A stretch of DNA of 64,000 nt, taken from sequence record NC_018835.1. The stretch is one strand, 5' to 3'. Shown piece by piece: positions 1-64,000 of this stretch. The DNA comes from Escherichia phage NJ01. The position numbers were made by a program, and so were the translations under genes. How positions within the stretch are numbered: position 1 is the first letter of the stretch; the number at the start of each line of letters is the position of its first letter. The notes beneath the pieces are model-generated. The model searched no databases. It was not told the DNA's origin and saw only the letters and a list, made by a program, of their open reading frames with translations.

Positions 1-156
1 GCGGTCAGTTTTCGTTGGGCCATTCTATTTATTACGGTATCCGCAACTAAAGCCTTACATGCGGTTGGCTGATTCCCTGCCTCATAATAAATAGTCAATG
101 TCAACATTAGCTGGGCCGTTGTTATCAGAACTTGCTACCTCCTGTTTTACGGGCAT

Positions 157-182
157 AAAAAAGCCCCAGCCGTAGCCGGGGC
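157..182 (-). terminator. putative rho-independent terminator (minus strand)
   Basis: Hairpin GCCCCAGCCGTAGCCGGGGC (163-182) preceded on + strand by AAAAAA, i.e. hairpin then U-run on minus-strand transcript. Confidence 0.35.
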
Positions 183-349
183 AAAACCTGAAAGCAACAC
201 ATGACCGTTGCTATAAATACACTCGCAAATGCACTTACAGCAACGCAAAAAGCCGCTCAAAGGCGGCTATGCGGAAGCTTCAAATGGGGAGAGGGCGCGA
301 CGCCTACAGAAAGAGCGTCATAGTACTAAAAGAGGGGACTATATTCCTA

Positions 350-793
350 CTACTTAACCCTTGCCTCTTTGATGGGGTCAATGTATTTCTCAACTCCCCA
401 TTTGTGTTTACTGTCTGCGTAGAAAACATCAGGCGCACACTGACTTGTCTTAGGAAACGCTTGAGGGTCTTTCGTGCTACCCTTAAATTTCTGTTTACCA
501 CGGGTGCGACCATTACAGAAGATTTCTAATTTCTTCTCCTCTTCTGTTTTAGCTCCCCCGCTCTTTAACAAAGAACGTTTATGATCGGCTAACAATAACG
601 CATCAGCACGATGGACGCGATGGCCTACACGTTTTGCCACACTAGAAGGGATATAGGATTCAGCTTCAGCTTTTGCAGCACGACGTTTTAAACTGCGCTT
701 ACTGACGTGATTGGTTGCCTTTGGCTTCTCTTTCTCCAGTTCAGAGATAGAAAAACAACGCCCGCCTTTCATGCTGATTTTTGATTTAGCCAT
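350..793 (-). CDS. hypothetical basic protein (147 aa)
   Basis: ORF track; Lys/Arg-rich; no recognisable motif. Confidence 0.4.
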   Translation of the reverse strand: MAKSKISMKGGRCFSISELEKEKPKATNHVSKRSLKRRAAKAEAESYIPSSVAKRVGHRVHRADALLLADHKRSLLKSGGAKTEEEKKLEIFCNGRTRGKQKFKGSTKDPQAFPKTSQCAPDVFYADSKHKWGVEKYIDPIKEARVK

Positions 794-862
794 TGTCTTA
801 TTCCTTTTAGTGATAAGTTATATCGGGCAAGCCCATCAAGGCGACGGGCTTGAACAAATAAC

Positions 863-1072
863 TTAATCAAGTAAACTAAACGACTTCCAACTGCGTAGAA
901 GGATTGTACCATCATCCATAGTTACGCATAATTTTAGCAGTGTTTTGTTGGTACTGCTCACCGTTGTAATTTGTCCGGTTGTACATTTACCCTTATTACT
1001 GTAAAGATATATAACACGACGGCCTAACAAACGAGATGGCGCTTTCTTAAACTCTGAAATATTAGTGATCAT
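863..1072 (-). CDS. hypothetical protein
   Basis: ORF track; start abuts upstream ORF stop. Confidence 0.3.
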   Translation of the reverse strand: MITNISEFKKAPSRLLGRRVIYLYSNKGKCTTGQITTVSSTNKTLLKLCVTMDDGTILLRSWKSFSLLD

Positions 1073-1293
1073 AATGCTTGATACCTTTGAATATGTTCAA
1101 TACGGGTGGATTGAGCAAATGACGCTTTAACCGCCATCTTTCTAACTTCTTCCTTACGTTGGTTAGTGTGCACAGTATCCCAATGATTGTTATCACGTTG
1201 GCGCTGTAATATCTTACTACATTTGCGATGGTTTCCCGTGCTGCGATGTTTCTCACAAATAGGACACTTGCCAAAATTATTACTGAATATCAT
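1069..1293 (-). CDS. small Cys/His-rich protein (possible zinc finger / HNH-like)
   Basis: CPICEKH...GNHRKC...HWDTVH pattern; weak. Confidence 0.3.
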   Translation of the reverse strand: MIFSNNFGKCPICEKHRSTGNHRKCSKILQRQRDNNHWDTVHTNQRKEEVRKMAVKASFAQSTRIEHIQRYQAL

Positions 1294-1517
1294 TTTCTCA
1301 ATCCCATCTTTCTTAAGACACGGCCTAGCGTTGTTTCTTGCGTGATAATATAGCTGATCGCCTCACGTTCCAACGTTTCAATTTTCATTGGTGACGGATA
1401 CCATTCACCGGTAAGCATACATTTACATTCAATGCCATACTTTTTAGATAGGCGGTAATGTTGACCGTTGACAAGATTCCGATAAATCGTGGTATGCGTA
1501 ATTAACATGATCGTCAC
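1290..1517 (-). CDS. hypothetical protein
   Basis: ORF track; overlapping start/stop chain with neighbours. Confidence 0.3.
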   Translation of the reverse strand: MTIMLITHTTIYRNLVNGQHYRLSKKYGIECKCMLTGEWYPSPMKIETLEREAISYIITQETTLGRVLRKMGLRK

Positions 1518-1560
1518 CTTTGATTATATTCTTTGATTAATGCACTGAATCAATACACTG

Positions 1561-1596
1561 ATAAAAGAAAAGGCGCTACCCGTTAAGATAGCGCCT
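1561..1596 (-). terminator. rho-independent terminator (minus strand) after 302-aa gene
   Basis: Hairpin AGGCGCTA...TAGCGCCT (1571-1596) with A-run 1561-1570 on + strand (U-run on minus transcript), 24 nt past the stop at 1620. Confidence 0.5.
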
Positions 1597-1619
1597 CATG
1601 TTTATTAGAATTGTCTTAC

Positions 1620-2528
1620 TTATGCTGCCTGACGTGCCGCCATAATCTCAGCTGCCTTGCGCAATACTTCTTCCTCTTCTTCTTTCGCAGCTTGTTCGGT
1701 ACGGGTAGCAACCGTTGAAGAGATACGACCGCGCAGACTTTCTAACTTCTCCTGAATAGCCGCAATAGTCTTTTCCATTTCATCAGCGTATGAATCGAGT
1801 GATTCTAATTCCTTGCTTGATGCGTTCATCAGATAATCGTCTGAGATCGCTACAGTTGAAGCCGTGACTTTCTTGATGAGTGAATCAAAGGACTTTTTAA
1901 CTTTCCCCACGTCTTCACTTAAGGCGATAGTGTTGTCACTGGTAGCGCCATTGCGCTCATCAGCCAATAATTTGGCTTCAATACGGATTGCATTCAATCG
2001 TTCGACCAAAGCGTAAACATCTTGGTTAAAATCTTCCTTGTTTTTCGCCGGGATTTGCAGATGTGCCGCCACGTTGTCATTGCAACCCTTGTAGAAGTTA
2101 GGGTTATCGACTTCAATTTCACGGCCTAAAGCAAAGTTTTCGAAAGCATTTGACCAGCGAGCGCGGTTTTGTTCCATTTTGGCCTTAATTTGCGCTTCTT
2201 TCGCATCTTCTTTCGCTTTCGCTTCACCTTCCAGATTAATCCACTTTTTACGACCGTTTGCCGCATCAGTGTTAAACTTGATGGGAGTTAAGAAAGTAAT
2301 TGCAGTGGCGATCACATCCATATCGCGGAAACGTTCAGTTAACAGAAAATCGACTGCCGACTGCAATACGTCCAGCTTTTTACCGTTACTGCGGAAGTGC
2401 TGCAAGTGCCCTAACAGAAAATTAGAAACATCCTGTTTAATCGCCGCGTTATTGCTGCGGATATTGTTAGCCAGTGCGTTAAAGCCAGATTCTTTTACCA
2501 GATTGAAAATTTTAGCCATGATATTCAC
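1620..2528 (-). CDS. hypothetical protein (302 aa), coiled-coil/acidic C-terminus
   Basis: Long ORF, terminator immediately downstream; no recognisable catalytic motif. Confidence 0.55.
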   Translation of the reverse strand: MNIMAKIFNLVKESGFNALANNIRSNNAAIKQDVSNFLLGHLQHFRSNGKKLDVLQSAVDFLLTERFRDMDVIATAITFLTPIKFNTDAANGRKKWINLEGEAKAKEDAKEAQIKAKMEQNRARWSNAFENFALGREIEVDNPNFYKGCNDNVAAHLQIPAKNKEDFNQDVYALVERLNAIRIEAKLLADERNGATSDNTIALSEDVGKVKKSFDSLIKKVTASTVAISDDYLMNASSKELESLDSYADEMEKTIAAIQEKLESLRGRISSTVATRTEQAAKEEEEEVLRKAAEIMAARQAA

Positions 2529-3750
2529 CTTTCAATTGTAAGGGCACTATTGCCCCCGCTCGCTATGAGCCTTTTAAGCCATTATTGACTTATCAATATC
2601 CACTCAATGTTAAGTAAATATTGATAAGCGGAGCGGTCTTATCAGGAGTTAACCTTGCCGCCCCCTTATCCGTGATGTTTCATCTGGTATCTTTAATTAG
2701 TCGCTATAAACGAAGCCGACCTGATAGCGATGATAAATCATCACAATAAGGCAAGTGTGTCCGACACTATTTAATTACATTGCTGTAACCGTCGGCAATA
2801 TCGTTTATTATACTTTCGCTCTCGCCTATCCTTTTATATCAGCTCTCAATCGCTAGTCATCGCCCACTATGGGATACTATTGCGAAAGAGTCACTAACCG
2901 CCTAATATTCCGGCGTTTTATATCTTTCGGCAAGTTTACTACATAAACCGACTATGTACTTTCATCATAAGACGAATCTCAAGCCGTTCGCATCGTAAAC
3001 GTTCACACTAAACCTTATTGTTAAATAGCAATTTGCTACCCTTTAACCACCCCCCGCCGCTCTCAATTGAGCGTTAATTCGTCGGACTTGTCTGCCCTGA
3101 TTAGTTTCTTTCACTGTAGCACCGTGTTAGCGATGGCCGCCGCTACCCTTAACCGTGGGCGATTAGTTTAAGCCGTTGCGTGTACTCAATGAATCCGCTT
3201 ATCAGTGGTGACGTTTCCAGTTAAGGGATTGTAAAACTGTTTACCCTGATGGTTTAGGGAGTTTTACGCCGTTTTATCTGGTATGCTTTCCGATGGTTAT
3301 TATCTTCCAGCATATTCAACCGATATATGGGGACGTTTAAATTATTAAAGAGCGGTAAATCTGTCAGCGTGCTTTCTCACGCTACGCAACTGTAAGCCGT
3401 TGTTTCGCTTTTCACTTAAGCGGTGATTTGCCTAGTGAGTACGCTCATTATGGACCATGATGTTTTCGCTGTCAACCGCTTTTTTAATCTTTTTCGTCGT
3501 TCCCGCTATTGGGAGGATATATCAATCAGCTTTATTTGATTGAAGATCAAGCGATGAGGCTAAAATCATGATTCACATTGTTAAAGAGCGGTTACTACAT
3601 TCACAGCTTAACACATCGTGTTAGCTTGTCAAACTCTTTTTATCATCTTCTTTTATTCTTTTCCCTTATCTCGCGTGAATCTATGCGAAAGGGCAAGATG
3701 ATAAATTTTTAAAGAGCGGGGATGTTTCACGTCATCGCTGACTTATGCTT

Positions 3751-3779
3751 ACTATATATCAGGCTGTTTTCGGTGTCTA
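3751..3779 (-). promoter_or_regulatory. sigma70-like promoter (minus strand)
   Basis: Minus strand reads TAGACA-17 nt-TATAGT (-35 at 3779-3774, -10 at 3756-3751). Confidence 0.4.
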
Positions 3780-3971
3780 TACTCTTTTTAAGAATATTTT
3801 CACTTTCTAGCCTGATTTTTAAAGAGCGTTTAAAACTGTATGGCTCCCATAACACCATTTGATAATCAGTTAACCTATGACTATTCAGGGGCATGGTATC
3901 CGGCTGCCTCCGTCTGACTTGCTTCACTCACTAGGGAGTTACTTGAGCGGTCATCTTGTCTTTCTAAGCTC

Positions 3972-3999
3972 ATTATAGGTTAGGCTTTCCAGCTGTCAA
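3972..3999 (-). promoter_or_regulatory. near-consensus sigma70 promoter (minus strand)
   Basis: Minus strand reads TTGACA-16 nt-TATAAT (-35 at 3999-3994, -10 at 3977-3972); A/T-rich UP-like region upstream. Confidence 0.5.
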
Positions 4000-4264
4000 A
4001 TACTTTTTCAAGTATTTTTCACTTTCCAGCCTGATTTTTAAAGAGCGCGCGGCGTATGTTTTACATCGTACCCGATGAAAATCAGTATACGCCAGCTTTC
4101 AGGAAGTGCAATAGGGTAAAGCAAATTATTTTAAACTTTTTCACTATAGGAAGGTAAAAGAGCGGGCGCACGTGATACAACACAGAAAACGGCTTGTAAA
4201 GCGATATTTAGCGGCCTAAAACGCACCACAGCGAGCTAAAAGGGAGTAAGGAATACAATCACCT

Positions 4265-4295
4265 TAGAAAAGAAAAAAGCCTCATGGCGAGGCTT
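4265..4295 (-). terminator. rho-independent terminator (minus strand)
   Basis: Hairpin AAGCCTC-ATGGC-GAGGCTT with A-run on + strand (U-run on minus transcript), downstream of gene ending at 4371. Confidence 0.45.
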
Positions 4296-4370
4296 TCAGG
4301 AGGTTTTAAAGCATTAGATAGATTGTGACCATAGGAATGACCACGGCACAATAAAGGAGAAAGATTAAGC

Positions 4371-4736
4371 CTATGGATTTACACATTGACCATTACCGGA
4401 CTCAATTTCATTCATGGACTCATCAAAGAGCGTCAACGATGAGCGCATCAAGTGATTGACCGTGATTTGTTTACCAGTGATTTCATTTACCAGTAAAATA
4501 GTTTTACTATCTGATTGCACATGATCAAAATCATTTACATGCAAAATAATAACTTTAGGTGACTTTTTACCGGTTTCATAGTTTTCTATAAGGTAGGTAC
4601 ATTGCAAGCCGTCAACCGTAGCAGGGGAAAACGTTGCAGCCTTAACGCTACCCATAGCCGATAACAGCACACCTAACAGAAGAATGACCAGAAAAAAGCC
4701 TACAACCGTTTTAACGACGAATCTAATAAACCACAT
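4371..4736 (-). CDS. membrane-anchored or secreted protein (121 aa)
   Basis: N-terminal hydrophobic segment VVGFFLVILLLGVLLSAMG. Confidence 0.5.
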   Translation of the reverse strand: MWFIRFVVKTVVGFFLVILLLGVLLSAMGSVKAATFSPATVDGLQCTYLIENYETGKKSPKVIILHVNDFDHVQSDSKTILLVNEITGKQITVNHLMRSSLTLFDESMNEIESGNGQCVNP

Positions 4737-4929
4737 AGCAATAAACCTCTTTAATTAGTTTAAGAATATCGAAAGCGGCAACAATCAATAAATAGTTTAA
4801 AGAAACGAAGCCAATGACAAACAAAAACAGAAAGAACACAACCGGACACCTAAAAAACGTAAGAATAAAGCATATCAGCGACGAATAACGCCACTGTAAC
4901 AACGAATAAGCAACGCAAAAAATAATCAT
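4723..4929 (-). CDS. small hydrophobic membrane protein (68 aa)
   Basis: Two predicted hydrophobic helices. Confidence 0.4.
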   Translation of the reverse strand: MIIFCVAYSLLQWRYSSLICFILTFFRCPVVFFLFLFVIGFVSLNYLLIVAAFDILKLIKEVYCYVVY

Positions 4930-4941
4930 GAATCATTTTTA

Positions 4942-5193
4942 TCACCATTTTGGCAGATCGCAATCCAGAAGACCAGCAAGCGACAAACCACCGTCAATGT
5001 AAATTGATCGGAAGTCATCGCGATTTATATCAATGCGCACCAATTGAAGCCATTTTTTTGCCTCGTTAAAACTCATGGAACAAAAGGCAACGGTAGGCAC
5101 TGTAACCTGACCATCTCGCATATTAAATAGAATGACGGTATCACCAATAAAACAAGAAAAGCCGTTGGATAATTTAACTTCTTTGATAGCCAT
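4942..5193 (-). CDS. hypothetical protein (83 aa)
   Basis: ORF track; compact spacing with neighbours. Confidence 0.45.
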   Translation of the reverse strand: MAIKEVKLSNGFSCFIGDTVILFNMRDGQVTVPTVAFCSMSFNEAKKWLQLVRIDINRDDFRSIYIDGGLSLAGLLDCDLPKW

Positions 5194-5219
5194 GTTTTAC
5201 ACTCCTGAAAATTGGTTAT

Positions 5220-5711
5220 TTACTTACTGGCCTTGATGCAGTTGGCTAGATTGACATGAACGGTATAAACAGCGTTATCCGCATTATTGTAAACCGTGGT
5301 GGCAATCATCGACTGATTAACCGGGCCATAACTGACCAGATTCGTGACAGCTTTCGCATGGCTGTAACGTTGTACAGTGCCATACGTCACCATATCCGCA
5401 TCGTTATCAGTACGCTTGAGAACTAGATCACTGTTAGGCTGATTGTCTAGTGTTTTGGTACTAACGACCAGACCATCACGGGAAACGTTACTAAATTTAA
5501 CCTTTAAAACGACCTGATTGGTGTCACTATCAGCACCATTGCAAATCATCCAACCTTTATTGATGGAACTAACGAAGACACTAGCCGCATCAGTTGCAGG
5601 AGCAGGACTAGCAACAGCCTTATCAGGAAAGGAAGTTACCAGCGCACTAACACCGATCGCGGCGACTAGTGCATAACTTGCCAGATTAATCATCTGCATT
5701 GGTTTAATCAT
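5220..5711 (-). CDS. secreted protein with signal peptide (163 aa)
   Basis: N-terminal signal-like MINLASYALVAAIGVSALV, two Cys; fimbrial/Ig-like flavour, unassigned. Confidence 0.5.
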   Translation of the reverse strand: MIKPMQMINLASYALVAAIGVSALVTSFPDKAVASPAPATDAASVFVSSINKGWMICNGADSDTNQVVLKVKFSNVSRDGLVVSTKTLDNQPNSDLVLKRTDNDADMVTYGTVQRYSHAKAVTNLVSYGPVNQSMIATTVYNNADNAVYTVHVNLANCIKASK

Positions 5712-6688
5712 TTGTGAAGCCTCTTTGATATGTATCAGATAAGGATATAATAGGACACGCTTTCTTACATTGCAACCATCTTTCTAACTTTCTTTCTTTC
5801 TACTAAAAGTAGCGCCATTAAACTTACTAGTCCTATCTTTCGGGCTTAACTTGCTATCAGCGAACGACTCGACTACTTCACAAACGATCAGAACAAGTAA
5901 AGGAAACACCACAACCATGACCATCATTATTAAGATTATCATTTCTATTACTCCAATCACTCAATCAATAGGCTTCAATTTACTACTACTTAACAAGGAA
6001 GACAAGCGACCACGGGTAAACTGTTTCTACTATATAGGACGGGGCATACAACAACCGCATAACAGACCACGGGGAAACATAGCAAGATAATGCGGTAATA
6101 ATATACCACTTAAATAATTGTATAACTCAAACATCAAAAACCGTTCGTACTACGTACTCACGCACGCTGAAAAAGAAAGGAATAAACATCAATAAAAACA
6201 ATCATTCTTAAAAGAATTATTAAAAGAAATATAATCATCCACTTAATTAATACATACATCATTATTGCACTCATAACAATCACTATTGAAACTATTTACA
6301 TTCAAACTATGGGGAGCTGCGACTGTTACATGACGGTACGACGCTTTCGCTGTCGGTATTATATCGCCTTAAACTATTGGTACAGTGAAGACTAGCCTTT
6401 CTCCTACTCTTTAAAGGGGAACTAAATAAACGGGTAGGTAATGAATAGGATGGTATACACGGGGAAAGAATAACGGGGAGTAGGCACGGGGAAAGGTTGG
6501 AACGTTGATAGGGATGTAAAGGCATTGCCAATAACCATTTTTTATTTGAGGACTCCCCCTTTTTAGGAAACACGCTGCGAGCGCCTAGCCCCACTCGGTC
6601 AAATCAGAATTTTAAACAGATATATACATCTTTATTTTTTATAAATCTGTATTTTAAACTCTTATATATAAGCTTAAGAGAGGACTTA

Positions 6689-6850
6689 ATGAATCTAATT
6701 AAAGTATTTAGACGGATGAAGTGTAAGCACAATTACTATCCTCTTCGTAAAGCTTACGGGGATGAAAGAATACATGGTCTCTACCTATCAACATGGGGGT
6801 GTAAGGAATGTGGTAAGTTGAGATTCAGTACATGGGTGGATAGGCCTTAA
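6689..6850 (+). CDS. small zinc-ribbon-like protein (53 aa), below ORF-track size cutoff
   Basis: ATG at 6689 preceded by AGAGAGGA; translation MNLIKVFRRMKCKHNYYPLRKAYGDERIHGLYLSTWGCKECGKLRFSTWVDRP. Confidence 0.35.
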   Translation: MNLIKVFRRMKCKHNYYPLRKAYGDERIHGLYLSTWGCKECGKLRFSTWVDRP

Positions 6851-6854
6851 CGTG

Positions 6855-6950
6855 ACATGGCCTTTATGAGAGTGCCCTTTACTTCAGAGTACACGGGTTG
6901 TTGGTATGAGGGTGCCTTTACGGGTTGGTCTTATGATGTGCCCTTTATAC
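6855..6950. repeat. three to four direct repeats of TATGAG(A/G)GTGCC(C)TTTA(C/T)-like unit
   Basis: Copies at 6865-6882, 6905-6921, 6932-6948 plus a partial copy near 6856. Confidence 0.5.
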
Positions 6951-7069
6951 TTTTATTCAGAGGATAAGAATATGAAGTTTTTAAAAGAACTACACTCCTT
7001 GATTTATAAGGACATAGTGTACTCAGTATCCCGCAATGCATGGTTCTACCAAAAAGGTGGCAACGGTGA

Positions 7070-7360
7070 ATGGGTAGATTAAATCTTACTCAGAGGAGAA
7101 GAATTATGAATTTAGTATTAGACTTTTTATCAGAGTTGGTGCCTCGGTTCAGAACGGAGACATACGCTTTCGTAGTCAACAGTGACTCTGAAGATGGGAT
7201 GGAAGCTACGTGCTTAGGGCGTCTTGTTGACTTGGATGATGAAACAGATTTCGATATTACAATTGATGTGAGTAGCTTAGGTTGGCTCTTCTTCAGAGCA
7301 TTCCGCACTTACAAAGTAGAAACGTATAAAGATTATAGCAAGGGAGATAAAGATGAGTGA
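7070..7360 (+). CDS. hypothetical protein (96 aa)
   Basis: ORF track; first gene of rightward block. Confidence 0.4.
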   Translation: MGRLNLTQRRRIMNLVLDFLSELVPRFRTETYAFVVNSDSEDGMEATCLGRLVDLDDETDFDITIDVSSLGWLFFRAFRTYKVETYKDYSKGDKDE

Positions 7361-7982
7361 TTTAATCGCACGTAACATGGAAGGTGTTTATGGAGGTAGT
7401 TTCCCTGCTGGATCTCCTTTCCACATTAAAGCAATGGACATGGTTGATTACAATTCACAGCTGTGTCGCTCTGGTTGTAGCTTACAACATTTAGAAACTA
7501 TGGGAAATATCTCAGGCTTAGCTGTACAAGATTTATATAGTGGAAGTATTCTTAAACCAAATATTACGGAGAACAAAAACATGTTAGATTTGATTCATAC
7601 TACTCGCCCTAATTCTAAAACTAAATCAGCACCATCTACTCTGGAAGTAGTTGAATACGAATCTACTAAACATGATCATCTCCCTGACTATGCTCGTGCA
7701 ATGATTGAGATGATTGAAGAAGCTGAATATGAAATGCTCCATGATTACATTACCTCCAAAGATGAATGGCATCGTGATGTTCGAATCGAAGAAGATGGTA
7801 CAGAAACAATTACGTGGATTCACAAGAGTGAGTTAGTAGACGACGCACTGCGAGACTACGAAAAATTTTTGGTCGACGGCTCTATTCTTTTAGAGGAAGA
7901 GAAGGGTGTAGAACTTCCGTGGGAGGGTGAGACAATTGCTTTAGGTAAGATGTTTAACCTGTCCGTTGGTGATTGTAAGTAA
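7353..7982 (+). CDS. hypothetical protein (209 aa)
   Basis: ORF track; followed by terminator hairpin. Confidence 0.5.
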   Translation: MSDLIARNMEGVYGGSFPAGSPFHIKAMDMVDYNSQLCRSGCSLQHLETMGNISGLAVQDLYSGSILKPNITENKNMLDLIHTTRPNSKTKSAPSTLEVVEYESTKHDHLPDYARAMIEMIEEAEYEMLHDYITSKDEWHRDVRIEEDGTETITWIHKSELVDDALRDYEKFLVDGSILLEEEKGVELPWEGETIALGKMFNLSVGDCK

Positions 7983-7987
7983 TGTTT

Positions 7988-8008
7988 GCCTCCCTTGGGA
8001 GGCTTTTT
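7988..8008 (+). terminator. rho-independent terminator
   Basis: GCCTCCC-TT-GGGAGGC followed by TTTTT. Confidence 0.5.
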
Positions 8009-8038
8009 GTGTTGTTGATAATGTAGAAGGAGTATAAA

Positions 8039-8512
8039 ATGTTTGGAGAAAACGGAGAACTCACACCTGCACAGGTAGCTGAGATTACAGGAAGATTACC
8101 CGGAGTAACGGAAGAACTTGAAGGCCGTGGTATGAACCCAAGCAATGGGAAGTTTCAAAAGGGAAATAAATTCGGACGACCCAGAGGTAGTAGAGGTAAA
8201 CTGACACAATTAATGTTGGACCGTGTTGCTGCAAGTCATTTGTCTCCTGATGAAGTGTTAATTCAAATTTACGAAGATCCTAATATTCCACCTGATCTTA
8301 GATTCAAGGCTGCATCAAAAGTTGCAGATCTGGTATATCCTAAGGCGGCCTCTGTTGAAGTTAAGATTGAGGAAGAGAATGTAATCAACGAAGAATCATT
8401 GAATGCACAAATCAAGGACTTCTTGACTGGAGCACTTGGTATCGATGTTATGCCTCCAGAAGAAGACAACTCTGAGGACGCTGAAAAGGGGGAGGAAGCG
8501 GACGAGAGTTAA
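8039..8512 (+). CDS. putative terminase small subunit
   Basis: Position immediately upstream of large terminase; acidic C-terminus; no direct motif. Confidence 0.4.
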   Translation: MFGENGELTPAQVAEITGRLPGVTEELEGRGMNPSNGKFQKGNKFGRPRGSRGKLTQLMLDRVAASHLSPDEVLIQIYEDPNIPPDLRFKAASKVADLVYPKAASVEVKIEEENVINEESLNAQIKDFLTGALGIDVMPPEEDNSEDAEKGEEADES

Positions 8513-8630
8513 TTAAAGGAAGCTGTATGGATGCTGGATTTTAAGTTAACCAGATATGCAGCGAATAAGAGAGGGGGGAGGTTCTTTGACGAAGGGACTT
8601 TCCCTTTTCTATTTTTAAACTGGAGGAAGT

Positions 8631-10172
8631 ATGTCATTAGATAAACAAATTTATGAAGCTCTAACTGGTAACAACCTTAGTGTGGATGAAAAGAAAGCAC
8701 TATTGAATATGTTGAAAGAGCGTGACCAATGGAGGAAGTATAATAGGATTTTGTCTTTCAAGGCGTATGACTTCCAAAAGAAATTTTATGCAGCAGGATT
8801 GAAGCATCGCTTTAGATTCTTGTGTGCAGCGAACCGTGTTGGTAAATCTTACAGCGAGGCATACGAGTTTGCTTGTCATGTCACAGGTCGATACCCAACT
8901 TGGTGGACAGGATATAAATTTAAAAGACCTATCTTAGCATGGGCAGTTGGTATTACAGGGGATTCCACAAGGAAAGTATTGCAAAAGGAATTGTTTGGTA
9001 CACCTATCGGAAAGGATACAAATTTATTAGGGACAGGTGTCATTCCTCGTGATGCTATCGTCATTGATACGATAGAACGAGATGGTAACAAACTTCAAAT
9101 CGTACAAATCAAACATCAAAATGAGAGAGGAGAGTTTGACGGTTTAAGTACATTAGAATTCCGTTCAACCCAACAGGGTGAACACACATTGATGGGTGCA
9201 ACAGTTGACTACATTTGGTTAGACGAAGAAGATCCATACGAGTCTATGGCTATATTCGCACAGTGCGTCACACGTACACTCACAACTAAAGGTCTAGTTA
9301 CAATTACAGCTACACCAGAGAACGGTTTAACTGAACTGGTAGATAAATTTATGAAAGGCGAAGGGGATGAGAGCACAGGTTCTCTCTATTTCCAGAACGC
9401 TTCTTGGTGGGATGCTCATGCAGACCTAGGTGGGCATATCACTGACCAAGATATAAAAGATATGACTGAAGGTATTCCAGCGTGGCAATTAGAGATGCGT
9501 TCAAAAGGTATGCCATTGTTAGGAAGTGGTTTGATATATGATGTATCGGATGACACAATTAAATGTGAACCATTCGAAATTCCTGATACGTGGAAACGTG
9601 TCTGTGCAATTGATATTGGTATTGATCACCCAACTGCTGCTGTTTGGACAGCTTACGACGCAAACACGGATACTATCTATGTTTACGACTCATATAAAGA
9701 AGGTGGCTTTACTCCAGTGTATCATGCTCCAGCTATTAATGGTCGTGGTCAGTGGATTCCTGTCATCCTACCGCATGATGCGGACAATACTGAGAAAGGT
9801 AGTGGTTCATCTGTTGCTCAATTCTATAAGAATGCAGGAGTTAACGTACAGAGTGAGACCTTCTACAACAAAATTGGAATGGATGGTAAAAAGAACTTCT
9901 TTGTAGAACCGGGAATCACAGATATCCGAGAAAGAATGATGAGTGGACGCTTTAAAGTCTTTAACACAGCCGCTAACGCTAAGCTATTCGAAGAGAAAGC
10001 TAGATATCACCGTAAGGTTGGTAAGATTATTAAAGAACATGATGACTTAATGGATGCAATGCGCTATTCAGCGTGTTCTGTTACACATCGTGGTCGCTCT
10101 AAGCATGATGTTAGCTACGGAAGTGCTTCTTTGTATGAGGCAAACGTAAGCAGATGGAATCAGAGCTACTAA
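8631..10172 (+). CDS. terminase large subunit
   Basis: Walker A-like CAANRVGKS, acidic WLDEED motif, size and position upstream of portal. Confidence 0.75.
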   Translation: MSLDKQIYEALTGNNLSVDEKKALLNMLKERDQWRKYNRILSFKAYDFQKKFYAAGLKHRFRFLCAANRVGKSYSEAYEFACHVTGRYPTWWTGYKFKRPILAWAVGITGDSTRKVLQKELFGTPIGKDTNLLGTGVIPRDAIVIDTIERDGNKLQIVQIKHQNERGEFDGLSTLEFRSTQQGEHTLMGATVDYIWLDEEDPYESMAIFAQCVTRTLTTKGLVTITATPENGLTELVDKFMKGEGDESTGSLYFQNASWWDAHADLGGHITDQDIKDMTEGIPAWQLEMRSKGMPLLGSGLIYDVSDDTIKCEPFEIPDTWKRVCAIDIGIDHPTAAVWTAYDANTDTIYVYDSYKEGGFTPVYHAPAINGRGQWIPVILPHDADNTEKGSGSSVAQFYKNAGVNVQSETFYNKIGMDGKKNFFVEPGITDIRERMMSGRFKVFNTAANAKLFEEKARYHRKVGKIIKEHDDLMDAMRYSACSVTHRGRSKHDVSYGSASLYEANVSRWNQSY

Positions 10173-10177
10173 AGTAA

Positions 10178-10206
10178 GGGGAGGTTTGTCCTCCCTTCTT
10201 TTATTT
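10178..10206 (+). terminator. terminator-like hairpin
   Basis: GGGAGG-TTTGT-CCTCCC followed by TTCTTTTATTT. Confidence 0.45.
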
Positions 10207-10232
10207 AAGCTATCAACCGAGGGAGAGAATAG

Positions 10233-12476
10233 ATGGCTAAGCAAAAATATAGTGAAGAGGTGTTGGACGAGTTACGTGTTGACCTTCAACGTCGTTTTAA
10301 TTACGCTCAAGGCTACGTAGACACAGCTGTTAAGGGCTATGCTCGTGAAGCTTGGGAATATTTCTATGGTAACTTACCTGCACCAGTAACTGCTGGCAGC
10401 TCTAGTTGGGTAGATCGTACTGTTTGGGAATCTGTTAACGGTACACTGCAAGATATTATTAACGTATTCTGTTCTGGTGATGAAGCAGTTACTTTTGTAG
10501 CTGACAACCAACAGGACTCTGATGCTGCTGATGTAGCAACTAAATTAGTTAACCAAATTCTTCTGCGTGATAATCCGGGATACAATATTATCTCCTCTGC
10601 TGCACAAGAATGTCTGGTTACTCGTAACTCTTTTATCAAATACTATTGGGATGAGCACACTTCTACTCAAACTGAAGAAGCTGAAGGTGTACCACCGGAA
10701 GCATTGGCTGCATATGTTCAGGGATTAGAAGCTGGTGGACTCAAGAATCTGGAAATCTTCACTGAAGAAAACGAAGATGGTACAGTTGATGTTAAAGTTA
10801 CTTACGAACAAACTGTTAAACGTGTGAAAGTTGAATATGTTCCTTCAGAGCAAATCTTTGTTGATGAACATGCTACCTCTTTTGCAGATGCACAATACTT
10901 CTGTCATCGTGTACGTCGTTCTAAAGAAGATCTGGTTGCTATGGGCTTCCCTAAAGATGAGATTGAAGCATTCAACGACTGGACAGACACGATGGATACC
11001 ACTCAATCTACAGTTGCTTGGTCTCGTACTGACTGGCGTCAGGACATTGATGCTGACATTGGTACAGATACTGAAGATATCGCTACTATGGTTTGGGTTT
11101 ATGAGCACTACATCCGTACTGGTGTTCTAGATAAGAATAAAGAATCTAAACTCTATCAGGTTATTCAAGCTGGTGAGCATATCCTTCACACTGAAGAAGT
11201 AACTCACATTCCGTTTGTAACCTTCTGTCCGTATCCGATTCCGGGTTCCTTCTACGGTCAATCAGTCTATGACATTACGAAAGATATTCAGGATTTACGT
11301 ACCGCGTTAGTTCGTGGTTATATTGATAACGTCAACAATGCTAACTATGGTCGATACAAAGCTCTTGTTGGTGCATACGATCGTCGCTCTCTGCTTGATA
11401 ACCGTCCCGGTGGAGTGGTTGAAATGGAACGTCAGGACGCTATTGATCTGTTCCCATACCATAACCTACCTCAAGGTATTGACGGCCTCCTAGGCATGTC
11501 TGAGGAGCTTAAAGAGACACGTACCGGTGTAACTAAACTTGGCATGGGTATCAACCCTGATGTGTTTAAGAATGATAACGCTTATGCAACCGTAGGATTG
11601 ATGATGAATGCTGCACAGAACCGTCTCCGTATGGTATGTCGTAACATTGCTCACAATGGTATGGTTGAATTGATGCGTGGTATTTACAGCCTTATCAGAG
11701 AAAACGGTGAAGTTCCTATTGAGGTACAAACCCCTCGTGGTATGGTTCAGGTTAACCCGAAACAATTACCAGCTCGTCATAATCTTCAAGTTGTTGTAGC
11801 CATCTCTCCTAATGAGAAAGCAGAACGTGCACAGAAACTGATTAGCTTGAAACAGCTGATTGCAGCAGATGCACAGTTAGCACCTCTCTTCGGTTTGGAG
11901 CAAGACCGTTACATGACTGCACAGATCTTTGAGTTGATGGGTATTAAGGACACTCATAAATACTTACTGCCTCTGGAACAGTATCAGCCTCCTGAGCCGT
12001 CTCCGATGGAAATCCTCCAGCTTGAGATGACTAAAGCACAGGTTGAGAACGTACAGGCTTCTTCTCAGAAGATGATTGCTGATGCATTCGACCAGCGTGA
12101 ACGTACTACATTCGAACAGCAGAAAGCTGCGGATGAATTAAGTCTGCGTCAGGAAGAGTTGCAGTTCAAGCAAGAAAATGCAGCAGATGCTATGACTCTG
12201 GAAAACCGTAAAGAAGATAACAATGCAACTCTGGAACAAGCTAAGCACAAGTTAGCTCTTATGCAACAGCAGGTCCGTCAGTATGAGTCTGTACTGAAAG
12301 AATTGCAGATGGTTATGGAACATCAGGTTGACCAAGAGAAGATTGTTCAGCAAACTCGTGTTCAGGATAAAACTTTGGAACTCCAGAAGAAAGAAGCAAA
12401 TGTAACTAAGAAAGAGCAACAAGCTTCTCTCAAAGATTCACGGATTCCAGGCAAACGTCTTGGAAGTAAAAAGTAA
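10233..12476 (+). CDS. portal protein (747 aa) with coiled-coil C-terminal extension
   Basis: Size and position between terminase and scaffold/capsid. Confidence 0.65.
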   Translation: MAKQKYSEEVLDELRVDLQRRFNYAQGYVDTAVKGYAREAWEYFYGNLPAPVTAGSSSWVDRTVWESVNGTLQDIINVFCSGDEAVTFVADNQQDSDAADVATKLVNQILLRDNPGYNIISSAAQECLVTRNSFIKYYWDEHTSTQTEEAEGVPPEALAAYVQGLEAGGLKNLEIFTEENEDGTVDVKVTYEQTVKRVKVEYVPSEQIFVDEHATSFADAQYFCHRVRRSKEDLVAMGFPKDEIEAFNDWTDTMDTTQSTVAWSRTDWRQDIDADIGTDTEDIATMVWVYEHYIRTGVLDKNKESKLYQVIQAGEHILHTEEVTHIPFVTFCPYPIPGSFYGQSVYDITKDIQDLRTALVRGYIDNVNNANYGRYKALVGAYDRRSLLDNRPGGVVEMERQDAIDLFPYHNLPQGIDGLLGMSEELKETRTGVTKLGMGINPDVFKNDNAYATVGLMMNAAQNRLRMVCRNIAHNGMVELMRGIYSLIRENGEVPIEVQTPRGMVQVNPKQLPARHNLQVVVAISPNEKAERAQKLISLKQLIAADAQLAPLFGLEQDRYMTAQIFELMGIKDTHKYLLPLEQYQPPEPSPMEILQLEMTKAQVENVQASSQKMIADAFDQRERTTFEQQKAADELSLRQEELQFKQENAADAMTLENRKEDNNATLEQAKHKLALMQQQVRQYESVLKELQMVMEHQVDQEKIVQQTRVQDKTLELQKKEANVTKKEQQASLKDSRIPGKRLGSKK

Positions 12477-12485
12477 GGACGTCGA

Positions 12486-12722
12486 ATGAACATTAGGCAT
12501 CAATTCAATAAAGAGCACGCCGCCGCTTTGGCGGCTCTCAATCTTAACGGCAGTCTTGACGCAGCATTAGAGGCATTGAAAGAAAGACTCATGACAGAGA
12601 TAGTTCAAACTGAACCTCATGAGAATAAGAAACGCGAAGATTGTTATCAAAAGTATAAAATGGTGGGTAGCTTAAAAGAGGTCATAAAAGCTGCTATCAA
12701 TAGTGCAGGAGATGTTTCATAA
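12486..12722 (+). CDS. hypothetical protein (78 aa)
   Basis: ORF track. Confidence 0.4.
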   Translation: MNIRHQFNKEHAAALAALNLNGSLDAALEALKERLMTEIVQTEPHENKKREDCYQKYKMVGSLKEVIKAAINSAGDVS

Positions 12723-13807
12723 TGCCACAAGATAATTATATTGACCCGAACGATTTTAAATCTTTCCTCCAACTGGATGACCTGAAAGGCTCTTTTAAAG
12801 AAGAGCTTGGTCGATTAGAATCTGAACAAGAACCAGAAGTGGACATTGACGACGAGTTCCCGGAAGATACCGGTGACAACTTCGACTTTGATACCGACCT
12901 TCTCGGTGAAAGCGATGAGCTTAAGTTCGAAGATGAAGATGGTTGGGAAGATCATGATGAGGAAGGCGAAGTCGAAGAAGATGGGGATGACTCTGACGAA
13001 GGTGATGAAAACACTGAAGCAGAAGAGGAAGACTCAAGCGATGCAGGATATGAAGATGATTCTGCTGACGGTGATGGTGAAGTCTTTGATGTAGACTACG
13101 AAACCGTTATCACCCTTCCTGATGGACGTGAGATGACTATTGAAGAACTCTCCAATGGCTATCTTACTGGTGCTGACATGACTGAACGAGAATCAACTCT
13201 TCAGCGTCACATGGAAGCATTTGAGGAACGTGTAGTAGGTTTGAAGGATGTATTAGAATTAGCGTCTTTAGAAGCAGACCGAGTAATTGAAGATTACAAC
13301 GGATTTGATTGGGACAAGCTTGCAGTAGAAGATCCTCAAGCATATGTTGAAAACAAACGTTTCCTAGAGAAGTACACAGCTCGTCGTAACCAGCTTGAAC
13401 AGGCTCAGATGCGTGTTAAGCAGGAAGCAGCAGCTAAAGAACAGGAAGCTTTCCAAGCCAAAAGTGTTGAGTGCGTTAATATTCTGAAACGTGAGATTCC
13501 AAATTGGGATGAAAACTTATATCAAAACTTAATGCAATATGCAATTGACTTAGGTGCTACTGAAGAAGAAGTATTGAAGGAAAACCGTCCGTCTATTTTC
13601 CTAGCTCTCCATAAAGCATACCAATTTGATAAAGGTAAGCAGCAGGTGATGGCTAAGATTAAACGTCCCGGTGCTCCACGCAAGGTTGTGAAGTCTGATG
13701 CTGCAAAGTCTCGTACTTCCAATAAGCCAGACAACGCTAAGGTTGCCAAGGCATTCGCAGAGGGTCGCGTTAGTCACGAAGACGCATTCAAATTCCTCGT
13801 AGATTAA
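12722..13807 (+). CDS. scaffolding protein
   Basis: Highly acidic N-terminal half (D/E runs), coiled-coil, position before capsid. Confidence 0.55.
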   Translation: MPQDNYIDPNDFKSFLQLDDLKGSFKEELGRLESEQEPEVDIDDEFPEDTGDNFDFDTDLLGESDELKFEDEDGWEDHDEEGEVEEDGDDSDEGDENTEAEEEDSSDAGYEDDSADGDGEVFDVDYETVITLPDGREMTIEELSNGYLTGADMTERESTLQRHMEAFEERVVGLKDVLELASLEADRVIEDYNGFDWDKLAVEDPQAYVENKRFLEKYTARRNQLEQAQMRVKQEAAAKEQEAFQAKSVECVNILKREIPNWDENLYQNLMQYAIDLGATEEEVLKENRPSIFLALHKAYQFDKGKQQVMAKIKRPGAPRKVVKSDAAKSRTSNKPDNAKVAKAFAEGRVSHEDAFKFLVD

Positions 13808-13848
13808 TCGACAAATTAATTATTTAATAGTATAGGAGCTAACATAAC

Positions 13849-14910
13849 ATGGCTAATCCAACTTTATTTGTATCGTATGACCAGAATGGTAAAAAACTTT
13901 CTTTTGCTAACTGGATTTCTGTTCTGTCCCCTCAGGATACTCCGTTCGTATCTATGACCGGTAAAGAGTCTATCAACCAGACTATCTTTAGCTGGCAGAC
14001 CGATGCACTGGCAAGCGTTGATGGTAATAACGCACACGTCGAAGGTTCTCGTGCTGAAGACGGCGAAATGAAACCGACTGTTATCAAGTCTAACGTTACT
14101 CAGATTCTGCGTAAGGTTGTTCGTGTTTCTGACACTGCTAACACCACCGCTAACTACGGTCGTGGTCGTGAACTGATGTATCAGCTGGAGAAGAAAGGTA
14201 AAGAGATCAAGCGTGACCTCGAGAAAATCCTTCTGTCCGGTCAGGCTCGTACCGACGTTCTGGCTGACCAGTATCTGACTAACTCCGCAGCTGATCCGAC
14301 TCAGATTGGTAAGAACGACACCCATGCAGCTCGTAAGACTGGTGCATTCCAGTTCCTGTGTGCTCACGGCGGTCTGACTGGTGGCGTTGTTGACAAAACC
14401 AAGAATGGTCCTGCTGACCCAGATACCGGTGCTGTAACTGTTAAAGTTGCACAGAACGCTTCTAACCCGGCTACTAACATCGGTTTTGATGAAGCAGATA
14501 TCTTTGATATGACTCTGCAACTTTACACCGCTGGTTCTGAAGCAGATATCATCATGATTAACCCGGCTCATGCTAAGATCTTCGCTGGTCTGCAAGAAAA
14601 CACTCAGGGTTCACGTAAGCGTATCTTTGAGAACACCAAGCAGTTCATCTACGAAGTTAACAGCATCACTGACCCGCTGGGCCAGAGCTACAAAATCATC
14701 GTTAACCGTTGGATGCCTACCGATGCAGTTTACTTCTTCCGTAGCGCTGACTGGACCCAGATGGTTCTGCGTGCTCCGAAACGTACCGAACTGGCAAAAG
14801 ATGGTTCTTACGAAAAATGGATGATTGAGATGGAAGTTGGTCTGCGTCACCGCAACCCGTATGCTTCCGGTGTTCTGTTCACTGCTGCGGGAAAGGCAGT
14901 GGCGGCGTAA
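13849..14910 (+). CDS. major capsid protein (353 aa)
   Basis: Position after scaffold, size; slippery site and out-of-frame Ig-like extension at 3' end. Confidence 0.7.
   Translation: MANPTLFVSYDQNGKKLSFANWISVLSPQDTPFVSMTGKESINQTIFSWQTDALASVDGNNAHVEGSRAEDGEMKPTVIKSNVTQILRKVVRVSDTANTTANYGRGRELMYQLEKKGKEIKRDLEKILLSGQARTDVLADQYLTNSAADPTQIGKNDTHAARKTGAFQFLCAHGGLTGGVVDKTKNGPADPDTGAVTVKVAQNASNPATNIGFDEADIFDMTLQLYTAGSEADIIMINPAHAKIFAGLQENTQGSRKRIFENTKQFIYEVNSITDPLGQSYKIIVNRWMPTDAVYFFRSADWTQMVLRAPKRTELAKDGSYEKWMIEMEVGLRHRNPYASGVLFTAAGKAVAA
14889..14895 (+). promoter_or_regulatory. candidate -1 programmed ribosomal frameshift slippery heptamer G_GGA_AAG
   Basis: GGGAAAG in X_XXY_YYZ register of capsid frame, 13 nt before capsid stop; -1 frame open to 15437. 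Confidence 0.55.
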
Positions 14911-15437
14911 CAGTAGATACCATAACTGTTAGTCCTTCGTCGGTTGCAAGCCTTCCGACGGGGGCTACTCAGCAGTTTACAGCTACAGCACAAATGAGTG
15001 ATAGCTCCACATCAACAACTGGATTTGTTTGGTCCGTTGAGGGTGGTGGGGCTATTTCTGTTTCTGGACTGTACACTGCACCGAGTGCGTCGCAAGAAAC
15101 CCCGATCACAGTGAAAGCTACTAAAGGTGGTAAATCCGGTACATCTACAATCTCAGCTATTGCTGACCCTGAACCTACAATTGTAAGTCGTGGTCCTATT
15201 GCTGGTAAAGTCGGTGGTTCTACTACTGCCTTCTCTACAATGTTTACTGTAACCAATTCTGCTGGTAGTGATTATGATTTTGTTGTAACCCCTACTGAAG
15301 CAGGTACTGTCAGTGCAGCTGGTCTTTTGACTCTTGCTGATGCTGCTACTGGTACAGTCTCTGTTGCAGCTACACACAAGACTAAACCTCTTGTAACAGC
15401 CACTTGTGAATTCACAGGTGTTACCCCCAAAGCCTAA
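14895..15437 (+). CDS. capsid C-terminal extension with two Ig-like (BIG2-type) domains, reached by -1 frameshift
   Basis: -1 frame reads GSGGVTVDTITVSPSSVASLPTGATQQFTATAQ... through ORF 14994..15437; Thr/Ser/Val-rich beta-sandwich-like sequence. Confidence 0.55.
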   Translation, partial: GSGGVTVDTITVSPSSVASLPTGATQQFTATAQMSDSSTSTTGFVWSVEGGGAISVSGLYTAPSASQETPITVKATKGGKSGTSTISAIADPEPTIVSRGPIAGKVGGSTTAFSTMFTVTNSAGSDYDFVVTPTEAGTVSAAGLLTLADAATGTVSVAATHKTKPLVTATCEFTGVTPKA

Positions 15438-15442
15438 AACTA

Positions 15443-15470
15443 AAGCTGCCTTCGGGTGGCTTTTCTTGTT
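15443..15470 (+). terminator. terminator hairpin with UUCG tetraloop
   Basis: AAGCTGCC-TTCG-GGTGGCTT followed by TTCTTGTTTT. Confidence 0.45.
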
Positions 15471-15494
15471 TTAAGACCTATACAAGCTAGTGTG

Positions 15495-15503
15495 TAATGT
15501 ATA
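15495..15503 (+). promoter_or_regulatory. TAATGTATA promoter-like element
   Basis: Exact TAATGTATA 33 nt upstream of ATG at 15537, RBS AAGGAGGA between. Confidence 0.45.
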
Positions 15504-15536
15504 TTCTTTGTCTACATATAACAAGGAGGACAACCT

Positions 15537-16289
15537 ATGGCGATGCCAGAAGTGCAAAACCCGATTAACACGTATGGCTGGCTTAAGAAAGCTGTTGCCT
15601 TGTGGGCCGATCGAGACGATGATGAATTTGTTAATCAAATTCCAAACTTTATTAACTTTGCAGAGAAAGAGATTTATCGTAACTTACGTATCCCTCCTCT
15701 GGAAAAAGAAGTGTATTTAGATATTAAAGATGGAGTAGCTTACATTCCTCCTGATTACTTAGAAGCTCAATGGATGATGAGAGCCAAAGATGGTACAATC
15801 TTCCAAGTAACATCTCCTGAAGAGATTAGCTATCGTAGACAGCATGGAACAATTAACCCATCTCATTGGAATAACCAACCTGTTAACTTTGCTCGTTTCG
15901 GTAGTCGTTTCATTTTCTACCCTAGTATTGAAGCAGATACTCCTGTTTATCCTGATGATGGAAGTCCTTTGATTCCAGCAGAAAACTCAGTAATTCTCAG
16001 TTATTATGCAGACCCACCGGAATTCCATGAAGATGCAGATACCAGTGCTATTCTTACTATTGCACCAGAACTTCTTCTGTATTTCACTCTACGTCACGCT
16101 TGCTTATTTGTTCAAGATGATAATGGAGTTCAGAAATGGTCTGCATTAGGAAAAGCTATCCTTGATGAAATGGTAGAACAGAATAAGAAACAAGAGTACT
16201 CAGGTTCACCTATCGCAATTCCGAATAACATGACTCGACTTCAGAGCAGCTTGCCTGACATTTATGGTATTCGTACTTCTCGTGTATAA
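15537..16289 (+). CDS. virion structural protein (250 aa), possible head-tail adaptor
   Basis: Position after capsid; no motif recognised. Confidence 0.4.
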   Translation: MAMPEVQNPINTYGWLKKAVALWADRDDDEFVNQIPNFINFAEKEIYRNLRIPPLEKEVYLDIKDGVAYIPPDYLEAQWMMRAKDGTIFQVTSPEEISYRRQHGTINPSHWNNQPVNFARFGSRFIFYPSIEADTPVYPDDGSPLIPAENSVILSYYADPPEFHEDADTSAILTIAPELLLYFTLRHACLFVQDDNGVQKWSALGKAILDEMVEQNKKQEYSGSPIAIPNNMTRLQSSLPDIYGIRTSRV

Positions 16290-16298
16290 GGAGATAAT

Positions 16299-18857
16299 AT
16301 GATCGTTTATAATAACCAAGCACCTGATGCAGTGAATAACGTTGGGCAGTTTGGTGCTACTGAAGGCTCTATCGGAGCTTACAAGCAAGCAGCAGAATAC
16401 GCAGCTGACTCCAAATATTGGGCACTGCTAGCGGAATCTAAGTTTGGTACAATTGATGACTTGATCGCTGAAGTAGAACGTCTGTATCAACAAGGTGTTC
16501 TGATGAAGCAGGATATTGAAGATCTTAAACAAGATTTTAAAGATCAAGATGCTCGTCTTATGACCTTGATTGCCCAGACTAACGCAGCTGTTTCTGATGC
16601 GAATAACGCTGTTGCTTTAATCAATCAGAAACTTATTGAAGTCCAGAATCAGCTTGACGTTCTGTTAGGAATGTCCGTTGATGTAACCACACTTCCTCCG
16701 GGAACTCCGGCTACTGGTTCTTTTAATCCTAACACTGGTGTAATCTCTCTAGGTATCCCAGAAGGCGAACCCGGAAAGGATGGTTCTGTTAAGGATTTAG
16801 ACACAGCTCCTACTGGTGTTCCAGAGCTAGGTGATTTAGGTTTCTATGTTGACAAAGATGACAATACCGTCCACAAAACTACTCTAGATAACATTGCTAA
16901 CTTAATCCCATCTGTTCGTTCTGTCTCTATTAACGGCGGTCCAGCTCTTGATGGAGAGGTTGCTCTAATACTTAACAAAGAGACGGTAGGTTTAGGAAAT
17001 GTTCTGAACGTCGCTCAGTACAGTCGTCAAGAGATTAATGACAAATTTGACAAGACTACCAAGACATACCAATCAAAAGCAGAAGCTGATGCTGATGCTC
17101 AGTATCGTCAAGTAGGTGAGAAAGTTTTAGTTTGGGAAGCTACTAAGTATGAATTCTATACTGTTGCTGCTAACAAAACACTGACTCCTGTTAAAACTGA
17201 AGGTAGAATTCTTACCGTTAACTCTCGCTCTCCAGACTCAAGCGGTAATATCGATATCACGATTCCAACAGGTAACCCGTCTTTGTATCTTGGTGAAATG
17301 GTAATGTTCCCTTACGACCCATCTAAGAATATCTCCTACCCAGGAGTTCTTCCTGCTGATGGTCGTCTGGTATCAAAAGAATCTGCTCTCGACTTAGGCC
17401 CATCTCTTGTCAGTGGTCAGCTTCCTGTAGTCTCTGAAACTGAATGGCAAGCAGGGTCTAAACAATATTTCTCATGGGGTAAGCTAGCAGATGGGATTAC
17501 TGATGCGGATTCTACTAATTTCATCAATATTCGACTTCCTGATTGGACTGGAGGGGAGGCAATAAGAGCACCAGATTCTGATAAAGATTCTCAATACAAT
17601 GGGTCTGTACAGGCTCAGAAACCTTATGTTGTCACGGTAAATAACCAAGCTCCTGATGAGATTACAGGGAACGTAACCCTCTCCAGATCTATCTTGGGAG
17701 CAGCTTCTTCTGGTGCAAACTCTGATATAACATCCCTGACAGGACTCACTACAGCTCTCTCTATCGCTCAAGGTGGTACAGGAGGGAAAACTCCATCTGA
17801 AGCTAGGGCAAACCTAAATCTTGAAAGATTTCAACAAGACAACTCGCAGACTTTGATATATTCTCCTGATTATGCCCGTCGTGTTTATGTTGACAACACT
17901 GGTGGTTCTTGGGGGTGCCAGAACGTAACAGATGGCGGTTTTATTGCTCTTGGTATTCCTCAAGGGGGTACAGGGGCTAAGGATGCTGCTGGTGCACGAA
18001 GTAATCTCGGTTTGGGTTCAGTGTCCACACTAAACAATATACCCGTAGCTAATGGAGGTACTGGAGCAACTACTGCTGCTGGTGCTCGTTCCAACTTAGG
18101 TCTTGGGAGTGTTTCTACTCTGGATAATGTACCTATTGCTAATGGTGGGACAGGGGCAGCTGATGCTGCTGGTGCAAGGTTTAATATTGGAGCACTAAGC
18201 AGCACCCCAGCAAATACAGGTGTTGGTGGTACTGGTAATCGCGTCCAACATGCATCCGGGAATGGCCTGTTTACTTTAGACATGTTTAACTGCTACTGGT
18301 ATATGCAGCCAGAGGATACTAACTTCTGGGTTGCCCACAGTGTATCATATGCAGGATCTGGTGGCGAAGCCTCTGGATACGGTCGTATAACTTACGCAAT
18401 AAAGATTGCAGATGGAACAACAAAATATGTCCATTGTCTTACAAACAAAAATACTATTACCGATGTAAGCGGTTTTATCAAAGCGGCATCTCCGGTAGTT
18501 AATATTTACGCCAACGGTCGATATGAGACGAACGATGAATCTGAGGGGGTCAATGTCATTCGGCAAGGTGTCGGTGAGTATTTGATTACCGGTTGCCTCG
18601 GCTTAAACGCAGATGCAAAATGGGGAGGTATCGACGGCGGCTTTGAAATCCCTATTGACCGCAACAAACAGCCTAGGGTTTGGCTTGATTATGAGGTTAA
18701 AGAAGATGGTTCTATTTTAGTCAAGACCTATCACAGAACCCATTCAACATCCCCAGTTTTTGCTAGAAACGAGTTGGAAGGTTTTTCTGACGGTGACCCA
18801 ATCGATATCCCTGCTGATGCTTTCATATCAGTTCGTGTTGAAATGCCTTCTAAATGA
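16299..18857 (+). CDS. tail fiber protein (852 aa) with internal tandem repeats
   Basis: Three tandem GGTGAxxAAGARSNLGLGSVSTLxNxPxANGGTG units; long fibrous Gly/Thr/Ser-rich composition. Confidence 0.6.
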   Translation: MIVYNNQAPDAVNNVGQFGATEGSIGAYKQAAEYAADSKYWALLAESKFGTIDDLIAEVERLYQQGVLMKQDIEDLKQDFKDQDARLMTLIAQTNAAVSDANNAVALINQKLIEVQNQLDVLLGMSVDVTTLPPGTPATGSFNPNTGVISLGIPEGEPGKDGSVKDLDTAPTGVPELGDLGFYVDKDDNTVHKTTLDNIANLIPSVRSVSINGGPALDGEVALILNKETVGLGNVLNVAQYSRQEINDKFDKTTKTYQSKAEADADAQYRQVGEKVLVWEATKYEFYTVAANKTLTPVKTEGRILTVNSRSPDSSGNIDITIPTGNPSLYLGEMVMFPYDPSKNISYPGVLPADGRLVSKESALDLGPSLVSGQLPVVSETEWQAGSKQYFSWGKLADGITDADSTNFINIRLPDWTGGEAIRAPDSDKDSQYNGSVQAQKPYVVTVNNQAPDEITGNVTLSRSILGAASSGANSDITSLTGLTTALSIAQGGTGGKTPSEARANLNLERFQQDNSQTLIYSPDYARRVYVDNTGGSWGCQNVTDGGFIALGIPQGGTGAKDAAGARSNLGLGSVSTLNNIPVANGGTGATTAAGARSNLGLGSVSTLDNVPIANGGTGAADAAGARFNIGALSSTPANTGVGGTGNRVQHASGNGLFTLDMFNCYWYMQPEDTNFWVAHSVSYAGSGGEASGYGRITYAIKIADGTTKYVHCLTNKNTITDVSGFIKAASPVVNIYANGRYETNDESEGVNVIRQGVGEYLITGCLGLNADAKWGGIDGGFEIPIDRNKQPRVWLDYEVKEDGSILVKTYHRTHSTSPVFARNELEGFSDGDPIDIPADAFISVRVEMPSK
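17950..18200 (+). repeat. about 60-nt tandem repeats inside tail fiber gene
   Basis: Three near-identical units encoding ANGGTGAxxAAGARSNLGLGSVSTL. Confidence 0.6.
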
Positions 18858-18866
18858 AACAAGAAT

Positions 18867-18885
18867 GCTCCCTTCGGGGAGCTTT
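18867..18885 (+). terminator. UUCG-tetraloop hairpin (weak terminator or RNA stabiliser)
   Basis: GCTCCC-TTCG-GGGAGC then TTT; RBS follows immediately. Confidence 0.35.
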
Positions 18886-18897
18886 AAGGAGAAATAA

Positions 18898-21075
18898 ATG
18901 TCTAGAGAATTAATGCCCAAATCTGGTATAATGATGCCTCATGTAGTAGTAACCAGAGATGCGGCTGTTGTTGGTGTTTCTACGGTAGATGGTCAGGCAG
19001 GAGCTGTGAATCTGACTGATAAATATTTACAGAAAACTGACGCAGCTGCTACATACCAGACTAAAGTGGAAGGAGCATCTAAAGATTTTGTACTGGATTC
19101 GATTCAACCTATTATGTCTGGTGCTTTATTCAGAGCAGACCCTTGGGTTGTTAACGACACCCCTCTCCGTTCTACCGGAGCTAACGGTGTAGAGTCAGTG
19201 GATATGATGAAGGTTACTCCTGATAACTCAATTAAGATTGGCAGTTATGCTTCTTCTGTTCAAGGAGTAGAGATTCATTCTGCTGGTCGTCTTCAAGTAG
19301 TAGACCAGAACGACTCTGGTGTAGAAACTAAATATCCAGTATATTCTAAACGCTATCGTCCTGAGATTGAGGATCTGCCTTTCGCTGCAATTGGTTCTTA
19401 TGTCAAAGATTCAAAGGGCCGTACTATTGGTGTAAACCGTACCGGTATCAACTCTGATATCAAACAACTCACCCAAAAGGTCACTTTTACCCAACCTGTT
19501 ACTGTAGCAGATGCTGTAGGCGATTATGATGCAGTGACACTGAGACAGCTTCGTAATAGTGGTGGTGGTTCTGGTGGTCCTACTATGAGTGGTATCTCCA
19601 ACTTTGGTATTGGTGATTTCCATCTTCGTGATAGTCGTGCTTTCATCCCTGCATTCGAAGTTGTATCAGATGGTCAGCTACTGAATCGTGCTGATTACCC
19701 TGATCTTTGGGCTTATGCCCAGTTGTTAACCCCTATCACAGATGCTGCTTGGTTGGCTGATGCACAGCAACGAGGTAAATATTCAACTGGTGATGGTTCT
19801 ACTACCTTCCGTGTTCCTGATAGGAATGGTGTTCAGAGTGGCTCTCTGAAAGAACTCTTTGCTCGTGGTGATGGTGGTAATAGTAGTAATAATGGAATGG
19901 CTTATGATGCGGCACTTCCTAACATCGTAGGTTACACTGCCCACACTCTTTTAACTGCTGCGAGTAATCAAGGACAGGTTGCTACCGATGGAGCTTTTAC
20001 CTCTACAACCTCAACCTCAGGTGTTTGGCCTTTGTCTGGCGGTGGCGGTCTTTATACCAACATTCAGCTTAACGCTAACAACAGTGATGCTACTTATGGT
20101 CGCTACGGAATCACAGCGAATGCTATCCCTCGTAACTTCATTGGTGTTTGGACTATCCGTGCTCATGGTGGTTTTGTAGCAGCTAACACTTCTTGGTCTG
20201 TTATTAACAGTGATGCTTCAGAACAACCTTCAGGTACTCCTATTACTGGTGGATTGGTTTCTTCTAAGTATGTAGTTGGAGGTGTGGATAAGTATCGGTC
20301 TTCTATCCAGTTGATAGGGTCTAATGAAGTTGATTTATCAACTAGAATTACGACTATAAATGATAGATATTCCATCGGGGCTGCAACTTGGGATTTTAAG
20401 TTAGATGGTAAACTTGTTTTTAATAAAAGTTTAAATCCTACCGGAACAGGATACTCCCCTGCTAACACCTACGTAACTCTTGCTAATACTTGGCTGACTT
20501 CTCCCTATAGTGGATACGTTGGTTTTGTTGGTGGCGGTGTTGGAGTTTCTAACGGAGGTTGGAGAAACTTCATCTCTTTAGGGTCTTTGATTTTCCCTGA
20601 TTCAGCCCACCCTACTGCTATTATCTCTCAAGTGTATGATTACGATATGGCGACCGGGAACCAGCCTAATGGGGACATTGTTCGGAATACATCGTTCAAT
20701 GCTGAGAGCTATGATATCACTTTCGGGAACAACAGTGGGACTACTAATTACATCTTCAGTAAATCTCCAGTCTCTGACGAGCGTCTAAAACATAGCATCA
20801 AAGAGGAGGGGACAGCCACAGCTCTTTCTAACCTAAACAAGATGGAGTATAAAACCTTTATCTATAATTATGATGAGAAAGCAACTGTAAGGCGTGGATT
20901 TATTGCCCAGCAACTTGAAGCTATTGACCCTCAATATGTTAGGAAGTATAAAACCTTCAAAGGTACTGATACTCTAGCTTTAGATGAGAATGTGTTGCTT
21001 TTAGATGCAATTGCTGCTATCCAAGAGCTTTCTAAAAAGGTTGAGGCTTTAGAAGCAAAACTAGCAGAGAAGTAA
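18898..21075 (+). CDS. tail fiber / tailspike with C-terminal S74-like intramolecular chaperone domain
   Basis: C-terminal SDERLKHSIKEE...coiled-coil ending LEAKLAEK resembles self-cleaving chaperone domains of endosialidase and L-shaped tail fibers. Confidence 0.55.
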   Translation: MSRELMPKSGIMMPHVVVTRDAAVVGVSTVDGQAGAVNLTDKYLQKTDAAATYQTKVEGASKDFVLDSIQPIMSGALFRADPWVVNDTPLRSTGANGVESVDMMKVTPDNSIKIGSYASSVQGVEIHSAGRLQVVDQNDSGVETKYPVYSKRYRPEIEDLPFAAIGSYVKDSKGRTIGVNRTGINSDIKQLTQKVTFTQPVTVADAVGDYDAVTLRQLRNSGGGSGGPTMSGISNFGIGDFHLRDSRAFIPAFEVVSDGQLLNRADYPDLWAYAQLLTPITDAAWLADAQQRGKYSTGDGSTTFRVPDRNGVQSGSLKELFARGDGGNSSNNGMAYDAALPNIVGYTAHTLLTAASNQGQVATDGAFTSTTSTSGVWPLSGGGGLYTNIQLNANNSDATYGRYGITANAIPRNFIGVWTIRAHGGFVAANTSWSVINSDASEQPSGTPITGGLVSSKYVVGGVDKYRSSIQLIGSNEVDLSTRITTINDRYSIGAATWDFKLDGKLVFNKSLNPTGTGYSPANTYVTLANTWLTSPYSGYVGFVGGGVGVSNGGWRNFISLGSLIFPDSAHPTAIISQVYDYDMATGNQPNGDIVRNTSFNAESYDITFGNNSGTTNYIFSKSPVSDERLKHSIKEEGTATALSNLNKMEYKTFIYNYDEKATVRRGFIAQQLEAIDPQYVRKYKTFKGTDTLALDENVLLLDAIAAIQELSKKVEALEAKLAEK

Positions 21076-21079
21076 GATA

Positions 21080-21097
21080 AGCCCCTTCGGGGGCTTT
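21080..21097 (+). terminator. UUCG-tetraloop hairpin
   Basis: AGCCCC-TTCG-GGGGCT then TT. Confidence 0.3.
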
Positions 21098-21167
21098 AGT
21101 AGTAAGTACCCTTAGTAAGTAATGAAACTAATATATCCCAAGAGGTTAATATATAGGAGACACTCAA

Positions 21168-21386
21168 ATGAAAATGATGAAACAAGCTGCATACGGTTTA
21201 ATCTGTTTAGGTGCAGGTGTTGTGGTGTCAACCGCAGTTCCTGTAAGCGCAGTTCATCCATTAGTAACTGTCCCTGCTCCAGTAGAGAAGCTTAGCTCTC
21301 AATGTAAGCAGAGAACAATTCAAAATAACCTAGTTGTTATTTGTCCTGATGCTGAATCTAACGCTCTGAGAAAGATACTACCTTAA
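21168..21386 (+). CDS. small membrane/secreted protein (72 aa), possible holin
   Basis: N-terminal hydrophobic segment AAYGLICLGAGVVVSTAVPVSAV; immediately upstream of lysozyme. Confidence 0.35.
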   Translation: MKMMKQAAYGLICLGAGVVVSTAVPVSAVHPLVTVPAPVEKLSSQCKQRTIQNNLVVICPDAESNALRKILP

Positions 21387-21414
21387 TTTAAAGGGACCAC
21401 AAAGGAGGTTAGAA

Positions 21415-21906
21415 ATGGATAACGCCGCATTGCCACCTGTACAACTAAACTTAAGCCCAGCTGGAATGGAATTCATCATGAAGCATGAGGGTATGAGAAC
21501 CAAGGCTTATAAAGATTCCGCAGGTATCTGGACTATATGTGTAGGGGCTACGCGCGATATGAATGGTTATCCGGTTAGACAAGGATTAACGTATTCTATA
21601 GAGGATTGTCTAGCTCTGCTAGATAGAGACACACAAGACTCTGTTCGTGCTACTCAGAAGAACATAAAGGTTCCTTTACTAGTTCATGAGTTTGATGCAC
21701 TCACTTCTTTCAACTTCAATGTTGGCAGTGGTGCTTTGAGAACATCTAAGTTAAGGAAGGTTATCAATGGAGAAGTGAAAGGGGATGTTTATTCCGAATT
21801 TCTTCGTTGGGATAAAATAACGGTCAGGGGAGAAAAGCAGAGAAGTCAGGGTCTTCATAACAGAAGGGTTGCAGAAGCTGATCTTTACACTGAAGGTAAA
21901 TATTAA
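21415..21906 (+). CDS. lysozyme (GH24, T4-lysozyme-like muramidase)
   Basis: HEGMRTKAYKDSAGIWTICVGAT matches the catalytic-Glu / xAYxDxxGxxTIGxG signature. Confidence 0.75.
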   Translation: MDNAALPPVQLNLSPAGMEFIMKHEGMRTKAYKDSAGIWTICVGATRDMNGYPVRQGLTYSIEDCLALLDRDTQDSVRATQKNIKVPLLVHEFDALTSFNFNVGSGALRTSKLRKVINGEVKGDVYSEFLRWDKITVRGEKQRSQGLHNRRVAEADLYTEGKY

Positions 21907-21918
21907 TGGAGGTGCCTT

Positions 21919-22722
21919 TTGGCTATCGAAACTAATGCGGTAGTTATTACCGACTTAAACCCACTCTATCCTAGAGACAGGGATTACATCTACGAAGGGG
22001 CGGCTCAAATCCGCCTCATTAAACAAACACTACAGAATACATTCCCCAATGTTACAGAACCAGTTGATATAGATTCTGATACCTTTAAGATTATGTCAGA
22101 GAAGCTCAAGTTTACTGGCGATGCAATGGATGTTGGTGGTCTGATGATTAAGAACGTCACTCCGGGGACTGGTGACAGGGATGTTGTTACTAAAGGTCAG
22201 ATGGAAGCGTTCATGAAGAACTGGATGGAGAATAAGCTCTATCGAATTGGCTCTTACTATATCACTGAAGAAGATATTAACCCCGGTGACTCGATCTCCC
22301 TAGGGTTTGGTTCTTGGGCTAAAGTTACTGGTGTTATCATGGGTACTGGTGTTGTAAACCCTGATGGCTCTGTTCCTAATGCTCAGAGGGTTGAGTTCCA
22401 AGCAGGTGGTACTGGTGGTCGTGTCTTCAATACTATTCGTACAGAGAACGTACCTTTGATGACAGTTAATGGCTCCAGCTTCTCCTTATCCAGCAACACC
22501 CATAGTCACAACATGGTGTTTGGTCGTGGAGATGCTAGTGGTCATAACAGCTCGCCTAACTGGTACAGTCCGGGTGGTGGTTACAGTCAGAGAACAGAGA
22601 ATGATACACACTCTCATACAATCTCTGGTAGTGTGAGTCTTGGTCGTGATGACATTTCTCGTCAACCTATCAACACTTTGCCACCATTCAGATCGGCTCA
22701 CATTTGGAGACGTATTAGCTAA
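21919..22722 (+). CDS. tail fiber / receptor-binding-like protein (267 aa)
   Basis: Gly/Ser-rich C-terminus with HSH repeats (NTHSHNMVF, NDTHSHTIS); position among tail genes. Confidence 0.4.
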   Translation: MAIETNAVVITDLNPLYPRDRDYIYEGAAQIRLIKQTLQNTFPNVTEPVDIDSDTFKIMSEKLKFTGDAMDVGGLMIKNVTPGTGDRDVVTKGQMEAFMKNWMENKLYRIGSYYITEEDINPGDSISLGFGSWAKVTGVIMGTGVVNPDGSVPNAQRVEFQAGGTGGRVFNTIRTENVPLMTVNGSSFSLSSNTHSHNMVFGRGDASGHNSSPNWYSPGGGYSQRTENDTHSHTISGSVSLGRDDISRQPINTLPPFRSAHIWRRIS

Positions 22723-22731
22723 GGAGGAATT

Positions 22732-25700
22732 ATGGCGCTGTATCCAATAAAGTCACTAGGTGCTGTAGGCGTTATCGCTGATCAGGCTCCGACAGACTTA
22801 GCTCCTAATGCTTTCACTAATGCTATAAATGCTCGATTTGTTGAGCAGAGAGTATTTAAGACGGGGGGCAATGCCCCTCTTTCTTATGTAGATGAAGATA
22901 AGGATTTAACCCCTCTGTCTTTCGTTTCTATGCCTTTCGATTATTATAGCGCAGGTAATAGCTTTCTTGTTGTAGGTACGGATAAGAAGTTATATAAACT
23001 GACAGATGAAAGCTTGACTGACATTAGCCGTAAGGTTGCTACAGTCACTAAAAAGGCTTCTGCCTCAATTAAGATTTATCCAGTTGTTTCTCAGATTGTT
23101 CCAAAAGAATCAACTATTTCAATGAACTTCAATCAGACTAAGAATCTAGAAGTTTCTCTTCTTCCTGCTGATGCTAACAATACCGACCTTGTTTGGGAGG
23201 TTAGTAATTCATCTTATGGAAGTATTACAGTAGACCCTAGTGATTCTAAACTTGCTACTCTAACATCTTTTGAGAGAGAGGGTAATCTTGTAGTAACTAT
23301 CTCTACTGCTGATGATTCTGTAGTGGCTCAGATTGCTGTTAACATTATAGATGGTGATTCGGGAATCTTCTTGAGTCAAGACACTGTTACTATCCGTAAA
23401 GGAGGGACTACCACTCTTACAGCTGTTACTGGTAAAACTCCTGTAACTTGGTCCAGCAGCAATGCTTCTATTGTATCTGTAACCCCTAATGCTAATTCCC
23501 TAACTGCTGTTATTACTGCTAATGGTGAGGGCAATGTAACAATCACTGCTGATAACGGAACGAAAACTGCTTCTTGTGAGGTTGTTTCCATACCTCAGAT
23601 TGACAGTATCACCTTAAGTCAGTCAGATGTGATAGTTAGTAGAGGTTCTCAATACATTTTAACTGCTACCCTTTCTCCTGCTAACGCCCCTAATCAAAAC
23701 ATTACTTGGACTTCTTCTAATCCAAATATTGCAACAGTATCAGGGACCAGTACACAAGGGACGGTCAACGCCCTACTCGCTGGCTTTACTGAGATTACGG
23801 CTACCACTGAAGAAGGTAACAGAGTTGCTGTCTGTACTGTACGAGTAGACTTAGCTGGAAGGGCGATGAGAACAAGTGCTATGGCATTTGCTGCACCTGC
23901 ATCAGAACCAATTGAATCACAAGAGGAAGAAGTAGTAACTCCTCCTGAAAGTGAAGAGATGGTTTATTTTGCTGAGCCTACGTCTGGTATTGATACGTCA
24001 GGGATGTACGAAGGTAACAGCTTCTATGACTATTCTAACGTAAATGATATTGAAGGTTTTGCAAGAGCTTCTTTGTTCGCAACTCCTTTGTCATCCGTAA
24101 CCTTAGATGTTGTCAGCGCTTCTCTCGATGTTGGTGAGGAAATAGTTATCACAGCTACAGCTTCCCCAGAAGGTGATTATTCTTATCAGTGGTCTGTTGA
24201 TAAGACTGGTTATGTTTCTACAACTTCAGTTACTGGTAAATCTATCAAACTGGTTGCTCTTCGTAAAGGAGAGATTAATGTAACATGTACTGTCAGCCAA
24301 ATGACTCAGAAGGATTACGACGCTTTTGATGACTACCCTTGGTATCACGCTGTTATCTCTAACTGTGCAGTTGCTACAACTCACTATGAAACTCCTCAGG
24401 TAAAAGAATTCGAATCAGAATACTTTGTAGACCTTCCGGGATGGGGTGAGCAAACAGTTGTTGATAATGATGGAAACCCTTCAGTCAAGAAGTTTAACTG
24501 GAAATGTGAAAGAGTAAGATCTTTTAACAACCGTCTTTTTGCTCTGAATATGAGAGAGGCTAATGCTTCTGGTGTTACCACTAACTACCCACTTCGTCTT
24601 CGTTGGTCTAACTTTGCCAATGAGAACAAAGCTCCTACACTGTGGGATGACTTTGCCTACGATCGGGTTGTGTCTTCGGACTTGGCTTCTAACATCGTAG
24701 GACAGACTCAGGCTTTAGAAAATGGATATGCTGGTTACATTGACCTAGCGGACTCTAACGGCAGCTTAATTGATATCTTACCTCTTAAAGATTACTTGTT
24801 CGTTTATACAGAGTTTGAAACGTATATTGGTTCTCCGACTAATAACACATACCAACCTCTGATGTTCAAGAAACTCTTTAATGACTCTGGTATCCTTGCT
24901 CCTGAGTGTGTGGTTGAAGTAGAAGGTAGCCACTTCGTAGTTACTCAGAACGATGTAATCCTACACAATGGTGCAACCAAGAAGTCAATTGCATCTAACC
25001 GTGTTAAGAACATGCTGATTAATGAGGTGTGTCTGGTTAACCCTCTAGCAACTCGAGTACACTTGCATCAGGATAAGAAAGAAGTTTGGGTTCTCTATGT
25101 AGGTCCGGGAGAGCCGAAAGAAAGCTTCGCTTGCACTAAAGCTGCTGTATGGAACTACGAGTTTGATACTTGGTCTTTCCGTACTATCCCTTATGCTCAG
25201 TGTATCGGTCTGGTTGATCCTCCTGTTCTAGAGAGAGGTCCAATCTGGTCTGACTTCCAAGAGATCACTTGGGATGACCCATCTATCAAAGAACTCGTTT
25301 GGAGAAAGGATGCAACAAACTTTAGACAGAGGGTTACGATAGTAGGTTCGTTCTTGAGGGGATTCTACCAAGTGGATGTAGGTGCTCTTGATTATTTCTA
25401 TGACAGGTTAAATGATGTTGTTATAGAGAAGCCTCTGGAGATGAGGTTGGAGAGAACTGGTCTAGATTTTGATAATGTGACAAATGAGTGGAATCAGAAG
25501 CATATTAACAGATTCCGTCCTCAGACAACCGGCTCAGGCACTTATACCTTTGAAGCTGGAGGTAGTCAATTCTCAAATGAATATGGACACCCACACACAT
25601 CTAAGACTTATACAATCGGTGTTGACAGGCATGTCTCGGTGAGACTGAACCATCCATACCTTTTCTATAATGTTATAGATAATGATGTTAACAGTAATGC

Positions 25701-25749
25701 TGCTATCAATGGGTTAACGATAGAGTTTGCTGTTGGCGGACGGAGATAA
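22732..25749 (+). CDS. tail protein (1005 aa) with four tandem BIG2-like Ig domains
   Basis: Repeated about 80-aa units of BIG2 type (e.g. TLTAVTGKTPVTWSSSNASIVSV, ILTATLSPANAPNQNITWTSSNPNIATV). Confidence 0.5.
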   Translation: MALYPIKSLGAVGVIADQAPTDLAPNAFTNAINARFVEQRVFKTGGNAPLSYVDEDKDLTPLSFVSMPFDYYSAGNSFLVVGTDKKLYKLTDESLTDISRKVATVTKKASASIKIYPVVSQIVPKESTISMNFNQTKNLEVSLLPADANNTDLVWEVSNSSYGSITVDPSDSKLATLTSFEREGNLVVTISTADDSVVAQIAVNIIDGDSGIFLSQDTVTIRKGGTTTLTAVTGKTPVTWSSSNASIVSVTPNANSLTAVITANGEGNVTITADNGTKTASCEVVSIPQIDSITLSQSDVIVSRGSQYILTATLSPANAPNQNITWTSSNPNIATVSGTSTQGTVNALLAGFTEITATTEEGNRVAVCTVRVDLAGRAMRTSAMAFAAPASEPIESQEEEVVTPPESEEMVYFAEPTSGIDTSGMYEGNSFYDYSNVNDIEGFARASLFATPLSSVTLDVVSASLDVGEEIVITATASPEGDYSYQWSVDKTGYVSTTSVTGKSIKLVALRKGEINVTCTVSQMTQKDYDAFDDYPWYHAVISNCAVATTHYETPQVKEFESEYFVDLPGWGEQTVVDNDGNPSVKKFNWKCERVRSFNNRLFALNMREANASGVTTNYPLRLRWSNFANENKAPTLWDDFAYDRVVSSDLASNIVGQTQALENGYAGYIDLADSNGSLIDILPLKDYLFVYTEFETYIGSPTNNTYQPLMFKKLFNDSGILAPECVVEVEGSHFVVTQNDVILHNGATKKSIASNRVKNMLINEVCLVNPLATRVHLHQDKKEVWVLYVGPGEPKESFACTKAAVWNYEFDTWSFRTIPYAQCIGLVDPPVLERGPIWSDFQEITWDDPSIKELVWRKDATNFRQRVTIVGSFLRGFYQVDVGALDYFYDRLNDVVIEKPLEMRLERTGLDFDNVTNEWNQKHINRFRPQTTGSGTYTFEAGGSQFSNEYGHPHTSKTYTIGVDRHVSVRLNHPYLFYNVIDNDVNSNAAINGLTIEFAVGGRR

Positions 25750-25754
25750 CAACA

Positions 25755-25782
25755 AGGGGCTTCGTGCCCCTTTTATTGTTTT
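25755..25782 (+). terminator. rho-independent terminator
   Basis: GGGGC-TTCGT-GCCCC followed by TTTTATTGTTTT. Confidence 0.5.
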
Positions 25783-25792
25783 GGAGGAACTT

Positions 25793-26761
25793 ATGGGTGC
25801 AGGTGGTTTTCGTAAGAACACTGGTCGTAATAACACCACACTCCCGTACAACGTTGGGTTTCTCAATAATGTACAGGACACAGAAACATATAACGTAGCC
25901 GTATATGACGAGCTACAGAAAGTCAGTACAGCTACTAACCAAATGTTCCAAGCTATTGATGAGATTCACGATGAGATTGATGTTCGTATCAAAGCTCTTC
26001 ATGCGATGAATCTACAATTTGATGAGCTTGAGAACAGAATTACCACAGAGATTGAAACAGCTATCGCAGATATTATAACACAGATGGGGAATCTCTCCAC
26101 TGAAGATATTTGGGATAATTCTGTTCAACCTCCTGTAAAATTAGAAAGCACTGTATCTGGCTTTAAGACAAGTATTGAAGGTAACACAACTAAGATTCAA
26201 ACGGTAGAAGGGATTGTTAACGACCAAGGTCAAGAGATTGCTTTAGTTCAGACAGAGATTCAAAATATCAATGGAAGCCTCTCTCAGTATATGAAGCTTT
26301 CTGAGTATGAAGCTACTTGGGGTGTTAACTCTACGGTCAACGGAAGATACGCTGGGGTCAAGTTAACTAACAACGGAACAAACAGTCAATTCCAAGTAAC
26401 AGCTAACAAGTTTATTGTTGGTGATGGCAGCTCTGGTAATACCCCTTTTGTATTTGAAGGCGGAAGAGCTAGGATGGAATTCGCTGACATAAAGAACGTC
26501 AACATCACAACAGCTCAGATTGCCAACGCTAGAATTCAATGGGCACAGATTGATAACGTATCTATCTCCAATGCTCAAATTCAGAACTTATCAGCGGATA
26601 AAATCACTGCTGGTTCTATGTGGGGTTCTAACTGGAGACTTACTGTTGGGGGTGACTTTGTTATGGGTGGCACAGGTGGTTCTCAGTTGTGGATGAATGG
26701 TAATAGAATAGATTTTTATGATGGGAGTGGAACTCTTCGCATAAGAATAGGGAGTTGGTAA
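25793..26761 (+). CDS. tail-associated protein with coiled-coil region (start moved to ATG at 25793)
   Basis: Track ORF starts 25727 inside terminator; ATG at 25793 has GGAGGA RBS. Confidence 0.45.
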   Translation: MGAGGFRKNTGRNNTTLPYNVGFLNNVQDTETYNVAVYDELQKVSTATNQMFQAIDEIHDEIDVRIKALHAMNLQFDELENRITTEIETAIADIITQMGNLSTEDIWDNSVQPPVKLESTVSGFKTSIEGNTTKIQTVEGIVNDQGQEIALVQTEIQNINGSLSQYMKLSEYEATWGVNSTVNGRYAGVKLTNNGTNSQFQVTANKFIVGDGSSGNTPFVFEGGRARMEFADIKNVNITTAQIANARIQWAQIDNVSISNAQIQNLSADKITAGSMWGSNWRLTVGGDFVMGGTGGSQLWMNGNRIDFYDGSGTLRIRIGSW

Positions 26762-26762
26762 T

Positions 26763-27797
26763 ATGGCGTATGGAATATGGACAAGACCGGTCGGTCCGGG
26801 GCCAGCAGCACCTGCTGATATTTACATTGACAGTGGTAGCACATTCCCTCAGTTAAGAAACAGGGTCAGTGGTAATTTTTCTTTTAATGGTAACACATGT
26901 GATCTACCTATAAGCGGTTGGGATGGAAGTGGTCAGATAGTTGTAGTCCCAACAGGGTCTGTTGTTTGGGAGAGATACATACCTCCTAATGTAACATCTG
27001 ATGTGTATTGGCTAACGGATATATCTGTTATTAATAACTCAACCTTCAGAGTTACTATGGATTATAATGTAAACGGTTGGGTATTTGATATGGCTTTTAA
27101 TGTATATCAAATATGGCCTAGAGCTAACAGGAACTATGGAATCACATTCTCCAACTCTGCTGACTATTTCTCAATCTCTGATTCTGGAGTTGTTGGTCAA
27201 TGTATTTGGGCTTGGGAGGGTGACATAAATGGTGCTCTTCAAATACCAGATATTGGTGGTTTTGATATGAGCCGAGCAACTGTCTACGCGAATTGGAGTA
27301 ACGGCGGAGCAGGTCTGCTATACAACCCATCCAATAGGGTTGTTTATGTGTACCAGAACAGGTCTCATGATAATGGTAACACAAACCAAACAGGGTACAT
27401 TGGTGGTGTTAGGATTGCCGTCTTCTGTGATGGTTCGGGAGTACCAACCCACAATGGAGGTTTAAATATCTTTTCTCCAAATGGGTCTCAGTGTGTTTTT
27501 TCTACATATAGAACCCCTTTTAGTGTTGAGGGGTTTATGCCTATGAGTGGTGGTAACACATCTTTGGCCTATCCAATGATACCTCTATCTTATGGTGCTG
27601 GAGCAATAAGAGGTAAGGCTAGTGGTTGGTATTTTCAACACACAAGATCTCACATGATGAATGGCTCTTCTTTTGGTACAGGTTTCGGAAGGATGATTTA
27701 CTCTTGGAGTAGTCAATATGATTTAGGAGGGGGTGGTGCCCTCGGGTTAAGTATTCCAATATTAGATGCTAGAAAGATATTCAGGAGTATACAATAA
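26763..27797 (+). CDS. tail/structural protein (344 aa)
   Basis: ORF track; Gly/Asn/Ser-rich. Confidence 0.45.
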   Translation: MAYGIWTRPVGPGPAAPADIYIDSGSTFPQLRNRVSGNFSFNGNTCDLPISGWDGSGQIVVVPTGSVVWERYIPPNVTSDVYWLTDISVINNSTFRVTMDYNVNGWVFDMAFNVYQIWPRANRNYGITFSNSADYFSISDSGVVGQCIWAWEGDINGALQIPDIGGFDMSRATVYANWSNGGAGLLYNPSNRVVYVYQNRSHDNGNTNQTGYIGGVRIAVFCDGSGVPTHNGGLNIFSPNGSQCVFSTYRTPFSVEGFMPMSGGNTSLAYPMIPLSYGAGAIRGKASGWYFQHTRSHMMNGSSFGTGFGRMIYSWSSQYDLGGGGALGLSIPILDARKIFRSIQ

Positions 27798-27806
27798 GGA
27801 GATATT

Positions 27807-28589
27807 ATGGCAATTAGAATGGGTATCGAAGAACTAGACCCAATGGTACAGCAAGCTTCAAAGAAGTATGGGATTCCTGCTGCTTTGATTCATGCTGTAA
27901 TCCAAAGAGAGTCTAGTGGACGTCCTAAAGTAGCCTCTGGAACTGGTCCTGTAGGTCTAATGCAGATCAGTAAAGGGTTGGCTAAAGACTATGGATACAA
28001 ACTAGAAGATAGACTGGACCCAGCAAAGAATATTGACATGGGTGCTCGTTATATCAGAGATAACTTAAAAGCTTTTAATGGTGATATTAAGAAAGCAATG
28101 GTTGGTTACTCTGAAGGGACAGGGGGTGCTAGGCAGATGTTTGCTGGTAAGAAAGGGTTTACCCCTCAGGCTCTAGACTCAATGAACAATAAACATTTTC
28201 TTCCTTTTTACGGTGATGCAGCTTCTCAGATTGCTAACCCAATTGGGGCTTTACAAGCTGTTCAACCAGCCAATCAGTTTAATCCTGACCTGTTAGATAG
28301 AGAGAAGGCTGCACAAGCTCCCACTCAGGCAGAGATTGCTGCTTCTAAGACGGGTGCTTTAGGTGGTAATCCGGTAGAGTTTTACTCTGATGAAGTACAG
28401 GAGGGTGAAGACCAGAAGCCTCAACAGAACTTTGGTAATGCAGTATTAGGAGTAGCTGCTATGCTTGCTGGTAAACCTCCTACTTCTCAAACAGTTCAGA
28501 GGGCAAGTGCACCTCATGCAGCAGGTTCTCAGTACAGTCCACAAACACAAGCAGTGCTTAGACGTTTGGCTAGCATTGGTGTTAAGTAA
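27807..28589 (+). CDS. lytic transglycosylase (SLT domain), probably virion-associated
   Basis: IQRESSGRP...GLMQIS SLT catalytic motif. Confidence 0.65.
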   Translation: MAIRMGIEELDPMVQQASKKYGIPAALIHAVIQRESSGRPKVASGTGPVGLMQISKGLAKDYGYKLEDRLDPAKNIDMGARYIRDNLKAFNGDIKKAMVGYSEGTGGARQMFAGKKGFTPQALDSMNNKHFLPFYGDAASQIANPIGALQAVQPANQFNPDLLDREKAAQAPTQAEIAASKTGALGGNPVEFYSDEVQEGEDQKPQQNFGNAVLGVAAMLAGKPPTSQTVQRASAPHAAGSQYSPQTQAVLRRLASIGVK

Positions 28590-28608
28590 TAGTCATTAAG
28601 GAGGACTT

Positions 28609-29661
28609 ATGTCTTTATTTGGAAAATCAGCTTCTAGCAAAACCACAGTGGCTCCTTCCTCTCAGGTTGATGCCCTGCTGAAGCAGATTGTTGCTAATGC
28701 TCAGAATATGCAGAACAACGATCAGGGATTTATTTCCCAACAGCTGGCTGGGTTTAATGGCAACCAACAAGGTGCTCTGAATAACTTAGCAGCTTCTACA
28801 ACTCAAAAACAATTGGCTGATATGTACACACCTCGTACACAGCAAGGTTTGGACCAACTGAACTCTCTTGCCAAACAGTATCAGAATATTGTTAATGGTG
28901 GCGGTTTAACTGCTGATGGTGTTAACAACTTTAGTAAAGGATTAAATAGCTCAGCTCTTGCTCAGGCTACTAGCAAAGCAGCTTCTAATGTTTCTCTTGG
29001 CAATGGCTCTGATTCAGGCTCTCTCCGTAGGGCTGCGGCTCAAGGGGCGGCTTTGAATGGTGCTAATACAAATCTATCTCGTACCATCAATGGTAAGAAC
29101 ATGGGAATCAGTGCTCTTCAACAAGACCAGAACTTCCAGAGAGGTTTGCTTGGTGCTCAGTCTGGTTTAGCTGGACAGAATCTCAATCTTGGTGCTCAAG
29201 GTGTTCAGGCAACTCAGCAAGCTATCCAGAATCAACTTATGGCTGGTAATCTACAACAGCAACAAGCTCAAGCTCAAGCAGATATCAATTGGCAAAACGC
29301 TATTGGTTCTCAGCAGTATGGATGGAATCAGCTTAACAACCAGCTTAATGTATTAAACAGTGTAAGCCCGATGGCTGGATACACAATTAAGAATGCTGCT
29401 CCGGGAGTTAATACTGGACAACAGCTCCTAGGTGCTGGTATCACTGGCTTGGGTATTGCAGGTCGTTTGGGTGCTTTCTCTCCTAACCAACAGACCCAGA
29501 ATGCTTGGAGTTCCTATAACAACTCAGGTGGGCAGTCTGGTATGGCTGGTCCTATGATTGGAGGTTCTAATCTTTCTCAACAGAAAGGTCAGTCTAACTG
29601 GTTATCCACAACGGGTAATAATATCTTAGGCGGTGTCTTAGGGGCATTCGGAGCAAACTAA
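28609..29661 (+). CDS. Q/N/G-rich low-complexity internal virion protein
   Basis: Gln/Asn/Gly/Ser-rich; paralog of next gene (shared MxLFGxxxSKTT N-terminus). Confidence 0.45.
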   Translation: MSLFGKSASSKTTVAPSSQVDALLKQIVANAQNMQNNDQGFISQQLAGFNGNQQGALNNLAASTTQKQLADMYTPRTQQGLDQLNSLAKQYQNIVNGGGLTADGVNNFSKGLNSSALAQATSKAASNVSLGNGSDSGSLRRAAAQGAALNGANTNLSRTINGKNMGISALQQDQNFQRGLLGAQSGLAGQNLNLGAQGVQATQQAIQNQLMAGNLQQQQAQAQADINWQNAIGSQQYGWNQLNNQLNVLNSVSPMAGYTIKNAAPGVNTGQQLLGAGITGLGIAGRLGAFSPNQQTQNAWSSYNNSGGQSGMAGPMIGGSNLSQQKGQSNWLSTTGNNILGGVLGAFGAN

Positions 29662-29673
29662 AGGAGATTTGAT

Positions 29674-30642
29674 ATGGCTTTATTTGGAGGAGGGAATAGT
29701 AAAACTACTTCCCAAATGATTCGCCCTGAATACATTCAACAGTATATTGACCAGCTTAACCAGCAGATTGGTAATACTAGTTCAGGGGATTATGTTTATC
29801 GTGACAATGTAGGGTTTAATAACAACCAGACAGAAGCTCTTAACAACTTGGCACAATCTGGTGCTCTAGGGACTCTCTCACAACAATACATGGATGCAGC
29901 AGGCCAAGGGTTGGGTTATCTAGATAATGCCTATAAAGGCTACCAGAGCCTTTCTGGACAAGGTGGGGTTACTGGAGAACAGATTGGTGCTCTTGCTGGT
30001 CAATTGTATGATGACGATGCTGTGCAAGCAGCTATTACAGCTAATAACGAACAAGTTCAACAGAACCTAGCACGTAATGCTTTGCCTCAGTTAGCTCAAC
30101 AGTATGCTGGTCAGCAGGGTTCAGGTGCTCGTATGGCTAAATCTTTCGCTCAAGGCGATGCTCTGAATCAGATGCAAGGACAAGCAACAGATATTACCAA
30201 TAGCGCCTATAACTCAGCTATTAGTCAAGCTGAAAGCATCCTCTCTGGTAATAGGCAGAATCAGGCAGCTGCTCTCTCAGGTCTTTCTACTATCGGTTCT
30301 AATCTTTCTAACTTAGGCCAGCAAGGTGCTAATTTGTCTCAACAGCAAATGATGAATCAATGGAATGCAGGGTTGCAGCAACAACAGCAACAACAGAATG
30401 AATATGATAATGCCTACCAGAATGCTCAGAACGCAGCTAATTGGGGATGGCAAGATATCAACAACCAACTCGGTGCAGCAGGTGTACTTAACGGCGCTCT
30501 CGGACAAACTACAACTACTAAAACATCTGGTGGGGGTGGTGGCTTCTTAGGTGGAGCTATGAGTGGTGCAGCAGCTGGTTCTTCTTTTGGTCCTTGGGGT
30601 GCTTTGGCTGGAGGGGTGATTGGCGGGATGGCTAGTTCTTAA
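29674..30642 (+). CDS. Q/N/G-rich low-complexity internal virion protein (paralog)
   Basis: polyQ stretch QQQQQQQ, Gly-rich C-terminus. Confidence 0.45.
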   Translation: MALFGGGNSKTTSQMIRPEYIQQYIDQLNQQIGNTSSGDYVYRDNVGFNNNQTEALNNLAQSGALGTLSQQYMDAAGQGLGYLDNAYKGYQSLSGQGGVTGEQIGALAGQLYDDDAVQAAITANNEQVQQNLARNALPQLAQQYAGQQGSGARMAKSFAQGDALNQMQGQATDITNSAYNSAISQAESILSGNRQNQAAALSGLSTIGSNLSNLGQQGANLSQQQMMNQWNAGLQQQQQQQNEYDNAYQNAQNAANWGWQDINNQLGAAGVLNGALGQTTTTKTSGGGGGFLGGAMSGAAAGSSFGPWGALAGGVIGGMASS

Positions 30643-30655
30643 TTAGGAGATAAAT

Positions 30656-32305
30656 ATGCAACAGACAACTTATGCTCAGGTCAGAAGTCGCGACCCGAGA
30701 AATACTTTCTATGGTGTTAATCCGGGAGCGGCTTCGGCCTCTCCTTATATGGCTAGACCTATTCAGACATCAGATGTTTCTATGTACCAACGTCCTGCTG
30801 TACCTGCTGGACTTTCCCGTCTTGTAGGTCAAACTTCAGTAGATTATCAGAACATGCTGAACCCTGTTCAGAGTAATGGACTCCCTTCTGATATTCCTAA
30901 TGACGTACAACCTCAAGCACAACAAGCTGTAACTCTTCCTGAGCCTAACAATCAGGAAACTGTGCAAGATGCCGGACCTTCTCCTTCTTCTATTCCTCAG
31001 GAATCAGAACCTCTTCCGGTAACACCTCCCACTAAACCGCTAGAAGCTGGTCCTATGGAGTTTACTCCTTCTCAGGTGGAACAGGCACAAGGTGTGGTTA
31101 ACACTCTTGCTCAAGGACAAGACACTGGTGATGGTATGGCTGCTGCTACTCGTGCTAAAGATCAGGAACGTGTTAACAATGACATCATGCAGGTTGCTAA
31201 AGCTAAAGACCCTTCAGAAGCTTGGAATAAACTACAGAAAGAACCTTTCTATCAGAACTCTAGTTTCTATACAGGTTTGATGGGTGTAGGTCTCTCTATC
31301 ATGTCAGGTAAGTCTCCTATCGAAGCGTTCCAGATTGGTCAAGGAATGGCTAATCAAGATGAGACTAAGAAGCAACTAGAAGCTAACCGTGATGCATTGG
31401 TTGAACAGGGTTTCTCTCAAGACTCAATTGCAGCTGCTATAGCTCAGGGTGATCCTTCTCTTCTGAAGATGAAAGCTAAAGACCCTCTTCAACAGGAAGC
31501 TCTGTATGCTGCTCGTGAAGAACGTCAGAATGCTGAGTGGGATAGACGTCAACAGATTCAAGAACAGACTATGCGTGAGCGTGCTGATGAGACTCGACGT
31601 GCCGCTGAAGAAAGAGCTAACATGAACTTTGAACGTCAGAAAGAGTTGATCGGCTTCCGTGATAAGGTTAAGGCTGAACGTGCTGAACAAGCTGCTCAGA
31701 GTTTTAACTTTAACCCGAAAGAAGTTCGTCTTGCTCAGAACACCGCTGAAGGTACAGTTGCTAAGCAGTGGGCTGAGAAGGGTGGTCTGTTTAATCAGTC
31801 CAACAAAGACTTGGATTTGGCTGACAAAGCAGTTAAAGATAAAGATTACCAGACAGCTCGTTCTGCTTACATGCAGGCTATTATGAACTCTGCAAGGGCT
31901 GAAATTGGTGCTACTCGCTCTCTTACCGAAGAAGACTTGGGACATTTTGCAGAAGACCCATCGGTCTTTATCCGTGTAGGTAACAAGTTTGCTCTGAAGT
32001 CAGGATGGCGTCCTACTGACTCTGCTCTTTCTTATGCTCGTAAGCAGGCCAATGTTGGTCACACCTCTGCGATGAAAGGTGTTGCTGATGCTAAGAGAGC
32101 TACTATCGAAGCATATATTGGTTCTGGTATGGACAAGAAAAGAGCTACTGCATTGGTTAACCGTGCAATTCCTTCTGGTGGTTTCTATGACCCTCTCGGT
32201 GTTTTCTCTGAGCAAGCAGAAGAGTCAGTTGGTGGTGCAGCAACCAATCCTAAACTGAATGGTGCTCTATCGGCTGTTGAAGACACTAGCTGGTTCACTG
32301 AGTAA
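30656..32305 (+). CDS. internal virion protein with hydrophobic segment (549 aa)
   Basis: Pro/Gln-rich N-terminus, hydrophobic FYTGLMGVGLSIMSG, coiled-coil. Confidence 0.45.
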   Translation: MQQTTYAQVRSRDPRNTFYGVNPGAASASPYMARPIQTSDVSMYQRPAVPAGLSRLVGQTSVDYQNMLNPVQSNGLPSDIPNDVQPQAQQAVTLPEPNNQETVQDAGPSPSSIPQESEPLPVTPPTKPLEAGPMEFTPSQVEQAQGVVNTLAQGQDTGDGMAAATRAKDQERVNNDIMQVAKAKDPSEAWNKLQKEPFYQNSSFYTGLMGVGLSIMSGKSPIEAFQIGQGMANQDETKKQLEANRDALVEQGFSQDSIAAAIAQGDPSLLKMKAKDPLQQEALYAAREERQNAEWDRRQQIQEQTMRERADETRRAAEERANMNFERQKELIGFRDKVKAERAEQAAQSFNFNPKEVRLAQNTAEGTVAKQWAEKGGLFNQSNKDLDLADKAVKDKDYQTARSAYMQAIMNSARAEIGATRSLTEEDLGHFAEDPSVFIRVGNKFALKSGWRPTDSALSYARKQANVGHTSAMKGVADAKRATIEAYIGSGMDKKRATALVNRAIPSGGFYDPLGVFSEQAEESVGGAATNPKLNGALSAVEDTSWFTE

Positions 32306-32325
32306 TACCTAAGTCCTGCCTTCTA

Positions 32326-32334
32326 TAATGTATA
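32326..32334 (+). promoter_or_regulatory. TAATGTATA promoter-like element
   Basis: Exact TAATGTATA 37 nt upstream of ATG at 32372. Confidence 0.45.
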
Positions 32335-32371
32335 TAGGGGGTAGGACATTTTATTTATAAAAGGAGACGTT

Positions 32372-35300
32372 ATGGCTAACATTAAACCGTGGGAAGAAGC
32401 TTCCAAAGCTCCTGCGTATCTGAATGCCTCTCCGGAGCGTCAAGCTCAAATGAGAGAACAATATAAGGCAGCAGGTGGCTCTATTCCTGAGGAACAACCA
32501 GTAGCACAACCACAACAAGAAGAACGTGGTGCTGTAGGTGAGTTTGCTCAAGGTGTGTCAAATGCTCTTCAGTCCGGCAGTGCTAATATCTCTGCTAACC
32601 TTTCTAGAGGTATTGGTGGTTTAGTTGAGATTGGTGAAGACCTAGTTGGAGCACAAACCGGCTATGGTAAACGTATGCAAGAGAACGCCCAGAACCTTCT
32701 TAAAGATCGTATGGATAAGATTGAGGATGGGATTGGTAAAACTGCTGGTCAGTATGCTGGAGTGGTTGCTGACATTGGTTTGACAGTTGCTAACCCGTTA
32801 GCTGCCGCTGCTATCATCGCAGGTCGTGAGACAGGTCGTGCATATGCAGACCAAACCCCTAAAGAGGGAGAAGACAAATCCGTTCTGGATGCAGCTCTTG
32901 TTGGTGGTGCTAACTATGCAGCTCAGAGAATTCTTCCGGGTGCTGTTGGTACAGCTGAATCCGCACTTGGTCGTATCGGTCAGAACGTTGCTAGTAACGC
33001 AGTGGCTGGTGCTAAGGGTGGTGCTATTGTTGGTGCTGCTGAAGCTCAGAACAAACATGGTGACGATAACAACCTAGCCAAGACATTAGAAGGTGTTATA
33101 GAAGAAGGGGCTATGGGTGCTGCATTTGGTGGTGCAGTTGGTGGTGTTCATGGTTTGATTAGTCGTCCAGATTCTGCTGTCTTTAAGAATACTCCAGAGT
33201 ATGCAAAGACTGACATTGCTGCTGATGATGAATTAATTCGTAGTGCTAAGAACGTTGATGAACTGAAAGAAGCCTACTCTAAAGCTGATACTGCTAACGC
33301 TGCTTCTGCTCTTAATCTTCTGGATGAGAATGGATTCCGTATCACGGACGCTGTTGCTGTGGATTCTCCTGCTGCTCAGCGTATTCTTAATACAGACCAA
33401 GCTCGTGCTGAGAAAGCTGCTTCTGCTCAGAAAGAGCATTCTAACATTCCGGGCCTTAATCCTTTGGCTTCTCCTGCTAAAGTTCGTGGTAAAGCATTCG
33501 CTGATAATGAACACAATCAGAAGCAAGCTGTCGCTATGAAAGATGCAATGGCTGACTACACCAAGGATAACACGAAAGCTCTTACAGATGTTCTAGATAA
33601 CCTAGACCGTGAATTAACTTCTCTTAGAGCATCTGGACACTTCACCGGTAGTCCACTTGACGTTAAGAATCGCACACAAGCTGACCGTGATTTCATTGAT
33701 GCTTACAAGACTTTCTACAACGAGGCGAATCGATTCAAAGCTCGTGATGGTGAAGACTTTAATAACTTTGTAGAGAAAGCTGCTGAGCTACAGAAGATGG
33801 CTGATAACGTTTCTCCAGAGATGAAGAAAGCTATTGGCGGGTTGAAGAAACTGAAAGGTATGCCTGAAGGTTTTAATCCCATTCAAGATGCCTACACTCT
33901 GAACAATACAGCTAAATTCATGAGCAACCAAGACCGTGGTTGGACTTCCCTGACTGATGATGGCTTCCGTGAGACTTCTTCTCCTAGTCTGGTTATGAAC
34001 ACCCTTGGTGCTGCTAAGTATGCTATAAACCGCTTCTCTTCTCAGCGTGCTCGCTCTCAACGTGTTAAGCAACAAGAGGCTAACAGTGAAGCTATCCGCT
34101 CTCTGGCTCGTGGTGATTTGGAAGTTGCTCGTGCTAAATCTACTGCTGATGAAGCTCGTGCTAAAATGGAAGAAGAACCAGTTGTTGATGACATTAAATT
34201 CAAGACGCAAAATGACGTAGAAACCGAACCGGTTCGGGAGCCTTCTTCTAGTACTGTGACGGAAGAAAATCTTCCTTCTTCTGCTCCTCAAGAATCTCCT
34301 CTTACAGCTCGTGATTTAGTTGCGCAAAGACGTGCTATCCGTCAGGCTGAACAGCGTCGTGCTGAAGAAGAGGCAGCTGCTGCTCAAGAAGCTCCGGTTG
34401 AACAGGCTCCACAGGCTGAACCACTCCCTGCTCGTAATCCTTTAGAGGAACGTCGTGCAATGGAACAGCAACGTGCTCAAGAAGAGGCCGCACAGGCTCC
34501 AGAACCAACCGTAGAGGAACCAACAGCCAAAGCTGAGCCATTACCTGCTCGTGCTCCTAAAGCTCCTGAGGAAGCTGTACAGGACGTTAAACCGGAAAGC
34601 GGTATAGAGTACCTAGCTGCTATGTCAAGTACTGCTCGTCAAGTTGCTAGAGATCGTGCAACACGTTTTGCTAAATCCTTATACTCTAAGGCTGCTAAGG
34701 CTAAAGCTACTGCTGAAAACTTCTTAGCTTACAAAGGCGACCCTTTGGAGTTGATGCGTCGTATTCGTCGGGAAGATAATGCTATCAACACTGAACGTCA
34801 TGAAGAGATGGCTCGTAATCAGTTAGCTTCTCAGCAAGGTATTGCTACTGCTAAGAACAACACTGTACGAACTAATTTTGCTGAATGGGTTAAGGAACGT
34901 GGTCTGCCAGAAGACATTGCTACTAAGGCATTACGTGCTGAAGAGAAAGGTTTAGGTGGGAACGTGACTAACTTAGATAGTCTGAAACGTCGTGCTGAGA
35001 GATTGTATCAGAAGCAGCGTGAGGATGAGTTTGATAGGCTGTACCAAGAAGCTCTGGAAGAGAACAAAGCTTTCGATAAGAAGGATGCTCCTAAATTGGT
35101 TGACCAGAAGAAAGAGCTTCAGTCTGAGATTGATACTTTGATTGATTCAGAACCTTTACGTCCTGCTCAGAAAGATGCTATGCGCAAGCTGATGAATGAT
35201 TATGTAGATGGGAAGTTTAAATCTTCAGAGAAGGCTGGTAGAGAAGAGGCTTTGGAAGTTGGTCAGATGAAGGATGTTTGGGATGGGTTTATTAACACCT

Positions 35301-36793
35301 ATAACAGAGAAGTGAATGCCTTCAACAAAGCTAACAAGAACTCTCAATACGAAGCTGCTGCTAAACACTTGCAGGCTCGTGAAGAACGTCTTGCTACTCT
35401 GAGAAATAAAGCTCAGGCTCGTTCAGATGCTAAAGCTGCTGTTGAAAATGAACGTAAAACTCTAGAGGCTATTGCAGCTCAGAAGAGTGAGATTGAGAAG
35501 ATGATGGAAGGTTTACCTAAGCCTGTTCGTGAAGCTCAGGAATCTCGTACATTGAAACAGTTGGCTGCTCACCATGATAAGAACTCTCCAGTTCCTCCAG
35601 AGAAGTTCCGTAGTTACATTGAACGTATCCATAACGCCGAGTCAGATTACCTTGACCGTCAGCGTCGTTTAACTGATGCAGAGGAAGATGCTCGTCAGGC
35701 TAAGTGGAATAAGATGTATGAGCAAGCGGAAGAGATGGACCGTAAATTTGATATAGACAAAAGAGTTAAACGCAGTGAAGAGCTTAAAGCGGCTCAGAAG
35801 CGTGAGAATGATCTCATGGCAGTACAACGTCAACGTGACGACATTCATCGTCGCCTGATGCATACTTTGGAAGATAAAGGCATATCTAAAGAGGATGCTG
35901 AAGCATTTGCTGGTTCCTACATGGATAACCGTTATGCACTTCTTGATAAGCCTATGACTCCTACTGAACATCAGAATGCTCGTTCTCGTATCGAAGCTGA
36001 TGTTGAGAAGTTTGCTAAGAAGTACGAATCAATGACCCCTATCGAGAAAGAGATTGTTAAGATTACTGGAGATACTGAAGGTAAGCTTGATAACTTGGAT
36101 GCGGATACTAGGAAGGCTGTTGAGGAGGCTCAGAAGGTTGACTCTGATATTAAGAAACTGCAAGAGGAAGAGTTGGAGATGGAGAAGATTCGTTCTGCTC
36201 TGCCTGACGATGAAAAATCTCAAGCAAATTCTGATATCTTGGAAAGTATCAAACAGCAGGAAGAAGTCTTTGCTGATAAAGTAGAGAAAGCTTTCTTAAG
36301 CGGGAAGAGCTTGGATGAGTTGGCTAGTGTGGCTGAAGTTTTAGACAGGGTTCATGGTGCAGACAAGGCTGGTAACAACCGTCGCTTTGTACGTGCATTG
36401 CAGACTGCTGCTGAAAACAAGAAGAAGTATGGTGATAATCCGGTAGCTTGGTTTAGTGCTGATGATTATTCTGCTATTGCTAAACTTGGTGCTTCTTCCG
36501 CAGGTGGTAACAAATCTAGAGCACTGGAGAAGATCTTTGGTTCTACAGCTGAACAAGCTAAGAGTAAGTTGCTTGGTAGGGATGATGTAGCGAAGATGAG
36601 ACGTGTAATTGAAGAGAACCCTGATGTTAAGATTCCTTCTTACAAGACAACGAATCGTACTGAGTACTTGCAGTTCTTGGAGAAGTTTAATGACGAAGGG
36701 AAGCCGAAGATTAAACGTGGCTCATTGTCAGAGAAGCTTGAACGCAGTAAGCGTCAATCGAGACTCCGTGTAAGAGTTCGACCTAAGGAGTGA
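32372..36793 (+). CDS. large internal virion / ejection protein (1473 aa), coiled-coil rich
   Basis: Very long charged alpha-helical ORF at end of structural module; not clearly a tape measure. Confidence 0.55.
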   Translation: MANIKPWEEASKAPAYLNASPERQAQMREQYKAAGGSIPEEQPVAQPQQEERGAVGEFAQGVSNALQSGSANISANLSRGIGGLVEIGEDLVGAQTGYGKRMQENAQNLLKDRMDKIEDGIGKTAGQYAGVVADIGLTVANPLAAAAIIAGRETGRAYADQTPKEGEDKSVLDAALVGGANYAAQRILPGAVGTAESALGRIGQNVASNAVAGAKGGAIVGAAEAQNKHGDDNNLAKTLEGVIEEGAMGAAFGGAVGGVHGLISRPDSAVFKNTPEYAKTDIAADDELIRSAKNVDELKEAYSKADTANAASALNLLDENGFRITDAVAVDSPAAQRILNTDQARAEKAASAQKEHSNIPGLNPLASPAKVRGKAFADNEHNQKQAVAMKDAMADYTKDNTKALTDVLDNLDRELTSLRASGHFTGSPLDVKNRTQADRDFIDAYKTFYNEANRFKARDGEDFNNFVEKAAELQKMADNVSPEMKKAIGGLKKLKGMPEGFNPIQDAYTLNNTAKFMSNQDRGWTSLTDDGFRETSSPSLVMNTLGAAKYAINRFSSQRARSQRVKQQEANSEAIRSLARGDLEVARAKSTADEARAKMEEEPVVDDIKFKTQNDVETEPVREPSSSTVTEENLPSSAPQESPLTARDLVAQRRAIRQAEQRRAEEEAAAAQEAPVEQAPQAEPLPARNPLEERRAMEQQRAQEEAAQAPEPTVEEPTAKAEPLPARAPKAPEEAVQDVKPESGIEYLAAMSSTARQVARDRATRFAKSLYSKAAKAKATAENFLAYKGDPLELMRRIRREDNAINTERHEEMARNQLASQQGIATAKNNTVRTNFAEWVKERGLPEDIATKALRAEEKGLGGNVTNLDSLKRRAERLYQKQREDEFDRLYQEALEENKAFDKKDAPKLVDQKKELQSEIDTLIDSEPLRPAQKDAMRKLMNDYVDGKFKSSEKAGREEALEVGQMKDVWDGFINTYNREVNAFNKANKNSQYEAAAKHLQAREERLATLRNKAQARSDAKAAVENERKTLEAIAAQKSEIEKMMEGLPKPVREAQESRTLKQLAAHHDKNSPVPPEKFRSYIERIHNAESDYLDRQRRLTDAEEDARQAKWNKMYEQAEEMDRKFDIDKRVKRSEELKAAQKRENDLMAVQRQRDDIHRRLMHTLEDKGISKEDAEAFAGSYMDNRYALLDKPMTPTEHQNARSRIEADVEKFAKKYESMTPIEKEIVKITGDTEGKLDNLDADTRKAVEEAQKVDSDIKKLQEEELEMEKIRSALPDDEKSQANSDILESIKQQEEVFADKVEKAFLSGKSLDELASVAEVLDRVHGADKAGNNRRFVRALQTAAENKKKYGDNPVAWFSADDYSAIAKLGASSAGGNKSRALEKIFGSTAEQAKSKLLGRDDVAKMRRVIEENPDVKIPSYKTTNRTEYLQFLEKFNDEGKPKIKRGSLSEKLERSKRQSRLRVRVRPKE

Positions 36794-36794
36794 T

Positions 36795-36838
36795 AAAAGA
36801 AAAGCCCCAACCGAAAGGAAGGGGCTTTATTTATTTCT
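36795..36838. terminator. bidirectional terminator at convergence of structural and replication modules
   Basis: AAAGCCCC-12 nt loop-GGGGCTTT flanked by A-run upstream and TTATTTATTT downstream. Confidence 0.55.
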
Positions 36839-37242
36839 AGATTTTCTTGTAAGTGATAGTTCCTTCTTTAACAGCTTTATCATAAGCCGCTTTGAACTTT
36901 TTCATCATATCAATTTTGCTCTGTTTTATCTTTTCAAAAACCATCAAATTCGTCATACATCCCAATTCTCTTCAGAAGTCTGGATGTTCATCTTCAAAGC
37001 ATCCTGAGATGCCTCCGTAGAACCAATCTGATTTACTGCCAAGAATAACAACTCCTTCATTCATACACCCTCCTAGATTGTGTTTATAAAATTAGTAAGT
37101 TTCTCTTCGCTTTCATCAAAAGCTTTTCCAGCTGCTTCCATCTCCCAAGTTTCGGCATTGTCAATAAAGCTCTGAGCTTCTAATAGATCGTGGATTAAGT
37201 CGAAGAGTTTATTTTTATCTGCTTGTGTGATCATGTCAGTTC

Positions 37243-37611
37243 CTAGATTAAATCGTAATACTGAATAATGTCAGAGAGTTTGAACTCTCGAATCTCATCT
37301 TTCTCTACATCTATCGCTGTCATAATCCAACAAGGTTTGCCACCGTTATGAAAACGGGAGCTAGCAACGGAGGTTCGGAGTGGAATAACGGACCGGTCAG
37401 CAATCTCGCCTCTCCAATTGCGATAGCGAAAGCGAAGCACTTGTTGCGTAGATTTTTGATCATCACTCATTTCCTTTTTTGAATTGTTTTCTTGCATCAT
37501 TCTCTTCTTTTGTTTTAATCTTATGACAAGGGTCTTTACACAGAACCTGAAAACCTTCTTTTTCACATAGAGCACGAGAGATGATTTCATCCCAAGTTGC
37601 TTCATGGTCAA
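37243..37611 (-). CDS. hypothetical protein (start uncertain)
   Basis: ORF track; overlaps 3' part of next ORF in another frame. Confidence 0.3.
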   Translation of the reverse strand: MTMKQLGMKSSLVLYVKKKVFRFCVKTLVIRLKQKKRMMQENNSKKEMSDDQKSTQQVLRFRYRNWRGEIADRSVIPLRTSVASSRFHNGGKPCWIMTAIDVEKDEIREFKLSDIIQYYDLI

Positions 37612-37864
37612 GAGGGACTATAGGCTCTATGTGGTCAATAGCCATATCCTTTACAGGGTGGTCAGAACCACACATGGCACACTTAAAGTGCATTGCCAGT
37701 CTTCCTGTCTTTGGATTAATTTTCTGCTCTGTCTTGGCGTCTGCTAGTGCATCGAACATAGGCTTCCACTTTCTAGTCAGAGAACGAATCCCTGACTTGA
37801 TGAAAGAATTGTAACGAGCTTCAGTCCACATTCCAGAGCATCTAGTCTTCTCAGCCTTCGCCAT
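37463..37864 (-). CDS. HNH-type endonuclease-like zinc-finger protein
   Basis: KCAMCG...IDHIEPI...LCKDPCH resembles CxxC...DHIxP...CxxCH HNH signature. Confidence 0.45.
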   Translation of the reverse strand: MAKAEKTRCSGMWTEARYNSFIKSGIRSLTRKWKPMFDALADAKTEQKINPKTGRLAMHFKCAMCGSDHPVKDMAIDHIEPIVPLDHEATWDEIISRALCEKEGFQVLCKDPCHKIKTKEENDARKQFKKGNE

Positions 37865-38042
37865 AACCTACACTCATATCATCTTCTTCCCATACACGTT
37901 TATCCACTCGATGTGATACTTTTTCACGCTTTTCTTTAATATAGCGATTGCCTAATTCATGACTATATTTAATACGCTGCTCTTTTCGAGATTCGCGATT
38001 GGAGGAGTTTTCATCATATGAACGATAGTCAAATTTACCCAT
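37851..38042 (-). CDS. hypothetical protein (start moved to internal Met)
   Basis: Track ORF 37851..38150 overlaps flap-endonuclease gene; internal start avoids overlap. Confidence 0.3.
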   Translation of the reverse strand: MGKFDYRSYDENSSNRESRKEQRIKYSHELGNRYIKEKREKVSHRVDKRVWEEDDMSVGYGEG

Positions 38043-38052
38043 TATAATATCC

Positions 38053-38874
38053 TTATTCCCAAGTTTTTTCGAGCCACGACCAATCAAATAGGTCTTCCGG
38101 AGTCTGACCAACAAAGAGCAGCCGAGCATTCTCAAGCATCTTCTCTTCATCTTCAGTATCGAACTTCTTATAATATTCCATTCGTACTATATGATACATG
38201 GTCCACTTGTCTGTAACACCAGCCAATAACTTAGCTGCTGCTTTCTTCCCTATTCCTTGACGTCGAAGCTGAAGCTTACCGCCCCACATAACTTCTTTAC
38301 GTTCTCCACATCCGGGGATATTATCTGTACCATCTCCAACCAACATCTGATAGAAGAAGTTTTGCCATGAAACTAAATCAGATACATAGTGAGGAGGGAC
38401 TTCTTTCTGTCTTTCTCCACAAGCCCAACGGTAGTGCCATCCGGGAGTTATCAACAAATCCTTGTCTCTAGTACAGATGATAGTGTTCTTATCCCTACGT
38501 TGCCTTTCAGCTAGTGCATCATCAGCCTCTCTCCCAAATACATCTATATATTCATACTTACCTTTAATGTAATCACCAACGTTCTGCCAGTGAAAAGGTC
38601 TTTCTCCGGGAGGTCTGTTTGCTTTGTAGTCTTGCTGCTTAGCAACATCAAAACGGAAGTTACCGCCTTCGCTGAAGTAGAACACAACCTTACTGCAACC
38701 TGAGCGAGCAATGATAGTATCTATCTTGTACTGAAGTCGTTCAATCATGAAATTGTAATCAACTGGAACACGTCCTGTGTCAAGAAAGGGATGCTCCTGA
38801 GTAAGAGCACCCACTTCATATCGAAGAACGTCAGCATCCACTATAGCTACTTCAGGGAGCTTAACGTCTTCCAT
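38053..38874 (-). CDS. 5'-3' exonuclease / flap endonuclease (PIN-like)
   Basis: VDADVL, EADDALA, TRDKDLL, GDGTDNIPG acidic clusters typical of T5/T7 5' nucleases. Confidence 0.7.
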   Translation of the reverse strand: MEDVKLPEVAIVDADVLRYEVGALTQEHPFLDTGRVPVDYNFMIERLQYKIDTIIARSGCSKVVFYFSEGGNFRFDVAKQQDYKANRPPGERPFHWQNVGDYIKGKYEYIDVFGREADDALAERQRRDKNTIICTRDKDLLITPGWHYRWACGERQKEVPPHYVSDLVSWQNFFYQMLVGDGTDNIPGCGERKEVMWGGKLQLRRQGIGKKAAAKLLAGVTDKWTMYHIVRMEYYKKFDTEDEEKMLENARLLFVGQTPEDLFDWSWLEKTWE

Positions 38875-38875
38875 A

Positions 38876-39402
38876 TTATTCTCCTAACAGCTTACGAATT
38901 TCACTACGGAAATTATCATACTCTTCAGGGTATTCAAACCCGCATTCGAGAAGAGCATAATGAACAACCTTCAGCAAATCCTGAACCTTATTCTTATCTT
39001 TGTGTCGATAAGCGTATTTGATCATATTGGTTTGTTGGAAGTTCAACTGAGGGTTTGCATGATAAAATTCAACAGGCTGAATGATTTTAGATTCAGGGTT
39101 ATAGTGTGCACCACCAACCATAGTGTCTAAAGCTGGACTCCTTTTGCTGGTTTGTTCAGTTGTAGCTTTAAAGCTGACTACAGGAACAGAGGAATAAATT
39201 GGATACTCTTCACCTACTGGCGGCTTTACCATCAACTTTTTCATTGCAAATCGAATTTCTGTATCAGAGGAACATGAAGAGATTTCTTCAACAGATTTAC
39301 GATAACTGTCAATAACTGCACGTAGCATGGAGACTGTCTTAGTCTTCTCTTTTAACTTCTCTGTTAATACAATAACTTCTGCTCTTTTGGATTCAAACTC
39401 GG

Positions 39403-39412
<10 letters not shown>
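38876..39412 (-). CDS. DUF3310-like phage protein
   Basis: GGAHYNPESKIIQPVEFY...NMIKYAYRHKDKNKVQDLLKVVHYALL recalled as DUF3310 pattern. Confidence 0.4.
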
Positions 39413-40696
<1,284 letters not shown>

Positions 40697-40944
40697 AATG
40701 CATCTCTTTATAAATGGTTTCCGTGTTCTTCTTCCAGCTAGATAAACCGGTAAGAACTCTCTGAGCAACTTCATCAGCTGCCTTACTTCTTTCAATCTCT
40801 AACTCTTGTTGATGTTTCTCTTTGTCTAGATTACTGCTGTCTGTTTGATATTCGTTAAACTTCATACCACCAAAGAATACAAGAGCTGAGAAAACGATAA
40901 ACCCTAAGTTATCACTTAACGTGTTTTGCATGTTGTCTCCAACG

Positions 40945-40966
40945 AAAAAAGCCACCCGAAGGTGGC
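40945..40966 (-). terminator. rho-independent terminator (minus strand)
   Basis: Minus strand GCCACC-TTCG-GGTGGC followed by TTTTTT. Confidence 0.5.
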
Positions 40967-40988
40967 TAAGCTATAACAAGGAGAGTTA

Positions 40989-41735
40989 TTAGAATGGGCT
41001 ATCGTTGTCGTCTTCGTAAGTAGAAGCAGGCTCTCTATCAATCGTAGGGATTGAAGGAGTAGCTTCTTTCTGTTCTGTCTCAGAAGCACGAGTAATTTCA
41101 CGACCAGCCAGAGGCATGTTCTTAGCGTCATTAGCTTGAGTAAGCAGGTTGCGCTGGAACGGGAACATCAGTTGATAGGATGCTACGTTCTCATCGGTTT
41201 CAGCATACGGTTCGAAGAATACCAGAGGACTACGAGCTTCACCAACTGCTGCACGATATTTGGTTGGGATTGGAGAAATGGTTTTGATGGAGTTTTTAAC
41301 TTCACCAGCTTTATTAGTGTAAGAGTTAACCAGAATGTTGACAGGCTGACCTAACAGTACATCCTTAAACCAAGACAGATCACCTTTCAGTGCTTGAATG
41401 CTTGGGTCAATCATCTTGCAGAGATCAAGGATACCAGAGTTCTTAGCTCGTGGGTTTACATCATAGCTCTTGAACTGGCAAGCAGGACGTGGTTCTAATG
41501 CCTTACCATCGGAATCTTTACCAGTAGCATCAACACCAATCAGCTCGAAAGCCAAATCCATACGGAAAGCTGGATTCTTAGGAGTTACTGCTTTGGTCTT
41601 CGGGTCAATCCAAGGGTCACGATTGTGAACACCCAAACCTACTACACGAACAATACGTGCTTCGTACTCGCCATCAGGGATAATGTCGTAGTTGGATTTA
41701 CGAGAAGAAGTTGCGATAGTTGGAATCATAGACAT
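40989..41735 (-). CDS. putative single-stranded DNA-binding protein
   Basis: Acidic C-terminal tail ending EDDNDSPF (SSB/gp2.5-like tail with terminal Phe); first gene after large intergenic region. Confidence 0.45.
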   Translation of the reverse strand: MSMIPTIATSSRKSNYDIIPDGEYEARIVRVVGLGVHNRDPWIDPKTKAVTPKNPAFRMDLAFELIGVDATGKDSDGKALEPRPACQFKSYDVNPRAKNSGILDLCKMIDPSIQALKGDLSWFKDVLLGQPVNILVNSYTNKAGEVKNSIKTISPIPTKYRAAVGEARSPLVFFEPYAETDENVASYQLMFPFQRNLLTQANDAKNMPLAGREITRASETEQKEATPSIPTIDREPASTYEDDNDSPF

Positions 41736-41794
41736 ATTTTAATTTCCTTATTTAATTTGAAAGATTGTTGCTCTCTTTGAGCGGTTATGTATAA

Positions 41795-41803
41795 TATACA
41801 TTA
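41795..41803 (-). promoter_or_regulatory. TAATGTATA promoter-like element (minus strand)
   Basis: + strand TATACATTA; 59 nt upstream of SSB-like start; overlaps a TATAAT hexamer. Confidence 0.4.
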
Positions 41804-41866
41804 CGCTTATACCGATAAGAGTGCTATATAATATAAGTATCTTTGGTAGTAGATATAACACATTAG

Positions 41867-41875
41867 TAATGTATA
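41867..41875 (+). promoter_or_regulatory. TAATGTATA element on + strand, divergent from 41795-41803
   Basis: Exact TAATGTATA; no + strand ORF downstream. Confidence 0.3.
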
Positions 41876-41971
41876 TATTGTATAGCTGATAAAGTTATTG
41901 CAGGCTTGTATATTGGGCAATTCACAGAATCCCTTGCAAGTACCGAAGGGCAGGAGCCACCTGCGAGATAA

Positions 41972-42037
41972 AAATAGAGAATTAAGGAATCCTTGATTTA
42001 GGTTGTAGGGACTCCTAGGGACTTTGATTCTCTATTT
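41972..42037. repeat. 11-bp perfect inverted repeat AAATAGAGAAT / ATTCTCTATTT with 44-nt spacer
   Basis: Arms 41972-41982 and 42027-42037; spacer has secondary near-palindrome GGAATCC. Confidence 0.55.
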
Positions 42038-42151
42038 AAAAGAATATTAATTACTTACTACCTAAATAATTAACTAACTTACTTAAACCAAATTCAAGAA
42101 TAATAGATAAAAAGATTATTCCTAAGAAAGCTAAAAAGTAAAGTATATAAG

Positions 42152-42316
42152 TTACCATTCAAGTAAACCTTTAAAGTTAGATTGTTCTACTATTCGCTGA
42201 TAACGAAGATTAGAATCAGCTTGTTTCTTTAACATCTCATTATATTGGTCTCTGATAGAGTCTTTATAAACTACAGGTTCTTTAAATAATGAGATCTTGT
42301 TCTTTTCTTCTTTCAT
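42152..42316 (-). CDS. hypothetical small protein (start uncertain)
   Basis: Track ORF 42152..42400 overlaps phosphoesterase; internal Met used. Confidence 0.3.
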   Translation of the reverse strand: MKEEKNKISLFKEPVVYKDSIRDQYNEMLKKQADSNLRYQRIVEQSNFKGLLEW

Positions 42317-42785
42317 CGAAAACCTTCCTAATCTCTTGCAGAGAAACAGCTTTATAGTTAATTTGCTCCATTGATGTACAGAAATATCTCCAATCATCAA
42401 TTACATGATTATGTGTATGAGCATAAATATTAAACTTCCCTCTCATTTCATCAGTGTGAATAGGAATGTGAGTTATCCAAAACTCTTTATACTTATAATC
42501 ACCAGAGATTCTACGAAAGACTTTCATCATATCAGGGAGAAGTTCTAACCTATCATGGTTTCCTAAGACCAGATGCTTCTCTCCTTTCACTTCAGCGATA
42601 ATATCAAGGGCATACTTTTCAAATACCCAATCACCAGTAAAGAAGATTTTATCACGTTTGGTTACGTGGTCAAAAGCAGCCAGAATTGCTTTGTCATGTT
42701 CTTCGATGTTTTTAAATTGCTTACGAAAACTACAGATGTTGCGATGGCCTAAGTGACCATCTCCTGCAAAATAAACTTCAGCCAT
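42282..42785 (-). CDS. metallophosphoesterase (calcineurin-like phosphatase)
   Basis: GDGHLG, TGDWV, LGNHD, HTHNH motifs. Confidence 0.65.
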   Translation of the reverse strand: MAEVYFAGDGHLGHRNICSFRKQFKNIEEHDKAILAAFDHVTKRDKIFFTGDWVFEKYALDIIAEVKGEKHLVLGNHDRLELLPDMMKVFRRISGDYKYKEFWITHIPIHTDEMRGKFNIYAHTHNHVIDDWRYFCTSMEQINYKAVSLQEIRKVFDERRKEQDLII

Positions 42786-42794
42786 AAAGACCTC

Positions 42795-43277
42795 TTAAAT
42801 AGTTAATTTGTGATCTTCCTCCGCTCTGTTTCTAACAGAGACGGCTTCCTCTAGGGTTGAGAAAGTTCCTAGGTATTTAGTTTTACCCTTAATGTGGATA
42901 TTGGCTATGTACTTCCCTCTTGAATTGAGGTATACACCCTTAGCCCCTGATGTGTTGTTAGAGTTCAAACCCTTGTTCCAAGAGTTATTCTCGTTGTTAA
43001 CTTCTCTAAGGTTGCCTATGGAATCATTGGAAGGGTTTCGATCAATGTGATCTATTTGATCTTTAGGTAAAACGCCATTAGCAAAATACCAAATAACGTG
43101 GTATCTGTAAATGGCTCTTCCTTTCAATCGAATAAGCACTCTTCCATCCTTTTTTAAAGTTCCTGCCTCATCACCCCGCCTGCATTTTGTTCCGTTGTGA
43201 ATTCTCCAGAACACTTTCCCAGATGATAAATCACAAACAAAGAACTCATCCAGAAGATCTTCTATCATATCATGCAA
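42795..43277 (-). CDS. HNH homing endonuclease with AP2-type DNA-binding domain
   Basis: IDHIDRNPSNDSIGNLREV (HNH) plus GVYLNSRGKYIANIHIKGKTKYLGTFSTLEEA (AP2-like). Confidence 0.6.
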   Translation of the reverse strand: MHDMIEDLLDEFFVCDLSSGKVFWRIHNGTKCRRGDEAGTLKKDGRVLIRLKGRAIYRYHVIWYFANGVLPKDQIDHIDRNPSNDSIGNLREVNNENNSWNKGLNSNNTSGAKGVYLNSRGKYIANIHIKGKTKYLGTFSTLEEAVSVRNRAEEDHKLTI

Positions 43278-43486
43278 CCATCACAAGTAAGGTCTCCAAG
43301 AAGGGACAGTGATAACAAACGAGACTGCTCATCACTATACAGTTGATCAATCTCTTCTTTAAGTTTTGCCAATTCCATAAAGTTAATAAGCTGTCCATGT
43401 TCGAGACAGTCTGTTTTCAATACGAATAAAACATCAGCGTCTGTTGAATCTTCACTTGAATATTTATCAATGTATTCCATTTTCAC
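43265..43486 (-). CDS. hypothetical protein
   Basis: ORF track. Confidence 0.3.
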   Translation of the reverse strand: MKMEYIDKYSSEDSTDADVLFVLKTDCLEHGQLINFMELAKLKEEIDQLYSDEQSRLLSLSLLGDLTCDGCMI

Positions 43487-43635
43487 CCCTATCTATTATG
43501 ACCAAGACTTAGCTGTTACTTCAACATACGTTTTAACTTCACCTTTCAACACCTCCTGAGAAGCGTTTGCACTCTCTTCAGAGTGATGTACAACGGTGAT
43601 CTCTTTCTTTCCAATCTTATAAGTGTGAATCCAAA

Positions 43636-43854
43636 TCATGATACTTCCTTAATATCAATTAGTTCATAGCTACATCCTGCATCTTTGCAAGATTGCTCCA
43701 ATTTCTGTGTTGCCTCTATTGGGTTTTCGCCATCAACTACCTCTTTTTTACAAGAGGCTACTACGTTATAGGCATCAGTCCAAAATCTACTTTTATACTC
43801 AATTAGATAATATTTCATCGAGATGTTGTCCTCCCCCAATCTTTTACGTAGCAT
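43636..43854 (-). CDS. hypothetical protein
   Basis: ORF track. Confidence 0.3.
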   Translation of the reverse strand: MLRKRLGEDNISMKYYLIEYKSRFWTDAYNVVASCKKEVVDGENPIEATQKLEQSCKDAGCSYELIDIKEVS

Positions 43855-43990
43855 CGACCGTTAACCCACTTTGTCTCTGATTTAAACTCTTGAGACAGCC
43901 TCACTTCACAGTCTTCTCTACTGGCATCCCCTCCGATATCAATCAGATACAGGAATAGAGCTATACCTAAAGTCCAAAGGATTATCTTCT

Positions 43991-44389
43991 TCATCGAATC
44001 ACCAGAGGCTCTTCAGAGTACACAGGAGCGGCTATTTCTACAGGAGGTGCTGCCCTAAGGTCATTAAGTCTTACACCCTTCAGCATCCCGTCTAGGTGAT
44101 CTTTCTTAGGGATTCCAACAGGGAAGTCGTCAATCCAAATATCTACAAAGAAACCTAGCTGACGACATACATCATCCTTCTGAACACCATTGCAAAAGAT
44201 GATAGGAATCTGCAAACACTCTGCATCAATCTTAATGTCGTGATTATCGTACCCATTAGGCTCTGCAAAGCGATAAGTTACAAAACGTACATCATAACCT
44301 TTGGCTTGCATTAATGCCACCACAGAGCGCCACAGCTTCTTATCTGAGGTGTAAGTATCATCGTAATCTAAACCAATATTCATATCCAA
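43991..44389 (-). CDS. HAD-like phosphatase / 5'(3')-deoxyribonucleotidase-like
   Basis: N-terminal GLDYDDT (DxDxT) and C-terminal WIDDFP. Confidence 0.4.
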   Translation of the reverse strand: MDMNIGLDYDDTYTSDKKLWRSVVALMQAKGYDVRFVTYRFAEPNGYDNHDIKIDAECLQIPIIFCNGVQKDDVCRQLGFFVDIWIDDFPVGIPKKDHLDGMLKGVRLNDLRAAPPVEIAAPVYSEEPLVIR

Positions 44390-44401
44390 ATCCTTTAGAC
44401 A

Positions 44402-44423
44402 AGAAAAGCCGCCCTAAGGCAGC
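44402..44423 (-). terminator. rho-independent terminator (minus strand)
   Basis: Minus strand GCTGCC-TTAG-GGCGGC (one G-U) followed by TTTTCTT. Confidence 0.4.
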
Positions 44424-44430
44424 TCTTTAT

Positions 44431-44607
44431 TTAGTCGGTCACTTTAGCTTCAAGTGCTTCATTTTCGATACTCAAGTCAATCACTACACCAGTAAGCTCA
44501 ACAACTGCTTGGCGAAGGGCATCTTTACCCATAGAGTGTACTTGAGTTAGGAAGAAAGCTTTACCTTCTTCGGTGGACAGGGTTTCTTTTAATTCAGAAG
44601 CAGTCAT
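44431..44607 (-). CDS. small protein (58 aa), below ORF-track size cutoff
   Basis: ATG at 44607 with AAGGAA RBS; translation MTASELKETLSTEEGKAFFLTQVHSMGKDALRQAVVELTGVVIDLSIENEALEAKVTD; terminator follows. Confidence 0.35.
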   Translation of the reverse strand: MTASELKETLSTEEGKAFFLTQVHSMGKDALRQAVVELTGVVIDLSIENEALEAKVTD

Positions 44608-44616
44608 TGATATTCC

Positions 44617-44811
44617 TTATGTTATGTTATAAATTCGCATGATTGTACCGCCATTGGCTTCAATAGCAGCAACCATTTGGTTTCGTTCTTCATCTGTGTA
44701 AACTAACACACTTCTAAACTCACCAGTTGCATCAGTATAAAGGATGTTGTATTTCGGAGGCGGCTTACGGTAGATACCTTCCATCATTCTTTCTCCTCTC
44801 GTTCTTTCCAC
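44617..44811 (-). CDS. hypothetical protein
   Basis: ORF track. Confidence 0.35.
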   Translation of the reverse strand: MERTRGERMMEGIYRKPPPKYNILYTDATGEFRSVLVYTDEERNQMVAAIEANGGTIMRIYNIT

Positions 44812-44967
44812 AGTTCAGCAAGTTCTAAATAAAACTCAGCTTCATCAGGACGTCCTTGTTCATTACAGATGGCGCTCTGACGATAACACCAATCCGATGG
44901 CATCTCTTCCACTTCAATCTCCTTGTTACGAACCAATCAATAAGAATAGTTCATTCGTCTTATTTAT

Positions 44968-45159
44968 TCACTCTACCAATGCAGGTACTTCTATCCTTTT
45001 AACTGTGAATGTCTTGTTTGGAAACTTTCGAACTAGCTCTGCTGCTTTGGTTATTGCTAAGTTCTCTGTCTCAAAGATACACAGTTGACCATTTAATGCT
45101 ACGAGAGTGGAGCCACCGCTGAAGACGGCCCAAGATTCATAATAACCTTTAACACTCAT
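44968..45159 (-). CDS. hypothetical protein
   Basis: ORF track. Confidence 0.35.
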   Translation of the reverse strand: MSVKGYYESWAVFSGGSTLVALNGQLCIFETENLAITKAAELVRKFPNKTFTVKRIEVPALVE

Positions 45160-45167
45160 ATTTTACC

Positions 45168-47012
45168 TTAGTGTGTATGCATCCAGTTAAGTCCAATCTG
45201 ACAATCAGATGCCAGAGGACATTCCATGTTCAAATACTCACCAGCTTTCTTAACGCAAAGCTCAGTGTGCTCTTTGAGTTTCTGTACATCATTACGATTC
45301 ACTGAGAACTGGCCCTCATCGTGCATGTCAATTACCTTCGCACAGCGAACTCCATCTTTCTCAATCCACTTGTTAAGGAACATCATAGCATATTTCATAA
45401 CAACAGCACCAGCGCATTGCAGGAGTGTGTTAAGAGCTTTATGAACCATAACCTTACCAGTGGCATCTCGTCTCATTGTAATCTTACGACCATCAACACC
45501 AATCAAGTATCCTTGAGCAGCTTTCTCTGTCATACGATCAATGAGGATTGCAATACATGGGTTCTCTGCCAAGAATCGTGCTCGCATCACTGAACCTTCG
45601 TCAGCCCCACCACCTACAATTGAACCGAGCTTAGCGTCACCAGCACCATAGTTGAATGCGTAGATAAACGTCTTAGCGTTGTCACGAGTAGGAAGACCAG
45701 CAAGTTTCTGGTTGTGGGAGTGAATATCACCTTCAAGGAGGATATCACGATACATAATAGCAGAAGCTAAACCACGCTCTGCCAGAGCTTTCTTAGCTGG
45801 ATTGTTCTCTTCAATTGCTTCAGCAAGCATATCCCTACACTCTTTAATGAGGTAGTGTGCAAGCATACGCAATTCTAATCCAGAACCATCATACCCTAAG
45901 AATACTTCTTTACCAGCGGGTATGTAATATTTGTAAGCACCTACAGGTTTATCTTTCTTCCCCGGCTTACCTTTCTCGTAAATTACGTTAGTACCTTTTC
46001 GTATATAACAACCATCAGGAACAACGTTAGTAATAACGAAAGGACGAGAGTGATCACCATCTGAGTTACAGTCAGACTCAAACAAACCGCGACACTCATG
46101 ACCAAACAAACCACGGGAGGGAATATTAACCACGATACGATGTTTGAATCGAAAAGTCGGCGTAGCACAGCTGTTAGCTTCTGCCGAAAGTTTACCATCT
46201 TCGCGTTCCTTTGCTATGAGTCCACTGATAAGACCTAGCCTGTGAGCCGCTACAACGCGTCTCTTAAGCAAACTTCCGACACTCCCTAGCTCACCCCCTA
46301 ACCCTTCTTCAAGAGTCTCCTCGAGGTTTGTAGGAGCTGTAGGCCACTTGTTTGAGGTAGCTAGTGCTATCTTAATCTCATCAAAAGTGATAGGTCTACG
46401 TCGGTTAGGATTTAAACCTAAACCAAATACATAAGCCTTCATGTAGTTCTTAGTTTTAAACCTAAAATGCTTCTCTAAGAACTTCCTAATATCAGCGTCA
46501 ACCATCTCGGCTGTCTGCTTCTGTTTAGCATTACCTCTCATCCAAGCTGAATACCACGCTTGGTATGTTCCATACTTTCGCATATCTTTCTTGATTTCAA
46601 AAGTATTCCAAGGTTTCTTTGATACGTTAAACTCTGGAGGAAGAAAACCCTCATCCATAAGGGCTTCTTTAACTCGTGCATCTTTCGATGGGTCAAAGTC
46701 CACGTATTCAACACAGGTGAATGCTCCACCAATGTCTTCTCTCTTAAGACCAACTCTATCACAATAGGCTTGAGGCCACTTCTGTAAAGCTCCAGACTTC
46801 TTAAATGGCTTCATATAAGTAGAGCCATCTAATCTCATCTTAGGTAAGAGAGGAATCAGTTCTTTGTCAATATTAACAATAATCTCTTTAAGGAGGTGAA
46901 CATACCACCGAGCATTTCTTCGGTTGAAACTCACTCCGTGCTTCGCTTGCTTAGAGATTATATCAGCGACAGTCATCTCTGTCAAAAATGGGAGAGCGTC
47001 CGGGTTGCTCAC
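45168..47012 (-). CDS. DNA polymerase, family A (T7 gp5-like), polymerase domain only
   Basis: Motif A YDGSGLELRMLAHY, motif B RDNAKTFIYAFNYGAG, motif C VIDMHDEGQF; no exonuclease motifs in this ORF. Confidence 0.85.
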   Translation of the reverse strand: MSNPDALPFLTEMTVADIISKQAKHGVSFNRRNARWYVHLLKEIIVNIDKELIPLLPKMRLDGSTYMKPFKKSGALQKWPQAYCDRVGLKREDIGGAFTCVEYVDFDPSKDARVKEALMDEGFLPPEFNVSKKPWNTFEIKKDMRKYGTYQAWYSAWMRGNAKQKQTAEMVDADIRKFLEKHFRFKTKNYMKAYVFGLGLNPNRRRPITFDEIKIALATSNKWPTAPTNLEETLEEGLGGELGSVGSLLKRRVVAAHRLGLISGLIAKEREDGKLSAEANSCATPTFRFKHRIVVNIPSRGLFGHECRGLFESDCNSDGDHSRPFVITNVVPDGCYIRKGTNVIYEKGKPGKKDKPVGAYKYYIPAGKEVFLGYDGSGLELRMLAHYLIKECRDMLAEAIEENNPAKKALAERGLASAIMYRDILLEGDIHSHNQKLAGLPTRDNAKTFIYAFNYGAGDAKLGSIVGGGADEGSVMRARFLAENPCIAILIDRMTEKAAQGYLIGVDGRKITMRRDATGKVMVHKALNTLLQCAGAVVMKYAMMFLNKWIEKDGVRCAKVIDMHDEGQFSVNRNDVQKLKEHTELCVKKAGEYLNMECPLASDCQIGLNWMHTH

Positions 47013-47028
47013 TTTATACTCCTTTAAA

Positions 47029-47451
47029 TTATTGGTAAATCAAATCCGTAAATGCTTGATTGTCTTCTATCACATCTAACACGGTAGCTTCATAACTGTA
47101 AGCCCTAACCGCCCCGTTAACAACTATCCGAGGAGTAGGTGGAGGTGGTGCATGGTTAGCCCTAGCTTCACGAGGTTGCTCTCGTACTAGATGAGCCACA
47201 ACCCTTTGGTTGGCGACCTCTTCTCTTTCTCGGATAGCTCTCTGGATGTAAGCCAACTTCATACCCCAAGCTTCTTCAAACTCTTGAGGGTGCTTATCAC
47301 TGATAACCACATACTGACGTTCAGGGATACCAGAGCGAATCTCTGATAATAGCTCATGGAACAAATCCAGTTCATGTTCAGTGAGATTCATTTCGATATC
47401 ATCCCACTTGAGAACTAAGAAACGGTTTTGGTGTCTAGCTGGTAATGGCAT
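47029..47451 (-). CDS. hypothetical protein (140 aa)
   Basis: ORF track. Confidence 0.4.
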   Translation of the reverse strand: MPLPARHQNRFLVLKWDDIEMNLTEHELDLFHELLSEIRSGIPERQYVVISDKHPQEFEEAWGMKLAYIQRAIREREEVANQRVVAHLVREQPREARANHAPPPPTPRIVVNGAVRAYSYEATVLDVIEDNQAFTDLIYQ

Positions 47452-47614
47452 TCTACTCCACCTCTACTCTAACGTAAGTTCTCTCGCCAACATCATCTTT
47501 CCAGACCCATGCCTTGGCATCTTCTTCAGACTTAAAAGCTTTCACAACGCTGTATCCACCTTCCCATTCATCACCGAACCAGCGCTGTCCTACGTAAACA
47601 TATTCTTTCATTAT

Positions 47615-47890
47615 TTAACCTTTTGGGAATGGCATTAAAGATTCCATAGCAGATTTAATTTCGCTATTGATTCGAGCATCTCGATAAGAGATAAACTTAC
47701 CTTTGCTATCTCGTAACATCACATGGGTTCTAGCTGTTACGTGGGGAAGTAATGTAATACTAGTTGGGATAGTGTCAATCCCTACAGAAAATTTGTCAAT
47801 AGTCTTGCTTTCACTTAACAGATAAGACCAAGTTTGCTTCGGATGGTTAGGGTATGTGTCTCGAATTTGAACCATAGCTAACTTATTCAT
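47615..47890 (-). CDS. small protein, member of tandem paralog pair
   Basis: Shares GKFISY...E...PFPKG with next gene. Confidence 0.45.
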   Translation of the reverse strand: MNKLAMVQIRDTYPNHPKQTWSYLLSESKTIDKFSVGIDTIPTSITLLPHVTARTHVMLRDSKGKFISYRDARINSEIKSAMESLMPFPKG

Positions 47891-47891
47891 A

Positions 47892-48143
47892 TTAAACTCC
47901 TTTAGGGAATGGGATGAGGTTTTCTACTGCAACACGGAACTCTTTCTCTACGTTTTTATTCTTATAAGAAATGAATTTACCATCAGCCCCACGGAGGATT
48001 ACGTTAGTACGAGCTGTTTTTGGGTTATGACCAATCTGGTTTGCAATAATATTAGCAATGCCGTGGTTATTGGTAAATTTCCATTTAACCATACGATTGT
48101 TAGACATTACATCAATGATATTTACAGATTTTACAATAGACAT
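47892..48143 (-). CDS. small protein, member of tandem paralog pair
   Basis: LRGADGKFISYKNKNVEKEFRVAVENLIPFPKGV vs LRDSKGKFISYRDARINSEIKSAMESLMPFPKG. Confidence 0.45.
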   Translation of the reverse strand: MSIVKSVNIIDVMSNNRMVKWKFTNNHGIANIIANQIGHNPKTARTNVILRGADGKFISYKNKNVEKEFRVAVENLIPFPKGV

Positions 48144-48177
48144 ATTTATTACCTAAGAAGTTTAATTTGGTTTATAT

Positions 48178-48206
48178 AAAAGAAAAGGCCACCCATTTGG
48201 GTAGCC
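48178..48206 (-). terminator. rho-independent terminator (minus strand)
   Basis: Minus strand GGCTACCC-AAAT-GGGTGGCC followed by TTTTCTTTT. Confidence 0.45.
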
Positions 48207-48211
48207 TTATA

Positions 48212-48529
48212 TTACGATGAGCTTAAAGCTCCTTTTCGTGCTCCAGCCGCTTTTCCAGCTCGATCACCACTTTTGCCGCCGTTTGAACGGTTTGAGCTGA
48301 CTGATTCAACACGTAAGTTGCTTGACGCATTAGAGCCTCCAGACTTGACAGCTCGTTTGTGTCCAACATCTTTACCTCTGACAGCAGCTTTTCCATCGCG
48401 CTTTTCAACGATGCGACGTGCACGGTGGCGCTGAGCATCTCCGCTCTTGCTACCAATTCCCGTTTCACCACGGGCAATTGCGGTACGTCTTTCTTGTGCA
48501 TAATCTCTCTTTCCTACATGGTCTGCCAT
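48212..48529 (-). CDS. basic low-complexity protein (105 aa)
   Basis: ATG at 48529 with AAGGAG RBS at 6-nt spacing; TAATGTATA element 37 nt upstream. Confidence 0.45.
   Translation of the reverse strand: MADHVGKRDYAQERRTAIARGETGIGSKSGDAQRHRARRIVEKRDGKAAVRGKDVGHKRAVKSGGSNASSNLRVESVSSNRSNGGKSGDRAGKAAGARKGALSSS
48223..48501 (-). CDS. alternative-frame ORF (92 aa, helical) fully inside 48212..48529
   Basis: Own ATG with AGGAAAG upstream; which frame is expressed is unresolved. Confidence 0.3.
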   Translation of the reverse strand: MHKKDVPQLPVVKRELVARAEMLSATVHVASLKSAMEKLLSEVKMLDTNELSSLEALMRQATYVLNQSAQTVQTAAKVVIELEKRLEHEKEL

Positions 48530-48565
48530 TTAGAACTCCTTAATATATCAGTATACACTAAGGAG

Positions 48566-48574
48566 TATACATTA
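48566..48574 (-). promoter_or_regulatory. TAATGTATA promoter-like element (minus strand)
   Basis: + strand TATACATTA between PhoH stop and next gene start. Confidence 0.45.
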
Positions 48575-48585
48575 TAAGTTACTGT

Positions 48586-49323
48586 TTAAGCTTTCTTTTC
48601 CATTGCTTTAACAATCGCCTTACAGAAACCAGAACGAACAATGTCATCTGATTCCCCATCTACTATCTCAGCGAACTCATACAGATCATGTTCATCAATA
48701 AAGTTAGTAGCCCAAGTAAGACCACTCTCACGACCACGCATATCATGCTGGTTAGTATCACCCATGCAGAACAGCTGAGAGGTCTCTCCCAATCGAGTCA
48801 TGATTGAGAAGGCTTCATCTTTAGTGGTGTTCTGGAACTCATCTACGATAACAATAGCATCATTGAAAGAACGACCACGGAGATACTCCAGAGGTACGAA
48901 CTCAATATTACTGTTACCGAGCTGGCATTCATAGAACCCTTTACCATATCGCTGAGTAATAACATCAATGATAGGCATCAAATATGGTTCAAACTTCTCA
49001 CGCATCCCTCCCGGAAGCAACCCAAGAGAATTACCCATGCCGACCGAAGGGCGACTCAAGATAATCTTCTGAATCTTACCACTCTTCAGTGCATCGATAA
49101 CCGTGGAAGTGATTACAAAGGTCTTACCACAGCCCGCAGGAGCGTCTGTGAACACAACTTGTTTAGTCTTGATAGCATTGAGCAGTTCAGACTGGAACTG
49201 GTTCTGAGGGACTACAGGCTTTGCTAAAACCACCTCTTCAAACTCGCGCTTACCCTTACGAGTGACAAGTGCTTCCCGACGAAGGTCTTTCCGTGATTCT
49301 TTCCGTGATTGACGACGACTCAT
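48586..49323 (-). CDS. phoH: PhoH-like ATPase
   Basis: Walker A TDAPAGCGKTFV, Walker B-like IVIVDEFQN. Confidence 0.75.
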   Translation of the reverse strand: MSRRQSRKESRKDLRREALVTRKGKREFEEVVLAKPVVPQNQFQSELLNAIKTKQVVFTDAPAGCGKTFVITSTVIDALKSGKIQKIILSRPSVGMGNSLGLLPGGMREKFEPYLMPIIDVITQRYGKGFYECQLGNSNIEFVPLEYLRGRSFNDAIVIVDEFQNTTKDEAFSIMTRLGETSQLFCMGDTNQHDMRGRESGLTWATNFIDEHDLYEFAEIVDGESDDIVRSGFCKAIVKAMEKKA

Positions 49324-49532
49324 TTACGCTCTCCAATTTCTTCGTAATGACATTCAGTAGTTAAACAATCTTTACAGATTGCTGTATAAACCCTGACGTT
49401 AGTAAATCGTTTGTTCTTCCCTTTGGTTGGAGAGCCTTTGGCAAGCTCTCTGATAACCTTGTTACTTAAATGAAGGTTTGTCCCTTCACATCTAGAGCAC
49501 TTCACCACAATGTCCATTCGGTAAGAGACCAC
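49320..49532 (-). CDS. zinc-ribbon protein (70 aa)
   Basis: CSRCEG...CKDCLTTEC paired CxxC. Confidence 0.4.
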   Translation of the reverse strand: MVSYRMDIVVKCSRCEGTNLHLSNKVIRELAKGSPTKGKNKRFTNVRVYTAICKDCLTTECHYEEIGERK

Positions 49533-49702
49533 AGAGAGTCACCTATGTGGGCATTGTCATTCCTGATGAGGTCTTTGATTTTATCAACATCAGTTAAGTG
49601 AGTCACATTCAAAATATCCTCAACATCTGGGGCATATTTAAATATGGCAACAATACTGTTGTGATCTTCAGCATATCTTTCTAGAACATAAACTACGCTC
49701 AT
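49502..49702 (-). CDS. hypothetical protein
   Basis: ORF track. Confidence 0.35.
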   Translation of the reverse strand: MSVVYVLERYAEDHNSIVAIFKYAPDVEDILNVTHLTDVDKIKDLIRNDNAHIGDSLWSLTEWTLW

Positions 49703-50022
49703 GCGAAGTTAACCTCTTTATGAAGTCTGTAAACAGCTGTCGCCATACAAGCAACAGCTTCGTTATGTGGGAGATGCATCCCTGTAGAACCATCCCAATC
49801 TTTGAACTCATTGTCAAAGACTCCGGTAGGCTCTGGATACAAGGCTTGCAACTCAACCAAATCGTTAGCAACTTGTTGCCATTTATCATCAGACCAGATA
49901 GGGTCATCCAACCAGTAATACAAATAGGAATGGATGATCAATTGCCTTCTGTGCCGATTAATTACTTCAGCGGGACTTATCTCACTTCCATTTGAAGTCC
50001 TAAATGTATTACTGTCAATCAT
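49699..50022 (-). CDS. small protein resembling NAD-dependent DNA ligase N-terminal (Ia) domain
   Basis: HSYLYYWLDDPIWSDDKWQQVANDLVELQALYPE vs LigA [29 protein letters not shown]. Confidence 0.35.
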   Translation of the reverse strand: MIDSNTFRTSNGSEISPAEVINRHRRQLIIHSYLYYWLDDPIWSDDKWQQVANDLVELQALYPEPTGVFDNEFKDWDGSTGMHLPHNEAVACMATAVYRLHKEVNFA

Positions 50023-50267
50023 TTCACAACCTTAAATTTGAATGTTGTTGGGTGATAATAATGCAACCTGTTAATGGTGTGCTTTGTTTCAAGATATATC
50101 CTACAAGAGTGACACATCACATGATTCAGACCAGTTACAGGATTAGGTTTAAAGTTGGCGATAGGCTTCTCTTTCTTACAGAAGCTACAGACTTTCTTTT
50201 CCATCTTTTCTCCAGTGGTCAACGAACTGCTGAAACACTTTACGGTCAAATGTGAAATTACGAGCAA
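50019..50267 (-). CDS. small zinc-finger protein (start uncertain)
   Basis: CSFCKK...CHSC motif; probable start at internal MEKKV. Confidence 0.35.
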   Translation of the reverse strand: MLVISHLTVKCFSSSLTTGEKMEKKVCSFCKKEKPIANFKPNPVTGLNHVMCHSCRIYLETKHTINRLHYYHPTTFKFKVVK

Positions 50268-50418
50268 TTCCGCATTCTCTAAAAGTGGCAGGCATATAAT
50301 CTACATCACCTTCAGATGTATGACCATAGACTTGAATAAGCTTCTTAATCTTATCCTTCTCTCTTCGAGGAAGCATTCTAAATGCCTCCTGAATATCTGT
50401 AATATGTTTTATCTTCAT
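50185..50418 (-). CDS. hypothetical protein
   Basis: ORF track. Confidence 0.35.
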   Translation of the reverse strand: MKIKHITDIQEAFRMLPRREKDKIKKLIQVYGHTSEGDVDYMPATFRECGIARNFTFDRKVFQQFVDHWRKDGKESL

Positions 50419-50564
50419 CAGAAATTCCTGCTAATCCTCTGAGTTGTGGGAACAGCAATATTCACATACTCCACAACAAGGGCAAATTTCTACACTTGGG
50501 TCATATGCATCATCAACTGTCATCCCACACTTGGTGCAGAACACATCATCATCTTCTTCCAATA

Positions 50565-51221
50565 TTAACTCTCCAAAGTTTTCTTCAGAGCTGCCCACGA
50601 GATTGGGTAGAGTTTAGCCATCTCTTCATCCAGAGATTGAGCAAACACTCGAACTTCATACTGAGCATGGGAGGATAGTCGCTGACGACACAACTCAAAC
50701 CAGCCATACAAAGAACCAGTCCACACCCACTCAGTGATCATTCCCTGAGGAAGAACAAATCGGGCTTGTTCTGGTGCAACGAATTCAATCAACTTGTCAT
50801 ATGCTGCTAGAGAAGCTTCATATGCATCGTTAATCAACATTAATGCTTCAGCTCGTTCTCCATCGATGAGTTGAACCCCTGAACCTGCATGGAGGTCCGA
50901 AGGTCTCGCAAAAATCTCTTTAGGGATGAAGACTTCAACTGCTCCATCTTTATACCGCCGGGACATTTCGTTCCACGAGAATCCAACCTGATGCTTGCCC
51001 AACTGTCTCGCAATTGCGATAGGTGCTTTGCATCGGAAACTGACTTGTGGGTGTCGGAATGGAGTAACATGCTTCTCTCTTGCGAGGAAGTTGATGAGAC
51101 GTTCATCACGTTCATTTAAATCACCTTCACGGGTTACGCCAAAGGAAACTCGAGCTGCGTTTACTACGCTACGATCACTTCCCATAGCTTCGATTAATGT
51201 TGCTTGTAATTGTTCATTCAT
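50565..51221 (-). CDS. thyX: flavin-dependent thymidylate synthase (ThyX)
   Basis: ARQLGKHQVGFSWNEMSRRY matches the ThyX RHR-x7-S-x-NE-x-S-x-RY signature. Confidence 0.7.
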   Translation of the reverse strand: MNEQLQATLIEAMGSDRSVVNAARVSFGVTREGDLNERDERLINFLAREKHVTPFRHPQVSFRCKAPIAIARQLGKHQVGFSWNEMSRRYKDGAVEVFIPKEIFARPSDLHAGSGVQLIDGERAEALMLINDAYEASLAAYDKLIEFVAPEQARFVLPQGMITEWVWTGSLYGWFELCRQRLSSHAQYEVRVFAQSLDEEMAKLYPISWAALKKTLES

Positions 51222-51236
51222 CCGTGAATTTCCTTA

Positions 51237-51446
51237 TTAATATTCTTTTACATAATAAACCACTAAGGTTCCCATCTCTGACAATGTTGATTTATGTAAG
51301 CTTACTTTACTATAAATCTTTGGGGCCATCTTAAGAGCCTTCTTAAAACGGCGAGCATCTTTACGAGTAGCAAAGTGCTCTGTAACAGGTATAGCCGGGT
51401 CTTGGTAGAGGTAATATACCACCGTCCAATATTTTTTCATAATCAA
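51237..51446 (-). CDS. small protein, member of four-copy paralog family
   Basis: Shares TRKDARRFKK core and C-terminal Tyr with 53300..53915 trio. Confidence 0.45.
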   Translation of the reverse strand: MIMKKYWTVVYYLYQDPAIPVTEHFATRKDARRFKKALKMAPKIYSKVSLHKSTLSEMGTLVVYYVKEY

Positions 51447-51715
51447 ACACCTAGGGCAGTAGTTAAGAATGCTTTCAGGTTTGCTTCGGTCTGCATACCA
51501 GAGAGACTATAGTGTGCACCACTATTACGGTCAGGTACAACGAAAGCAGGGATGCTTCTTACACCATACTTAACAGCTTGTTCACGACCATCACCTTCAA
51601 GGATGTTAATCTCTTCTACTTCTACATCGAACTCCTTAACAACCTTCTCAAAGGTAGGAGCCATTGCTTTACATGGAGCACACTGATCACTATAAAACTT
51701 AATCACTTTAGACAT
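51443..51715 (-). CDS. thioredoxin-family protein (start moved to ATG at 51715)
   Basis: CAPC active site (FYSDQCAPCK), cis-Pro region RSIPAF. Confidence 0.65.
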   Translation of the reverse strand: MSKVIKFYSDQCAPCKAMAPTFEKVVKEFDVEVEEINILEGDGREQAVKYGVRSIPAFVVPDRNSGAHYSLSGMQTEANLKAFLTTALGV

Positions 51716-51716
51716 T

Positions 51717-51893
51717 CTATTCCTTGTTAATAAACAGGTTGATATGACGTTGGGTAGCAGGAACAACAATAAAAGATTTATACTGACCTTTTGCTAAGTC
51801 ATGAGCAATCTTCTTTGTCTGACCAAGACCCATCACACAGCCACTAACAATAATGGCGTGTGCTTGCAACTCTTCAGGGAGTTTTAGTTTCAT
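51717..51893 (-). CDS. small protein (58 aa), below ORF-track size cutoff
   Basis: ATG at 51893 with AAGGAA upstream; stop overlaps thioredoxin start (TAGAATG). Confidence 0.3.
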   Translation of the reverse strand: MKLKLPEELQAHAIIVSGCVMGLGQTKKIAHDLAKGQYKSFIVVPATQRHINLFINKE

Positions 51894-51905
51894 TCTTCAG
51901 GTTCC

Positions 51906-52091
51906 TTACAGCATAGCAAGAATGATAATAAGAGGTAATGTTATAGCGAAATTAATAAGAACAGCGCTGCCTAGCTTGATAGCTTTAACATCCTCTTCTG
52001 ATGGGTTTTCTTTAATTGCTAAATTTCGAGCTTTATATATAACAGTACCAATTATTAACGACCACACGGCCCACACAATCAGTGAAATCAT
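51906..52091 (-). CDS. small two-TM membrane protein
   Basis: MISLIVWAVWSLIIGTVIY...INFAITLPLIIILAML. Confidence 0.45.
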   Translation of the reverse strand: MISLIVWAVWSLIIGTVIYKARNLAIKENPSEEDVKAIKLGSAVLINFAITLPLIIILAML

Positions 52092-52100
52092 ATCAAACCC

Positions 52101-52280
52101 TTATGCAGTCAGGAGGTGAAGCAGGAATGGGATAACAACAGCTACGACAACCATGATGGTTGATGCTGTTTGAATCTCACCTTTCTTGTCAGGGGTTTCT
52201 TCAATAAGCTTGCCAGAAGCCCAATAGATACCACCACCAATAAAGACAGCCCAAATACCCCATACGATTGCTGATAACAT
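52101..52280 (-). CDS. small two-TM membrane protein, paralog of 51906..52091
   Basis: Translation MLSAIVWGIWAVFIGGGIYWASGKLIEETPDKKGEIQTASTIMVVVAVVIPFLLHLLTA; track ORF 52142..52396 is another frame. Confidence 0.45.
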   Translation of the reverse strand: MLSAIVWGIWAVFIGGGIYWASGKLIEETPDKKGEIQTASTIMVVVAVVIPFLLHLLTA

Positions 52281-52341
52281 ATATCTATATCCTTATAAAT
52301 AAGTTCGCCCCACCTCGGGTTAGGAGACAGGGCGGAGGTTT

Positions 52342-52953
52342 TTAGTAAGACACATCGCCACTTGAGTGGGACATGTTGCTCTTGACGAAGTAGCAATACT
52401 TGCCAAGACCTTCATTAATTTCTTGAAGCATACTCTGATCAACTGGATAAGTGGCTAAATCACCATCAAACTCATCCATCTTCTCAATAATACACATCAA
52501 GGTCATGCACATATCAGAGAGCATACCGTCCATATCTAGGTCAGCATTACCCTCTGAGAACCAAGCATGGGAGAGATAATTGGCTGCTGTGGCGTCCACT
52601 TTAACACAGTGGTAACGCATACGTTCAGCAATACGATCTCCTACTTGTCGTGCGTAATCTTCCAGCTCATCAAACATACCATGAACACCCTGAAATCCTG
52701 CACCAGAGACGTTCCAATGGTAGTTTTTAGCTTTGATATGCAAGAGTTCCATGTTAGCTTGTAAGCAGCTCAGGATGTGTTCTAGGCTGTTTCCACTAAT
52801 CATACCCTGCATTGTTTCAAGGCGAGAGATTGAAAGCTCGGACCGATCTAACATATTGTATTCGACACGACCAATCTCGGGTAAGTCAAAGACATTCTTA
52901 TGCATTTGGGTTTTCTCCATCAAGTTCAACTGAGTTAGCAACATTACGTGCAA
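52342..52953 (-). CDS. Dps / ferritin-like protein (start uncertain)
   Basis: HIKAKNYHWNVSGAGFQGVHGMFDELEDYARQVGDRIAERM matches Dps ferroxidase helix pair. Confidence 0.6.
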   Translation of the reverse strand: MHVMLLTQLNLMEKTQMHKNVFDLPEIGRVEYNMLDRSELSISRLETMQGMISGNSLEHILSCLQANMELLHIKAKNYHWNVSGAGFQGVHGMFDELEDYARQVGDRIAERMRYHCVKVDATAANYLSHAWFSEGNADLDMDGMLSDMCMTLMCIIEKMDEFDGDLATYPVDQSMLQEINEGLGKYCYFVKSNMSHSSGDVSY

Positions 52954-53227
52954 TATTATCCATTACCTGCTGGGTAATTACGATGCAGTTCTGCGGGTCT
53001 ACTGACTTAGAACGCCCCATTTCAGGGTCATACACCTTAACTCGCTTAGCAGTTGAACCTGTAACCTGAAGAACCTTCAACAGATATCCCTGATTACCAA
53101 TAGACCAAGCAACAACATCACGATTCTTGATAAAGCGACCAAGCATATCACGATGATAAAACTGTTGCATCACCTTGGATTTTGTAATCTCTTCAGTGGG
53201 CGGGGCCACTTTACTCAAATCTAACAT
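52898..53227 (-). CDS. hypothetical protein (109 aa)
   Basis: ORF track; overlaps annotated Dps start. Confidence 0.4.
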   Translation of the reverse strand: MLDLSKVAPPTEEITKSKVMQQFYHRDMLGRFIKNRDVVAWSIGNQGYLLKVLQVTGSTAKRVKVYDPEMGRSKSVDPQNCIVITQQVMDNIARNVANSVELDGENPNA

Positions 53228-53266
53228 AACTCTCTCCTGTAAAATACAAATTCTTATTGTACTCTA

Positions 53267-53275
53267 TATACATTT
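53267..53275 (-). promoter_or_regulatory. variant AAATGTATA element (minus strand)
   Basis: + strand TATACATTT, 40 nt upstream of gene start at 53227. Confidence 0.3.
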
Positions 53276-53299
53276 GAGAGTTACCATATCTACTACCAA

Positions 53300-53509
53300 T
53301 CAGTAATAAATTACTTTAGACATAAAAGAACCCGAGTTAGGGTCTTCGTACCAGCGATGTATATCAGCGCTTTTTACTATTGTGCCCAGAGTCTTCAACT
53401 GTTTCTTAGCAATACGAGCCTCTTTGCGAGTGTCAAACAATTTGATGCTATCTTTTCTCGTGTGTTGATCAAGATCCCAAACAACACGAATCGCCCACAT
53501 CTTTTTCAT
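53300..53509 (-). CDS. small protein, paralog family member
   Basis: W.IRV...TRKEARIAKKQLK...Y-COOH pattern. Confidence 0.5.
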   Translation of the reverse strand: MKKMWAIRVVWDLDQHTRKDSIKLFDTRKEARIAKKQLKTLGTIVKSADIHRWYEDPNSGSFMSKVIYY

Positions 53510-53718
53510 TAGTAATGTACCTTTCCGCTGATATAAACACGACCAGAAGAATACTCCTTGGCCTTATGGATACTGATACTATTGACCACGTCACCAGTAA
53601 GCATAGTCTTTTTAAAATCTCGAGCCTGTTGACGAGTAGGAAGTGCAGTCATAGTCATACCACCTGATGCCCACTTAATCTTTGCTAACCAAAACTGTCT
53701 CATAGTGATTGGTCTCAT
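53509..53718 (-). CDS. small protein, paralog family member
   Basis: TRQQARDFKK core, C-terminal HY; start/stop overlap with neighbours. Confidence 0.5.
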   Translation of the reverse strand: MRPITMRQFWLAKIKWASGGMTMTALPTRQQARDFKKTMLTGDVVNSISIHKAKEYSSGRVYISGKVHY

Positions 53719-53915
53719 TAATAATAAACCTTGCTGTTGGCAAAAAGAGCACCTTCGTTATTCACAATAGCTTTTCCTATTGTAACCTTATTGAGTCTAA
53801 AAGTAGACTTGTATTGGTTTTTGACCCTACGGGCGTGTTCTCGAGTATTAACAAAATCTACAGCTACTAACTCTCCAGTCGTGTTATCATGTACACGAAC
53901 AATCCACTTTTTCAT
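53718..53915 (-). CDS. small protein, paralog family member
   Basis: TREHARRVKNQYK core, C-terminal YY. Confidence 0.5.
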   Translation of the reverse strand: MKKWIVRVHDNTTGELVAVDFVNTREHARRVKNQYKSTFRLNKVTIGKAIVNNEGALFANSKVYY

Positions 53916-54118
53916 TTTACTAAACCCTTCATAAAGTTATAAAGATCATTAGAGGCTTTACCCCATTCAAGGTGCTTCTTATCCATATAGCTCTTACATG
54001 CTTCTTTACTACTTTCGACGCATATATCAAATTGATGACATGCTCGACCAAATGTCATAGCTTTTAATTGAACCTCGGTAGTCAAACCTTTCAGTTCTTG
54101 GAACTCTTCTTCAGTCAT
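53912..54118 (-). CDS. hypothetical protein (68 aa)
   Basis: ORF track. Confidence 0.4.
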   Translation of the reverse strand: MTEEEFQELKGLTTEVQLKAMTFGRACHQFDICVESSKEACKSYMDKKHLEWGKASNDLYNFMKGLVK

Positions 54119-54652
54119 TTACACACCCTTAGATGCAACAACACCTTCAGAGTTATTATAACGACCCTTCACTGCATAGGAATGTTCCCCTGCATGAGAG
54201 TGCTCAAACATCACCATCTGACCAACACGCATACCAGCACGAACTCGTAAGCTATGATGCTTGGTTACGTTGTGGAATTCAAACGTCAGCTTACTGCTAT
54301 TAAATCCAGCATCAGCCCATCCAGCATGTAGGTGGTTCAAACCACAACGAGCCATAGATGAACGAAGAACAAACAGGCTTGAGATATTATCTGGAAGATT
54401 AAACTCCTCCATGGAGTGAGCCAAGAAGAACTGACCCGGAGTGATAACCAAACCCTCTTCAGGAATCTTTACTTCCTTCCACTGAAGATTTTCTTTCGCA
54501 TCAATATCAACGATGCCATCAGCCTGTTCTTCAACAAGGATAGTATCACCAATACGGATATCCACACTAGCAGCGTTAACATACTTATGCTCCGCATCCA
54601 GATAGCCATTGTCAATTACATCGTGCAGTTCAACACTTCCTAGTAAACTCAT
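54119..54652 (-). CDS. dcd: dCTP deaminase (dUTPase superfamily)
   Basis: LRSSMARCGLNHLHAGWADAGFNS matches the dcd SSxARxGL...GxxDxGF motif. Confidence 0.7.
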   Translation of the reverse strand: MSLLGSVELHDVIDNGYLDAEHKYVNAASVDIRIGDTILVEEQADGIVDIDAKENLQWKEVKIPEEGLVITPGQFFLAHSMEEFNLPDNISSLFVLRSSMARCGLNHLHAGWADAGFNSSKLTFEFHNVTKHHSLRVRAGMRVGQMVMFEHSHAGEHSYAVKGRYNNSEGVVASKGV

Positions 54653-54661
54653 TCTTATTCC

Positions 54662-56017
54662 TTAGTTATTTGTTTCCATGTCAAAAGAGATTCCACGACC
54701 CGCTTCATCGGCAAACCGAACTGTACGGGTTTGAGGCTGCAATACTTCAGGGTTATCAGCAACAAAGCGATCAGCGAGACTGCGGCTGACGGTCTCAGCT
54801 AATTCACCATGAGAAGGGATATTAAGATCGGCGAGATTATCAACCACATCTTGGGCCACGTCTTCATCAGTCCATACAGCCCTAACAGGTGCGTTGAAAC
54901 TCTGACCAGAGAACTGGTGACGGCTAACAGTCAAACCATTTGATTGACCATTAGAACGTCTAGACAACCACTGCTCAAATGAATCGCCAGTAACACCAAG
55001 AGCTTCTTCAAAAGATGTTCTACGAGTAGAGCTTAGATTTCGTGCTTCGTTTGCTCGACGTCTTGCAGGGGCTACAAACACCCCTTCAACTGCATTGTGC
55101 CGATTAGGTTCATCTTCTCGACCAAGGAGATCTCCTCCTGTATTAGTTGTTAAGTTTGTTAACCCTTCAGACCAATACGCATGAATTCGGCTAGAGCCAT
55201 GAAGACTTGACATTAACTGAATCTCTTCGTAAGGTATACCAAAGAATAGACTCATGTCTCGGTCAACACAATACGAGGGACTTGTCGTATCCTCAACATA
55301 AGTAACCTGACCCCGTTCATCGACCAGATGATTAATCGGTTGAGGTGTAGGGAGGTATCGAGAGTGGGCCATATATTGATATGCAACAGATGGAGCTGAG
55401 AATCTTAACACTTGTGAATTAGGCCACTTTTTGTGAACGTATCTGATTTCACGACTAGAAACAACCACAGGGCAAGGAGCGGTCATAGCTAAATATCCAT
55501 GAGGAGTCATGAATAGGTTGTCAAGAGTCATCGCACCACGGCACATCATAGGAAAATTATCCAATACCTCTTCAATAGAAGTAGGATAATTAAACATGAA
55601 TTGAATGCGGGTTCCATTCCACTGAAACTCAATAATATCAGTGAATGTTAATTGAGAACCCCCAGCATATGATTCGTTTGTAGCTTCAGCAAGAAGGGAT
55701 GCATACTCGATATCTTGTGATTCAAGCCACTCTTTCACATTGCTTTCAATCTCTCGTCCAAGAGCTTGCCAATGATCAACTGTAGTGAAAGTATTTTGAG
55801 TCCCTGGCGTCTGTCCTCTGACAACGAAGATATCAATATCGTGAGGTGCTATGTTATTAAGCACGGCATCACGAACAGCCCCACCAGTAATGATAGGGCA
55901 AATGCCGTCTGGAATCAAGTTGTTGTTAATCAACTGTTCAATGAAGTGACGACCAACAGTGATATCAGGTTGTTGAGCAACCTTATCTTCAATTTGGTTA
56001 ATCGGGATAACAATCAT
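54662..56017 (-). CDS. Pol-beta-superfamily nucleotidyltransferase with CCA-adding-enzyme-like head domain
   Basis: ITGGAVRDAVL...PHDIDIF (GGxVRD ... DxD) near N-terminus after start at 56017 (MIVIPINQ); long C-terminal region without recognised motifs. Confidence 0.5.
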   Translation of the reverse strand: MIVIPINQIEDKVAQQPDITVGRHFIEQLINNNLIPDGICPIITGGAVRDAVLNNIAPHDIDIFVVRGQTPGTQNTFTTVDHWQALGREIESNVKEWLESQDIEYASLLAEATNESYAGGSQLTFTDIIEFQWNGTRIQFMFNYPTSIEEVLDNFPMMCRGAMTLDNLFMTPHGYLAMTAPCPVVVSSREIRYVHKKWPNSQVLRFSAPSVAYQYMAHSRYLPTPQPINHLVDERGQVTYVEDTTSPSYCVDRDMSLFFGIPYEEIQLMSSLHGSSRIHAYWSEGLTNLTTNTGGDLLGREDEPNRHNAVEGVFVAPARRRANEARNLSSTRRTSFEEALGVTGDSFEQWLSRRSNGQSNGLTVSRHQFSGQSFNAPVRAVWTDEDVAQDVVDNLADLNIPSHGELAETVSRSLADRFVADNPEVLQPQTRTVRFADEAGRGISFDMETNN

Positions 56018-56018
56018 T

Positions 56019-56573
56019 TTACATTTTCCAATATAATGAAGGTGGGTCGTAAGGGTCAAATCCCGTGAGTTCACACAAGTATTTATAAACCTTAACGGTT
56101 AAGTTAACGTCCTGTTCACAGTAAGTAAACATATCTTCAGTGAAAGCATCCCATGCTTCCTCTTGCTCACCGTAGTCTCCTTTAAGTTCCTCTAAGAACT
56201 CACCCCATTGCTTCAAACCATGACCTCTTGGGCCATGTCTAGGGTCACCTTTCGGATACTCAGGACTGTCACCAATACGGTCAGGTTTAAGATATCGACT
56301 AAGACACAAGGTGTCGAAGACGTTAAAACGATAGTCGATCAGATTGGGATACATCTTCTTCAGAGCACAAAGGTCGAAGTCAATAATATTATGACCTACG
56401 AGCACATCAGCTTCTGTAAGTTTACGAATCCCATCTTCAATTTGGTGAGGCCGATAGCCCCACCTTTCACCAGTTTCAACATCGAAGATGTAAATACACC
56501 ACACTTTAGTTATGTCATCGTACAGTGCATTACTCTCGATATCAAATGCAAACACTTTCTTTTTCTTTACCAC
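56019..56573 (-). CDS. 3'-5' proofreading exonuclease, T7 gp5 N-terminal-domain-like, as a separate gene
   Basis: Exo I FDIESNAL, Exo II HNIIDFD, Exo III YCEQDV; collinear with T7 DNAP N-terminus ([15 protein letters not shown]). Confidence 0.8.

Positions 56574-64000: not shown

Follow-up and report, generated by a model that had tools for sequence, protein, structure and literature searches.

The DNA analysed (the window) is a 64,000-nt stretch of Escherichia phage NJ01 (NC_018835.1), which belongs to the genus Kuravirus (phiEco32/SU10-like E. coli podophages); all positions are those of the whole stretch. An earlier note, made from the letters alone, had picked out two consecutive ORFs, here termed ORF A and ORF B, and both are present at exactly the coordinates it gave, each preceded by a strong Shine-Dalgarno sequence (Table 1). 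Comparison with SU10 gave dN/dS values of 0.056 and 0.050 for the two genes (dS ∼0.36–0.40), that is, strong purifying selection on both; they are real genes, and therefore not low-complexity sequence adrift. The dominance of Gln, Asn, Gly and Ser that had attracted attention was also borne out: the four residues (Q 14.3, N 12.6, G 13.7 and S 9.4 % in ORF A) make up 50.0 % of ORF A and 48.4 % of ORF B, against 22–35 % in the remaining virion proteins of the window, and the charged residues (K+R+D+E) amount to 6.9 and 8.4 %, respectively, against 11–33 %. Leu (8–10 %) and Ala (13–14 %) are abundant in both proteins.

Table 1. Features of the ORF A/ORF B locus in the window.
Feature	Position	Strand	Length	Basis or remarks
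SLT lytic transglycosylase gene	27807-28589	+		PF01464 E 2.7e-24; phrog_12507; synteny with SU10 gp20
Shine-Dalgarno AAGGAGG, ORF A	28598-28604	+		Sequence read directly; strong
ORF A	28609-29661	+	350 aa	phrog_4287; SU10 gp21 orthologue by sequence, 95.4 % identity
N-terminal motif MSLFGKSASSKTT, ORF A	28609-28647	+		Family consensus MxLFGG...TT
Predicted continuous Gln-rich helix, ORF A residues 137-255	29017-29373	+	119 residues	AF2 (92-sequence alignment), pLDDT 67-94
First glycine-zipper-like hydrophobic segment LLGAGITGLGIAGRLGAFS, ORF A residues 273-291	29425-29481	+		Small-xxx-small motifs
Second, C-terminal Gly-zipper-like segment NILGGVLGAFGAN, ORF A residues 338-350	29620-29658	+		Translation, alignment
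Shine-Dalgarno AAGGAG, ORF B	29661-29666	+		Sequence read directly; strong
ORF B	29674-30642	+	322 aa	phrog_4287; SU10 gp22 counterpart ('DNA injection protein')
N-terminal motif MALFGGGNSKTT, ORF B	29674-29709	+		Translation and family alignment
Seven-Gln run, ORF B residues 235-241	30376-30396	+		Mixed CAG/CAA codons
C-terminal glycine-zipper tail SGGGGGFLGGAMSGAAAGSSFGPWGALAGGVIGGMASS, ORF B residues 285-322	30526-30639	+		Resembles P22 gp7 tail
549-aa protein, SU10 gp23 position	30656-32305	+	549 aa	Ejection protein; periplasmic-tunnel slot of other cassettes
1473-aa protein, SU10 gp24 position, equal length	32372-36793	+	1473 aa	Ejection protein; large gp16-like slot of other cassettes

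The finer features that the note had listed were recovered as well, namely a common N-terminus in the two proteins, a polyQ run in ORF B and Gly-rich tails in both. The length of the polyQ run is not conserved, varying from 2 to 8 among homologues. The tails differ between the copies: ORF A has two separated Gly segments, whereas ORF B has one continuous 38-residue tail, a near copy of which also terminates unrelated protein bodies, four of them sharing the tail alone. AlphaFold2 (AF2) monomer models, of low to moderate confidence overall (pLDDT 51 and 66), predicted both proteins to be almost wholly alpha-helical (pLDDT reaching 94) and the Gly tail to be unstructured; the long predicted helix of ORF A contains a block of conserved columns, AGNLQQQQ...WQNAIGSQQYGWNQLNNQLN. 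Comparison of the monomer models with the PDB returned generic coiled coils only, a sequence-profile search of the PDB gave a best E of 0.09 (noise), and a Pfam scan of ORF A and ORF B matched no family. The Gly tails are weakly hydrophobic, with Kyte-Doolittle maxima of 1.26 in ORF A (in its first zipper-like segment) and 0.94 in ORF B, lower than a classical transmembrane helix gives, and the amphipathicity of the predicted helices was not significant (z from 0 to 2.9), with no clear 3.5-residue period. Both properties would count against a model in which these proteins form a channel.

The neighbours named in the note, an SLT transglycosylase upstream and two larger proteins downstream, are likewise in place, and the position of the pair among ejection or internal proteins was confirmed: the SLT gene opens a five-gene ejection cassette that is syntenic with SU10 gp20–24. 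The gene order is identical in the two phages, which belong to the same genus and show no substantive difference here, and SU10 gp21 and gp22 have the same lengths as ORF A and ORF B and are ∼95 % identical to them. On this evidence the two ORFs are orthologous to gp21 and gp22 of SU10, the former of which is 'hypothetical' in the published annotation; the gene block is contained in 97 phage records. The note had named absence from purified virions as the result that would speak against it. In the close relative SU10, mass spectrometry (MS) of virions revealed both gp21 and gp22 (PMC4281155; Supplementary Table 1 of PMC9509320), an outcome that favours the note, and in Proteus phage Privateer the single-copy homologue (gp018) bears an annotation of MS verification in virions. 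SU10 gp20, which has transglycosylase activity, and gp21–24 are missing from genome-release intermediates and were for that reason named ejection proteins; the authors consider it probable that these proteins prolong the nozzle as a channel across the periplasm, and gp21 and gp22 have no resolved density in the virion map (PMC9509320). Virion location and loss on genome release have thus been shown by others, in SU10, and the gene pair, correctly recognised by the note, was mostly already known; by itself it is ordinary, being one element of the ejection proteins documented for SU10-like phages, which serve as therapeutic and typing coliphages. New here are the membership of PHROG 4287, the architecture of the module, the kinship with Bruynoghevirus gp56 and LUZ24 gp53, the probable link to P22 gp7, and the relatives that carry an S74 domain or are fused to giant proteins.

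A duplicated module of the PHROG 4287 family

BLASTP with compositional adjustment aligned ORF A with ORF B at 32 % identity over 275 residues (E 3e-12), and the families of the two proteins align end to end with motifs in common, so that the paralogy proposed in the note is real and goes beyond shared composition. Both proteins match phrog_4287, 'DNA ejection protein': ORF A at E 2.4e-117, with residues 1–350 on profile positions 1–392, and ORF B at E 5.8e-107, with residues 1–310. As judged from sequence, the pair arose by tandem duplication of a single, widespread module of ejection proteins, PHROG 4287, in which ORF A is the more diverged copy and ORF B the copy nearer to the single-copy relatives. 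A profile built from 42 members of the A and B families retrieved 649 representatives at E ≤ 1e-3 (78 at E ≤ 1e-10) among the cluster representatives of a 1.84-billion-protein library, and nearly all of the matches span the whole module. A tblastn search of phages with ORF A returned Kuravirus-like records only and missed even the paralogue, probably as a result of low-complexity masking.

From N to C the module consists of a short Gly-rich N-terminus ending in KTT, a body of ∼250 residues that is rich in Gln, Asn, Ala and Leu, almost uncharged and predicted to form long alpha-helices, a TTT-GGGG hinge, and a glycine-zipper tail, for which Pfam glycine-zipper matches in relatives were weak and sub-threshold. 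Among the papers searched, none joined 'glycine zipper' to 'ejection protein'.

This composition can also be read functionally, with the Q/N-rich proteins acting through a prion-like, gel-like or phase-separated state in the capsid, for example as a matrix round the DNA or the portal. The Q+N content of 25–27 % and the run of seven Gln would suit such a role, as would the SU10 head, in which gp21 and gp22 have no ordered density, and the low-confidence monomer models. Nevertheless, we consider it most unlikely. Selection is strong (dN/dS 0.05), position-specific motifs are kept across homologues that are 40 % identical, and homologues of 20–30 % identity still align over their full length. The predicted helices reach a pLDDT of 94, the content of Leu and Ala is high, the polyQ length is unconserved, and the SU10 orthologues leave the particle at genome release; with nearly no charged residues, electrostatic binding to DNA would also be improbable. 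The term 'prion-like' in the note accordingly describes the composition (Q+N 26.9 % in ORF A and 25.2 % in ORF B) but not the selection, the motifs or the predicted structure of these proteins. The composition is found throughout the family (means of 22.9 % Q+N and 9.5 % charged residues in 246 members) and is approached by P22 gp7 (17.9 % Q+N), and nothing in the analysis supports the gel-like internal matrix that the note had suggested.

The relatives in PHROG 4287 are either single-copy proteins with a self-cleaving S74 domain or form the front part of giant fusion proteins. A cell-wall hydrolase domain is present in one of these giants, in keeping with the mosaic exchange of domains known among ejection proteins. 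The S74 domain (Peptidase_S74, PF13884), an intramolecular chaperone known from trimeric tail fibres and spikes, is C-terminal and was found in 10 of 92 family members (best E 6.7e-11), including the single-copy relative GAP52 gp022 (residues 328–382); it is absent from ORF A and ORF B in the Pfam scan. As a domain typical of trimeric fibres, it fits a 6- to 12-fold pore poorly. In GAP52, gp023 and gp024 were rejected as a second paralogue.

The occurrence of S74 in the family raises the question of whether ORF A and ORF B could be trimeric coiled-coil proteins forming a fibre or plug at the tail needle or lumen, and be lost along with the needle. The SU10 needle also departs at genome release (PMC9509320), so that loss alone is no proof of a location in the head. 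Even so, a fibre or plug seems very unlikely. The model of the SU10 tail left no component unassigned, and its needle was assigned to gp18; the Kuravirus copies do not have the domain; and in the relatives that do, it follows the Gly tail, such that the predicted cleavage would remove it and leave a mature protein resembling ORF B. The surrounding cassette and the relationship to gp56 and gp7, considered below, likewise favour internal proteins.

Relatives among other ejection cassettes

Bruynoghevirus gp56 is a virion component by MS, and that of Pa223 has been proposed to be a gp14-like outer-membrane channel, with an AlphaFold3 model of a nonameric pore (bioRxiv 10.1101/2025.06.11.659172). 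LUZ24 gp53 (313 aa) appears to be its counterpart, the two being equated by size and gene position. LUZ24 gp53 scored 46.4 bits against the iterated family profile (hmmsearch), and hhalign aligned it with the family over its full length (probability 96 %, E 4.6e-9, 271 columns); LUZ24 gp53, whose own family is phrog_7477, also matches phrog_4287 at E 2e-10. Pairwise BLASTP of gp53 against ORF A and ORF B was not significant. Like ORF A and ORF B, it has GG..KTT close to its N-terminal end, a helical body rich in Gln and TTSSGGGGGG followed by a Gly-zipper tail, is of similar size, and is encoded upstream of a ∼500-aa and then a >1000-aa protein; unlike them, it is single-copy and has an N-terminal extension of 24 residues. 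These profile matches place Bruynoghevirus gp56/LUZ24 gp53 within the same superfamily as ORF A and ORF B. BLASTP found no similarity between Kuravirus gp23/gp24 and LUZ24 gp51/gp50, so the synteny argument with LUZ24 is one of size and order only.

P22 gp7 is probably a more distant relative. Comparison of the 246-sequence family profile with a P22 gp7 profile gave a probability of 69.6 % and a score of 37.6, for a gp7 alignment that is shallow (at least 69 % identity), against scores of 8.8–24.1 for 15 reversed or shuffled controls. The alignment was collinear (48–318 against 43–230, 180 columns), and the narrow A1 profile reached 18.5 % only. PF25688 (P22_gp7) did not match ORF A or ORF B at E ≤ 0.01, nor the 42 members at E ≤ 1, and it matched 1 of 92 broader family members (E 0.0027). 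The tail motif PWGA..GG is common to ORF B (PWGALAGG, residue 307) and P22 gp7 (PWGAAIGG, residue 213) but is lacking in ORF A. P22 gp7 resembles the pair in being Q/N/G/A-rich and poorly charged (Q+N 17.9 %, K+R+D+E 10.5 %), in having a Gly-rich N-terminus (after a cleaved leader) and a C-terminal glycine-zipper tail, and in its place as the first and smallest ejection protein ('DNA transfer protein') of its own cassette. It differs in length (229 aa against 322–350 aa) and in being single-copy, and the P22 cassette, unlike that of Kuravirus, has no separate gene for the lytic enzyme. P22 gp20 gave no signal in profile comparison and was rejected as a relative.

T7 gp14 is the outer-membrane pore of the T7 ejectosome, and gp14/gp7 proteins are ∼200 aa long (PMC8954989). 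As a sequence relative it was ruled out (hhalign probability 0.1 %). It is similar to what we propose for ORF A and ORF B, as a small, first-ejected, membrane-inserting helical protein at the head of its cassette, but it has 196 aa, an ordinary composition (K+R+D+E 20.4 %) and no glycine-zipper tail. Homology with the phiX174 pilot protein H was also ruled out (hhalign probability 0.3 %), and its PHROG, phrog_1471, gave no cross-match with that of the pair. Sun et al. (Nature, 2014) reportedly described H as a decameric coiled-coil DNA tube lined by Gln, Asn and Arg, with a Gly-rich transmembrane end. The likeness to ORF A and ORF B is by analogy only: H has 328 aa, a long helical stretch rich in Gln and a Gly-rich segment for the membrane (MFGAIAGGIASALAGGAMSKLFGGG), but its Gly segment is N-terminal, not C-terminal, and it comes from an ssDNA microvirus. 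H illustrates that helical tubes lined with amides are able to conduct DNA.

A proposed place at the entry of the DNA channel

The order SLT, ORF A, ORF B, 549-aa protein, 1473-aa protein corresponds to that of other cassettes, in which small membrane protein(s) are followed by one of ∼500 aa and one of >1000 aa, and the gp14-like gene as a rule stands at the head, before those for the tunnel and large inner-membrane proteins (PMC8954989). The reading that we favour, and regard as rather probable, is that ORF A and ORF B encode internal virion proteins that are packaged in the head and expelled at infection, and that they represent the gp14-like or P22 gp7-like first ejection protein, a membrane-proximal part of the channel. 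The proteins would share the head with the DNA and make their exit by way of the portal and tail, the module leaving the head in an extended form. We infer the target membrane, the oligomer and the respective roles of the paralogues: the module would oligomerise at the tip of the nozzle, the glycine-zipper tails would insert into the host (outer) membrane, the first stretch of the conduit would be lined by the long polar helices, and the two proteins could build one mixed ring or two rings in succession. The SLT protein, gp20, would cut the peptidoglycan, and gp23 and gp24 may extend the conduit through the periplasm and inner membrane.

A different place in the conduit can also be envisaged, with ORF A and ORF B as ejection proteins that form the periplasmic tube or a part of the inner-membrane conduit or, in a variant, with one paralogue serving each membrane. 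If straight, the helix of 119 residues predicted for ORF A would measure ∼18 nm, of the order needed to span the periplasm; there are two paralogues, and their tails differ; and at 322–350 aa both are well over the size of gp14/gp7 proteins. Moreover, the SU10 nozzle lengthens the tail by 28 nm (PMC9509320), and therefore the outer membrane may be crossed without a dedicated pore. We nevertheless think this arrangement unlikely, as ORF A and ORF B occupy the gp14/gp7-like gene slot, before the ∼500-aa and >1000-aa proteins, their relative Bruynoghevirus gp56 is read by its authors as an outer-membrane component, and P22 gp7, the probable distant relative, is reported to be the first protein to assemble on the tail hub (PMC13622523).

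The proposal that the pair forms the first-ejected part of the channel can be extended, more tentatively and as a reading less likely than not, to one ancient superfamily comprising Kuravirus gp21/gp22, Bruynoghevirus gp56, P22 gp7, the S74 proteins of the Grimontviridae and the first 300 residues of giant phage proteins (800–1600 aa), of which there are hundreds. Its members would combine an amide-rich, almost uncharged helical body that lines the conduit with a portable glycine-zipper anchor for the membrane at the C-terminus, and in Kuraviruses the channel would be hetero-oligomeric or have two tiers, both made from the pair, which, if this is true, would be the first ejectosome entry pore built from paralogues. 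Should the family link hold, the in situ structures of the P22 channel that are beginning to appear could serve as templates for many podophages, and it would become possible to test whether the glycine-zipper tail and the amide-rich helices determine the opening of the outer membrane by short-tailed phages. As for pore diversification, the duplication itself represents a natural experiment.

The tandem pair and its SU10 counterparts

The 4.6-kb stretch around ORF A and ORF B is 91-96 % identical in DNA sequence to ~70 Escherichia and Shigella phages of the genus Kuravirus, including 172-1, SGF2, phiEco32, SU10 and ES17. The surrounding ORFs match the SU10 late operon gene by gene, in the order nozzle protein, tail needle, a 344-aa DUF6453 protein, SLT transglycosylase, ORF A, ORF B (after a gap of 12 bases), and proteins of 549 and 1473 aa. 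The earlier note's description of the two ORFs was confirmed from the sequence with respect to coordinates, N-termini (MSLFGKSASSKTT in ORF A, MALFGGGNSKTT in ORF B), richness in Gln, Asn, Gly and Ser (together 50.0 % and 48.4 %, respectively), the polyQ run (seven Gln, in ORF B) and Gly-rich C-terminal tails, which contain many small-xxx-small motifs. Charged residues account for 6.9 % of ORF A and 8.4 % of ORF B, compared with 11-33 % in the window's other virion proteins. The paralogy that had been claimed was also borne out: composition-adjusted BLASTP aligned 275 residues at 32 % identity (E 3e-12), 42 members of the A and B families could be aligned end to end with common motifs, and the likeness exceeds shared composition. 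The dN/dS values relative to SU10 (0.056 for ORF A and 0.050 for ORF B, at dS of ~0.36-0.40) indicate that both are tightly constrained proteins.

Features of the NJ01 locus and of related loci
Feature	Sequence	Coordinates	Strand	Remarks
Tail-needle ORF, as mechanically called	window	25727-26761	+	344 aa; TTG start within nozzle-gene end
DUF6453 protein	window	26763-27797	+	344 aa; between tail needle and SLT genes; RefSeq 'membrane protein'
ORF A	window	28609-29661	+	350 aa; strong Shine-Dalgarno site
ORF B	window	29674-30642	+	322 aa; strong Shine-Dalgarno site
Short ORF inside ORF B	window	30313-30507	-	rejected
Short ORF inside ORF B	window	30365-30550	+	rejected
gp52	LUZ24	31877-32257	-	126 aa
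gp022	Cronobacter phage GAP52	6974-8206		single-copy homologue
gp018	Proteus phage Privateer	6980-8209		single-copy homologue
Distant Kuravirus-like element	DAHCAP010000002.1	204317-225285		389-kb contig of E. coli assembly GCA_023211535.1

ORF A shares 95.4 % identity with SU10 gp21 (350 aa), and ORF B matches SU10 gp22 in both position and length (322 aa); RefSeq labels both as 'DNA ejection protein'. The products gp20, gp21, gp22, gp23 and gp24 were all detected in the 2014 SU10 proteomics (PMC4281155), and gp21 and gp22 are among the structural proteins detected in the 2022 cryo-EM study (Supplementary Table 1), in which they had no resolved density and were proposed to lengthen the nozzle into a periplasm-crossing channel, with gp20 degrading the peptidoglycan (PMC9509320). 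Storage in the head and exit at genome release have been shown by others for SU10 gp21 and gp22, and it is as Kuravirus ejection proteins that the pair is already known. Experiment in this near-identical phage supports the earlier placement among ejection or internal proteins; the earlier note had looked to purified virions for a decision, and in SU10 both proteins were found there by proteomics.

Relatives within and beyond PHROG 4287

ORF A and ORF B matched no Pfam family and, by sequence, no solved structure; both matched the ejection-protein family PHROG 4287 over their full length. A family profile built from 42 A and B homologues and searched against 1.84 billion cluster representatives returned 649 proteins at E <= 1e-3, of which 78 reached E <= 1e-10; almost every one spans the whole module. 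The relatives are of three kinds. The A+B pair is kept down to ~40 % identity. The other prolate podophages, namely Cronobacter GAP52, the 7-11-like Salmonella phages SE131 and SeKF_80, Proteus Privateer and phages of Aeromonas, have single-copy proteins of ~410-425 aa; GAP52 gp022 gave an hhalign probability of 99.4 %, and the annotation of the Privateer protein records verification by MS in virions. In the third kind, which includes many uncultured-phage proteins (P0145-P0246), the module forms the first ~300 residues of 800-1600 aa. One of them, P0149, combines the module with S74 and with a cell-wall hydrolase domain (Hydrolase_2); the remainder of these giant relatives matched no Pfam or PHROG family. 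Single-copy relatives matched ORF B at E 1e-17 to 1e-19 and ORF A at 5e-9 or weaker, and since ORF B is the nearer, it looks like the conservative copy and ORF A the diverged one.

Members share a Gly-rich N-terminus that finishes with KTT, helices carrying two conserved blocks (AGLN..QQ.AL, followed by AGN.QQQ...YQN..G.Q..W..INN.LN), a hinge (TTT-GGGG) and a Gly-zipper tail with the pattern LGGAMSGAAAG..FGPWGALAGG..GG; some have an extra domain after the tail. Four proteins (P0046-P0049) with bodies unrelated to A and B end in variants of GGAMSGAAAGxxFGPWGALAGG that closely copy the tail of ORF B, and their N-termini are Gly-rich or read GSSKTT. The tail thus behaves as a portable module, and the termini of these proteins seem to be exchangeable modules on differing helical bodies.

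In the single-copy relatives the Gly tail is followed by a Peptidase_S74 intramolecular-chaperone/autoprotease domain, normally a feature of tail fibres or spikes. In GAP52 gp022 and Privateer gp018, from Grimontviridae, this domain directly abuts the Gly-zipper tail (...GWW|SDASMKK...). In these homologues an internal ejection protein would lose the domain by cleavage, which would imply a trimeric folding intermediate.

Bruynoghevirus gp56 (313 aa) has been assigned as a 'gp14-like' outer-membrane channel of ~2x the usual size and modelled by the Pa223 authors with AlphaFold3 as a nonameric pore; downstream lie a periplasmic-tunnel protein (505 aa) and a gp16-like protein (1055 aa) (bioRxiv 10.1101/2025.06.11.659172). 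We equated Pa223 gp56 with LUZ24 gp53 by size and gene position. LUZ24 gp53 has the motifs of the Kuravirus pair, and it scored 46 bits against an iterated 246-sequence family profile, aligned with the family by hhalign over its full length (probability 96 %, E 4.6e-9) and cross-matched phrog_4287 (E 2e-10). By these profile matches, the pair and gp56 form a single superfamily. Between LUZ24 gp53 and gp51 lies gp52, a small Gly/Ala-rich virion protein whose C-terminal SKLFGG echoes the Kuravirus N-terminal MxLFGG.

By eye, P22 gp7 is strikingly similar to ORF A and ORF B: it abounds in Q, N, G and A, 10.5 % of its residues are charged, and its tail is GGGASGAIAGAGLAKLIGSSTPWGAAIGGGIGLLGSLF. 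Its Pfam family, PF25688, matched neither ORF; one family member matched it at E 0.0027. Against the gp7 profile, a narrow family profile gave 18.5 % probability and a broad one a collinear alignment at 69.6 % with a score of 37.6, where 15 reversed, column-shuffled or block-shuffled control profiles scored 8.8-24.1. We regard distant homology to P22 gp7 as probable. T7 gp14, P22 gp20 and phiX174 H gave no hhalign signal against the family.

What the superfamily view adds is kinship with gp56 and probably with gp7, a glycine-zipper tail that behaves as portable, relatives that carry S74 or are fused into giant proteins, and a duplication in which B appears to be the conservative copy; no report of these points was found in the literature searched.

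Predicted structure and a possible conduit

AF2 monomer models of both proteins were all-alpha. For ORF B (42 sequences) the pLDDT was 51; for ORF A (92 sequences) it was 65.9, reaching 69-94 in residues 10-110 and 200-250, with residues 137-255 predicted as one 119-residue helix and the final 95 residues unstructured. The predicted helices showed no significant amphipathicity. Fold searches returned only generic coiled coils from the PDB and, from viral models, weak matches enriched in S74-bearing proteins and in small proteins labelled 'internal virion' or 'DNA transfer'. Such a picture is usual for ejection proteins, which refold between stored and ejected states (reviewed in PMC8954989).

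From the family links, cassette position and architecture, we infer that the pair would form the first element of the conduit, the one nearest the membrane. The proteins would leave the head extended, via portal and nozzle, oligomerise at the nozzle tip and anchor in the outer membrane by their glycine-zipper tails, with amide side chains lining the lumen; gp23 and gp24 would supply the rest of the path and gp20 would cut the wall. With almost no charge, the proteins would be suited to threading through the narrow channel of the tail as well as to entering a membrane, and the presence of two paralogues points to a ring of mixed composition or to two tiers. The tails are only weakly hydrophobic, which counts against this mechanism, as does the S74 domain of the relatives, which hints at a trimeric stage. 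A role in the periplasm or inner membrane instead is unlikely, and a needle-associated trimer is very improbable. The gel-like matrix of the earlier note, prompted by the prion-like composition, is marginally less probable again and the least supported of these alternatives, in view of the tight sequence constraint, the conserved motifs and the predicted helices. The part of that interpretation which stands is that of ejection proteins and a likely channel.

Neighbouring ORFs and a distant element

A distant Kuravirus-like element was found in an E. coli assembly (see table) and also in a 64-kb Logan contig. It carries SU10-type capsid (PF17236) and portal (PF23899) genes, the capsid gene differing in order by lying ahead of terminase and portal, and a cassette of SLT, A-like (39 % identity) and B-like (43 % identity) genes followed by genes for 498 and 1113 aa. 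A near match was absent from 5,426 complete E. coli genomes and 50,697 phage records, and the element may be an assembly artefact or else a rare prophage related to the strictly lytic Kuraviruses.

The DUF6453 protein is the counterpart of SU10 gp19, which, according to the SU10 tables, is the sole gene of its block without detection in virions. The tail needle is annotated as 322 aa in SU10 and 172-1, with a start further downstream, and is more likely to have this length than the longer one. The two overlapping short ORFs inside ORF B are mirror artefacts and not genes; one has a poly-Leu run because the CAG/CAA Gln run is read on the reverse strand.

Follow-up and report, generated by a model that had tools for sequence, protein, structure and literature searches.

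A candidate non-coding RNA gene behind a predicted gp36 promoter in phiEco32-like phages

The gap upstream of gene 40 in Escherichia phage NJ01 most likely directs the synthesis of a conserved non-coding RNA of about 160 nt, as judged from its promoter elements, its conservation and its predicted folding. The window in which this was found is a stretch of 64,000 nucleotides (sequence record NC_018835.1), and all coordinates refer to it. We consider it probable that two promoters for the phage sigma factor gp36 lie back to back in the gap. The leftward one is the known promoter of gene 40, while the rightward one would be an unreported twin of the middle promoter P68, belonging to a self-contained and unannotated gene for a non-coding RNA.

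Over a neighbourhood of 2 kb the sequence is 96–98% identical to that of Escherichia phages 172-1, YF01, SU10 and many others, and the intergenic part is 97% identical to phiEco32. By these identities the NJ01 window is that of a phiEco32-like phage of the Kuravirus type, within the Gordonclarkvirinae. phiEco32 is a model for transcription driven by a phage sigma factor, and its relatives have been widely isolated for therapy; the BASEL study describes the molecular biology of these relatives as poorly studied.

The local genes, 40 and 41, read leftward on the minus strand. The gene 40 homologue matches phrog_6599 (E = 9e-119), a family with no function assigned in phrog, and had no Pfam match and no PDB sequence match. 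The SSB-like label given to it in the earlier note is not borne out by these searches; its product is labelled an ssDNA-binding protein in some GenBank records. The earlier note on this DNA described a gap of 415 bp. It is instead about 315 bp (41736–42050), because the conserved gene 41, overlooked in that note, occupies 42051–42158. This gene is convergent with the predicted RNA, ends 13 nt from its 3′ hairpin and lies outside the conserved block described below. The features are collected in Table 1.

Table 1. Features in and around the gap upstream of gene 40.
Feature	Position	Strand	Details
Exonuclease gene	38053–38874		
Sigma factor gene	39792–40436		
Gene 40 homologue (phiEco32 phi32_40)	40989–41735	−	248 aa; ORF and phiEco32 annotation
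Gene-40 promoter, −10-like element TAATGTATA	41795–41803	−	plus-strand reading TATACATTA; predicted start A 41788
Plus-strand promoter, −35 region TTGGTAGTAGATAT	41843–41856	+	−39 to −26; G−37 = 41845, A−34 = 41848
Plus-strand promoter, −10-like element TAATGTATA	41867–41875	+	AATGTA at −14 to −9
Predicted non-coding RNA, form A	41882–42040	+	about 159 nt; about 185 nt in form B relatives
P1, 5′-terminal hairpin (predicted)	41882–41898	+	AUAGCU-GAUAA-AGUUAU; flush with predicted +1
Variable central domain, form A	41903–41944	+	short closing helix
Invariant core	41945–41971	+	GAAGG, hairpin P3 and A-rich linker GAGAUAAAA
P3 (predicted in form B)	41950–41964	+	GCAGG-AGMCA-CCUGC
Perfect 11-nt inverted repeat AAATAGAGAAT/ATTCTCTATTT	41972–41982 and 42027–42037		44-nt spacer
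P4, long 3′ hairpin from the inverted repeat (predicted)	41972–42037	+	
Direct repeat TAGGGACT-CC-TAGGGACT	42006–42023	+	copies at 42006 and 42016; apical P4
AT-rich stretch	42011–42190		18–23% G+C; begins within the 3′ arm of P4
Gene 41 homologue (phiEco32 phi32_41)	42051–42158	−	35-aa hydrophobic peptide MVTYILYFLAFLGIIFLSIILEFGLSKLVNYLGSK; conserved ORF
Family A DNA polymerase gene	45168–47012		
Primase/helicase gene, T7-like	56567–58357		

The promoter elements of the gap

The 9-mer TAATGTATA is given in published accounts as the promoter element of gp36 (PMC4281155, PMC12276001, PMC4331800). It has the form tAATGTAtA, with AATGTA occupying positions −14 to −9. Six gp36 promoters of phiEco32, three middle and three late, were defined by experiment, as relayed in the same sources (PMC4281155, PMC12276001, PMC4331800). 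The exact element occurs six times in the window against an expectation of 0.69, and a count of six was reached in none of 100 shuffled sequences. Counts that tolerate one mismatch show no excess (22 versus 20). The other listed promoters correspond to further exact and near-exact copies in the window. One further copy sits within a late gene.

The earlier note had drawn attention to the two copies of this element in the gap and to the 11-nt inverted repeat on their right. Both are present where it placed them and both exceed chance, as judged by shuffles and by Markov simulations. It did not identify the element with gp36, nor the minus-strand copy as a listed promoter.

The minus-strand copy, TATACATTA as read on the plus strand, abuts a plus-strand TATAAT at 41790–41795. 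The S2 table of the SU10 study contains the entry 'aagcgtaatgtatactatacataaccgctcaaagagagcaa, between CDS37 and CDS38', classed as a middle promoter, and this is the minus-strand site verbatim. By this match the minus-strand copy is the already listed gp36-dependent middle promoter of gene 40, the known half of the arrangement. Of the two upstream bases contacted by gp36 at P68 it has A−34 and lacks G−37.

The plus-strand copy is accompanied by a more complete set of elements. The 14-mer TTGGTAGTAGATAT occurs exactly twice in the 64 kb, once in the gap and once upstream of P68 (53286–53299, minus strand). At P68 it lies 10 nt upstream of AAATGTATA, and in the gap it lies 10 nt upstream of the plus-strand TAATGTATA. 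The plus-strand site thus shares with P68 the AATGTA element, the exact 14-mer with both G−37 and A−34, an identical spacing and the GT-A start context. In the cryo-EM structure of the gp79–RNAP–gp36–P68 open complex the gp36 NTD reads A−14, A−13, T−12 and G−11, and the CTD contacts G−37 and the T opposite A−34; mutation of these gp36-contacted bases of P68 abolishes transcription (PMC12276001). In the P68 numbering of that study, G−37 of the plus-strand site falls at 41845 and A−34 at 41848, and the predicted +1 is at about A41882.

The same elements are retained among the relatives. In 27 distinct homologues TGGTAGTA is always present, and the plus-strand TAATGTATA is conserved in all but one, a metagenome contig that has TAATATATA. 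The distance from TGGTA to TAATGTATA is always 18 nt, and the sequence of this spacer differs between lineages. Preservation of both blocks and of the spacing, with a spacer free to vary, is the signature of a two-element promoter. Leaving P68 itself aside, the plus-strand site has the most complete set of elements of any gp36 promoter in the window. The SU10 promoter table does not list it, and it is not among the six published phiEco32 promoters in the form in which the SU10 paper relays them. A bioinformatic promoter study of 2015 scanned only the gene-sense strand of intergenic regions (PMC4331800). Judged from secondary sources and keyword searches, the plus-strand promoter and its RNA appear to be unreported.

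The conserved block and the predicted RNA

How far does the conservation extend beyond the promoter? When relatives belonging to all three genera (Kuravirus, Suseptimavirus and Nieuwekanaalvirus) are aligned, the conserved block consists of the plus-strand promoter and about 159 nt. On the right it stops exactly where the inverted repeat ends. On the left it begins with the −35 element, also in those phages in which 150 bp are inserted between the block and the gene-40 promoter. On its right there are differing gene cassettes among the relatives, and in ECBP2, Paul, XT18, Bas86 and Bas92 gene 41 is missing at this position with the block retained. The block, including the inverted repeat whose conservation in related phages the earlier note had proposed as a check, occurs in every one of the 97 records with a close homologue of gene 40. 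The RNA region of the window is 91–96% identical to that of phages in which the third codon positions of gene 40 are 62–66% identical to those of the window. Variants within the core are reassorted among lineages, which points to recombination within the gene, so that part of the low diversity is owed to gene flow; yet the adjacent gene is deeply diverged, and gene flow is thus not the whole explanation.

The composition of the RNA region also departs from its surroundings, with a G+C content of about 50% against a background of 25–30%. Its plus strand has a positive GC skew, the sign of a sense strand in this phage, although the region lies inside a cluster of minus-strand genes. Most GenBank records have no annotation over the block, and a few carry spurious small ORFs.

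The searches beyond the subfamily returned nothing comparable. No copy of the block came from two scans with sequence patterns that covered 185,579 species genomes, blastn against E. coli complete genomes gave no bacterial copy, and low-stringency blastn against phages gave only chance matches outside the subfamily. Pattern scans of IMG/VR and of JGI metagenomes recovered only kuravirus-like contigs together with chance G+C-rich matches, and in a search for a second copy within the window only the shared promoter pieces were matched. The element is absent from distant relatives that have the same gene order of gene 40, sigma factor and exonuclease (7-11, GAP52, Privateer and three IMG/VR contigs), in which only about 0–190 bp lies upstream of gene 40. 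In these distant relatives the short gap is without the reversed promoter motif. By these searches the block is universal in the subfamily and absent elsewhere.

The block shows no coding potential. In agreement with the earlier note, the plus-strand promoter is not followed by a conserved ORF; the sole plus-strand candidate, a 32-aa ORF with a TTG start (41898–41996), is broken by indels among the relatives, and two 37-aa ORFs on the minus strand are broken in the same way.

The sequence folds preferentially in the plus sense. The whole segment has a predicted folding energy of −45.8 kcal/mol on the plus strand (z = −2.3), compared with −35.3 kcal/mol on the minus strand (z = −1.3). The strand preference is clear in P1, for which the window sequence is predicted to fold at −3.0 kcal/mol (z = −3.6) in the plus sense and not to fold (0 kcal/mol) in the minus sense. 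P1 contains a G-U pair in three of 14 distinct form-A sequences, that of the window included. Two pairs of P1 are changed on both sides (UA/GC; CG/AU/UA), and the lineages carry the variants ATAGCT/AGCTAT, ATAGTT/AACTAT, AGAGTT/AACTCT and ATAGA/TCTAT.

The central domain exists in two forms. Most phages have form A, a hairpin domain of 42 nt located between the invariant sequences UUGCA and GAAGG. In form B this is replaced by an unrelated domain of 64 nt, found in eight distinct sequences from three lineages with three promoter/P1 backgrounds. Form B has its own hairpins, which include one UA-to-CG compensatory pair and one U-G wobble that can form on the plus strand only. The domain is closed by CGG/CCG in form B and by GG/CC in form A.

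The core that follows is invariant in 22 distinct sequences except for one base of the P3 loop, which is C or A. In form A the CCUGC strand of P3 may pair instead with 41898–41904, giving a long-range helix UUGCAGG/CCUGCGA. Covariation is limited to P1 and the one form-B pair. The remaining 42 predicted pairs of form A never vary, and thus the detailed fold beyond P1 is neither supported nor refuted. Such near-total invariance is unusual for an RNA constrained purely by its structure, and constraint at the level of the DNA or of both strands fits the core equally well.

At the 3′ end the inverted repeat extends to 14 nt with 93% complementarity. When the 425-bp region was simulated with a first-order Markov model, 2.3% of the simulations produced a perfect inverted repeat of at least 11 nt within 80 nt. 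The predicted lower stem of P4 has 16 bp on the plus strand, including two invariant G-U pairs, and a third is present in one relative; read on the minus strand, such pairs are A-C mismatches. Folding of the inverted-repeat region yields a hairpin of −23.5 kcal/mol on the plus strand, compared with −18.2 kcal/mol (z = −3.5) on the minus strand. Set against the RNAalifold consensus, the variation in P4 among the relatives mostly falls at unpaired positions or gives G-U pairs, while set against the single-sequence fold the pattern is less clean. The 44-nt spacer holds the quasi-palindromes AAGGAATCCTT and CCTAGG, which bears out the near-palindrome of the earlier note, as well as the direct repeat; both TAGGGACT copies have been altered together in one group of relatives, to AGGACT/TAGGACT.

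P4 does not resemble an intrinsic terminator, with a short G+C-rich stem, a loop of 3–8 nt and a U-tract. Its stem is AU-rich with an interior of 44 nt, it is followed on the plus strand by only UUU or UU, and a terminator scan of 41500–42500 found no terminator-like site on either strand. With no canonical plus-strand terminator the 3′ end of the RNA is a guess, and read-through that would be antisense to gene 41 and onwards is possible. On the minus strand U5 comes after the complementary hairpin, where the convergent transcript of gene 41 has its 3′ end.

A search of Rfam with a permissive E-value gave no family for the predicted RNA, the best scores being 15–21 bits (E ≥ 3.8) against thresholds of 43–100, and ARAGORN gave no tRNA or tmRNA in the region. 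No target or partner emerged: complementary 10- and 11-mers occur in the window at chance frequency (7 against 7.1 and 23 against 23.7 expected). With regard to Hfq-type sRNAs the plus-strand RNA is without a U-tail. Three further roles were considered and rejected. As a CRISPR-repeat mimic (an RNA anti-CRISPR), the region aligns with the E. coli I-E and I-F repeats no better than shuffled sequences do. As a sponge for CsrA or for Shine–Dalgarno sequences, it has some four GGA motifs over its 159 nt, a number that on inspection does not clearly exceed chance. A packaging RNA similar to pRNA, considered in view of the prolate head and the palindromic loops, is without support.

A possible course of events can be constructed from these elements. 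At middle times the core RNAP of E. coli with gp36, aided by gp79 as at P68, would bind TTGGTA (−39 to −34) and AATGTA (−14 to −9), and we infer that it would start transcription at about A41882. The transcript would open with P1, continue through the swappable central hairpin domain and the invariant core, and end with the inverted-repeat hairpin at about 42037–42040. Since both ends would be base paired, the RNA is expected to be stable. P1 drifts with compensatory changes while the core is nearly frozen, from which we infer that the core is read in a sequence-specific manner by a conserved partner, more probably a protein than an mRNA seed. In our preferred reading the central domain would act as a peripheral hairpin that can be exchanged, and the 3′ hairpin would have a second function on the other strand, closing the convergent gene-41 unit just ahead of re-initiation at the gene-40 promoter.

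If this is correct, the plus-strand site would be a seventh gp36 promoter, and it would serve a non-coding RNA gene that is found throughout the subfamily and is more conserved than its protein-coding neighbours. The RNA could be a new riboregulator or the RNA component of an RNP, or could provide a handle on the replication origin, and forms A and B would constitute a natural pair of alleles for functional tests. Genome annotations should then mark the region as an RNA gene.

Alternative explanations

The earlier note offered three possibilities for this region: a small plus-strand non-coding RNA starting near 41885, an origin-like element, or a pair of operators. We favour the first, given the P68-type promoter with its predicted start at 41882, the plus-strand structure and the block that ends at the inverted repeat. 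The origin is the strongest rival to the RNA gene, although we regard it as doubtful. According to this explanation the rightward gp36 promoter would make a primer or activator transcript that opens the AT-rich DNA downstream or forms an R-loop; the T7-like primase–helicase and the DNA polymerase would then take over, and the frozen sequence would reflect the needs of the DNA or of an RNA–DNA hybrid. A transcription-primed logic of this kind operates at the T7 primary origin and at oriF and oriG of T4, where a phage promoter is followed by an AT-rich unwinding region, and RNA II of ColE1 provides a model for a structured transcript required as an RNA–DNA hybrid.

Several features of the locus agree with an origin. 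It lies among replication genes (family A polymerase, primase/helicase and exonuclease), so that, as in T7 and T4, a phage promoter followed by an AT-rich stretch is found inside a T7-like replication module. The promoter faces against all the neighbouring genes with no ORF to serve, and its transcript would be G-rich, with positive GC skew. The transcribed segment runs directly into the AT-rich stretch, one of four places in the 64 kb where the 100-bp windows richest in AT cluster (mean G+C 42%, s.d. 5%). The near-invariant sequence in all 97 genomes of the subfamily would suit a core function, and the predicted transcript is structured, like RNA II. Yet the element is missing from the distant relatives that share the gene order, and the cumulative GC skew turns where the gene orientation switches, at about 6 kb and 37 kb, and not here. 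The AT-rich stretch is in part the coding sequence of the hydrophobic gene-41 peptide and is replaced in some relatives. Moreover, origins of the T7 and T4 type are not known to need a long conserved structured transcript, whereas the transcribed segment here is long, G+C-rich, structured and frozen in sequence. The origin-like element of the earlier note is thus upheld in its promoter and adjoining AT-rich stretch and undercut by its distribution, and it stays a live rival. A narrower version combines the two explanations, in that the RNA would itself be an essential, sequence-frozen replication cofactor, a structured primer or origin RNA similar to ColE1 RNA II and made by the phage's own sigma factor. 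We think this unlikely; if it were so, the origin of the Gordonclarkvirinae would have been located, and it would be the first to be defined by a phage-sigma promoter.

The remaining explanations are weaker, and each leaves major features unaccounted for. The inverted repeat might serve leftward transcription only, where the gene-41 unit ends, as a terminator, an mRNA-stabilizing hairpin or a site for RNase III. What remains of the block would then be upstream context of the gene-40 promoter. The plus-strand promoter would be weak, or its only use would be to keep read-through from entering gene 40, by antisense RNA or by transcriptional interference. In all the arrangements observed, minus-strand genes do stop on the right of the hairpin at a distance of 13–35 nt, the stable minus-strand hairpin is followed by UUUUU with the promoter directly after it, and any plus-strand transcript would be fully complementary to the read-through RNA. 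However, a role confined to the minus strand does not explain why an architecture of −35 and −10 elements identical to that of P68 is kept at fixed spacing in all the relatives, why P1, which sits between hairpin and promoter, folds only on the plus strand and changes in a compensatory manner, why G-U pairs are present that turn into A-C mismatches on the minus strand, or why 90 nt between hairpin and promoter are frozen. The hairpin also fails the terminator scan. We regard this explanation as improbable.

A type I toxin–antitoxin pair has also been considered, in which gene 41 would encode a membrane toxin and the convergent RNA would act as the antisense antitoxin to it, with a bidirectional 3′ hairpin in common. 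Such a convergent layout is known for par of pAD1 (Fst, RNAI–RNAII) and for bsrG/SR4. The locus is similar in that a gene for a small hydrophobic peptide and a convergent predicted RNA meet at a shared hairpin, within which both transcripts would overlap. It differs in that the RNA block persists, nearly unchanged, in the five phages that lack gene 41 here. Furthermore, the RNA has no complementarity to the start region of the peptide, and a 12-nt repeat (41996–42007 and 42056–42067) is in the same sense in both RNAs. This makes the pair very unlikely. Binding of a regulator of the divergent promoters to DNA operators is equally hard to credit. The operators would be formed by AAGGAATCCTT and TCCTAGGGA, both palindromic, and by the pair of TAGGGACT repeats, spaced by one helical turn. 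The operator pair suggested in the earlier note finds support in the presence of these short palindromes and of the 10-bp-spaced repeat, in the joint change of both repeat copies in one lineage and in the invariance without compensatory change, and in nothing further. The sites lie 110–150 bp downstream of the plus-strand promoter and ~200 bp from that of gene 40 instead of over them, no candidate regulator was found, the same indels fall in the loop and bulge of the plus-strand hairpin of the RNAalifold consensus, and P1 and the promoter are left unexplained.

Comparison with known systems

A non-coding RNA gene transcribed from a phage-sigma promoter, the reading that we prefer, would have precedents in some respects and not in others. 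The published gp36 promoters differ from the plus-strand site, a predicted promoter directed away from all the genes and with no ORF under its control. Lytic phages do encode small non-coding RNAs, such as RNAs C and D of T4, and PA5oct reportedly has non-coding RNAs as well. The RNA predicted here is similar to these as a short, structured transcript with its own promoter, located in an intergenic gap of a virulent phage. It differs from them in having no match in Rfam, in its phage sigma promoter, in the combination of a frozen core with a swappable module, and in being universal in one subfamily and absent elsewhere.

The gene-40 promoter, the predicted plus-strand promoter and the proposed RNA block

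One half of a near-palindrome is formed by the −10 element of the gp36-dependent promoter that serves gene 40. As a result of this symmetry a plus-strand copy of the gp36 element with one mismatch, TTATGTATA, is generated; the SU7-type phages do not keep it. Close to its 5′ end (+7 to +19) the gene-40 transcript is predicted to form a small hairpin, GCUC-AAAGA-GAGC, and a single substitution in KBNP1711 and EP335 extends this to 5 bp. The more distant relatives L007–L009 have another hairpin at the equivalent position.

In phages of the SDYTW1/EcM-vB1 type an insertion of ~150 bp, which includes an annotated 47-aa ORF, separates the gene-40 promoter from the plus-strand promoter (positions 601–830 and 35–178 of the relatives' sequences L014 and L046). 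In these phages the −35 block of the plus-strand promoter is ATGGTAGTATAT. A few GenBank records have small hypothetical proteins annotated over the promoter and RNA block (109–288 in the relative L047, and records in the sets H99, H110 and H122). These annotations are not conserved, and are probably spurious.

Features in and beyond the intergenic region (window coordinates)
Feature	Position	Strand
Near-palindrome GTTATGTATA / TATACATTAC	41784–41804	
Element copy TTATGTATA	41785–93	+
Predicted gene-40 transcript hairpin	41770–41782	−
Direct repeat TAGGGACT	42006–42023	
12-nt inverted repeat	41996–42007 / 42056–42067	
11-nt complement of GGAAUCCUUGA	58371–58381	−
HNH ORF (phrog_99)	42795–43277	−
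AT-rich stretches	6151–6310, 6591–6730, 48071–48190	
TAATGTATA, copy no. 6	27098–27106	+
344-aa late-strand ORF	26763–27797	

Repeats and complementarity of the predicted 3′ hairpin

In ECBP2, TH34, TH43, NC-B, Paul and XT18 the direct repeat TAGGGACT is shortened in its two copies at once, to AGGACT/TAGGACT. The joint change could mean that the copies are identical motifs bound by protein, or just that indels arose in a loop and a bulge. The apical part of the hairpin also forms an inverted repeat, with one mismatch, with the 3′-terminal part of gene 41's coding sequence; the two arms would pair in any one transcript, from either strand, long enough to include both. This repeat is missing wherever gene 41 is missing.

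The hairpin sequence GGAAUCCUUGA has a perfect complement 14–24 nt 5′ of the primase/helicase start codon. Complementary 11-mers to the RNA occur in the window at the chance number (7 vs 7.1), so this match probably arose by coincidence, from the Shine-Dalgarno-like character of the sequence.

Elsewhere in the window

Among relatives the HNH homing endonuclease ORF is found only in those that are 172-1/YF01-like. The similarity of other phages to the window ends at ~42803, which suggests that the ORF is a mobile insertion. The remaining 100-bp stretches of extreme AT-richness have 18–25% G+C, and the first two are the site of the cumulative GC-skew minimum, where the divergent gene clusters meet.

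A sixth exact copy of TAATGTATA is located within a late-strand ORF, and may be an internal late promoter. The TTGGGTATTTGATAT lying 5′ to it is like the −35 block of P68, a phiEco32 middle promoter, with a spacing 3–4 bp shorter.

Follow-up and report, generated by a model that had tools for sequence, protein, structure and literature searches.

Organization of the locus

The window, that is the whole stretch of DNA analysed here, comprises 64,000 nucleotides of Escherichia phage NJ01 (NC_018835.1), a phiEco32-like podophage (Gordonclarkvirinae, Kuravirus) with an E. coli host. The region is 98% identical to Escherichia phage 172-1 and about 92% identical to phiEco32. The locus sits in the middle-gene replication module, which extends from a PhoH-like gene to a family-A DNA polymerase, and the gene order PhoH / 105-aa gene / polymerase is common to phiEco32, SU10 and metagenomic relatives. 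A preceding sequence-only reading had described two fully overlapping ORFs in different frames, and this arrangement is borne out: read in the +1 frame, the second ORF falls entirely inside the first, on the same strand. The features of the locus are listed below.

45168-47012, minus strand: family-A DNA polymerase, separated from the 105-aa gene by four small genes
48185..48208, minus strand: intrinsic terminator hairpin (10 bp, 6 GC, loop of 4) that ends the transcription unit
48212..48529, minus strand: main gene, 105 aa, pI 11.5, predicted His-Me-finger (HNH-like) protein, orthologue of phiEco32 gp58 and SU10 gp056
48223..48501, minus strand: inner +1-frame ORF from the ORF list, 92 aa, pI 6.8, candidate overlapping gene
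48290..48367, minus strand: H-N-N motif region of the main gene, V55-G56-H57...G64-G65...N71-L72...N80, assigned from alignment and model
48407..48448, minus strand: block of 42 nt (codons 28-41 of the main frame) in which no position, synonymous or not, differs among 12 orthologues of three genera
48509..48515, minus strand: AGGAAAG, weak Shine-Dalgarno-like motif before the inner ATG, its AGGA core 10 nt from the ATG (-4.9 kcal/mol)
48536..48541, minus strand: AAGGAG, Shine-Dalgarno sequence of the 105-aa gene, 6-nt spacer to the ATG, anti-SD duplex of -8.7 kcal/mol
48566..48574, minus strand: TAATGTATA element, putative gp36-type promoter motif, assigned from the sequence and the published motif
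48586-49323, minus strand: PhoH-like gene, upstream neighbour of the 105-aa gene

The transcription signals agree with those reported before. The promoter-like element upstream of both frames is TAATGTATA at 48574-48566, which occurs in six copies in the 64-kb window against 0.69 expected, a number reached in 0 of 100 shuffles. Its extended form, aTAATGTATAct at 48575-48564, fits the motif tAATGTATAtA found 6-8 nt upstream of transcription starts at gp36-dependent phiEco32 promoters, gp36 being the phage sigma factor that reads the middle and late promoters of that phage (PMC4281155). A promoter scan of positions 47900-48800 returned no sigma-70-like promoter. The downstream terminator was confirmed by a terminator scan as the hairpin at 48208-48185, followed by the T-tract TTCTTTTAT (the tail is given by the scan as TTCTTTTATA). 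NJ01 matches phiEco32 gp58 and SU10 gp056 in the position of the 105-aa gene after PhoH and upstream of the polymerase, in gene length and in the gp36-type motif; phiEco32 differs in having an extra gene 59 between phoH and gene 58, which NJ01 lacks.

The 105-aa frame is certainly a real, conserved gene, and its orthologue is translated in SU10. The protein is 99% identical to phi32_58 of phiEco32 and matches the PHROG 4590 profile with E = 1.2e-40, residues 4-101 aligning to positions 2-99 of 100. We found 85 homologues of about 100 aa in a database of 5.8 billion proteins, and a tblastn search with the main frame matched 252 phage records, with hosts among Escherichia, Pseudomonas, Aeromonas, Proteus, Salmonella, Cronobacter and Pantoea, and also one cyanophage. 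In SU10, CDS56 (gp056, 10.83 kDa) was detected by mass spectrometry (PMC4281155) with two peptides and 18.3% coverage. Since SGGSNASSNLR and VESVSSNR together cover 19 of the 104 gp056 residues, which is exactly 18.3%, we infer from the coverage figure that these are the two peptides. The AAGGAG before this frame was rightly judged to be well placed. The hint that a Gly/Ser/Lys/Arg-rich frame of this kind may be spurious was wrong, as the profile match, the homologues, the phage records and the orthologue seen by mass spectrometry all show. The product is indeed basic, as had been noted, but to call it low-complexity is misleading, since it carries a conserved motif (H-N-N) of the nuclease type.

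Among 37 diverse aligned members of the family, H57 and N80 are invariant and N71 and L72 are at least 90% conserved; R8, E13, R34 and R38 are also invariant, and G64-G65 nearly so. The predicted model of the main protein has strands at 53-57 and 72-76 and a helix at 77-82. The closest structures to this model are the HNH nickases Gme HNH (4h9d) and phage GVE2 HNH (5h0o), which are small, stand-alone enzymes. The main protein resembles them in its size of about 100 aa, in a His that ends strand 1, an Asn-Leu pair in strand 2, an Asn in the next helix, a GG turn and, in the model, a beta-beta-alpha topology; serines occupy the positions of the zinc cysteines of HNH enzymes. Sequence profiles give a fainter picture. 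Pfam HNH (PF01844) is weakly matched by 16 of the 37 relatives and HNH_3 (PF13392) by 10 of the 37 (best E = 2e-5), the NJ01 protein itself has no Pfam match even at E <= 1 and reaches E = 0.06-0.15 at best with PHROG HNH families, and a profile search of PDB sequences with the main family gave no meaningful match. On the strength of the model and the aligned motif, the main protein is, as a fold-level assignment, probably a small, very basic His-Me-finger (HNH-like) protein that lacks the zinc cysteines. It would bind or nick DNA during replication. The residue before the catalytic-type His gives V-G-H in NJ01 and all Gordonclarkvirinae, and V-D-H in most other members; with VGH in place of VDH, the protein of this clade may only bind DNA. 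A widespread 'hypothetical protein', which is found close to the DNA polymerase gene in most contexts examined, would thus gain a His-Me-finger assignment.

The nested 92-aa frame and its retention among relatives

The inner ORF begins at an ATG only 28 nt from the strongly initiated main ATG. The claim that each frame has its own Shine-Dalgarno sequence holds fully for the main gene and weakly for the inner one: the duplex of AGGAAAG is modest, and in Suseptimavirus and Nieuwekanaalvirus orthologues the motif is replaced by AAGGCG or AAGGCT 12 nt upstream. Both ends of the inner ORF are made by conserved codons of the main frame, the ATG by Tyr10-Ala11 (TAT-G) and the TAA by Leu102-Ser103 (TTA-A). 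The ATG is kept in all members of the clade, but wherever Tyr is encoded by TAT it follows automatically from the main-frame Y-A/E residues. Judged in NJ01 alone, the length of the inner ORF gives P = 0.12 by synonymous resampling with phage codon usage and P = 0.05 by codon shuffling. This length is unremarkable in one genome because +1 stops require NTA or NTG codons and the main protein has few NTN codons (12 in 104).

These observations invite the explanation that function is confined to the 105-aa gene, with the 92-aa frame a compositional by-product that persists by ancestry where homing-driven gene conversion lowers divergence. The single-genome probabilities, the dictated start and stop and the weak, unconserved ribosome-binding motif all fit such a by-product. 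So does the wider family. Many of its distant orthologues carry one to seven stops that break the inner frame, and a stop-free +1 frame, mostly lacking the ATG, is found in about 30% of distant members; the family is therefore compositionally predisposed to an open +1 frame.

Within the clade of NJ01, retention goes further than composition and descent would give. The frame is open with its ATG in all 97 Gordonclarkvirinae records and in seven deep metagenomic lineages (L025, L026, L028, L029, L030, L111 and L112; 66-82% main-frame identity), which differ from NJ01 by 0.5-0.65 per synonymous site. At a main-frame identity of at least 66%, 26 of 27 unique sequences keep both the open frame and the ATG. 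In a tblastn search with the inner frame, the 97 E. coli/Shigella kuravirus-type records were the only ones matched, and inner-frame identity drops faster than main-frame identity. As the null expectation for retention we used a GY94-type codon simulation on the tree with site-specific amino-acid constraints, re-rooted at the NJ01 window, its calibration not exceeding the synonymous change that was observed. The simulated probability that all lineages stay open is 3e-4 to 3e-3 for seven lineages and 5e-5 to 5e-4 for nine lineages, and that of keeping the ATG is 0.08-0.2. The inner ORF is thus conserved beyond what host-gene constraint and ancestry account for (P = 5e-5 to 3e-3). This result tells against a by-product, all the more as the simulation was calibrated on the gene's own synonymous change and low divergence is already allowed for. 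The tree-based codon model replaced an earlier conditional codon-resampling test of stop avoidance (joint P of about 1e-3), which took no account of mutational paths and shared branches.

Codon choice at the positions at risk points the same way. In the open clade, every Val, Ile or Leu codon followed by a codon that begins with A or G has a pyrimidine in its third position, and NTA codons are used where they are harmless (V5 as GTA; L72 as TTA or CTA before C) and never where a +1 stop would result, a pattern that a compositional by-product leaves unaccounted for. Transition bias was rejected as the cause of the pyrimidine-only changes at risk codons, as transversions outnumber transitions at four-fold sites. 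General off-frame stop avoidance in the phage was likewise rejected, with observed/expected +1 stops of 1.09 across 39 long genes of the window. In broken-frame clades of the same family such avoidance is missing: stop-making codons fill 24% of the risk contexts, giving about two stops per gene.

One close relative has lost the frame. L027, whose main-frame identity is 77% in the homologue search and 72% in the full alignment, has an intact main frame but four stops inside the +1 frame, so that the main gene is unharmed by the loss, as a by-product would allow. Orthologues disrupted in one frame only, which had been set as the refuting test for dual coding, therefore do exist, in L027 and in many distant clades, and it is always the 92-aa frame that is broken. 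They indicate that the family can do without the inner frame; spuriousness in the clade of NJ01 is not implied. Grimontviridae and Lahexavirus are among the groups with a broken frame.

Synonymous change, the encoded product and competing explanations

Codon-level conservation, which had been suggested as a check, was found in the form of reduced synonymous change. Across 63 pairs from the open clade, the median ratio of gene pS to flank pS is 0.62, so that host-gene pS is about 0.6 of the flanks. In the broken-frame pairs, which provide three controls, the ratio is 0.90 (Salmonella phages, p = 0.22), 1.32 and 2.30; the Aeromonas pair L146/L147 was left out as a control, being too similar (pS of about 0). 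Against phiEco32, dS of the 105-aa gene is 0.11 versus 0.34-0.84, and it lies 2-3 times below that of PhoH and the other neighbours. The depressed dS is thus another property that the broken-frame clades do not share and that a mere by-product does not predict. Recombination is a possible other cause: many relatives have homing-endonuclease genes next to the HNH-like gene, pS varies in a mosaic fashion from one neighbouring gene to another (e.g. 0.02 beside 0.5), and in such mosaic genomes recombination or gene conversion could lower dS, as the by-product explanation supposes.

The reduction is unevenly distributed. It is concentrated in the invariant block of codons 28-41, followed by codons 42-59, which are nearly invariant at synonymous sites, and does not extend evenly across the inner ORF. 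This distribution would suit a nucleic-acid element (a folded RNA, a signal for regulation or packaging, or a recognition site for a homing endonuclease or other nuclease) that constrains the synonymous sites, the open +1 frame being incidental. Conserved sequence is a known target of homing endonucleases, several of which lie inserted next to the HNH-like gene, and the whole transcript with its terminator folds better than shuffles (z = -3.5), both of which are in keeping with an element of this type. However, RNA folding is no better than shuffles for the 96 nt around the invariant block (z = 0.09) or for the whole coding region (z = -0.98), no covariation supports the consensus fold computed from 11 orthologues (covariation term +0.13), and Rfam gives no family at threshold for the locus. 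A nucleic-acid element would also leave unexplained the avoidance of +1 stops along all 92 codons and the amphipathic periodicity described below, and we regard it as highly improbable.

This periodicity may be a signal of the encoded protein. Under a null of within-gene synonymous codon permutation, which keeps both the main protein and the codon usage, the helical hydrophobic moment of the +1 product is in excess in NJ01 (P = 0.004). Values of P < 0.05 were obtained in 7 of 10 open lineages, which are non-independent, and in 0 of 8 broken lineages. A compositional by-product does not predict such an excess. Here and elsewhere the lineages share ancestry, and the per-lineage P values are to be read as non-independent. 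Two other protein-level measures were set aside. The BLOSUM similarity of the +1 translation (z = 3.1-3.6) is uninformative because the +1 and +2 frames read the same slowly evolving nucleotides, and the non-ORF +2 frame has an equal excess per codon. The depletion of Pro and Gly in the +1 product was not counted, as it is invariant under within-gene synonymous permutation.

An AF2 model of the 92-aa product, built on a shallow alignment (pLDDT 73), predicts helices at 9-44 and 51-91 that would form a two-helix hairpin. PHROG and Pfam searches gave no family or domain match for this product. It has no homologue outside the overlap, as would be expected of a by-product, and the only two database matches are both alternative-frame calls. 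P0086 and P0087 were rejected as independent support: in the P0086 contig (L151), the one that was inspected, the alternative frame was called because the main ORF runs into a scaffold gap, and P0087 comes from a 593-nt contig. The SU10 mass spectrometry data were searched against the 125 annotated CDSs, a set that does not include the inner ORF. Peptides diagnostic of the 92-aa product are DVPQLPVVK, AEMLSATVHVASLK, MLDTNELSSLEALMR, QATYVLNQSAQTVQTAAK and VVIELEK.

Taken as alternatives, a spurious frame and a dual-coding locus had been left side by side in the sequence-only reading. Retention, pS and amphipathicity favour dual coding, and the option that the 105-aa frame is the spurious one falls away. 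That the 92-aa frame is a compositional by-product preserved by descent and gene conversion we consider rather unlikely. Instead, the kuravirus-like clade probably maintains it as a functional overprinted gene; it is a candidate drawn from comparison of the sequences. In our model, a single short middle-class transcript would run from the gp36-type promoter (TAATGTATA) to the intrinsic terminator and carry two genes in two frames. The inner frame would be expressed less strongly, through ribosomes that initiate internally with the help of an A-rich stretch and the weak Shine-Dalgarno motif, and its product would be a near-neutral amphipathic protein of 92 aa with two helices. Overprinting is the probable origin of this frame: a main protein rich in Gly, Ser, Lys, Arg and Ala has few NTN codons, which leaves the +1 frame almost stop-free, so that long ORFs arise easily. 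Selection in the kuravirus-like clade may since have kept the inner frame open through pyrimidine-ending Val, Ile and Leu codons at would-be stops. Selection on the inner frame would also slow synonymous change in the host gene, and the placement of codons would yield the helical amphipathicity.

Overlapping genes are an already known kind of arrangement, to which the NJ01 inner ORF would be an unannotated addition. In lambda Rz/Rz1 and phiX174 D/E, a complete small ORF is nested in a longer gene on the same transcript, and both cases are genetically proven. The NJ01 inner ORF is nested on the same strand in like manner and differs in being known from sequence alone. Its product has no lipobox, signal sequence or transmembrane helix (maximum KD of about 0.8) and is thus neither a spanin nor an analogue of the lysis protein. 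None of the phiEco32-like records examined annotates the inner ORF, and we found no paper on the locus that describes dual coding.

The Bruynoghevirus parallel and its implications

A related situation is seen in Pseudomonas Bruynogheviruses, where the HNH-like gene lies between DNA polymerase parts I and II. In this Bruynoghevirus-like clade (clade 2) the +1 frame is open in 12 of 13 lineages, for which composition predicts P = 0.01-0.04; L121-L124 and L078 belong to this open clade, their sole +1 stop being the stop of the upstream gene. NTG makes up 38% of the Val, Leu and Ile codons before G and 0 of 21 before A, four-fold third positions are enriched in T (0.45 vs 0.32), and gene pS is 0.46-0.58 of the flanks. 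The +1 frame encodes a 19-residue segment with a Kyte-Doolittle value of 2.5-3.2 versus 1.0 +/- 0.45 under the null (P <= 0.002 in each of 10 lineages).

The Bruynoghevirus +1 ORF is like the NJ01 inner ORF in occupying the +1 frame of a homologous HNH-like gene, in its stop avoidance and in its depressed dS, and the basal clade 2 members L048 and L019 share with NJ01 the ATG derived from a Tyr codon. Most Bruynoghevirus +1 ORFs, unlike that of NJ01, start at GTG, four codons past the stop of DNA polymerase part I, and they end just beyond the host gene, whereas the NJ01 inner ORF stops within it. The products also differ: the Bruynoghevirus one has a C-terminal transmembrane helix, whereas that of NJ01 is predicted to be soluble and helical. 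A single-pass membrane protein encoded inside another gene resembles the architecture of phiX174 E. By analogy, the Bruynoghevirus case strengthens the interpretation of the NJ01 locus as dual-coding.

It is quite possible, although we advance it tentatively, that the HNH-like gene has repeatedly served as a cradle for overprinting, with two or more phage lineages having made different functional proteins from its +1 frame. These would be an amphipathic two-helix protein in about 100 phiEco32-like E. coli phages, unannotated in the records examined, and a single-pass membrane protein in Pseudomonas LUZ24-like phages, whose records call either frame and rarely both. The HNH-like host protein could in addition be a candidate for the nickase behind the site-specific TACTRTGMC nicks of LUZ24-like genomes. 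If the inner frame of NJ01 is a gene, about a hundred phiEco32-like phages, including therapy candidates and members of the BASEL collection, miss one annotated gene, and changing synonymous codons of the HNH-like gene, as in engineering or attenuation, may have effects of its own. The locus would then be a clean natural case of overprinting on a compositionally permissive frame, and one frame of one host gene would have given rise to two kinds of protein, which would aid the study of gene birth and codon sharing.

Existing annotations of the Pseudomonas phages reflect both frames. Phage Ka1 annotates the two together, Ka1_36 being a 'putative membrane protein'. The membrane frame is annotated in Epa2 (gp26) and UFV-P2 (ORF33), and according to the UFV-P2 paper ORF33 has a similar counterpart in phage tf, tf_29. 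The HNH-like frame is annotated in phages otherone, NV1 and Bjorn.

Endonuclease genes and indels around the 105-aa gene

Many relatives have a free-standing gene of the HNH, HNH_3 or Endonuclease VII type inserted directly next to the 105-aa gene, on its 5' or 3' side. The relatives with such neighbours include Bas86, GAP52, Bas89 and two metagenomic contigs, and the adjoining genes lie in the related loci as follows.

Endonuclease genes adjoining the 105-aa gene (coordinates of each locus)
L011 31-411
L013 1-375
L023 684-1040
L027 1830-2321
L024 1841-2248

The records of EcoN5, SGF2 and YF01 also have HNH endonuclease genes annotated somewhere inside the matched region. The locus looks like an insertion hot spot for homing endonucleases, at which gene conversion may lower the local divergence. 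Two further genes have no counterpart in the window: phiEco32 gene 59 (L001 2352-2684), which is additional in the interval between phoH and gene 58, and the Cys/His-rich SU10 gp055 (L150 1397-1690), which directly follows gp056. Because both are missing from the window, the 105-aa gene is bracketed by indel breakpoints.

Variants and possible activity of the HNH-like protein

Codon 56 of the 105-aa gene (window 48362-48364, minus strand) encodes Gly in all Gordonclarkvirinae orthologues and the Asp of a 'VDH' motif in most of the family. This Asp is the usual metal ligand in HNH enzymes; the Gordonclarkvirinae protein may lack catalytic activity. The small HNH-like protein, which has an HNH nicking endonuclease as its best structural match, is a candidate for the nickase that introduces site-specific single-strand nicks at TACTRTGMC in the LUZ24-like phage tf (PMC3517423).

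Codon 10 of the HNH-like gene is an in-frame stop in Aeromonas phage LAh_9 (L014 389-418), whose record annotates no more than a 3' fragment; the gene is intact in the sister phages LAh_8 and 4_4572. Either LAh_9 carries a pseudogene here or the stop is a sequencing error.

The +1 membrane-protein ORF of Bruynogheviruses

The LUZ24-like Bruynogheviruses carry a membrane-protein ORF in the +1 frame.

L143 1171-1483, +1 membrane-protein ORF
L020 1471-1779, +1 membrane-protein ORF
L149 2468-2783, +1 membrane-protein ORF

This ORF is read in the frame of 'DNA polymerase part I' and begins four codons past the stop of that gene, a layout suited to termination-reinitiation coupling. Public Bruynoghevirus records annotate one frame or the other, and both only in Ka1.

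Promoter motifs and downstream genes

Several motifs and genes of the window were recorded in addition.

41795-41803, minus strand, TAATGTATA motif
41867-41875, plus strand, TAATGTATA motif, divergent from the former and 64 nt apart
15495, 27098 and 32326, plus strand, other TAATGTATA copies
47892-48143, minus strand, 83-aa gene
47615-47890, minus strand, 91-aa gene

The first two motifs are likely a pair of divergent promoters of the type read by the phage sigma factor gp36. The promoter region of the 105-aa gene (48549-48574, minus strand; TAATGTATACtccttaGTGTATACtg) contains the heptamer TGTATAC twice, the second copy being located about at the expected transcription start. The 83-aa and 91-aa genes, directly 3' of the 105-aa gene, are tandem paralogues, each with GKFISY and a C-terminal PFPKG. 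The record of phage 172-1, like several others, names the 83-aa orthologue 'autotransporter adhesin', apparently a misannotation.

Follow-up and report, generated by a model that had tools for sequence, protein, structure and literature searches.

The window analyzed here, a stretch of 64,000 nucleotides from Escherichia phage NJ01 (NC_018835.1), comes from a phiEco32-like podovirus (Kuravirus, Gordonclarkvirinae). On its minus strand, at positions 49699..50022 (stop codon included), the list of open reading frames (ORFs) places a gene for a protein of 107 amino acids. The initial annotation had described this ORF as a stand-alone protein resembling the N-terminal Ia domain of the NAD-dependent DNA ligase LigA, and both its existence and its extent are borne out by the present analysis; the segment quoted there, HSYLYYWLDDPIWSDDKWQQVANDLVELQALYPE, corresponds to residues 31 to 64. 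The ATG of the gene, at 50022, overlaps the TGA stop codon (ATGA) of an upstream ORF in the same operon, which encodes 82 amino acids with a zinc-ribbon-like CxxC...CxxC arrangement (50019..50267, minus strand). This stop/start overlap suggests that translation of the gene is coupled to that of its upstream neighbor. At its other end, the stop codon overlaps in the same manner (ATGA) the ATG of a downstream ORF of 66 amino acids (49502..49702, minus strand), and the operon runs further downstream into a PhoH-like gene (48586..49323, minus strand). The Ia gene is one cistron of this tightly packed, coupled minus-strand operon.

The annotated start is supported by a Shine-Dalgarno sequence, AAGG (50030..50033, minus strand), located 7 nucleotides 5' of the ATG, together with the ATGA overlap. 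The first 30 residues are, moreover, conserved in homologues that are 62 to 79% identical to the protein. For the 82-amino-acid ORF, all matches to zinc-finger families of Pfam were below threshold, and the four small ORFs that flank the gene in the window have no counterpart at the Ia locus of any other lineage. The closely related Escherichia phage 172-1 (98.6% identity to the window over the 6 kb compared) carries an orthologue that is 100% identical across all 107 codons. The RefSeq entry for this orthologue covers the last 70 codons only and is labelled "DNA ligase."

The resemblance to domain Ia of LigA goes far beyond chance. The protein matches Pfam family PF22745, titled "Nlig-Ia: DNA ligase-like, N-terminal NAD+-binding domain," with 121.3 bits against a gathering cutoff of 27 (E = 2.7e-35), and residues 16 to 103 cover positions 1 to 91 of the 92 positions of the profile. 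It also matches PHROG 6466 (E = 4.9e-42). Nlig-Ia is the sole significant Pfam match, and the chain is terminated by a stop codon that leads straight into the next gene, in agreement with the stand-alone, noncatalytic architecture that had been proposed. There is virtually no doubt that the 107-amino-acid protein is a member of the solo Nlig-Ia family, whose domain is helical and comprises approximately 90 residues.

A family profile built from 55 homologues was compared with E. coli LigA using hhalign, which aligned residues 15 to 66 of the solo protein with residues 2 to 53 of LigA at 96% probability (E = 4.8e-9). These residues form a two-helix hairpin (49825..49980, minus strand) homologous to LigA domain Ia. 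The AlphaFold2 model, built from the same 55 homologues, has a pLDDT of 90 and a pTM of 0.80, with helices at residues 17 to 38, 45 to 61, 70 to 73, and 88 to 106. When this model was compared with the PDB using Foldseek, the top 25 matches were all NAD+-dependent ligases; the hairpin superposes on LigA domain Ia (approximately residues 1 to 69 in E. coli; PDB 5TT5, 1TAE, 1V9P, and others) with an rmsd of 0.7 to 1.0 Å over approximately 48 columns.

The similarity of the single sequence to LigA is weak (E of 0.003 to 0.15; 0.05 to 0.14 for the LigA chains of the PDB) and is confined to the helix hairpin; this hairpin is the whole of domain Ia. The protein does not reach the LigA equivalogs of NCBIfam, scoring 15.9 bits for NF005932 (cutoff, 369) and 13.7 bits for TIGR00575 (cutoff, 444). 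The initial annotation had reckoned with the prospect that nothing would match beyond a short helical stretch. Against LigA this is half the case, the stretch being all of domain Ia, whereas against the solo-family profile the similarity extends over the whole protein. A match to Imm41, below threshold at 21 bits (cutoff, 26.9), was put down to chance, Imm41 being an immunity protein of the alpha+beta type. Searches of PADLOC-DB 2.0 with the window protein, with a homologue carrying a C-terminal tail (see below), and with the form found in SAR324 bacteria returned no match at E <= 0.1.

Unlike LigA, the solo protein has no covalently attached nucleotidyltransferase, OB, Zn, HhH, or BRCT domain, while it has 14 extra residues at the N terminus and approximately 40 at the C terminus. 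The two share the signature H.YLY(H/Y)..D.P.I.D..(Y/W). Since the chain ends at residue 107, the nucleotidyltransferase domain with the lysine that becomes adenylylated is absent, as is the OB domain. The solo protein cannot catalyze ligation and is not a ligase, despite many GenBank labels.

The gene belongs to a family that is already in the literature. Solo Nlig-Ia proteins were reported from 81 phages, 80 of which are devoid of any ligase catalytic module, by Iyer, Burroughs, Anantharaman, and Aravind (Viruses 14:1977, 2022; PMC9503650), with ECBP2_0056 as an example. The ECBP2 orthologue is 76.7% identical to the window protein over 96% of its length, and the window gene falls in the group that ECBP2 exemplifies: the family, the solo architecture, and the ligase-less genome are the same, and there is no structural difference. 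What the present analysis adds to the 2022 paper is the partial nature of the residue conservation, the C-terminal block, the clamp-type tails, and the chromosomal clade of SAR324, all of which are described below. A literature search for experiments on solo Nlig-Ia proteins found none.

A word-indexed search retrieved 139 homologues, and at E <= 1e-10 an exhaustive profile search yielded 586 representatives of clusters formed at 50% identity. With few exceptions, members are 75 to 135 amino acids long and have PF22745 as their single domain. For ten longer homologues (167 to 321 amino acids), the additional regions match no Pfam family, and the fused extensions of longer homologues have no match at the locus of any other lineage; one of the ten, P0219, consists of Nlig-Ia domains repeated in tandem, in two copies or more. 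The domain is carried by 251 records of cultured phages, many of which are labelled "DNA ligase" or "NAD-dependent DNA ligase," and a genomics paper on Kuravirus names the solo protein as the ligase of the phage (PMC9965538). The "DNA ligase" calls on cultured-phage records are wrong, and their correction is the main practical value of this result.

Alignment of 55 sequences, with identities down to approximately 40%, revealed 18 invariant columns, all of which are present in the window protein: H31-S-Y-L-Y-Y36, D45, W48, Q49, L55, F73, W76, G78, T80, G81, H83, L84, and P85. The first six form the HSYLYY motif (residues 31 to 36; 49915..49932, minus strand), which is invariant in 55 of 55 homologues. 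The second cluster lies within the D-D-K-W-Q stretch (residues 45 to 49; 49876..49890, minus strand), of which D45, W48, and Q49 do not vary. The remainder fall mostly in a F.DWDGSTGMHLP block (residues 73 to 85; 49768..49806, minus strand) that is specific to the solo family and has no LigA counterpart. That so many positions remain invariant at this level of divergence indicates strong purifying selection.

This conservation bears on the simplest explanation of a lone ligase domain, namely, that it is the decayed and functionless remnant of a phage ligase gene that was formerly complete. The routine annotation as "DNA ligase" and the truncated 70-amino-acid version called in RefSeq would be in line with decay. 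The invariant positions effectively refute it, and the rest of the evidence agrees: the cluster representatives are nearly all similarly short, intact full-length orthologues are found in approximately 90 kuraviruses of Escherichia and Shigella, the gene has a Shine-Dalgarno sequence and appears translationally coupled, the family-specific C-terminal extension is conserved, and tblastn with LigA detects no ligase debris flanking the gene. We consider the chance that the gene is such a remnant to be vanishingly small.

Domain Ia of LigA grips the NMN half of NAD+, orienting it as the leaving group during self-adenylylation. Five residues of the E. coli domain (Y22, H23, D32, Y35, and D36) are reportedly essential for the reaction with NAD+ according to work by Sriskanda and Shuman in 2002, and specific roles are said to have been assigned to His23, Asp32, and Asp36 in that work and by Gajiwala and Pinko in 2004. 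Two of these five residues are identical in the solo protein, Y35 corresponding to Tyr22 and D45 to Asp32, and W48 occupies the position of LigA Tyr35, an aromatic swap. At the remaining two positions Y36 replaces His23 and Q49 replaces Asp36, and both replacements are invariant in the 55-sequence alignment. The key ligand-binding residues of the family have been called conserved (PMC9503650); as judged from our alignment, this statement would be partly accurate, holding for three of the five positions. In LigA, two tyrosines sandwich the nicotinamide ring (PMC7470946), and this aromatic stacking pair appears to be preserved in the solo protein as Y35 and W48.

The alignment with LigA stops at solo residue 66, so that the last 40 residues, comprising the conserved block and the final helix, have no equivalent there. 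This helix and the protein end (residues 88 to 107; 49702..49761, minus strand) are specific to the family. Presumably, these 40 residues replace the contribution that the nucleotidyltransferase domain makes in LigA. Taking these features together, the solo protein probably binds NAD+ or NMN.

With H23 replaced by Y36 and D36 by Q49, the ligand might not be NAD+. The Ia fold may have been retuned toward another nicotinamide or adenine nucleotide, or may serve as a pure adaptor for a protein partner, with Y36, Q49, and the DWDGSTGMHLP segment setting the specificity. Both replacements are fixed in the clade of proteobacterial phages, and eight of the invariant positions lie within the 40 C-terminal residues that LigA lacks. 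Members outside this clade differ at exactly these positions: actinophage homologues have Y-D or F-D at positions 48 and 49, and the SAR324 clade has Y-D. These same members appear to bridge the LigA-like and the solo-type residues, and intermediate clades that retain a LigA-like Y-D argue for continuity of the ligand. The exchanges would also be chemically conservative with respect to these contacts, providing a tyrosine hydroxyl for a histidine, an amide for a carboxylate, and a tryptophan for a stacking tyrosine. A change of ligand or a pure adaptor role is, in our assessment, distinctly unlikely.

A domain that lacks the catalytic modules could be one half of a split ligase, with the catalytic subunit encoded elsewhere in the genome. 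This candidate was rejected, since tblastn and Pfam scans of the window and of phage 172-1 revealed no such subunit. With E. coli LigA as the query against the window and the complete 172-1 genome, tblastn matched the Ia stretch alone. The approximately 13 kb of genome that lie beyond the window were checked through phage 172-1, whose whole-genome RefSeq annotation names no further ligase. The 20 ORFs scanned against Pfam, which included the unassigned ORFs of approximately 200 to 470 amino acids as well as the polymerase, the exonucleases, and the primase-helicase, matched no ligase family, whether NAD- or ATP-dependent, and ORF105, ORF107 (323 amino acids), and ORF108 (397 amino acids), which lie outside the window, gave no Pfam match at all (205 to 397 amino acids). 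The absence of an ATP-dependent ligase rests on these scans and on the annotation. A "nucleotidyltransferase" of 470 amino acids was considered as a ligase and discarded, as it shows a weak match to PolyA_pol, of the Pol-beta type, and no ligase fold. In Enterococcus phage iF6, a 284-amino-acid ORF that overlaps the Ia gene is likewise without a ligase domain.

The phage does encode a primase-helicase, a polymerase of family A, and two separate exonucleases, one 3'-5' and one 5'-3'. As it has a polymerase and a primase-helicase but no ligase, it would have to rely on host LigA for the joining of its lagging-strand fragments. Given that the phage has no ligase module for the solo domain to complement, a partner in trans would be host LigA or something else.

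This dependence weighs on the proposal that the protein is an inhibitor serving host takeover, in which the solo domain takes the place of the enzyme's own Ia domain by docking on the nucleotidyltransferase domain of host LigA, or docks through tails on the host clamp, so that adenylylation is blocked and host replication and repair are crippled. Phages often target host replication proteins, the surface of the Ia fold is conserved, and a tail could equally well occupy the clamp cleft, as the toxin SocB does (PMC9690074). Inhibition of LigA would, however, be self-defeating for a phage that has a primase/helicase, a polymerase, and a flap exonuclease but no ligase, because it needs the host enzyme for its own lagging-strand fragments. 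A pure steric blocker would not need conserved residues in a ligand pocket, and members of the family are also carried by elements resembling episomes and by a bacterial chromosome. Inhibition of host LigA or of the clamp seems unlikely to be the role of the family.

The location of the gene offers a further indication of its role. In the window, the Ia gene lies between PolA (45168..47012) and the genes for ThyX, a thioredoxin-like protein, and a dCTP deaminase. In Arthrobacter phage Pumpkins, the gene for Pol I follows that for the primase/helicase, and a single small gene then separates it from Ia; in Rhodococcus phage RGL3, the order is RNR, ThyX, Pol I, further genes, Ia, and a deaminase. 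A replication and nucleotide-metabolism module hosts the Ia gene in these three unrelated phage groups. No single neighboring gene is common to the Ia loci across the lineages compared, and in other phages the neighbors are unrelated (DUF7169, an HD domain, and DUF6283).

Solo Nlig-Ia proteins have been described as restricted to viruses and without precedent in cellular genomes (PMC9503650). A divergent solo Nlig-Ia, scoring 52.6 bits against PF22745, is nevertheless present in four genomes of SAR324/Deltaproteobacteria. Overlapping parts from three of the four give the gene order Lon, XseA, HTS-like, Nlig-Ia, a DnaJ-domain gene, RF-1, Rho, and FolD, the upstream part lying on L022 and the downstream part on L023. 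This context is chromosomal and of the housekeeping type, and the clade contradicts the virus-only statement.

These observations can be set against the role suggested by Iyer et al., a freely acting NAD+ sensor or shield. In this proposal, the protein binds cytoplasmic NAD+ and either reports the activity of NADase defenses (such as TIR and SIR2) or protects NAD+ against these host effectors, independently of any ligase (PMC9503650). It is the published explanation, it agrees with the absence of ligase modules from the phages and with the conservation of D45 and the two aromatic residues in the NMN pocket, and depletion of NAD+ is widespread as an antiphage strategy. On the other hand, a single domain of 107 amino acids offers no module for an output, and the search for a conserved partner gene found none. 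Stoichiometric shielding of millimolar NAD+ by a phage protein also appears implausible. The company of the gene is that of replication and nucleotide metabolism and not that of NAD salvage or antidefense, the clamp-type tails of its relatives point to an action on DNA, and the chromosomal clade of SAR324 is difficult to fit with antidefense. We regard a free sensor or shield as possible, although rather improbable.

The tails in question are found at the C termini of a subset of the family. A set of 271 family proteins was collected, and 25 of these terminate precisely in Q-x-x-[LMIV]-F, in forms that include QMSLF, QLSLF, QASLF, QMGLF, QMALF, and QGSLF. In P0018, P0065, P0071, and P0072, for instance, a disordered, Pro/Ala-rich linker leads to QMSLF, QLSLF, or QASLF. 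Across the tailed proteins, the linkers are Pro/Ala-rich or otherwise of low complexity, comprise 10 to 90 residues, and in several cases have an internal PALFDAP. A further 13 family proteins have a basic linker and LF at the end, and 11 begin with M(x)xLF, four carrying both ends. As a control, a QxxLF end was found in 3 of 663 ordinary ORFs of the same loci (Fisher p = 2e-11, with counts inflated by shared ancestry), and these three are expected to be the Ia genes themselves. The tailed proteins occupy several separate positions on a tree of the core domain, and their linkers are unrelated, which suggests repeated gain or long retention of the tail.

The beta-clamp-binding consensus is Q-L-x-L-F, typically located at the extreme C terminus, and proteins of mobile elements acquire it convergently (PMC4549789). 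The tailed relatives match such proteins, of which IS transposases and the toxin SocB are examples, in both position and consensus, and we infer from this sequence pattern that they may bind the beta clamp. In E. coli, the beta clamp contacts DNA ligase and speeds ligation in the maturation of Okazaki fragments, which is not seen in M. tuberculosis (PMC9690074). The word "clamp" does not occur in the 2022 paper on Nlig-Ia (PMC9503650). Tailed members are found on contigs of approximately 47 to 93 kb with 63 to 64% GC, and also in genomes of Janthinobacterium and Massilia. In Janthinobacterium, the tailed gene is located immediately upstream of ParA-ParB, an adjacency that suggests an episome relying on host replication.

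The window protein, in contrast to these relatives, ends in ...HKEVNFA and contains no QxxLF at any position. The absence of a tail fits a phage that has its own polymerase and no clamp, and the argument for a clamp tether reaches the window protein by family analogy, given that it is tail-less. Since kuraviruses have their own family-A polymerase and no clamp, the clamp may not be present at their replication fork.

The location in replication operons of very different phages, together with the L-F tails in approximately one-sixth of the relatives, argues against a free-floating sensor. A reading in which the family provides an NAD+/NMN module at sites of replication, linked to host LigA, is a plausible one, although it falls somewhat short of being probable. 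NAD+ or NMN would be bound through Y35/W48 and D45, in a pocket that Y36, Q49, and the DWDGSTGMHLP block would complete or retune. The solo domain would act at sites of DNA synthesis together with the borrowed host LigA. It could, for example, maintain the ligase in its charged state during NAD+ shortage, or affect adenylylation of LigA in some other way. Action in trans had also been envisaged in the initial annotation, and the circumstantial evidence that may favor it is the tails of the relatives and the recurring location near replication genes.

Other observations also count against linking the family to replication and LigA. Host LigA has an Ia domain of its own, which leaves no obvious reason for another to act in trans, and no partner gene conserved across lineages was found. 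The sensor or shield proposal and the replication-site module do not exclude each other, and a clamp-tethered sensor is possible.

In its most specific form, the replication-site module would make solo Nlig-Ia proteins replisome-localized NAD+ cofactor modules that control adenylylation of host LigA in trans at the joining of Okazaki fragments, with a cellular role in SAR324. The tether would be the beta clamp, via Q-x-x-L-F, in host-replicated elements and some other means in phages that have their own polymerase. We put this forward as a tentative and rather doubtful proposal. The role of a lone ligase cofactor domain matters because these phages borrow host LigA and because NAD+ depletion is a major antiphage weapon. 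The clamp-type tails offer a cheap experimental handle for distinguishing a free NAD+ sensor from a cofactor module at the replication fork. If the proposal is true, the family would represent a previously unrecognized means by which mobile elements without a ligase ensure the sealing of nicks or hold it back, for example, under NAD+ depletion, and the solo Ia module would not be an invention of viruses only but would also have a cellular role in SAR324.

The gene at window positions 49699-50022 has been delimited differently in the near-identical phage 172-1, whose RefSeq record (NC_028903, 52589-52801) assigns the identical gene only 70 aa, from an internal TTG onwards, under the name "DNA ligase". 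The N-terminus of the 107-aa ORF is conserved, and its start codon follows a Shine-Dalgarno sequence and is coupled to the upstream gene by an ATGA overlap. Product names for the domain vary over about 250 phage records: DNA ligase, NAD-dependent DNA ligase, hypothetical protein and even "baseplate hub assembly protein."

Approximately 9% of the family members end in an exact Q-x-x-L-F that follows a disordered linker. These homologues are P0018, P0021, P0026, P0027, P0029, P0031, P0035, P0040, P0045, P0065, P0067, P0071, P0072, P0073, P0089, P0096, P0112, P0117, P0121, P0123, P0153, P0167, P0230, P0238, and P0257; motif-bearing forms also lie at L016:5992-6333 and L017:5980-6426. Further members carry a C-terminal LF on a basic linker or M(x)xLF at the N-terminus. 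Judged from their sequences, all three forms are putative beta-clamp-binding-type motifs, of which the family-defining paper makes no mention (PMC9503650).

Partition genes for ParA and ParB come directly after the tailed Nlig-Ia gene of Janthinobacterium sp. CG3 (L016:6210-8482), and two TnpB genes of IS605 type are located upstream; the element resembles an episome or phage-plasmid. In each of three metagenomic phage contigs (L012:8990-9463, L011:9484-9840, and L005:3768-4211), DUF6283 is encoded one or two genes upstream of a tailed Nlig-Ia, and the gene immediately downstream of Ia in Arthrobacter phage Pumpkins encodes a DUF7169 protein (L008:5270-5575). The domain also occurs in larger architectures. 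The 321-aa metagenomic protein P0219 contains tandem Nlig-Ia copies within one polypeptide (two stretches by Pfam, three by family profile search), and P0181 and P0206 both join Nlig-Ia to a common C-terminal domain that is ~200 aa long and matches no Pfam family.

Elsewhere in the window, the 470-aa ORF annotated as "nucleotidyltransferase" (54662-56074), between the dCTP deaminase and a 3'-5' exonuclease subunit, is not a ligase-type nucleotidyltransferase; its sole match is a weak, sub-threshold one to the PolyA_pol head domain (E=0.003). The 203-aa ORF annotated as "DNA binding protein" (52342-52953) matches a ferritin-like (Dps-type) domain (PF00210, E=2.9e-7), which is unexpected for a podovirus early/middle region. 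Four small minus-strand ORFs of 65 to 69 aa (53300-53915 and 51237-51446) look like paralogues by sequence: the centre of each is basic (...AR..KK..), the C-terminus is (I/V)(Y/H)Y in three and KEY in the fourth, and three of the four follow one another directly, the stop of one gene overlapping the start of the next. Another two pairs of tandem paralogues are located at 47615-48143 and 51906-52280. One comprises 91-aa and 83-aa ORFs that both have ...GKFISY... and PFPKG in their C-termini, one protein ending in PFPKG and the other in PFPKGV; the other comprises small hydrophobic proteins of ~60 aa each with similar N-termini (MISLIVWAVW and MLSAIVWGIW).

The solo Nlig-Ia form has been described as virus-only (PMC9503650). 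A divergent solo Nlig-Ia ORF of ~119 aa (PF22745, 52.6 bits) is, however, found in SAR324/Deltaproteobacteria (L024:6013-6372, L022:5088-5444, L023:1182-1532, and L025:5983-6321). Its setting is chromosomal, three genomes showing overlapping parts of one gene order: Lon, exonuclease VII large subunit, HTS-like, Nlig-Ia, DnaJ-domain protein, RF-1, Rho, and FolD. This chromosomal occurrence contradicts the published virus-only claim.

What the first reader, a model, noticed from the sequence alone, without database searches (positions are those of the whole stretch)
51237..53915. Four-member family of 65-70 aa paralogs (three in tandem, one 2 kb away)
ORFs 53718-53915, 53509-53718, 53300-53509 and 51237-51446 share size, a central TR(K/E)xAR(R/I)xKK core and a C-terminal aromatic residue; the tandem trio has overlapping stop/start codons. 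Multi-copy families of small proteins in phages are often host-takeover or anti-defence factors under diversifying selection.
Basis: seen in the sequence. Interest (0 to 1): 0.5.

Follow-up and report, generated by a model that had tools for sequence, protein, structure and literature searches.

The report
Small basic paralog family in Kuravirus
The four small genes are true ancient paralogs of an uncharacterised, very basic protein family (PHROG 4939) found only in phiEco32-like coliphages; they most likely bind nucleic acid or another polyanion, but no function has been shown.

Summary
The four minus-strand ORFs are real paralogs. Pairwise identity is 24-38%. A profile built from any three orthogroups finds the fourth at E 1e-10 to 7e-8 among 989 window ORFs; the next best ORF scores 0.35. 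All four hit PHROG 4939 (unknown function) at E about 1e-26 to 1e-28.

The window is a Kuravirus (phiEco32-like, closest to phage 172-1). A, B and C are orthologues of phiEco32 gp71, gp70 and gp69.

- **Distribution:** 30 clusters among 1.84 billion representative proteins. Every context read lies in phiEco32-like synteny, after dCTP deaminase or between thioredoxin and ThyX.
- **Copy number:** 1-4. B and C are near-universal and start/stop-coupled; A and D are optional.
- **Protein properties:** all members are strongly basic (pI 9.5-11.1). AlphaFold gives a confident beta-beta-alpha-beta-beta fold with no convincing relative in PDB. An invariant Arg/Arg/Lys motif sits on the single helix.
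- **Evolution:** dN/dS is 0.23-0.29, against 0.04-0.09 for neighbouring enzymes. C is only 72% identical to phage 172-1 within 98-100% identical flanks.

My best reading is polyanion or nucleic-acid-binding accessory proteins (confidence about 0.4). Host-protein or anti-defence inhibition is the main rival. Function remains untested.

The parts
53718..53915 (-). Paralog A, 65 aa, pI 10.2. It is the orthologue of phiEco32 gp71 and is an optional member (63 phage records).
   Evidence: AlphaFold model has pLDDT 92 with a beta-beta-alpha-beta-beta order.
53509..53718 (-). Paralog B, 69 aa (or 64 aa from the ATG at 53703), pI about 10.4. It is the orthologue of phiEco32 gp70 and is present in all 97 related phage records.
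53300..53509 (-). Paralog C, 69 aa, pI 9.9. It is the orthologue of phiEco32 gp69, is near-universal (93 records), and is the most mosaic member.
   Evidence: AlphaFold model has pLDDT 85.
51237..51440 (-). It sits between thioredoxin and ThyX. It is optional (20 records) and absent from phiEco32.
53716..53720 (-). TAATG stop/start overlap between A and B. An AAGG Shine-Dalgarno sequence lies inside the last codons of A.
53507..53511 (-). TAATG stop/start overlap between B and C. The one-base B/C overlap is kept in 13 of 13 genomes compared.
53267..53275 (-). AAATGTATA, a one-mismatch match to the phiEco32 gp36-sigma promoter element tAATGTAtA. It lies 25 nt after the C stop and upstream of the gp68 homologue, and marks the end of the transcription unit that carries A-B-C.
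   Evidence: PMC8948821 lists gene 68 among the six phiEco32 genes with a mapped gp36-dependent promoter.
54119..54652 (-). Context: dCTP deaminase. The tandem array follows this gene in every related contig examined.
52898..53227 (-). Context: 109-aa gp68 homologue (phrog_10984, unknown function). It always lies immediately downstream of the array and is followed by a Dps/ferritin-like gene.
50565..51769 (-). Context: thioredoxin (51443-51718) and ThyX (50565-51221) flank paralog D. In relatives this slot holds D, an HNH endonuclease, or nothing.

Best explanation
The four genes are ancient paralogs of one lineage-restricted family (PHROG 4939; phiEco32 gp69, gp70 and gp71 plus a fourth type). 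The proteins are about 65-70 aa, very basic, and fold as beta-beta-alpha-beta-beta.

Most likely they are small polyanion-binding accessory proteins, with DNA or RNA the most probable ligand. I infer that an invariant Arg/Arg/Lys motif on the single helix contacts the backbone. I also infer that the variable loops and the C-terminal hairpin give each paralog and allele its own specificity.

A, B and C are made from the distal end of the early/delayed-early operon that also carries the primase-helicase, polymerase exonuclease, nucleotidyltransferase and dCTP deaminase genes. B and C are translationally coupled. D is made from the next unit, with thioredoxin and ThyX.

Shown here: paralogy, distribution, synteny, charge, predicted fold, constraint pattern and mosaicism. 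Inferred: ligand class, binding surface, translational coupling and any role in replication, gene expression or protection of phage nucleic acid.
For: - **Family is real and restricted.** There are only 30 clusters at E <= 1e-3 among 1.84 billion representatives. All 99 closer homologues fall into the four orthogroups. The five most distant members traced lie in the same synteny: four after dcd and before gp68 and ferritin/Dps, and one between trx and thyX.
- **Positive charge is a family-wide property.** All 46 diverse members, only about 25-30% identical to each other, have pI 9.47-11.1, net charge +5 to +12 and about 20% Lys+Arg. This is expected for polyanion binders and unusual for divergent protein-protein inhibitors.
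- **Conserved residues.** Across 42 diverse members the invariant columns are W5, R28 and R32. T27, A31, K35 and the terminal Tyr are conserved at >= 90%. W, A and Tyr fit core or packing positions, which leaves the basic helix residues as the conserved candidate surface. This is my inference from strand and helix periodicity; I could not see model coordinates.
- **Constraint pattern.** The helix is the most constrained segment, with pN/pS 0.13-0.32 against 0.36-0.64 elsewhere.
- **Fold.** Two independent AlphaFold models give the same compact alpha+beta fold: C at pLDDT 85 and A at pLDDT 92.
- **Coupling.** The B/C TAATG overlap is kept in 13 of 13 genomes.
Against: - Basic charge alone does not prove nucleic-acid binding.
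- Fast evolution, allele swapping and variable copy number fit host-interaction proteins at least as well.
- B and C allele types occur in several combinations: B1/Ca, B1/Cb, B1/Cc, B2/Ca and B2/Cb. There is therefore no sign of co-evolving heterodimer surfaces.
- No expression or protein data exist for these genes. They are absent from the SU10 mass-spectrometry list, although small Lys/Arg-rich proteins are hard to detect by that method.
Confidence: 0.4

Rival explanations
1. They are protein-binding modulators: host-takeover or anti-defence inhibitors. Each paralog or allele docks on a different host or defence protein, using the basic helix against an acidic patch.
For: - Variable copy number and optional A and D.
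- dN/dS 3-6 times that of neighbouring genes.
- Allele replacement of C and B within near-identical flanks.
- Position at the end of the early unit.
- Gordonclarkvirinae are reported as remarkably resistant to restriction-modification systems, with no known modification pathway or restriction inhibitor (PMC11990801).
Against: - Net charge of +5 to +12 is conserved in all 46 diverse members. This excludes the acidic DNA-mimic class (Ocr, ArdA, Ugi, p56) and is not expected if the targets differ.
- B and C are near-universal and under purifying selection.
Confidence: 0.3
2. They are accessory or regulatory subunits of the phage nucleotide-supply enzymes (dCTP deaminase, ThyX, thioredoxin), for example assembly or allosteric factors of a dNTP-synthesising complex.
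For: The placement is strictly conserved. The array lies directly after dcd in all related contigs, and the extra copy lies between trx and thyX.
Against: - The enzymes are highly conserved (dN/dS 0.04-0.09), while these proteins diverge 3-6 times faster and swap alleles.
- D is missing from most genomes that keep trx and thyX.
- Salmonella phage 7-11 keeps dcd, trx and thyX, but its only weak family member lies elsewhere.
- Synteny in a phage operon is weak evidence of physical association.
Confidence: 0.1
3. They are packaged internal or DNA-condensing virion proteins: basic proteins injected with, or coating, the genome.
For: Small size and very high positive charge.
Against: - They are encoded in the early/middle leftward units, not the late structural cluster.
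- They were not among the 34 proteins detected in PEG-concentrated SU10 particles, although several non-structural middle and early proteins were.
Confidence: 0.05
4. The similarity is compositional coincidence, or the ORFs are not genes.
For: None beyond their short length and Lys/Arg richness.
Against: - Leave-one-orthogroup-out profile E values of 1e-10 to 7e-8, against 0.35 for the best other ORF.
- PHROG hits at E about 1e-26 to 1e-28.
- Intact orthologues under purifying selection in about 100 genomes.
- Confident AlphaFold folds.
Confidence: 0.01

Closest known systems
PHROG 4939 / phiEco32 gp69, gp70, gp71 (phi32_69 to phi32_71) and their orthologues in Kuravirus, Suseptimavirus and Nieuwekanaalvirus
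   Same: Direct membership. All four window proteins and all 42 diverse relatives hit this PHROG end to end. A and D are 100% identical to phage 172-1 proteins.
   Different: The PHROG and all GenBank records say only 'hypothetical' or 'unknown function'. I found no paper that mentions these genes or their paralogy. The window carries the less common four-copy state.
Small basic nucleoid-associated or architectural proteins encoded by paralog pairs (HU alpha/beta, IHF alpha/beta; archaeal Sso7d/Cren7). This is a functional analogy drawn from general knowledge.
   Same: Size of 60-100 aa, pI about 10, paralogous genes, and a plausible polyanion-binding role.
   Different: The fold differs: HU/IHF has a helical body with beta arms, and Sso7d is SH3-like. 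There is no sequence or structure match. DNA binding is not shown here.
PsaD (photosystem I subunit II), the closest solved structure
   Different: Foldseek E is 0.2, identity is 8-14%, and TM-score normalised to the target is about 0.3. The biology is unrelated. This is a generic fold resemblance, not evidence of homology.
Multi-copy small early-gene families of lytic phages (host-takeover or anti-defence 'accessory' genes, as a general kind)
   Same: Small size, tandem paralogs, variable copy number, faster evolution than neighbours and allele swapping.
   Different: Two of the four (B and C) are near-universal core genes. All members are strongly basic. No target or phenotype is known.

Membership tests
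PHROG 4939 (uncharacterised phage protein family) | Significant full-length match to the family profile | tested here: met
   E 9.5e-26 to 2.7e-28, covering profile positions 1-67 of 67 (2-67 for A), for all four. 42 of 42 diverse relatives also match.
PHROG 4939 (uncharacterised phage protein family) | Orthology to phiEco32 gp71, gp70 and gp69 in conserved synteny (dcd - array - gp68 - Dps) | tested here: met
Acidic DNA-mimic anti-restriction or UDG-inhibitor proteins (Ocr, ArdA, Ugi, p56) | Strongly acidic surface that mimics DNA phosphate spacing | tested here: not met
   pI is 9.8-10.4 with net charge about +7 for the four, and pI 9.47-11.1 family-wide. The p56 Foldseek hit at E 2.0 is noise.
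HU/IHF-type histone-like proteins | HU/IHF fold (Pfam Bac_DNA_binding) or a sequence match | tested here: not met
   No Pfam, NCBIfam or PDB sequence hit. The predicted beta-beta-alpha-beta-beta topology differs.
RNase H1 N-terminal hybrid-binding domain (Pfam PF01693) | Pfam match above the gathering score | tested here: not met
   One of 42 members hit it, at E 0.15.
PsaD-like fold | Significant structural superposition over the whole domain | tested here: inconclusive
Nucleic-acid-binding proteins (functional class) | Demonstrated binding to DNA or RNA | not testable with these tools
   Only indirect evidence: conserved positive charge and the invariant Arg/Arg/Lys helix motif.
Genes under diversifying (positive) selection | dN/dS > 1 over the gene or a region | tested here: not met
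   Gene-wide dN/dS is 0.23-0.29 and the regional maximum is 0.64. Site-level tests were not possible with 7-13 sequences.

The most novel reading that the evidence does not exclude
The family is a new fold class of small basic proteins that bind phage DNA or RNA, or nucleic-acid-handling host enzymes. It would be the missing explanation for why Gordonclarkvirinae resist restriction-modification and most tested defence systems without any known DNA modification or inhibitor. The swappable alleles and optional copies (A, D) would tune which defences are evaded.
Probability: 0.12. Interest if true: 0.75.

Novelty: new member of a known kind. Interest (0 to 1): 0.4.

Why it matters
Kuravirus-like phages are common, have a broad host range and are used in therapy-oriented work. 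They are reported to be unusually resistant to bacterial immunity for unknown reasons (PMC11990801).

This family is specific to that lineage. It includes two near-universal genes and two optional ones, has no recognisable fold relative, and changes alleles faster than its surroundings. That makes it a compact, easily testable candidate set for DNA- or RNA-binding or host-interaction functions.

If instead it proves to be an ordinary architectural nucleic-acid binder, the value is limited to annotating about 300 hypothetical genes in about 100 genomes.

Tried and rejected
- **Sequence libraries.** Pfam, NCBIfam and PDB sequence searches of single proteins and of profiles gave nothing.
- **Searches with distant members.** tblastn of P0112 and P0116 against phage records found no match. 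IMG/VR scans gave nothing for P0116 and one false positive for P0112, inside a 375-aa ORF of a phi29-like contig.
- **Literature.** No paper mentions phi32_69, phi32_70, phi32_71 or phrog_4939. The SU10 and Kuravirus pangenome papers do not discuss the family. The two primary phiEco32 papers (PMC2587145, PMC3275717) are not held. My first paper search was badly framed and useless.
- **Signals.** The sigma-70 promoter and terminator scan around the array found nothing above the shuffled expectation that bears on the genes.
Full report
**What the window is.** A 3.2-kb stretch around the finding is 96.8% identical to Escherichia phage 172-1. It is 92-98% identical to many other Kuravirus genomes (Gordonclarkvirinae, phiEco32-like prolate podophages). 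All genes in this part of the window are on the minus strand.

**Check of the observation.** The four ORFs exist as stated.
- The four-way alignment shows 26-28% identity to A, with eight invariant columns: the initial Met, a Trp in the first strand, T-R-x-x-A-R-x-x-K, and a terminal Tyr.
- Pairwise BLASTP gives 24-38% identity and E 5e-7 to 7e-3.
- All four match PHROG 4939 ('unknown function') over its full length at E about 1e-26 to 1e-28.
- As a stricter control I built profiles from three orthogroups at a time, using sequences from 13 genomes, and searched all 989 six-frame ORFs of the window. The left-out paralog scored E 1e-10, 2.6e-11, 3.3e-11 and 7e-8. The best unrelated ORF scored 0.35 or worse.
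- There is no fifth copy in the window.
- The stop/start overlaps are real: TAATG at A/B and B/C, and ATGA between the upstream 68-aa ORF and A.

- D most likely starts at ATG 51440, not TTG 51446. Orthologues start MKKYW.
- B has two conserved candidate ATGs, at 53718 and 53703. Only the first gives the overlap with A. An AAGG Shine-Dalgarno sequence inside the last codons of A (and likewise of B) sits 10 nt before the overlapping ATG, so the upstream start is plausible.

**Family size and distribution.** A word-indexed search of 5.8 billion proteins, using the four-sequence profile, returned 99 proteins. All fall into four orthogroups: 41 A, 16 B, 34 C and 8 D. The copies are therefore old, separately maintained lineages.

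An exhaustive HMMER search of 1.84 billion cluster representatives found only 30 clusters at E <= 1e-3. All are 47-79 aa and share the same W...TRxxARxxK...H(K/R)...Y pattern.

I traced five of the most distant ones to their contigs. All lie in phiEco32-type synteny. Four sit in the array between dCTP deaminase and the 109-aa gp68 homologue and ferritin/Dps-like gene. The fifth, P0116, lies in the slot between thioredoxin and ThyX. Profile searches of those contigs show one to four tandem copies in the array, and further dispersed copies on one contig.

Salmonella phage 7-11 has one weak, apparently unannotated member elsewhere in its genome. BFVD structure hits suggest distant relatives in SE131, GAP52, CsaP_009 and Aeromonas LAh_8. 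All are uncharacterised.

**Copy number.** In 13 genomes compared, B and C are always present and always overlap by one base.
- A is missing from SU7, ECBP2, PAS59 and EcoN5.
- D is present in 7 of 13. Its slot otherwise holds an HNH endonuclease or nothing.
- Across the phage collection, B matches 97 records, C 93, A 63 and D 20.
- phiEco32 itself has three: gp71 is A, gp70 is B and gp69 is C.

**Evolutionary rate.** Nei-Gojobori median pairwise dN/dS is 0.23 (A), 0.24 (B), 0.27 (C) and 0.29 (D). The neighbours give 0.04 for dcd, 0.05 for gp68 and Dps, 0.06 for thyX, 0.08 for the polymerase exonuclease and 0.09 for thioredoxin.
- Selection is therefore purifying, but 3-6 times weaker than on the neighbours.
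- Within the genes, the helix is the most constrained part (pooled pN/pS 0.13-0.32). The N-terminal hairpin and the C-terminal part are less so (0.36-0.64).
- Against the nearest genome, 172-1, the flanks, A and D are 98-100% identical in DNA. B is 90% and C is 72% identical.
- C exists in at least three allele types that differ mainly in the loops and the C-terminal hairpin. B and A each have two. B and C types occur in mixed combinations.
- This is cassette-like allele exchange, not demonstrated positive selection.

**Protein properties.** Each window protein has pI 9.8-10.4 and net charge about +7. All 46 diverse members examined have pI 9.47-11.1 and net +5 to +12. For comparison, putative small ORFs on the same strand of the window have a median pI of 7.0.

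AlphaFold2 with family alignments gives confident models for C (pLDDT 85, pTM 0.68) and A (pLDDT 92, pTM 0.78). Both show the same order of elements: a long beta-hairpin, one helix of 12-14 residues that starts at the invariant Thr-Arg, and a second hairpin. The C-terminal residues form a bridge back onto the sheet.

From strand and helix periodicity, the invariant Trp, Ala and terminal Tyr look structural. R28, R32 and K35 (usually followed by a second Lys or Arg) would lie along one exposed side of the helix. This is my inference, because I could not inspect coordinates.

**Search for known relatives.** Nothing was found in Pfam, NCBIfam or PDB sequences.
- The best Foldseek PDB hit is E 0.2, again PsaD.
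- I treat this as a generic fold resemblance.
- No paper in the library mentions these genes.

**Expression context.** A one-mismatch copy of the phiEco32 gp36-sigma promoter element lies 25 nt after the stop of C. Gene 68 is one of six phiEco32 genes with an experimentally mapped gp36 promoter (PMC8948821). The trio therefore ends the long leftward unit that precedes it.

Published class labels differ.
- The SU10 paper calls CDS 69-125 early and CDS 25-68 middle.
- The 7-11 paper calls gp79, which lies further upstream, a middle gene product.

D lies in the next unit. The family was not among 34 proteins detected in SU10 preparations. That is weak evidence, given the proteins' size and composition.

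**Interpretation.** The shared, conserved property across very divergent members is a high positive charge plus an invariant Arg/Arg/Lys helix. The rest of the surface varies and is exchanged between phages. I think the most economical reading is a polyanion-binding module, with nucleic acid the most likely ligand and paralog- or allele-specific loops (confidence about 0.4).

The main rival is binding to host or defence proteins (about 0.3). It is favoured by the accessory-gene behaviour, and by the report that Gordonclarkvirinae resist restriction-modification systems without a known mechanism (PMC11990801). An acidic DNA-mimic mechanism is excluded by the charge.

Lesser rivals are a role as enzyme accessory subunits (about 0.1) and as virion-internal proteins (about 0.05). 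Chance similarity is refuted.

**Novelty and score.** The sequences are already in about 100 public genomes as 'hypothetical protein', and in a PHROG of unknown function. A and D are identical to 172-1 proteins.

New here are the recognition that they form one four-branch paralog family, its strict lineage restriction and synteny, its charge and fold, and its mosaic evolution.

I rate it a new member of a known kind (multi-copy small accessory phage proteins), with interest 0.4. It is real and testable, and would matter if linked to defence evasion, but no function is shown.

Noticed in passing
window 51906-52091 (-) and 52101-52280 (-): A second tandem paralog pair: two proteins of about 60 aa, apparently membrane proteins, both phrog_9296 (unknown function). 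phiEco32 and IMEP8 carry only one copy. dN/dS of the 59-aa copy is 0.23, as high as for the family studied.
   Followed up: partly
window 53912-54118 (-): A 68-aa ORF (phrog_2347, unknown function) lies between dCTP deaminase and paralog A and overlaps A by ATGA. It is absent at this position in phiEco32 and EP335, where A directly follows dcd.
   Followed up: partly
window 53267-53275 (-): AAATGTATA is a one-mismatch match to the phiEco32 gp36-sigma promoter element. It sits in the 72-nt gap between paralog C and the gp68 homologue, at the position of the experimentally mapped phiEco32 gene-68 promoter.
   Followed up: partly
window 51221-51443, and loci L003, L008, L009, L011: The slot between thioredoxin and ThyX is polymorphic among relatives. 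It holds paralog D, an HNH homing endonuclease, or nothing. A second HNH insertion site lies just after dcd in EcoN5, O18-011 and contig L014.
   Followed up: partly
window 54662-56074 (-): A large nucleotidyltransferase (phrog_12715, annotated elsewhere as related to class II CCA-adding enzymes) lies next to dcd. The BASEL paper speculates that this locus might underlie an unknown DNA modification. However, the phage also encodes ThyX, which argues against simple replacement of thymidine by deoxyuridine.
   Followed up: no
L021 946-1203 (-), which is NC_015938 about 40945-41202 (Salmonella phage 7-11): An apparently unannotated ORF between gp054 and gp055 matches the family profile (E 1.8e-5 within that locus) and contains KTRAEARAHKK. 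It may be the only 7-11 member, and it lies outside the dcd neighbourhood.
   Followed up: partly
window 53724-53735 and 53515-53526 (-): The conserved C-terminal codons of A and B (AAG GTx xAx TAx TAA) contain the AAGG ribosome-binding site of the next gene. Part of the conservation at the end of the coding sequence is therefore doubly constrained.
   Followed up: partly
L014 7514-7714 (Logan SRR18173673 contig): A further divergent family member sits just upstream of thioredoxin, at roughly the position held in the window by small ORFs of other families. This gives that phage four copies in three places.
   Followed up: no
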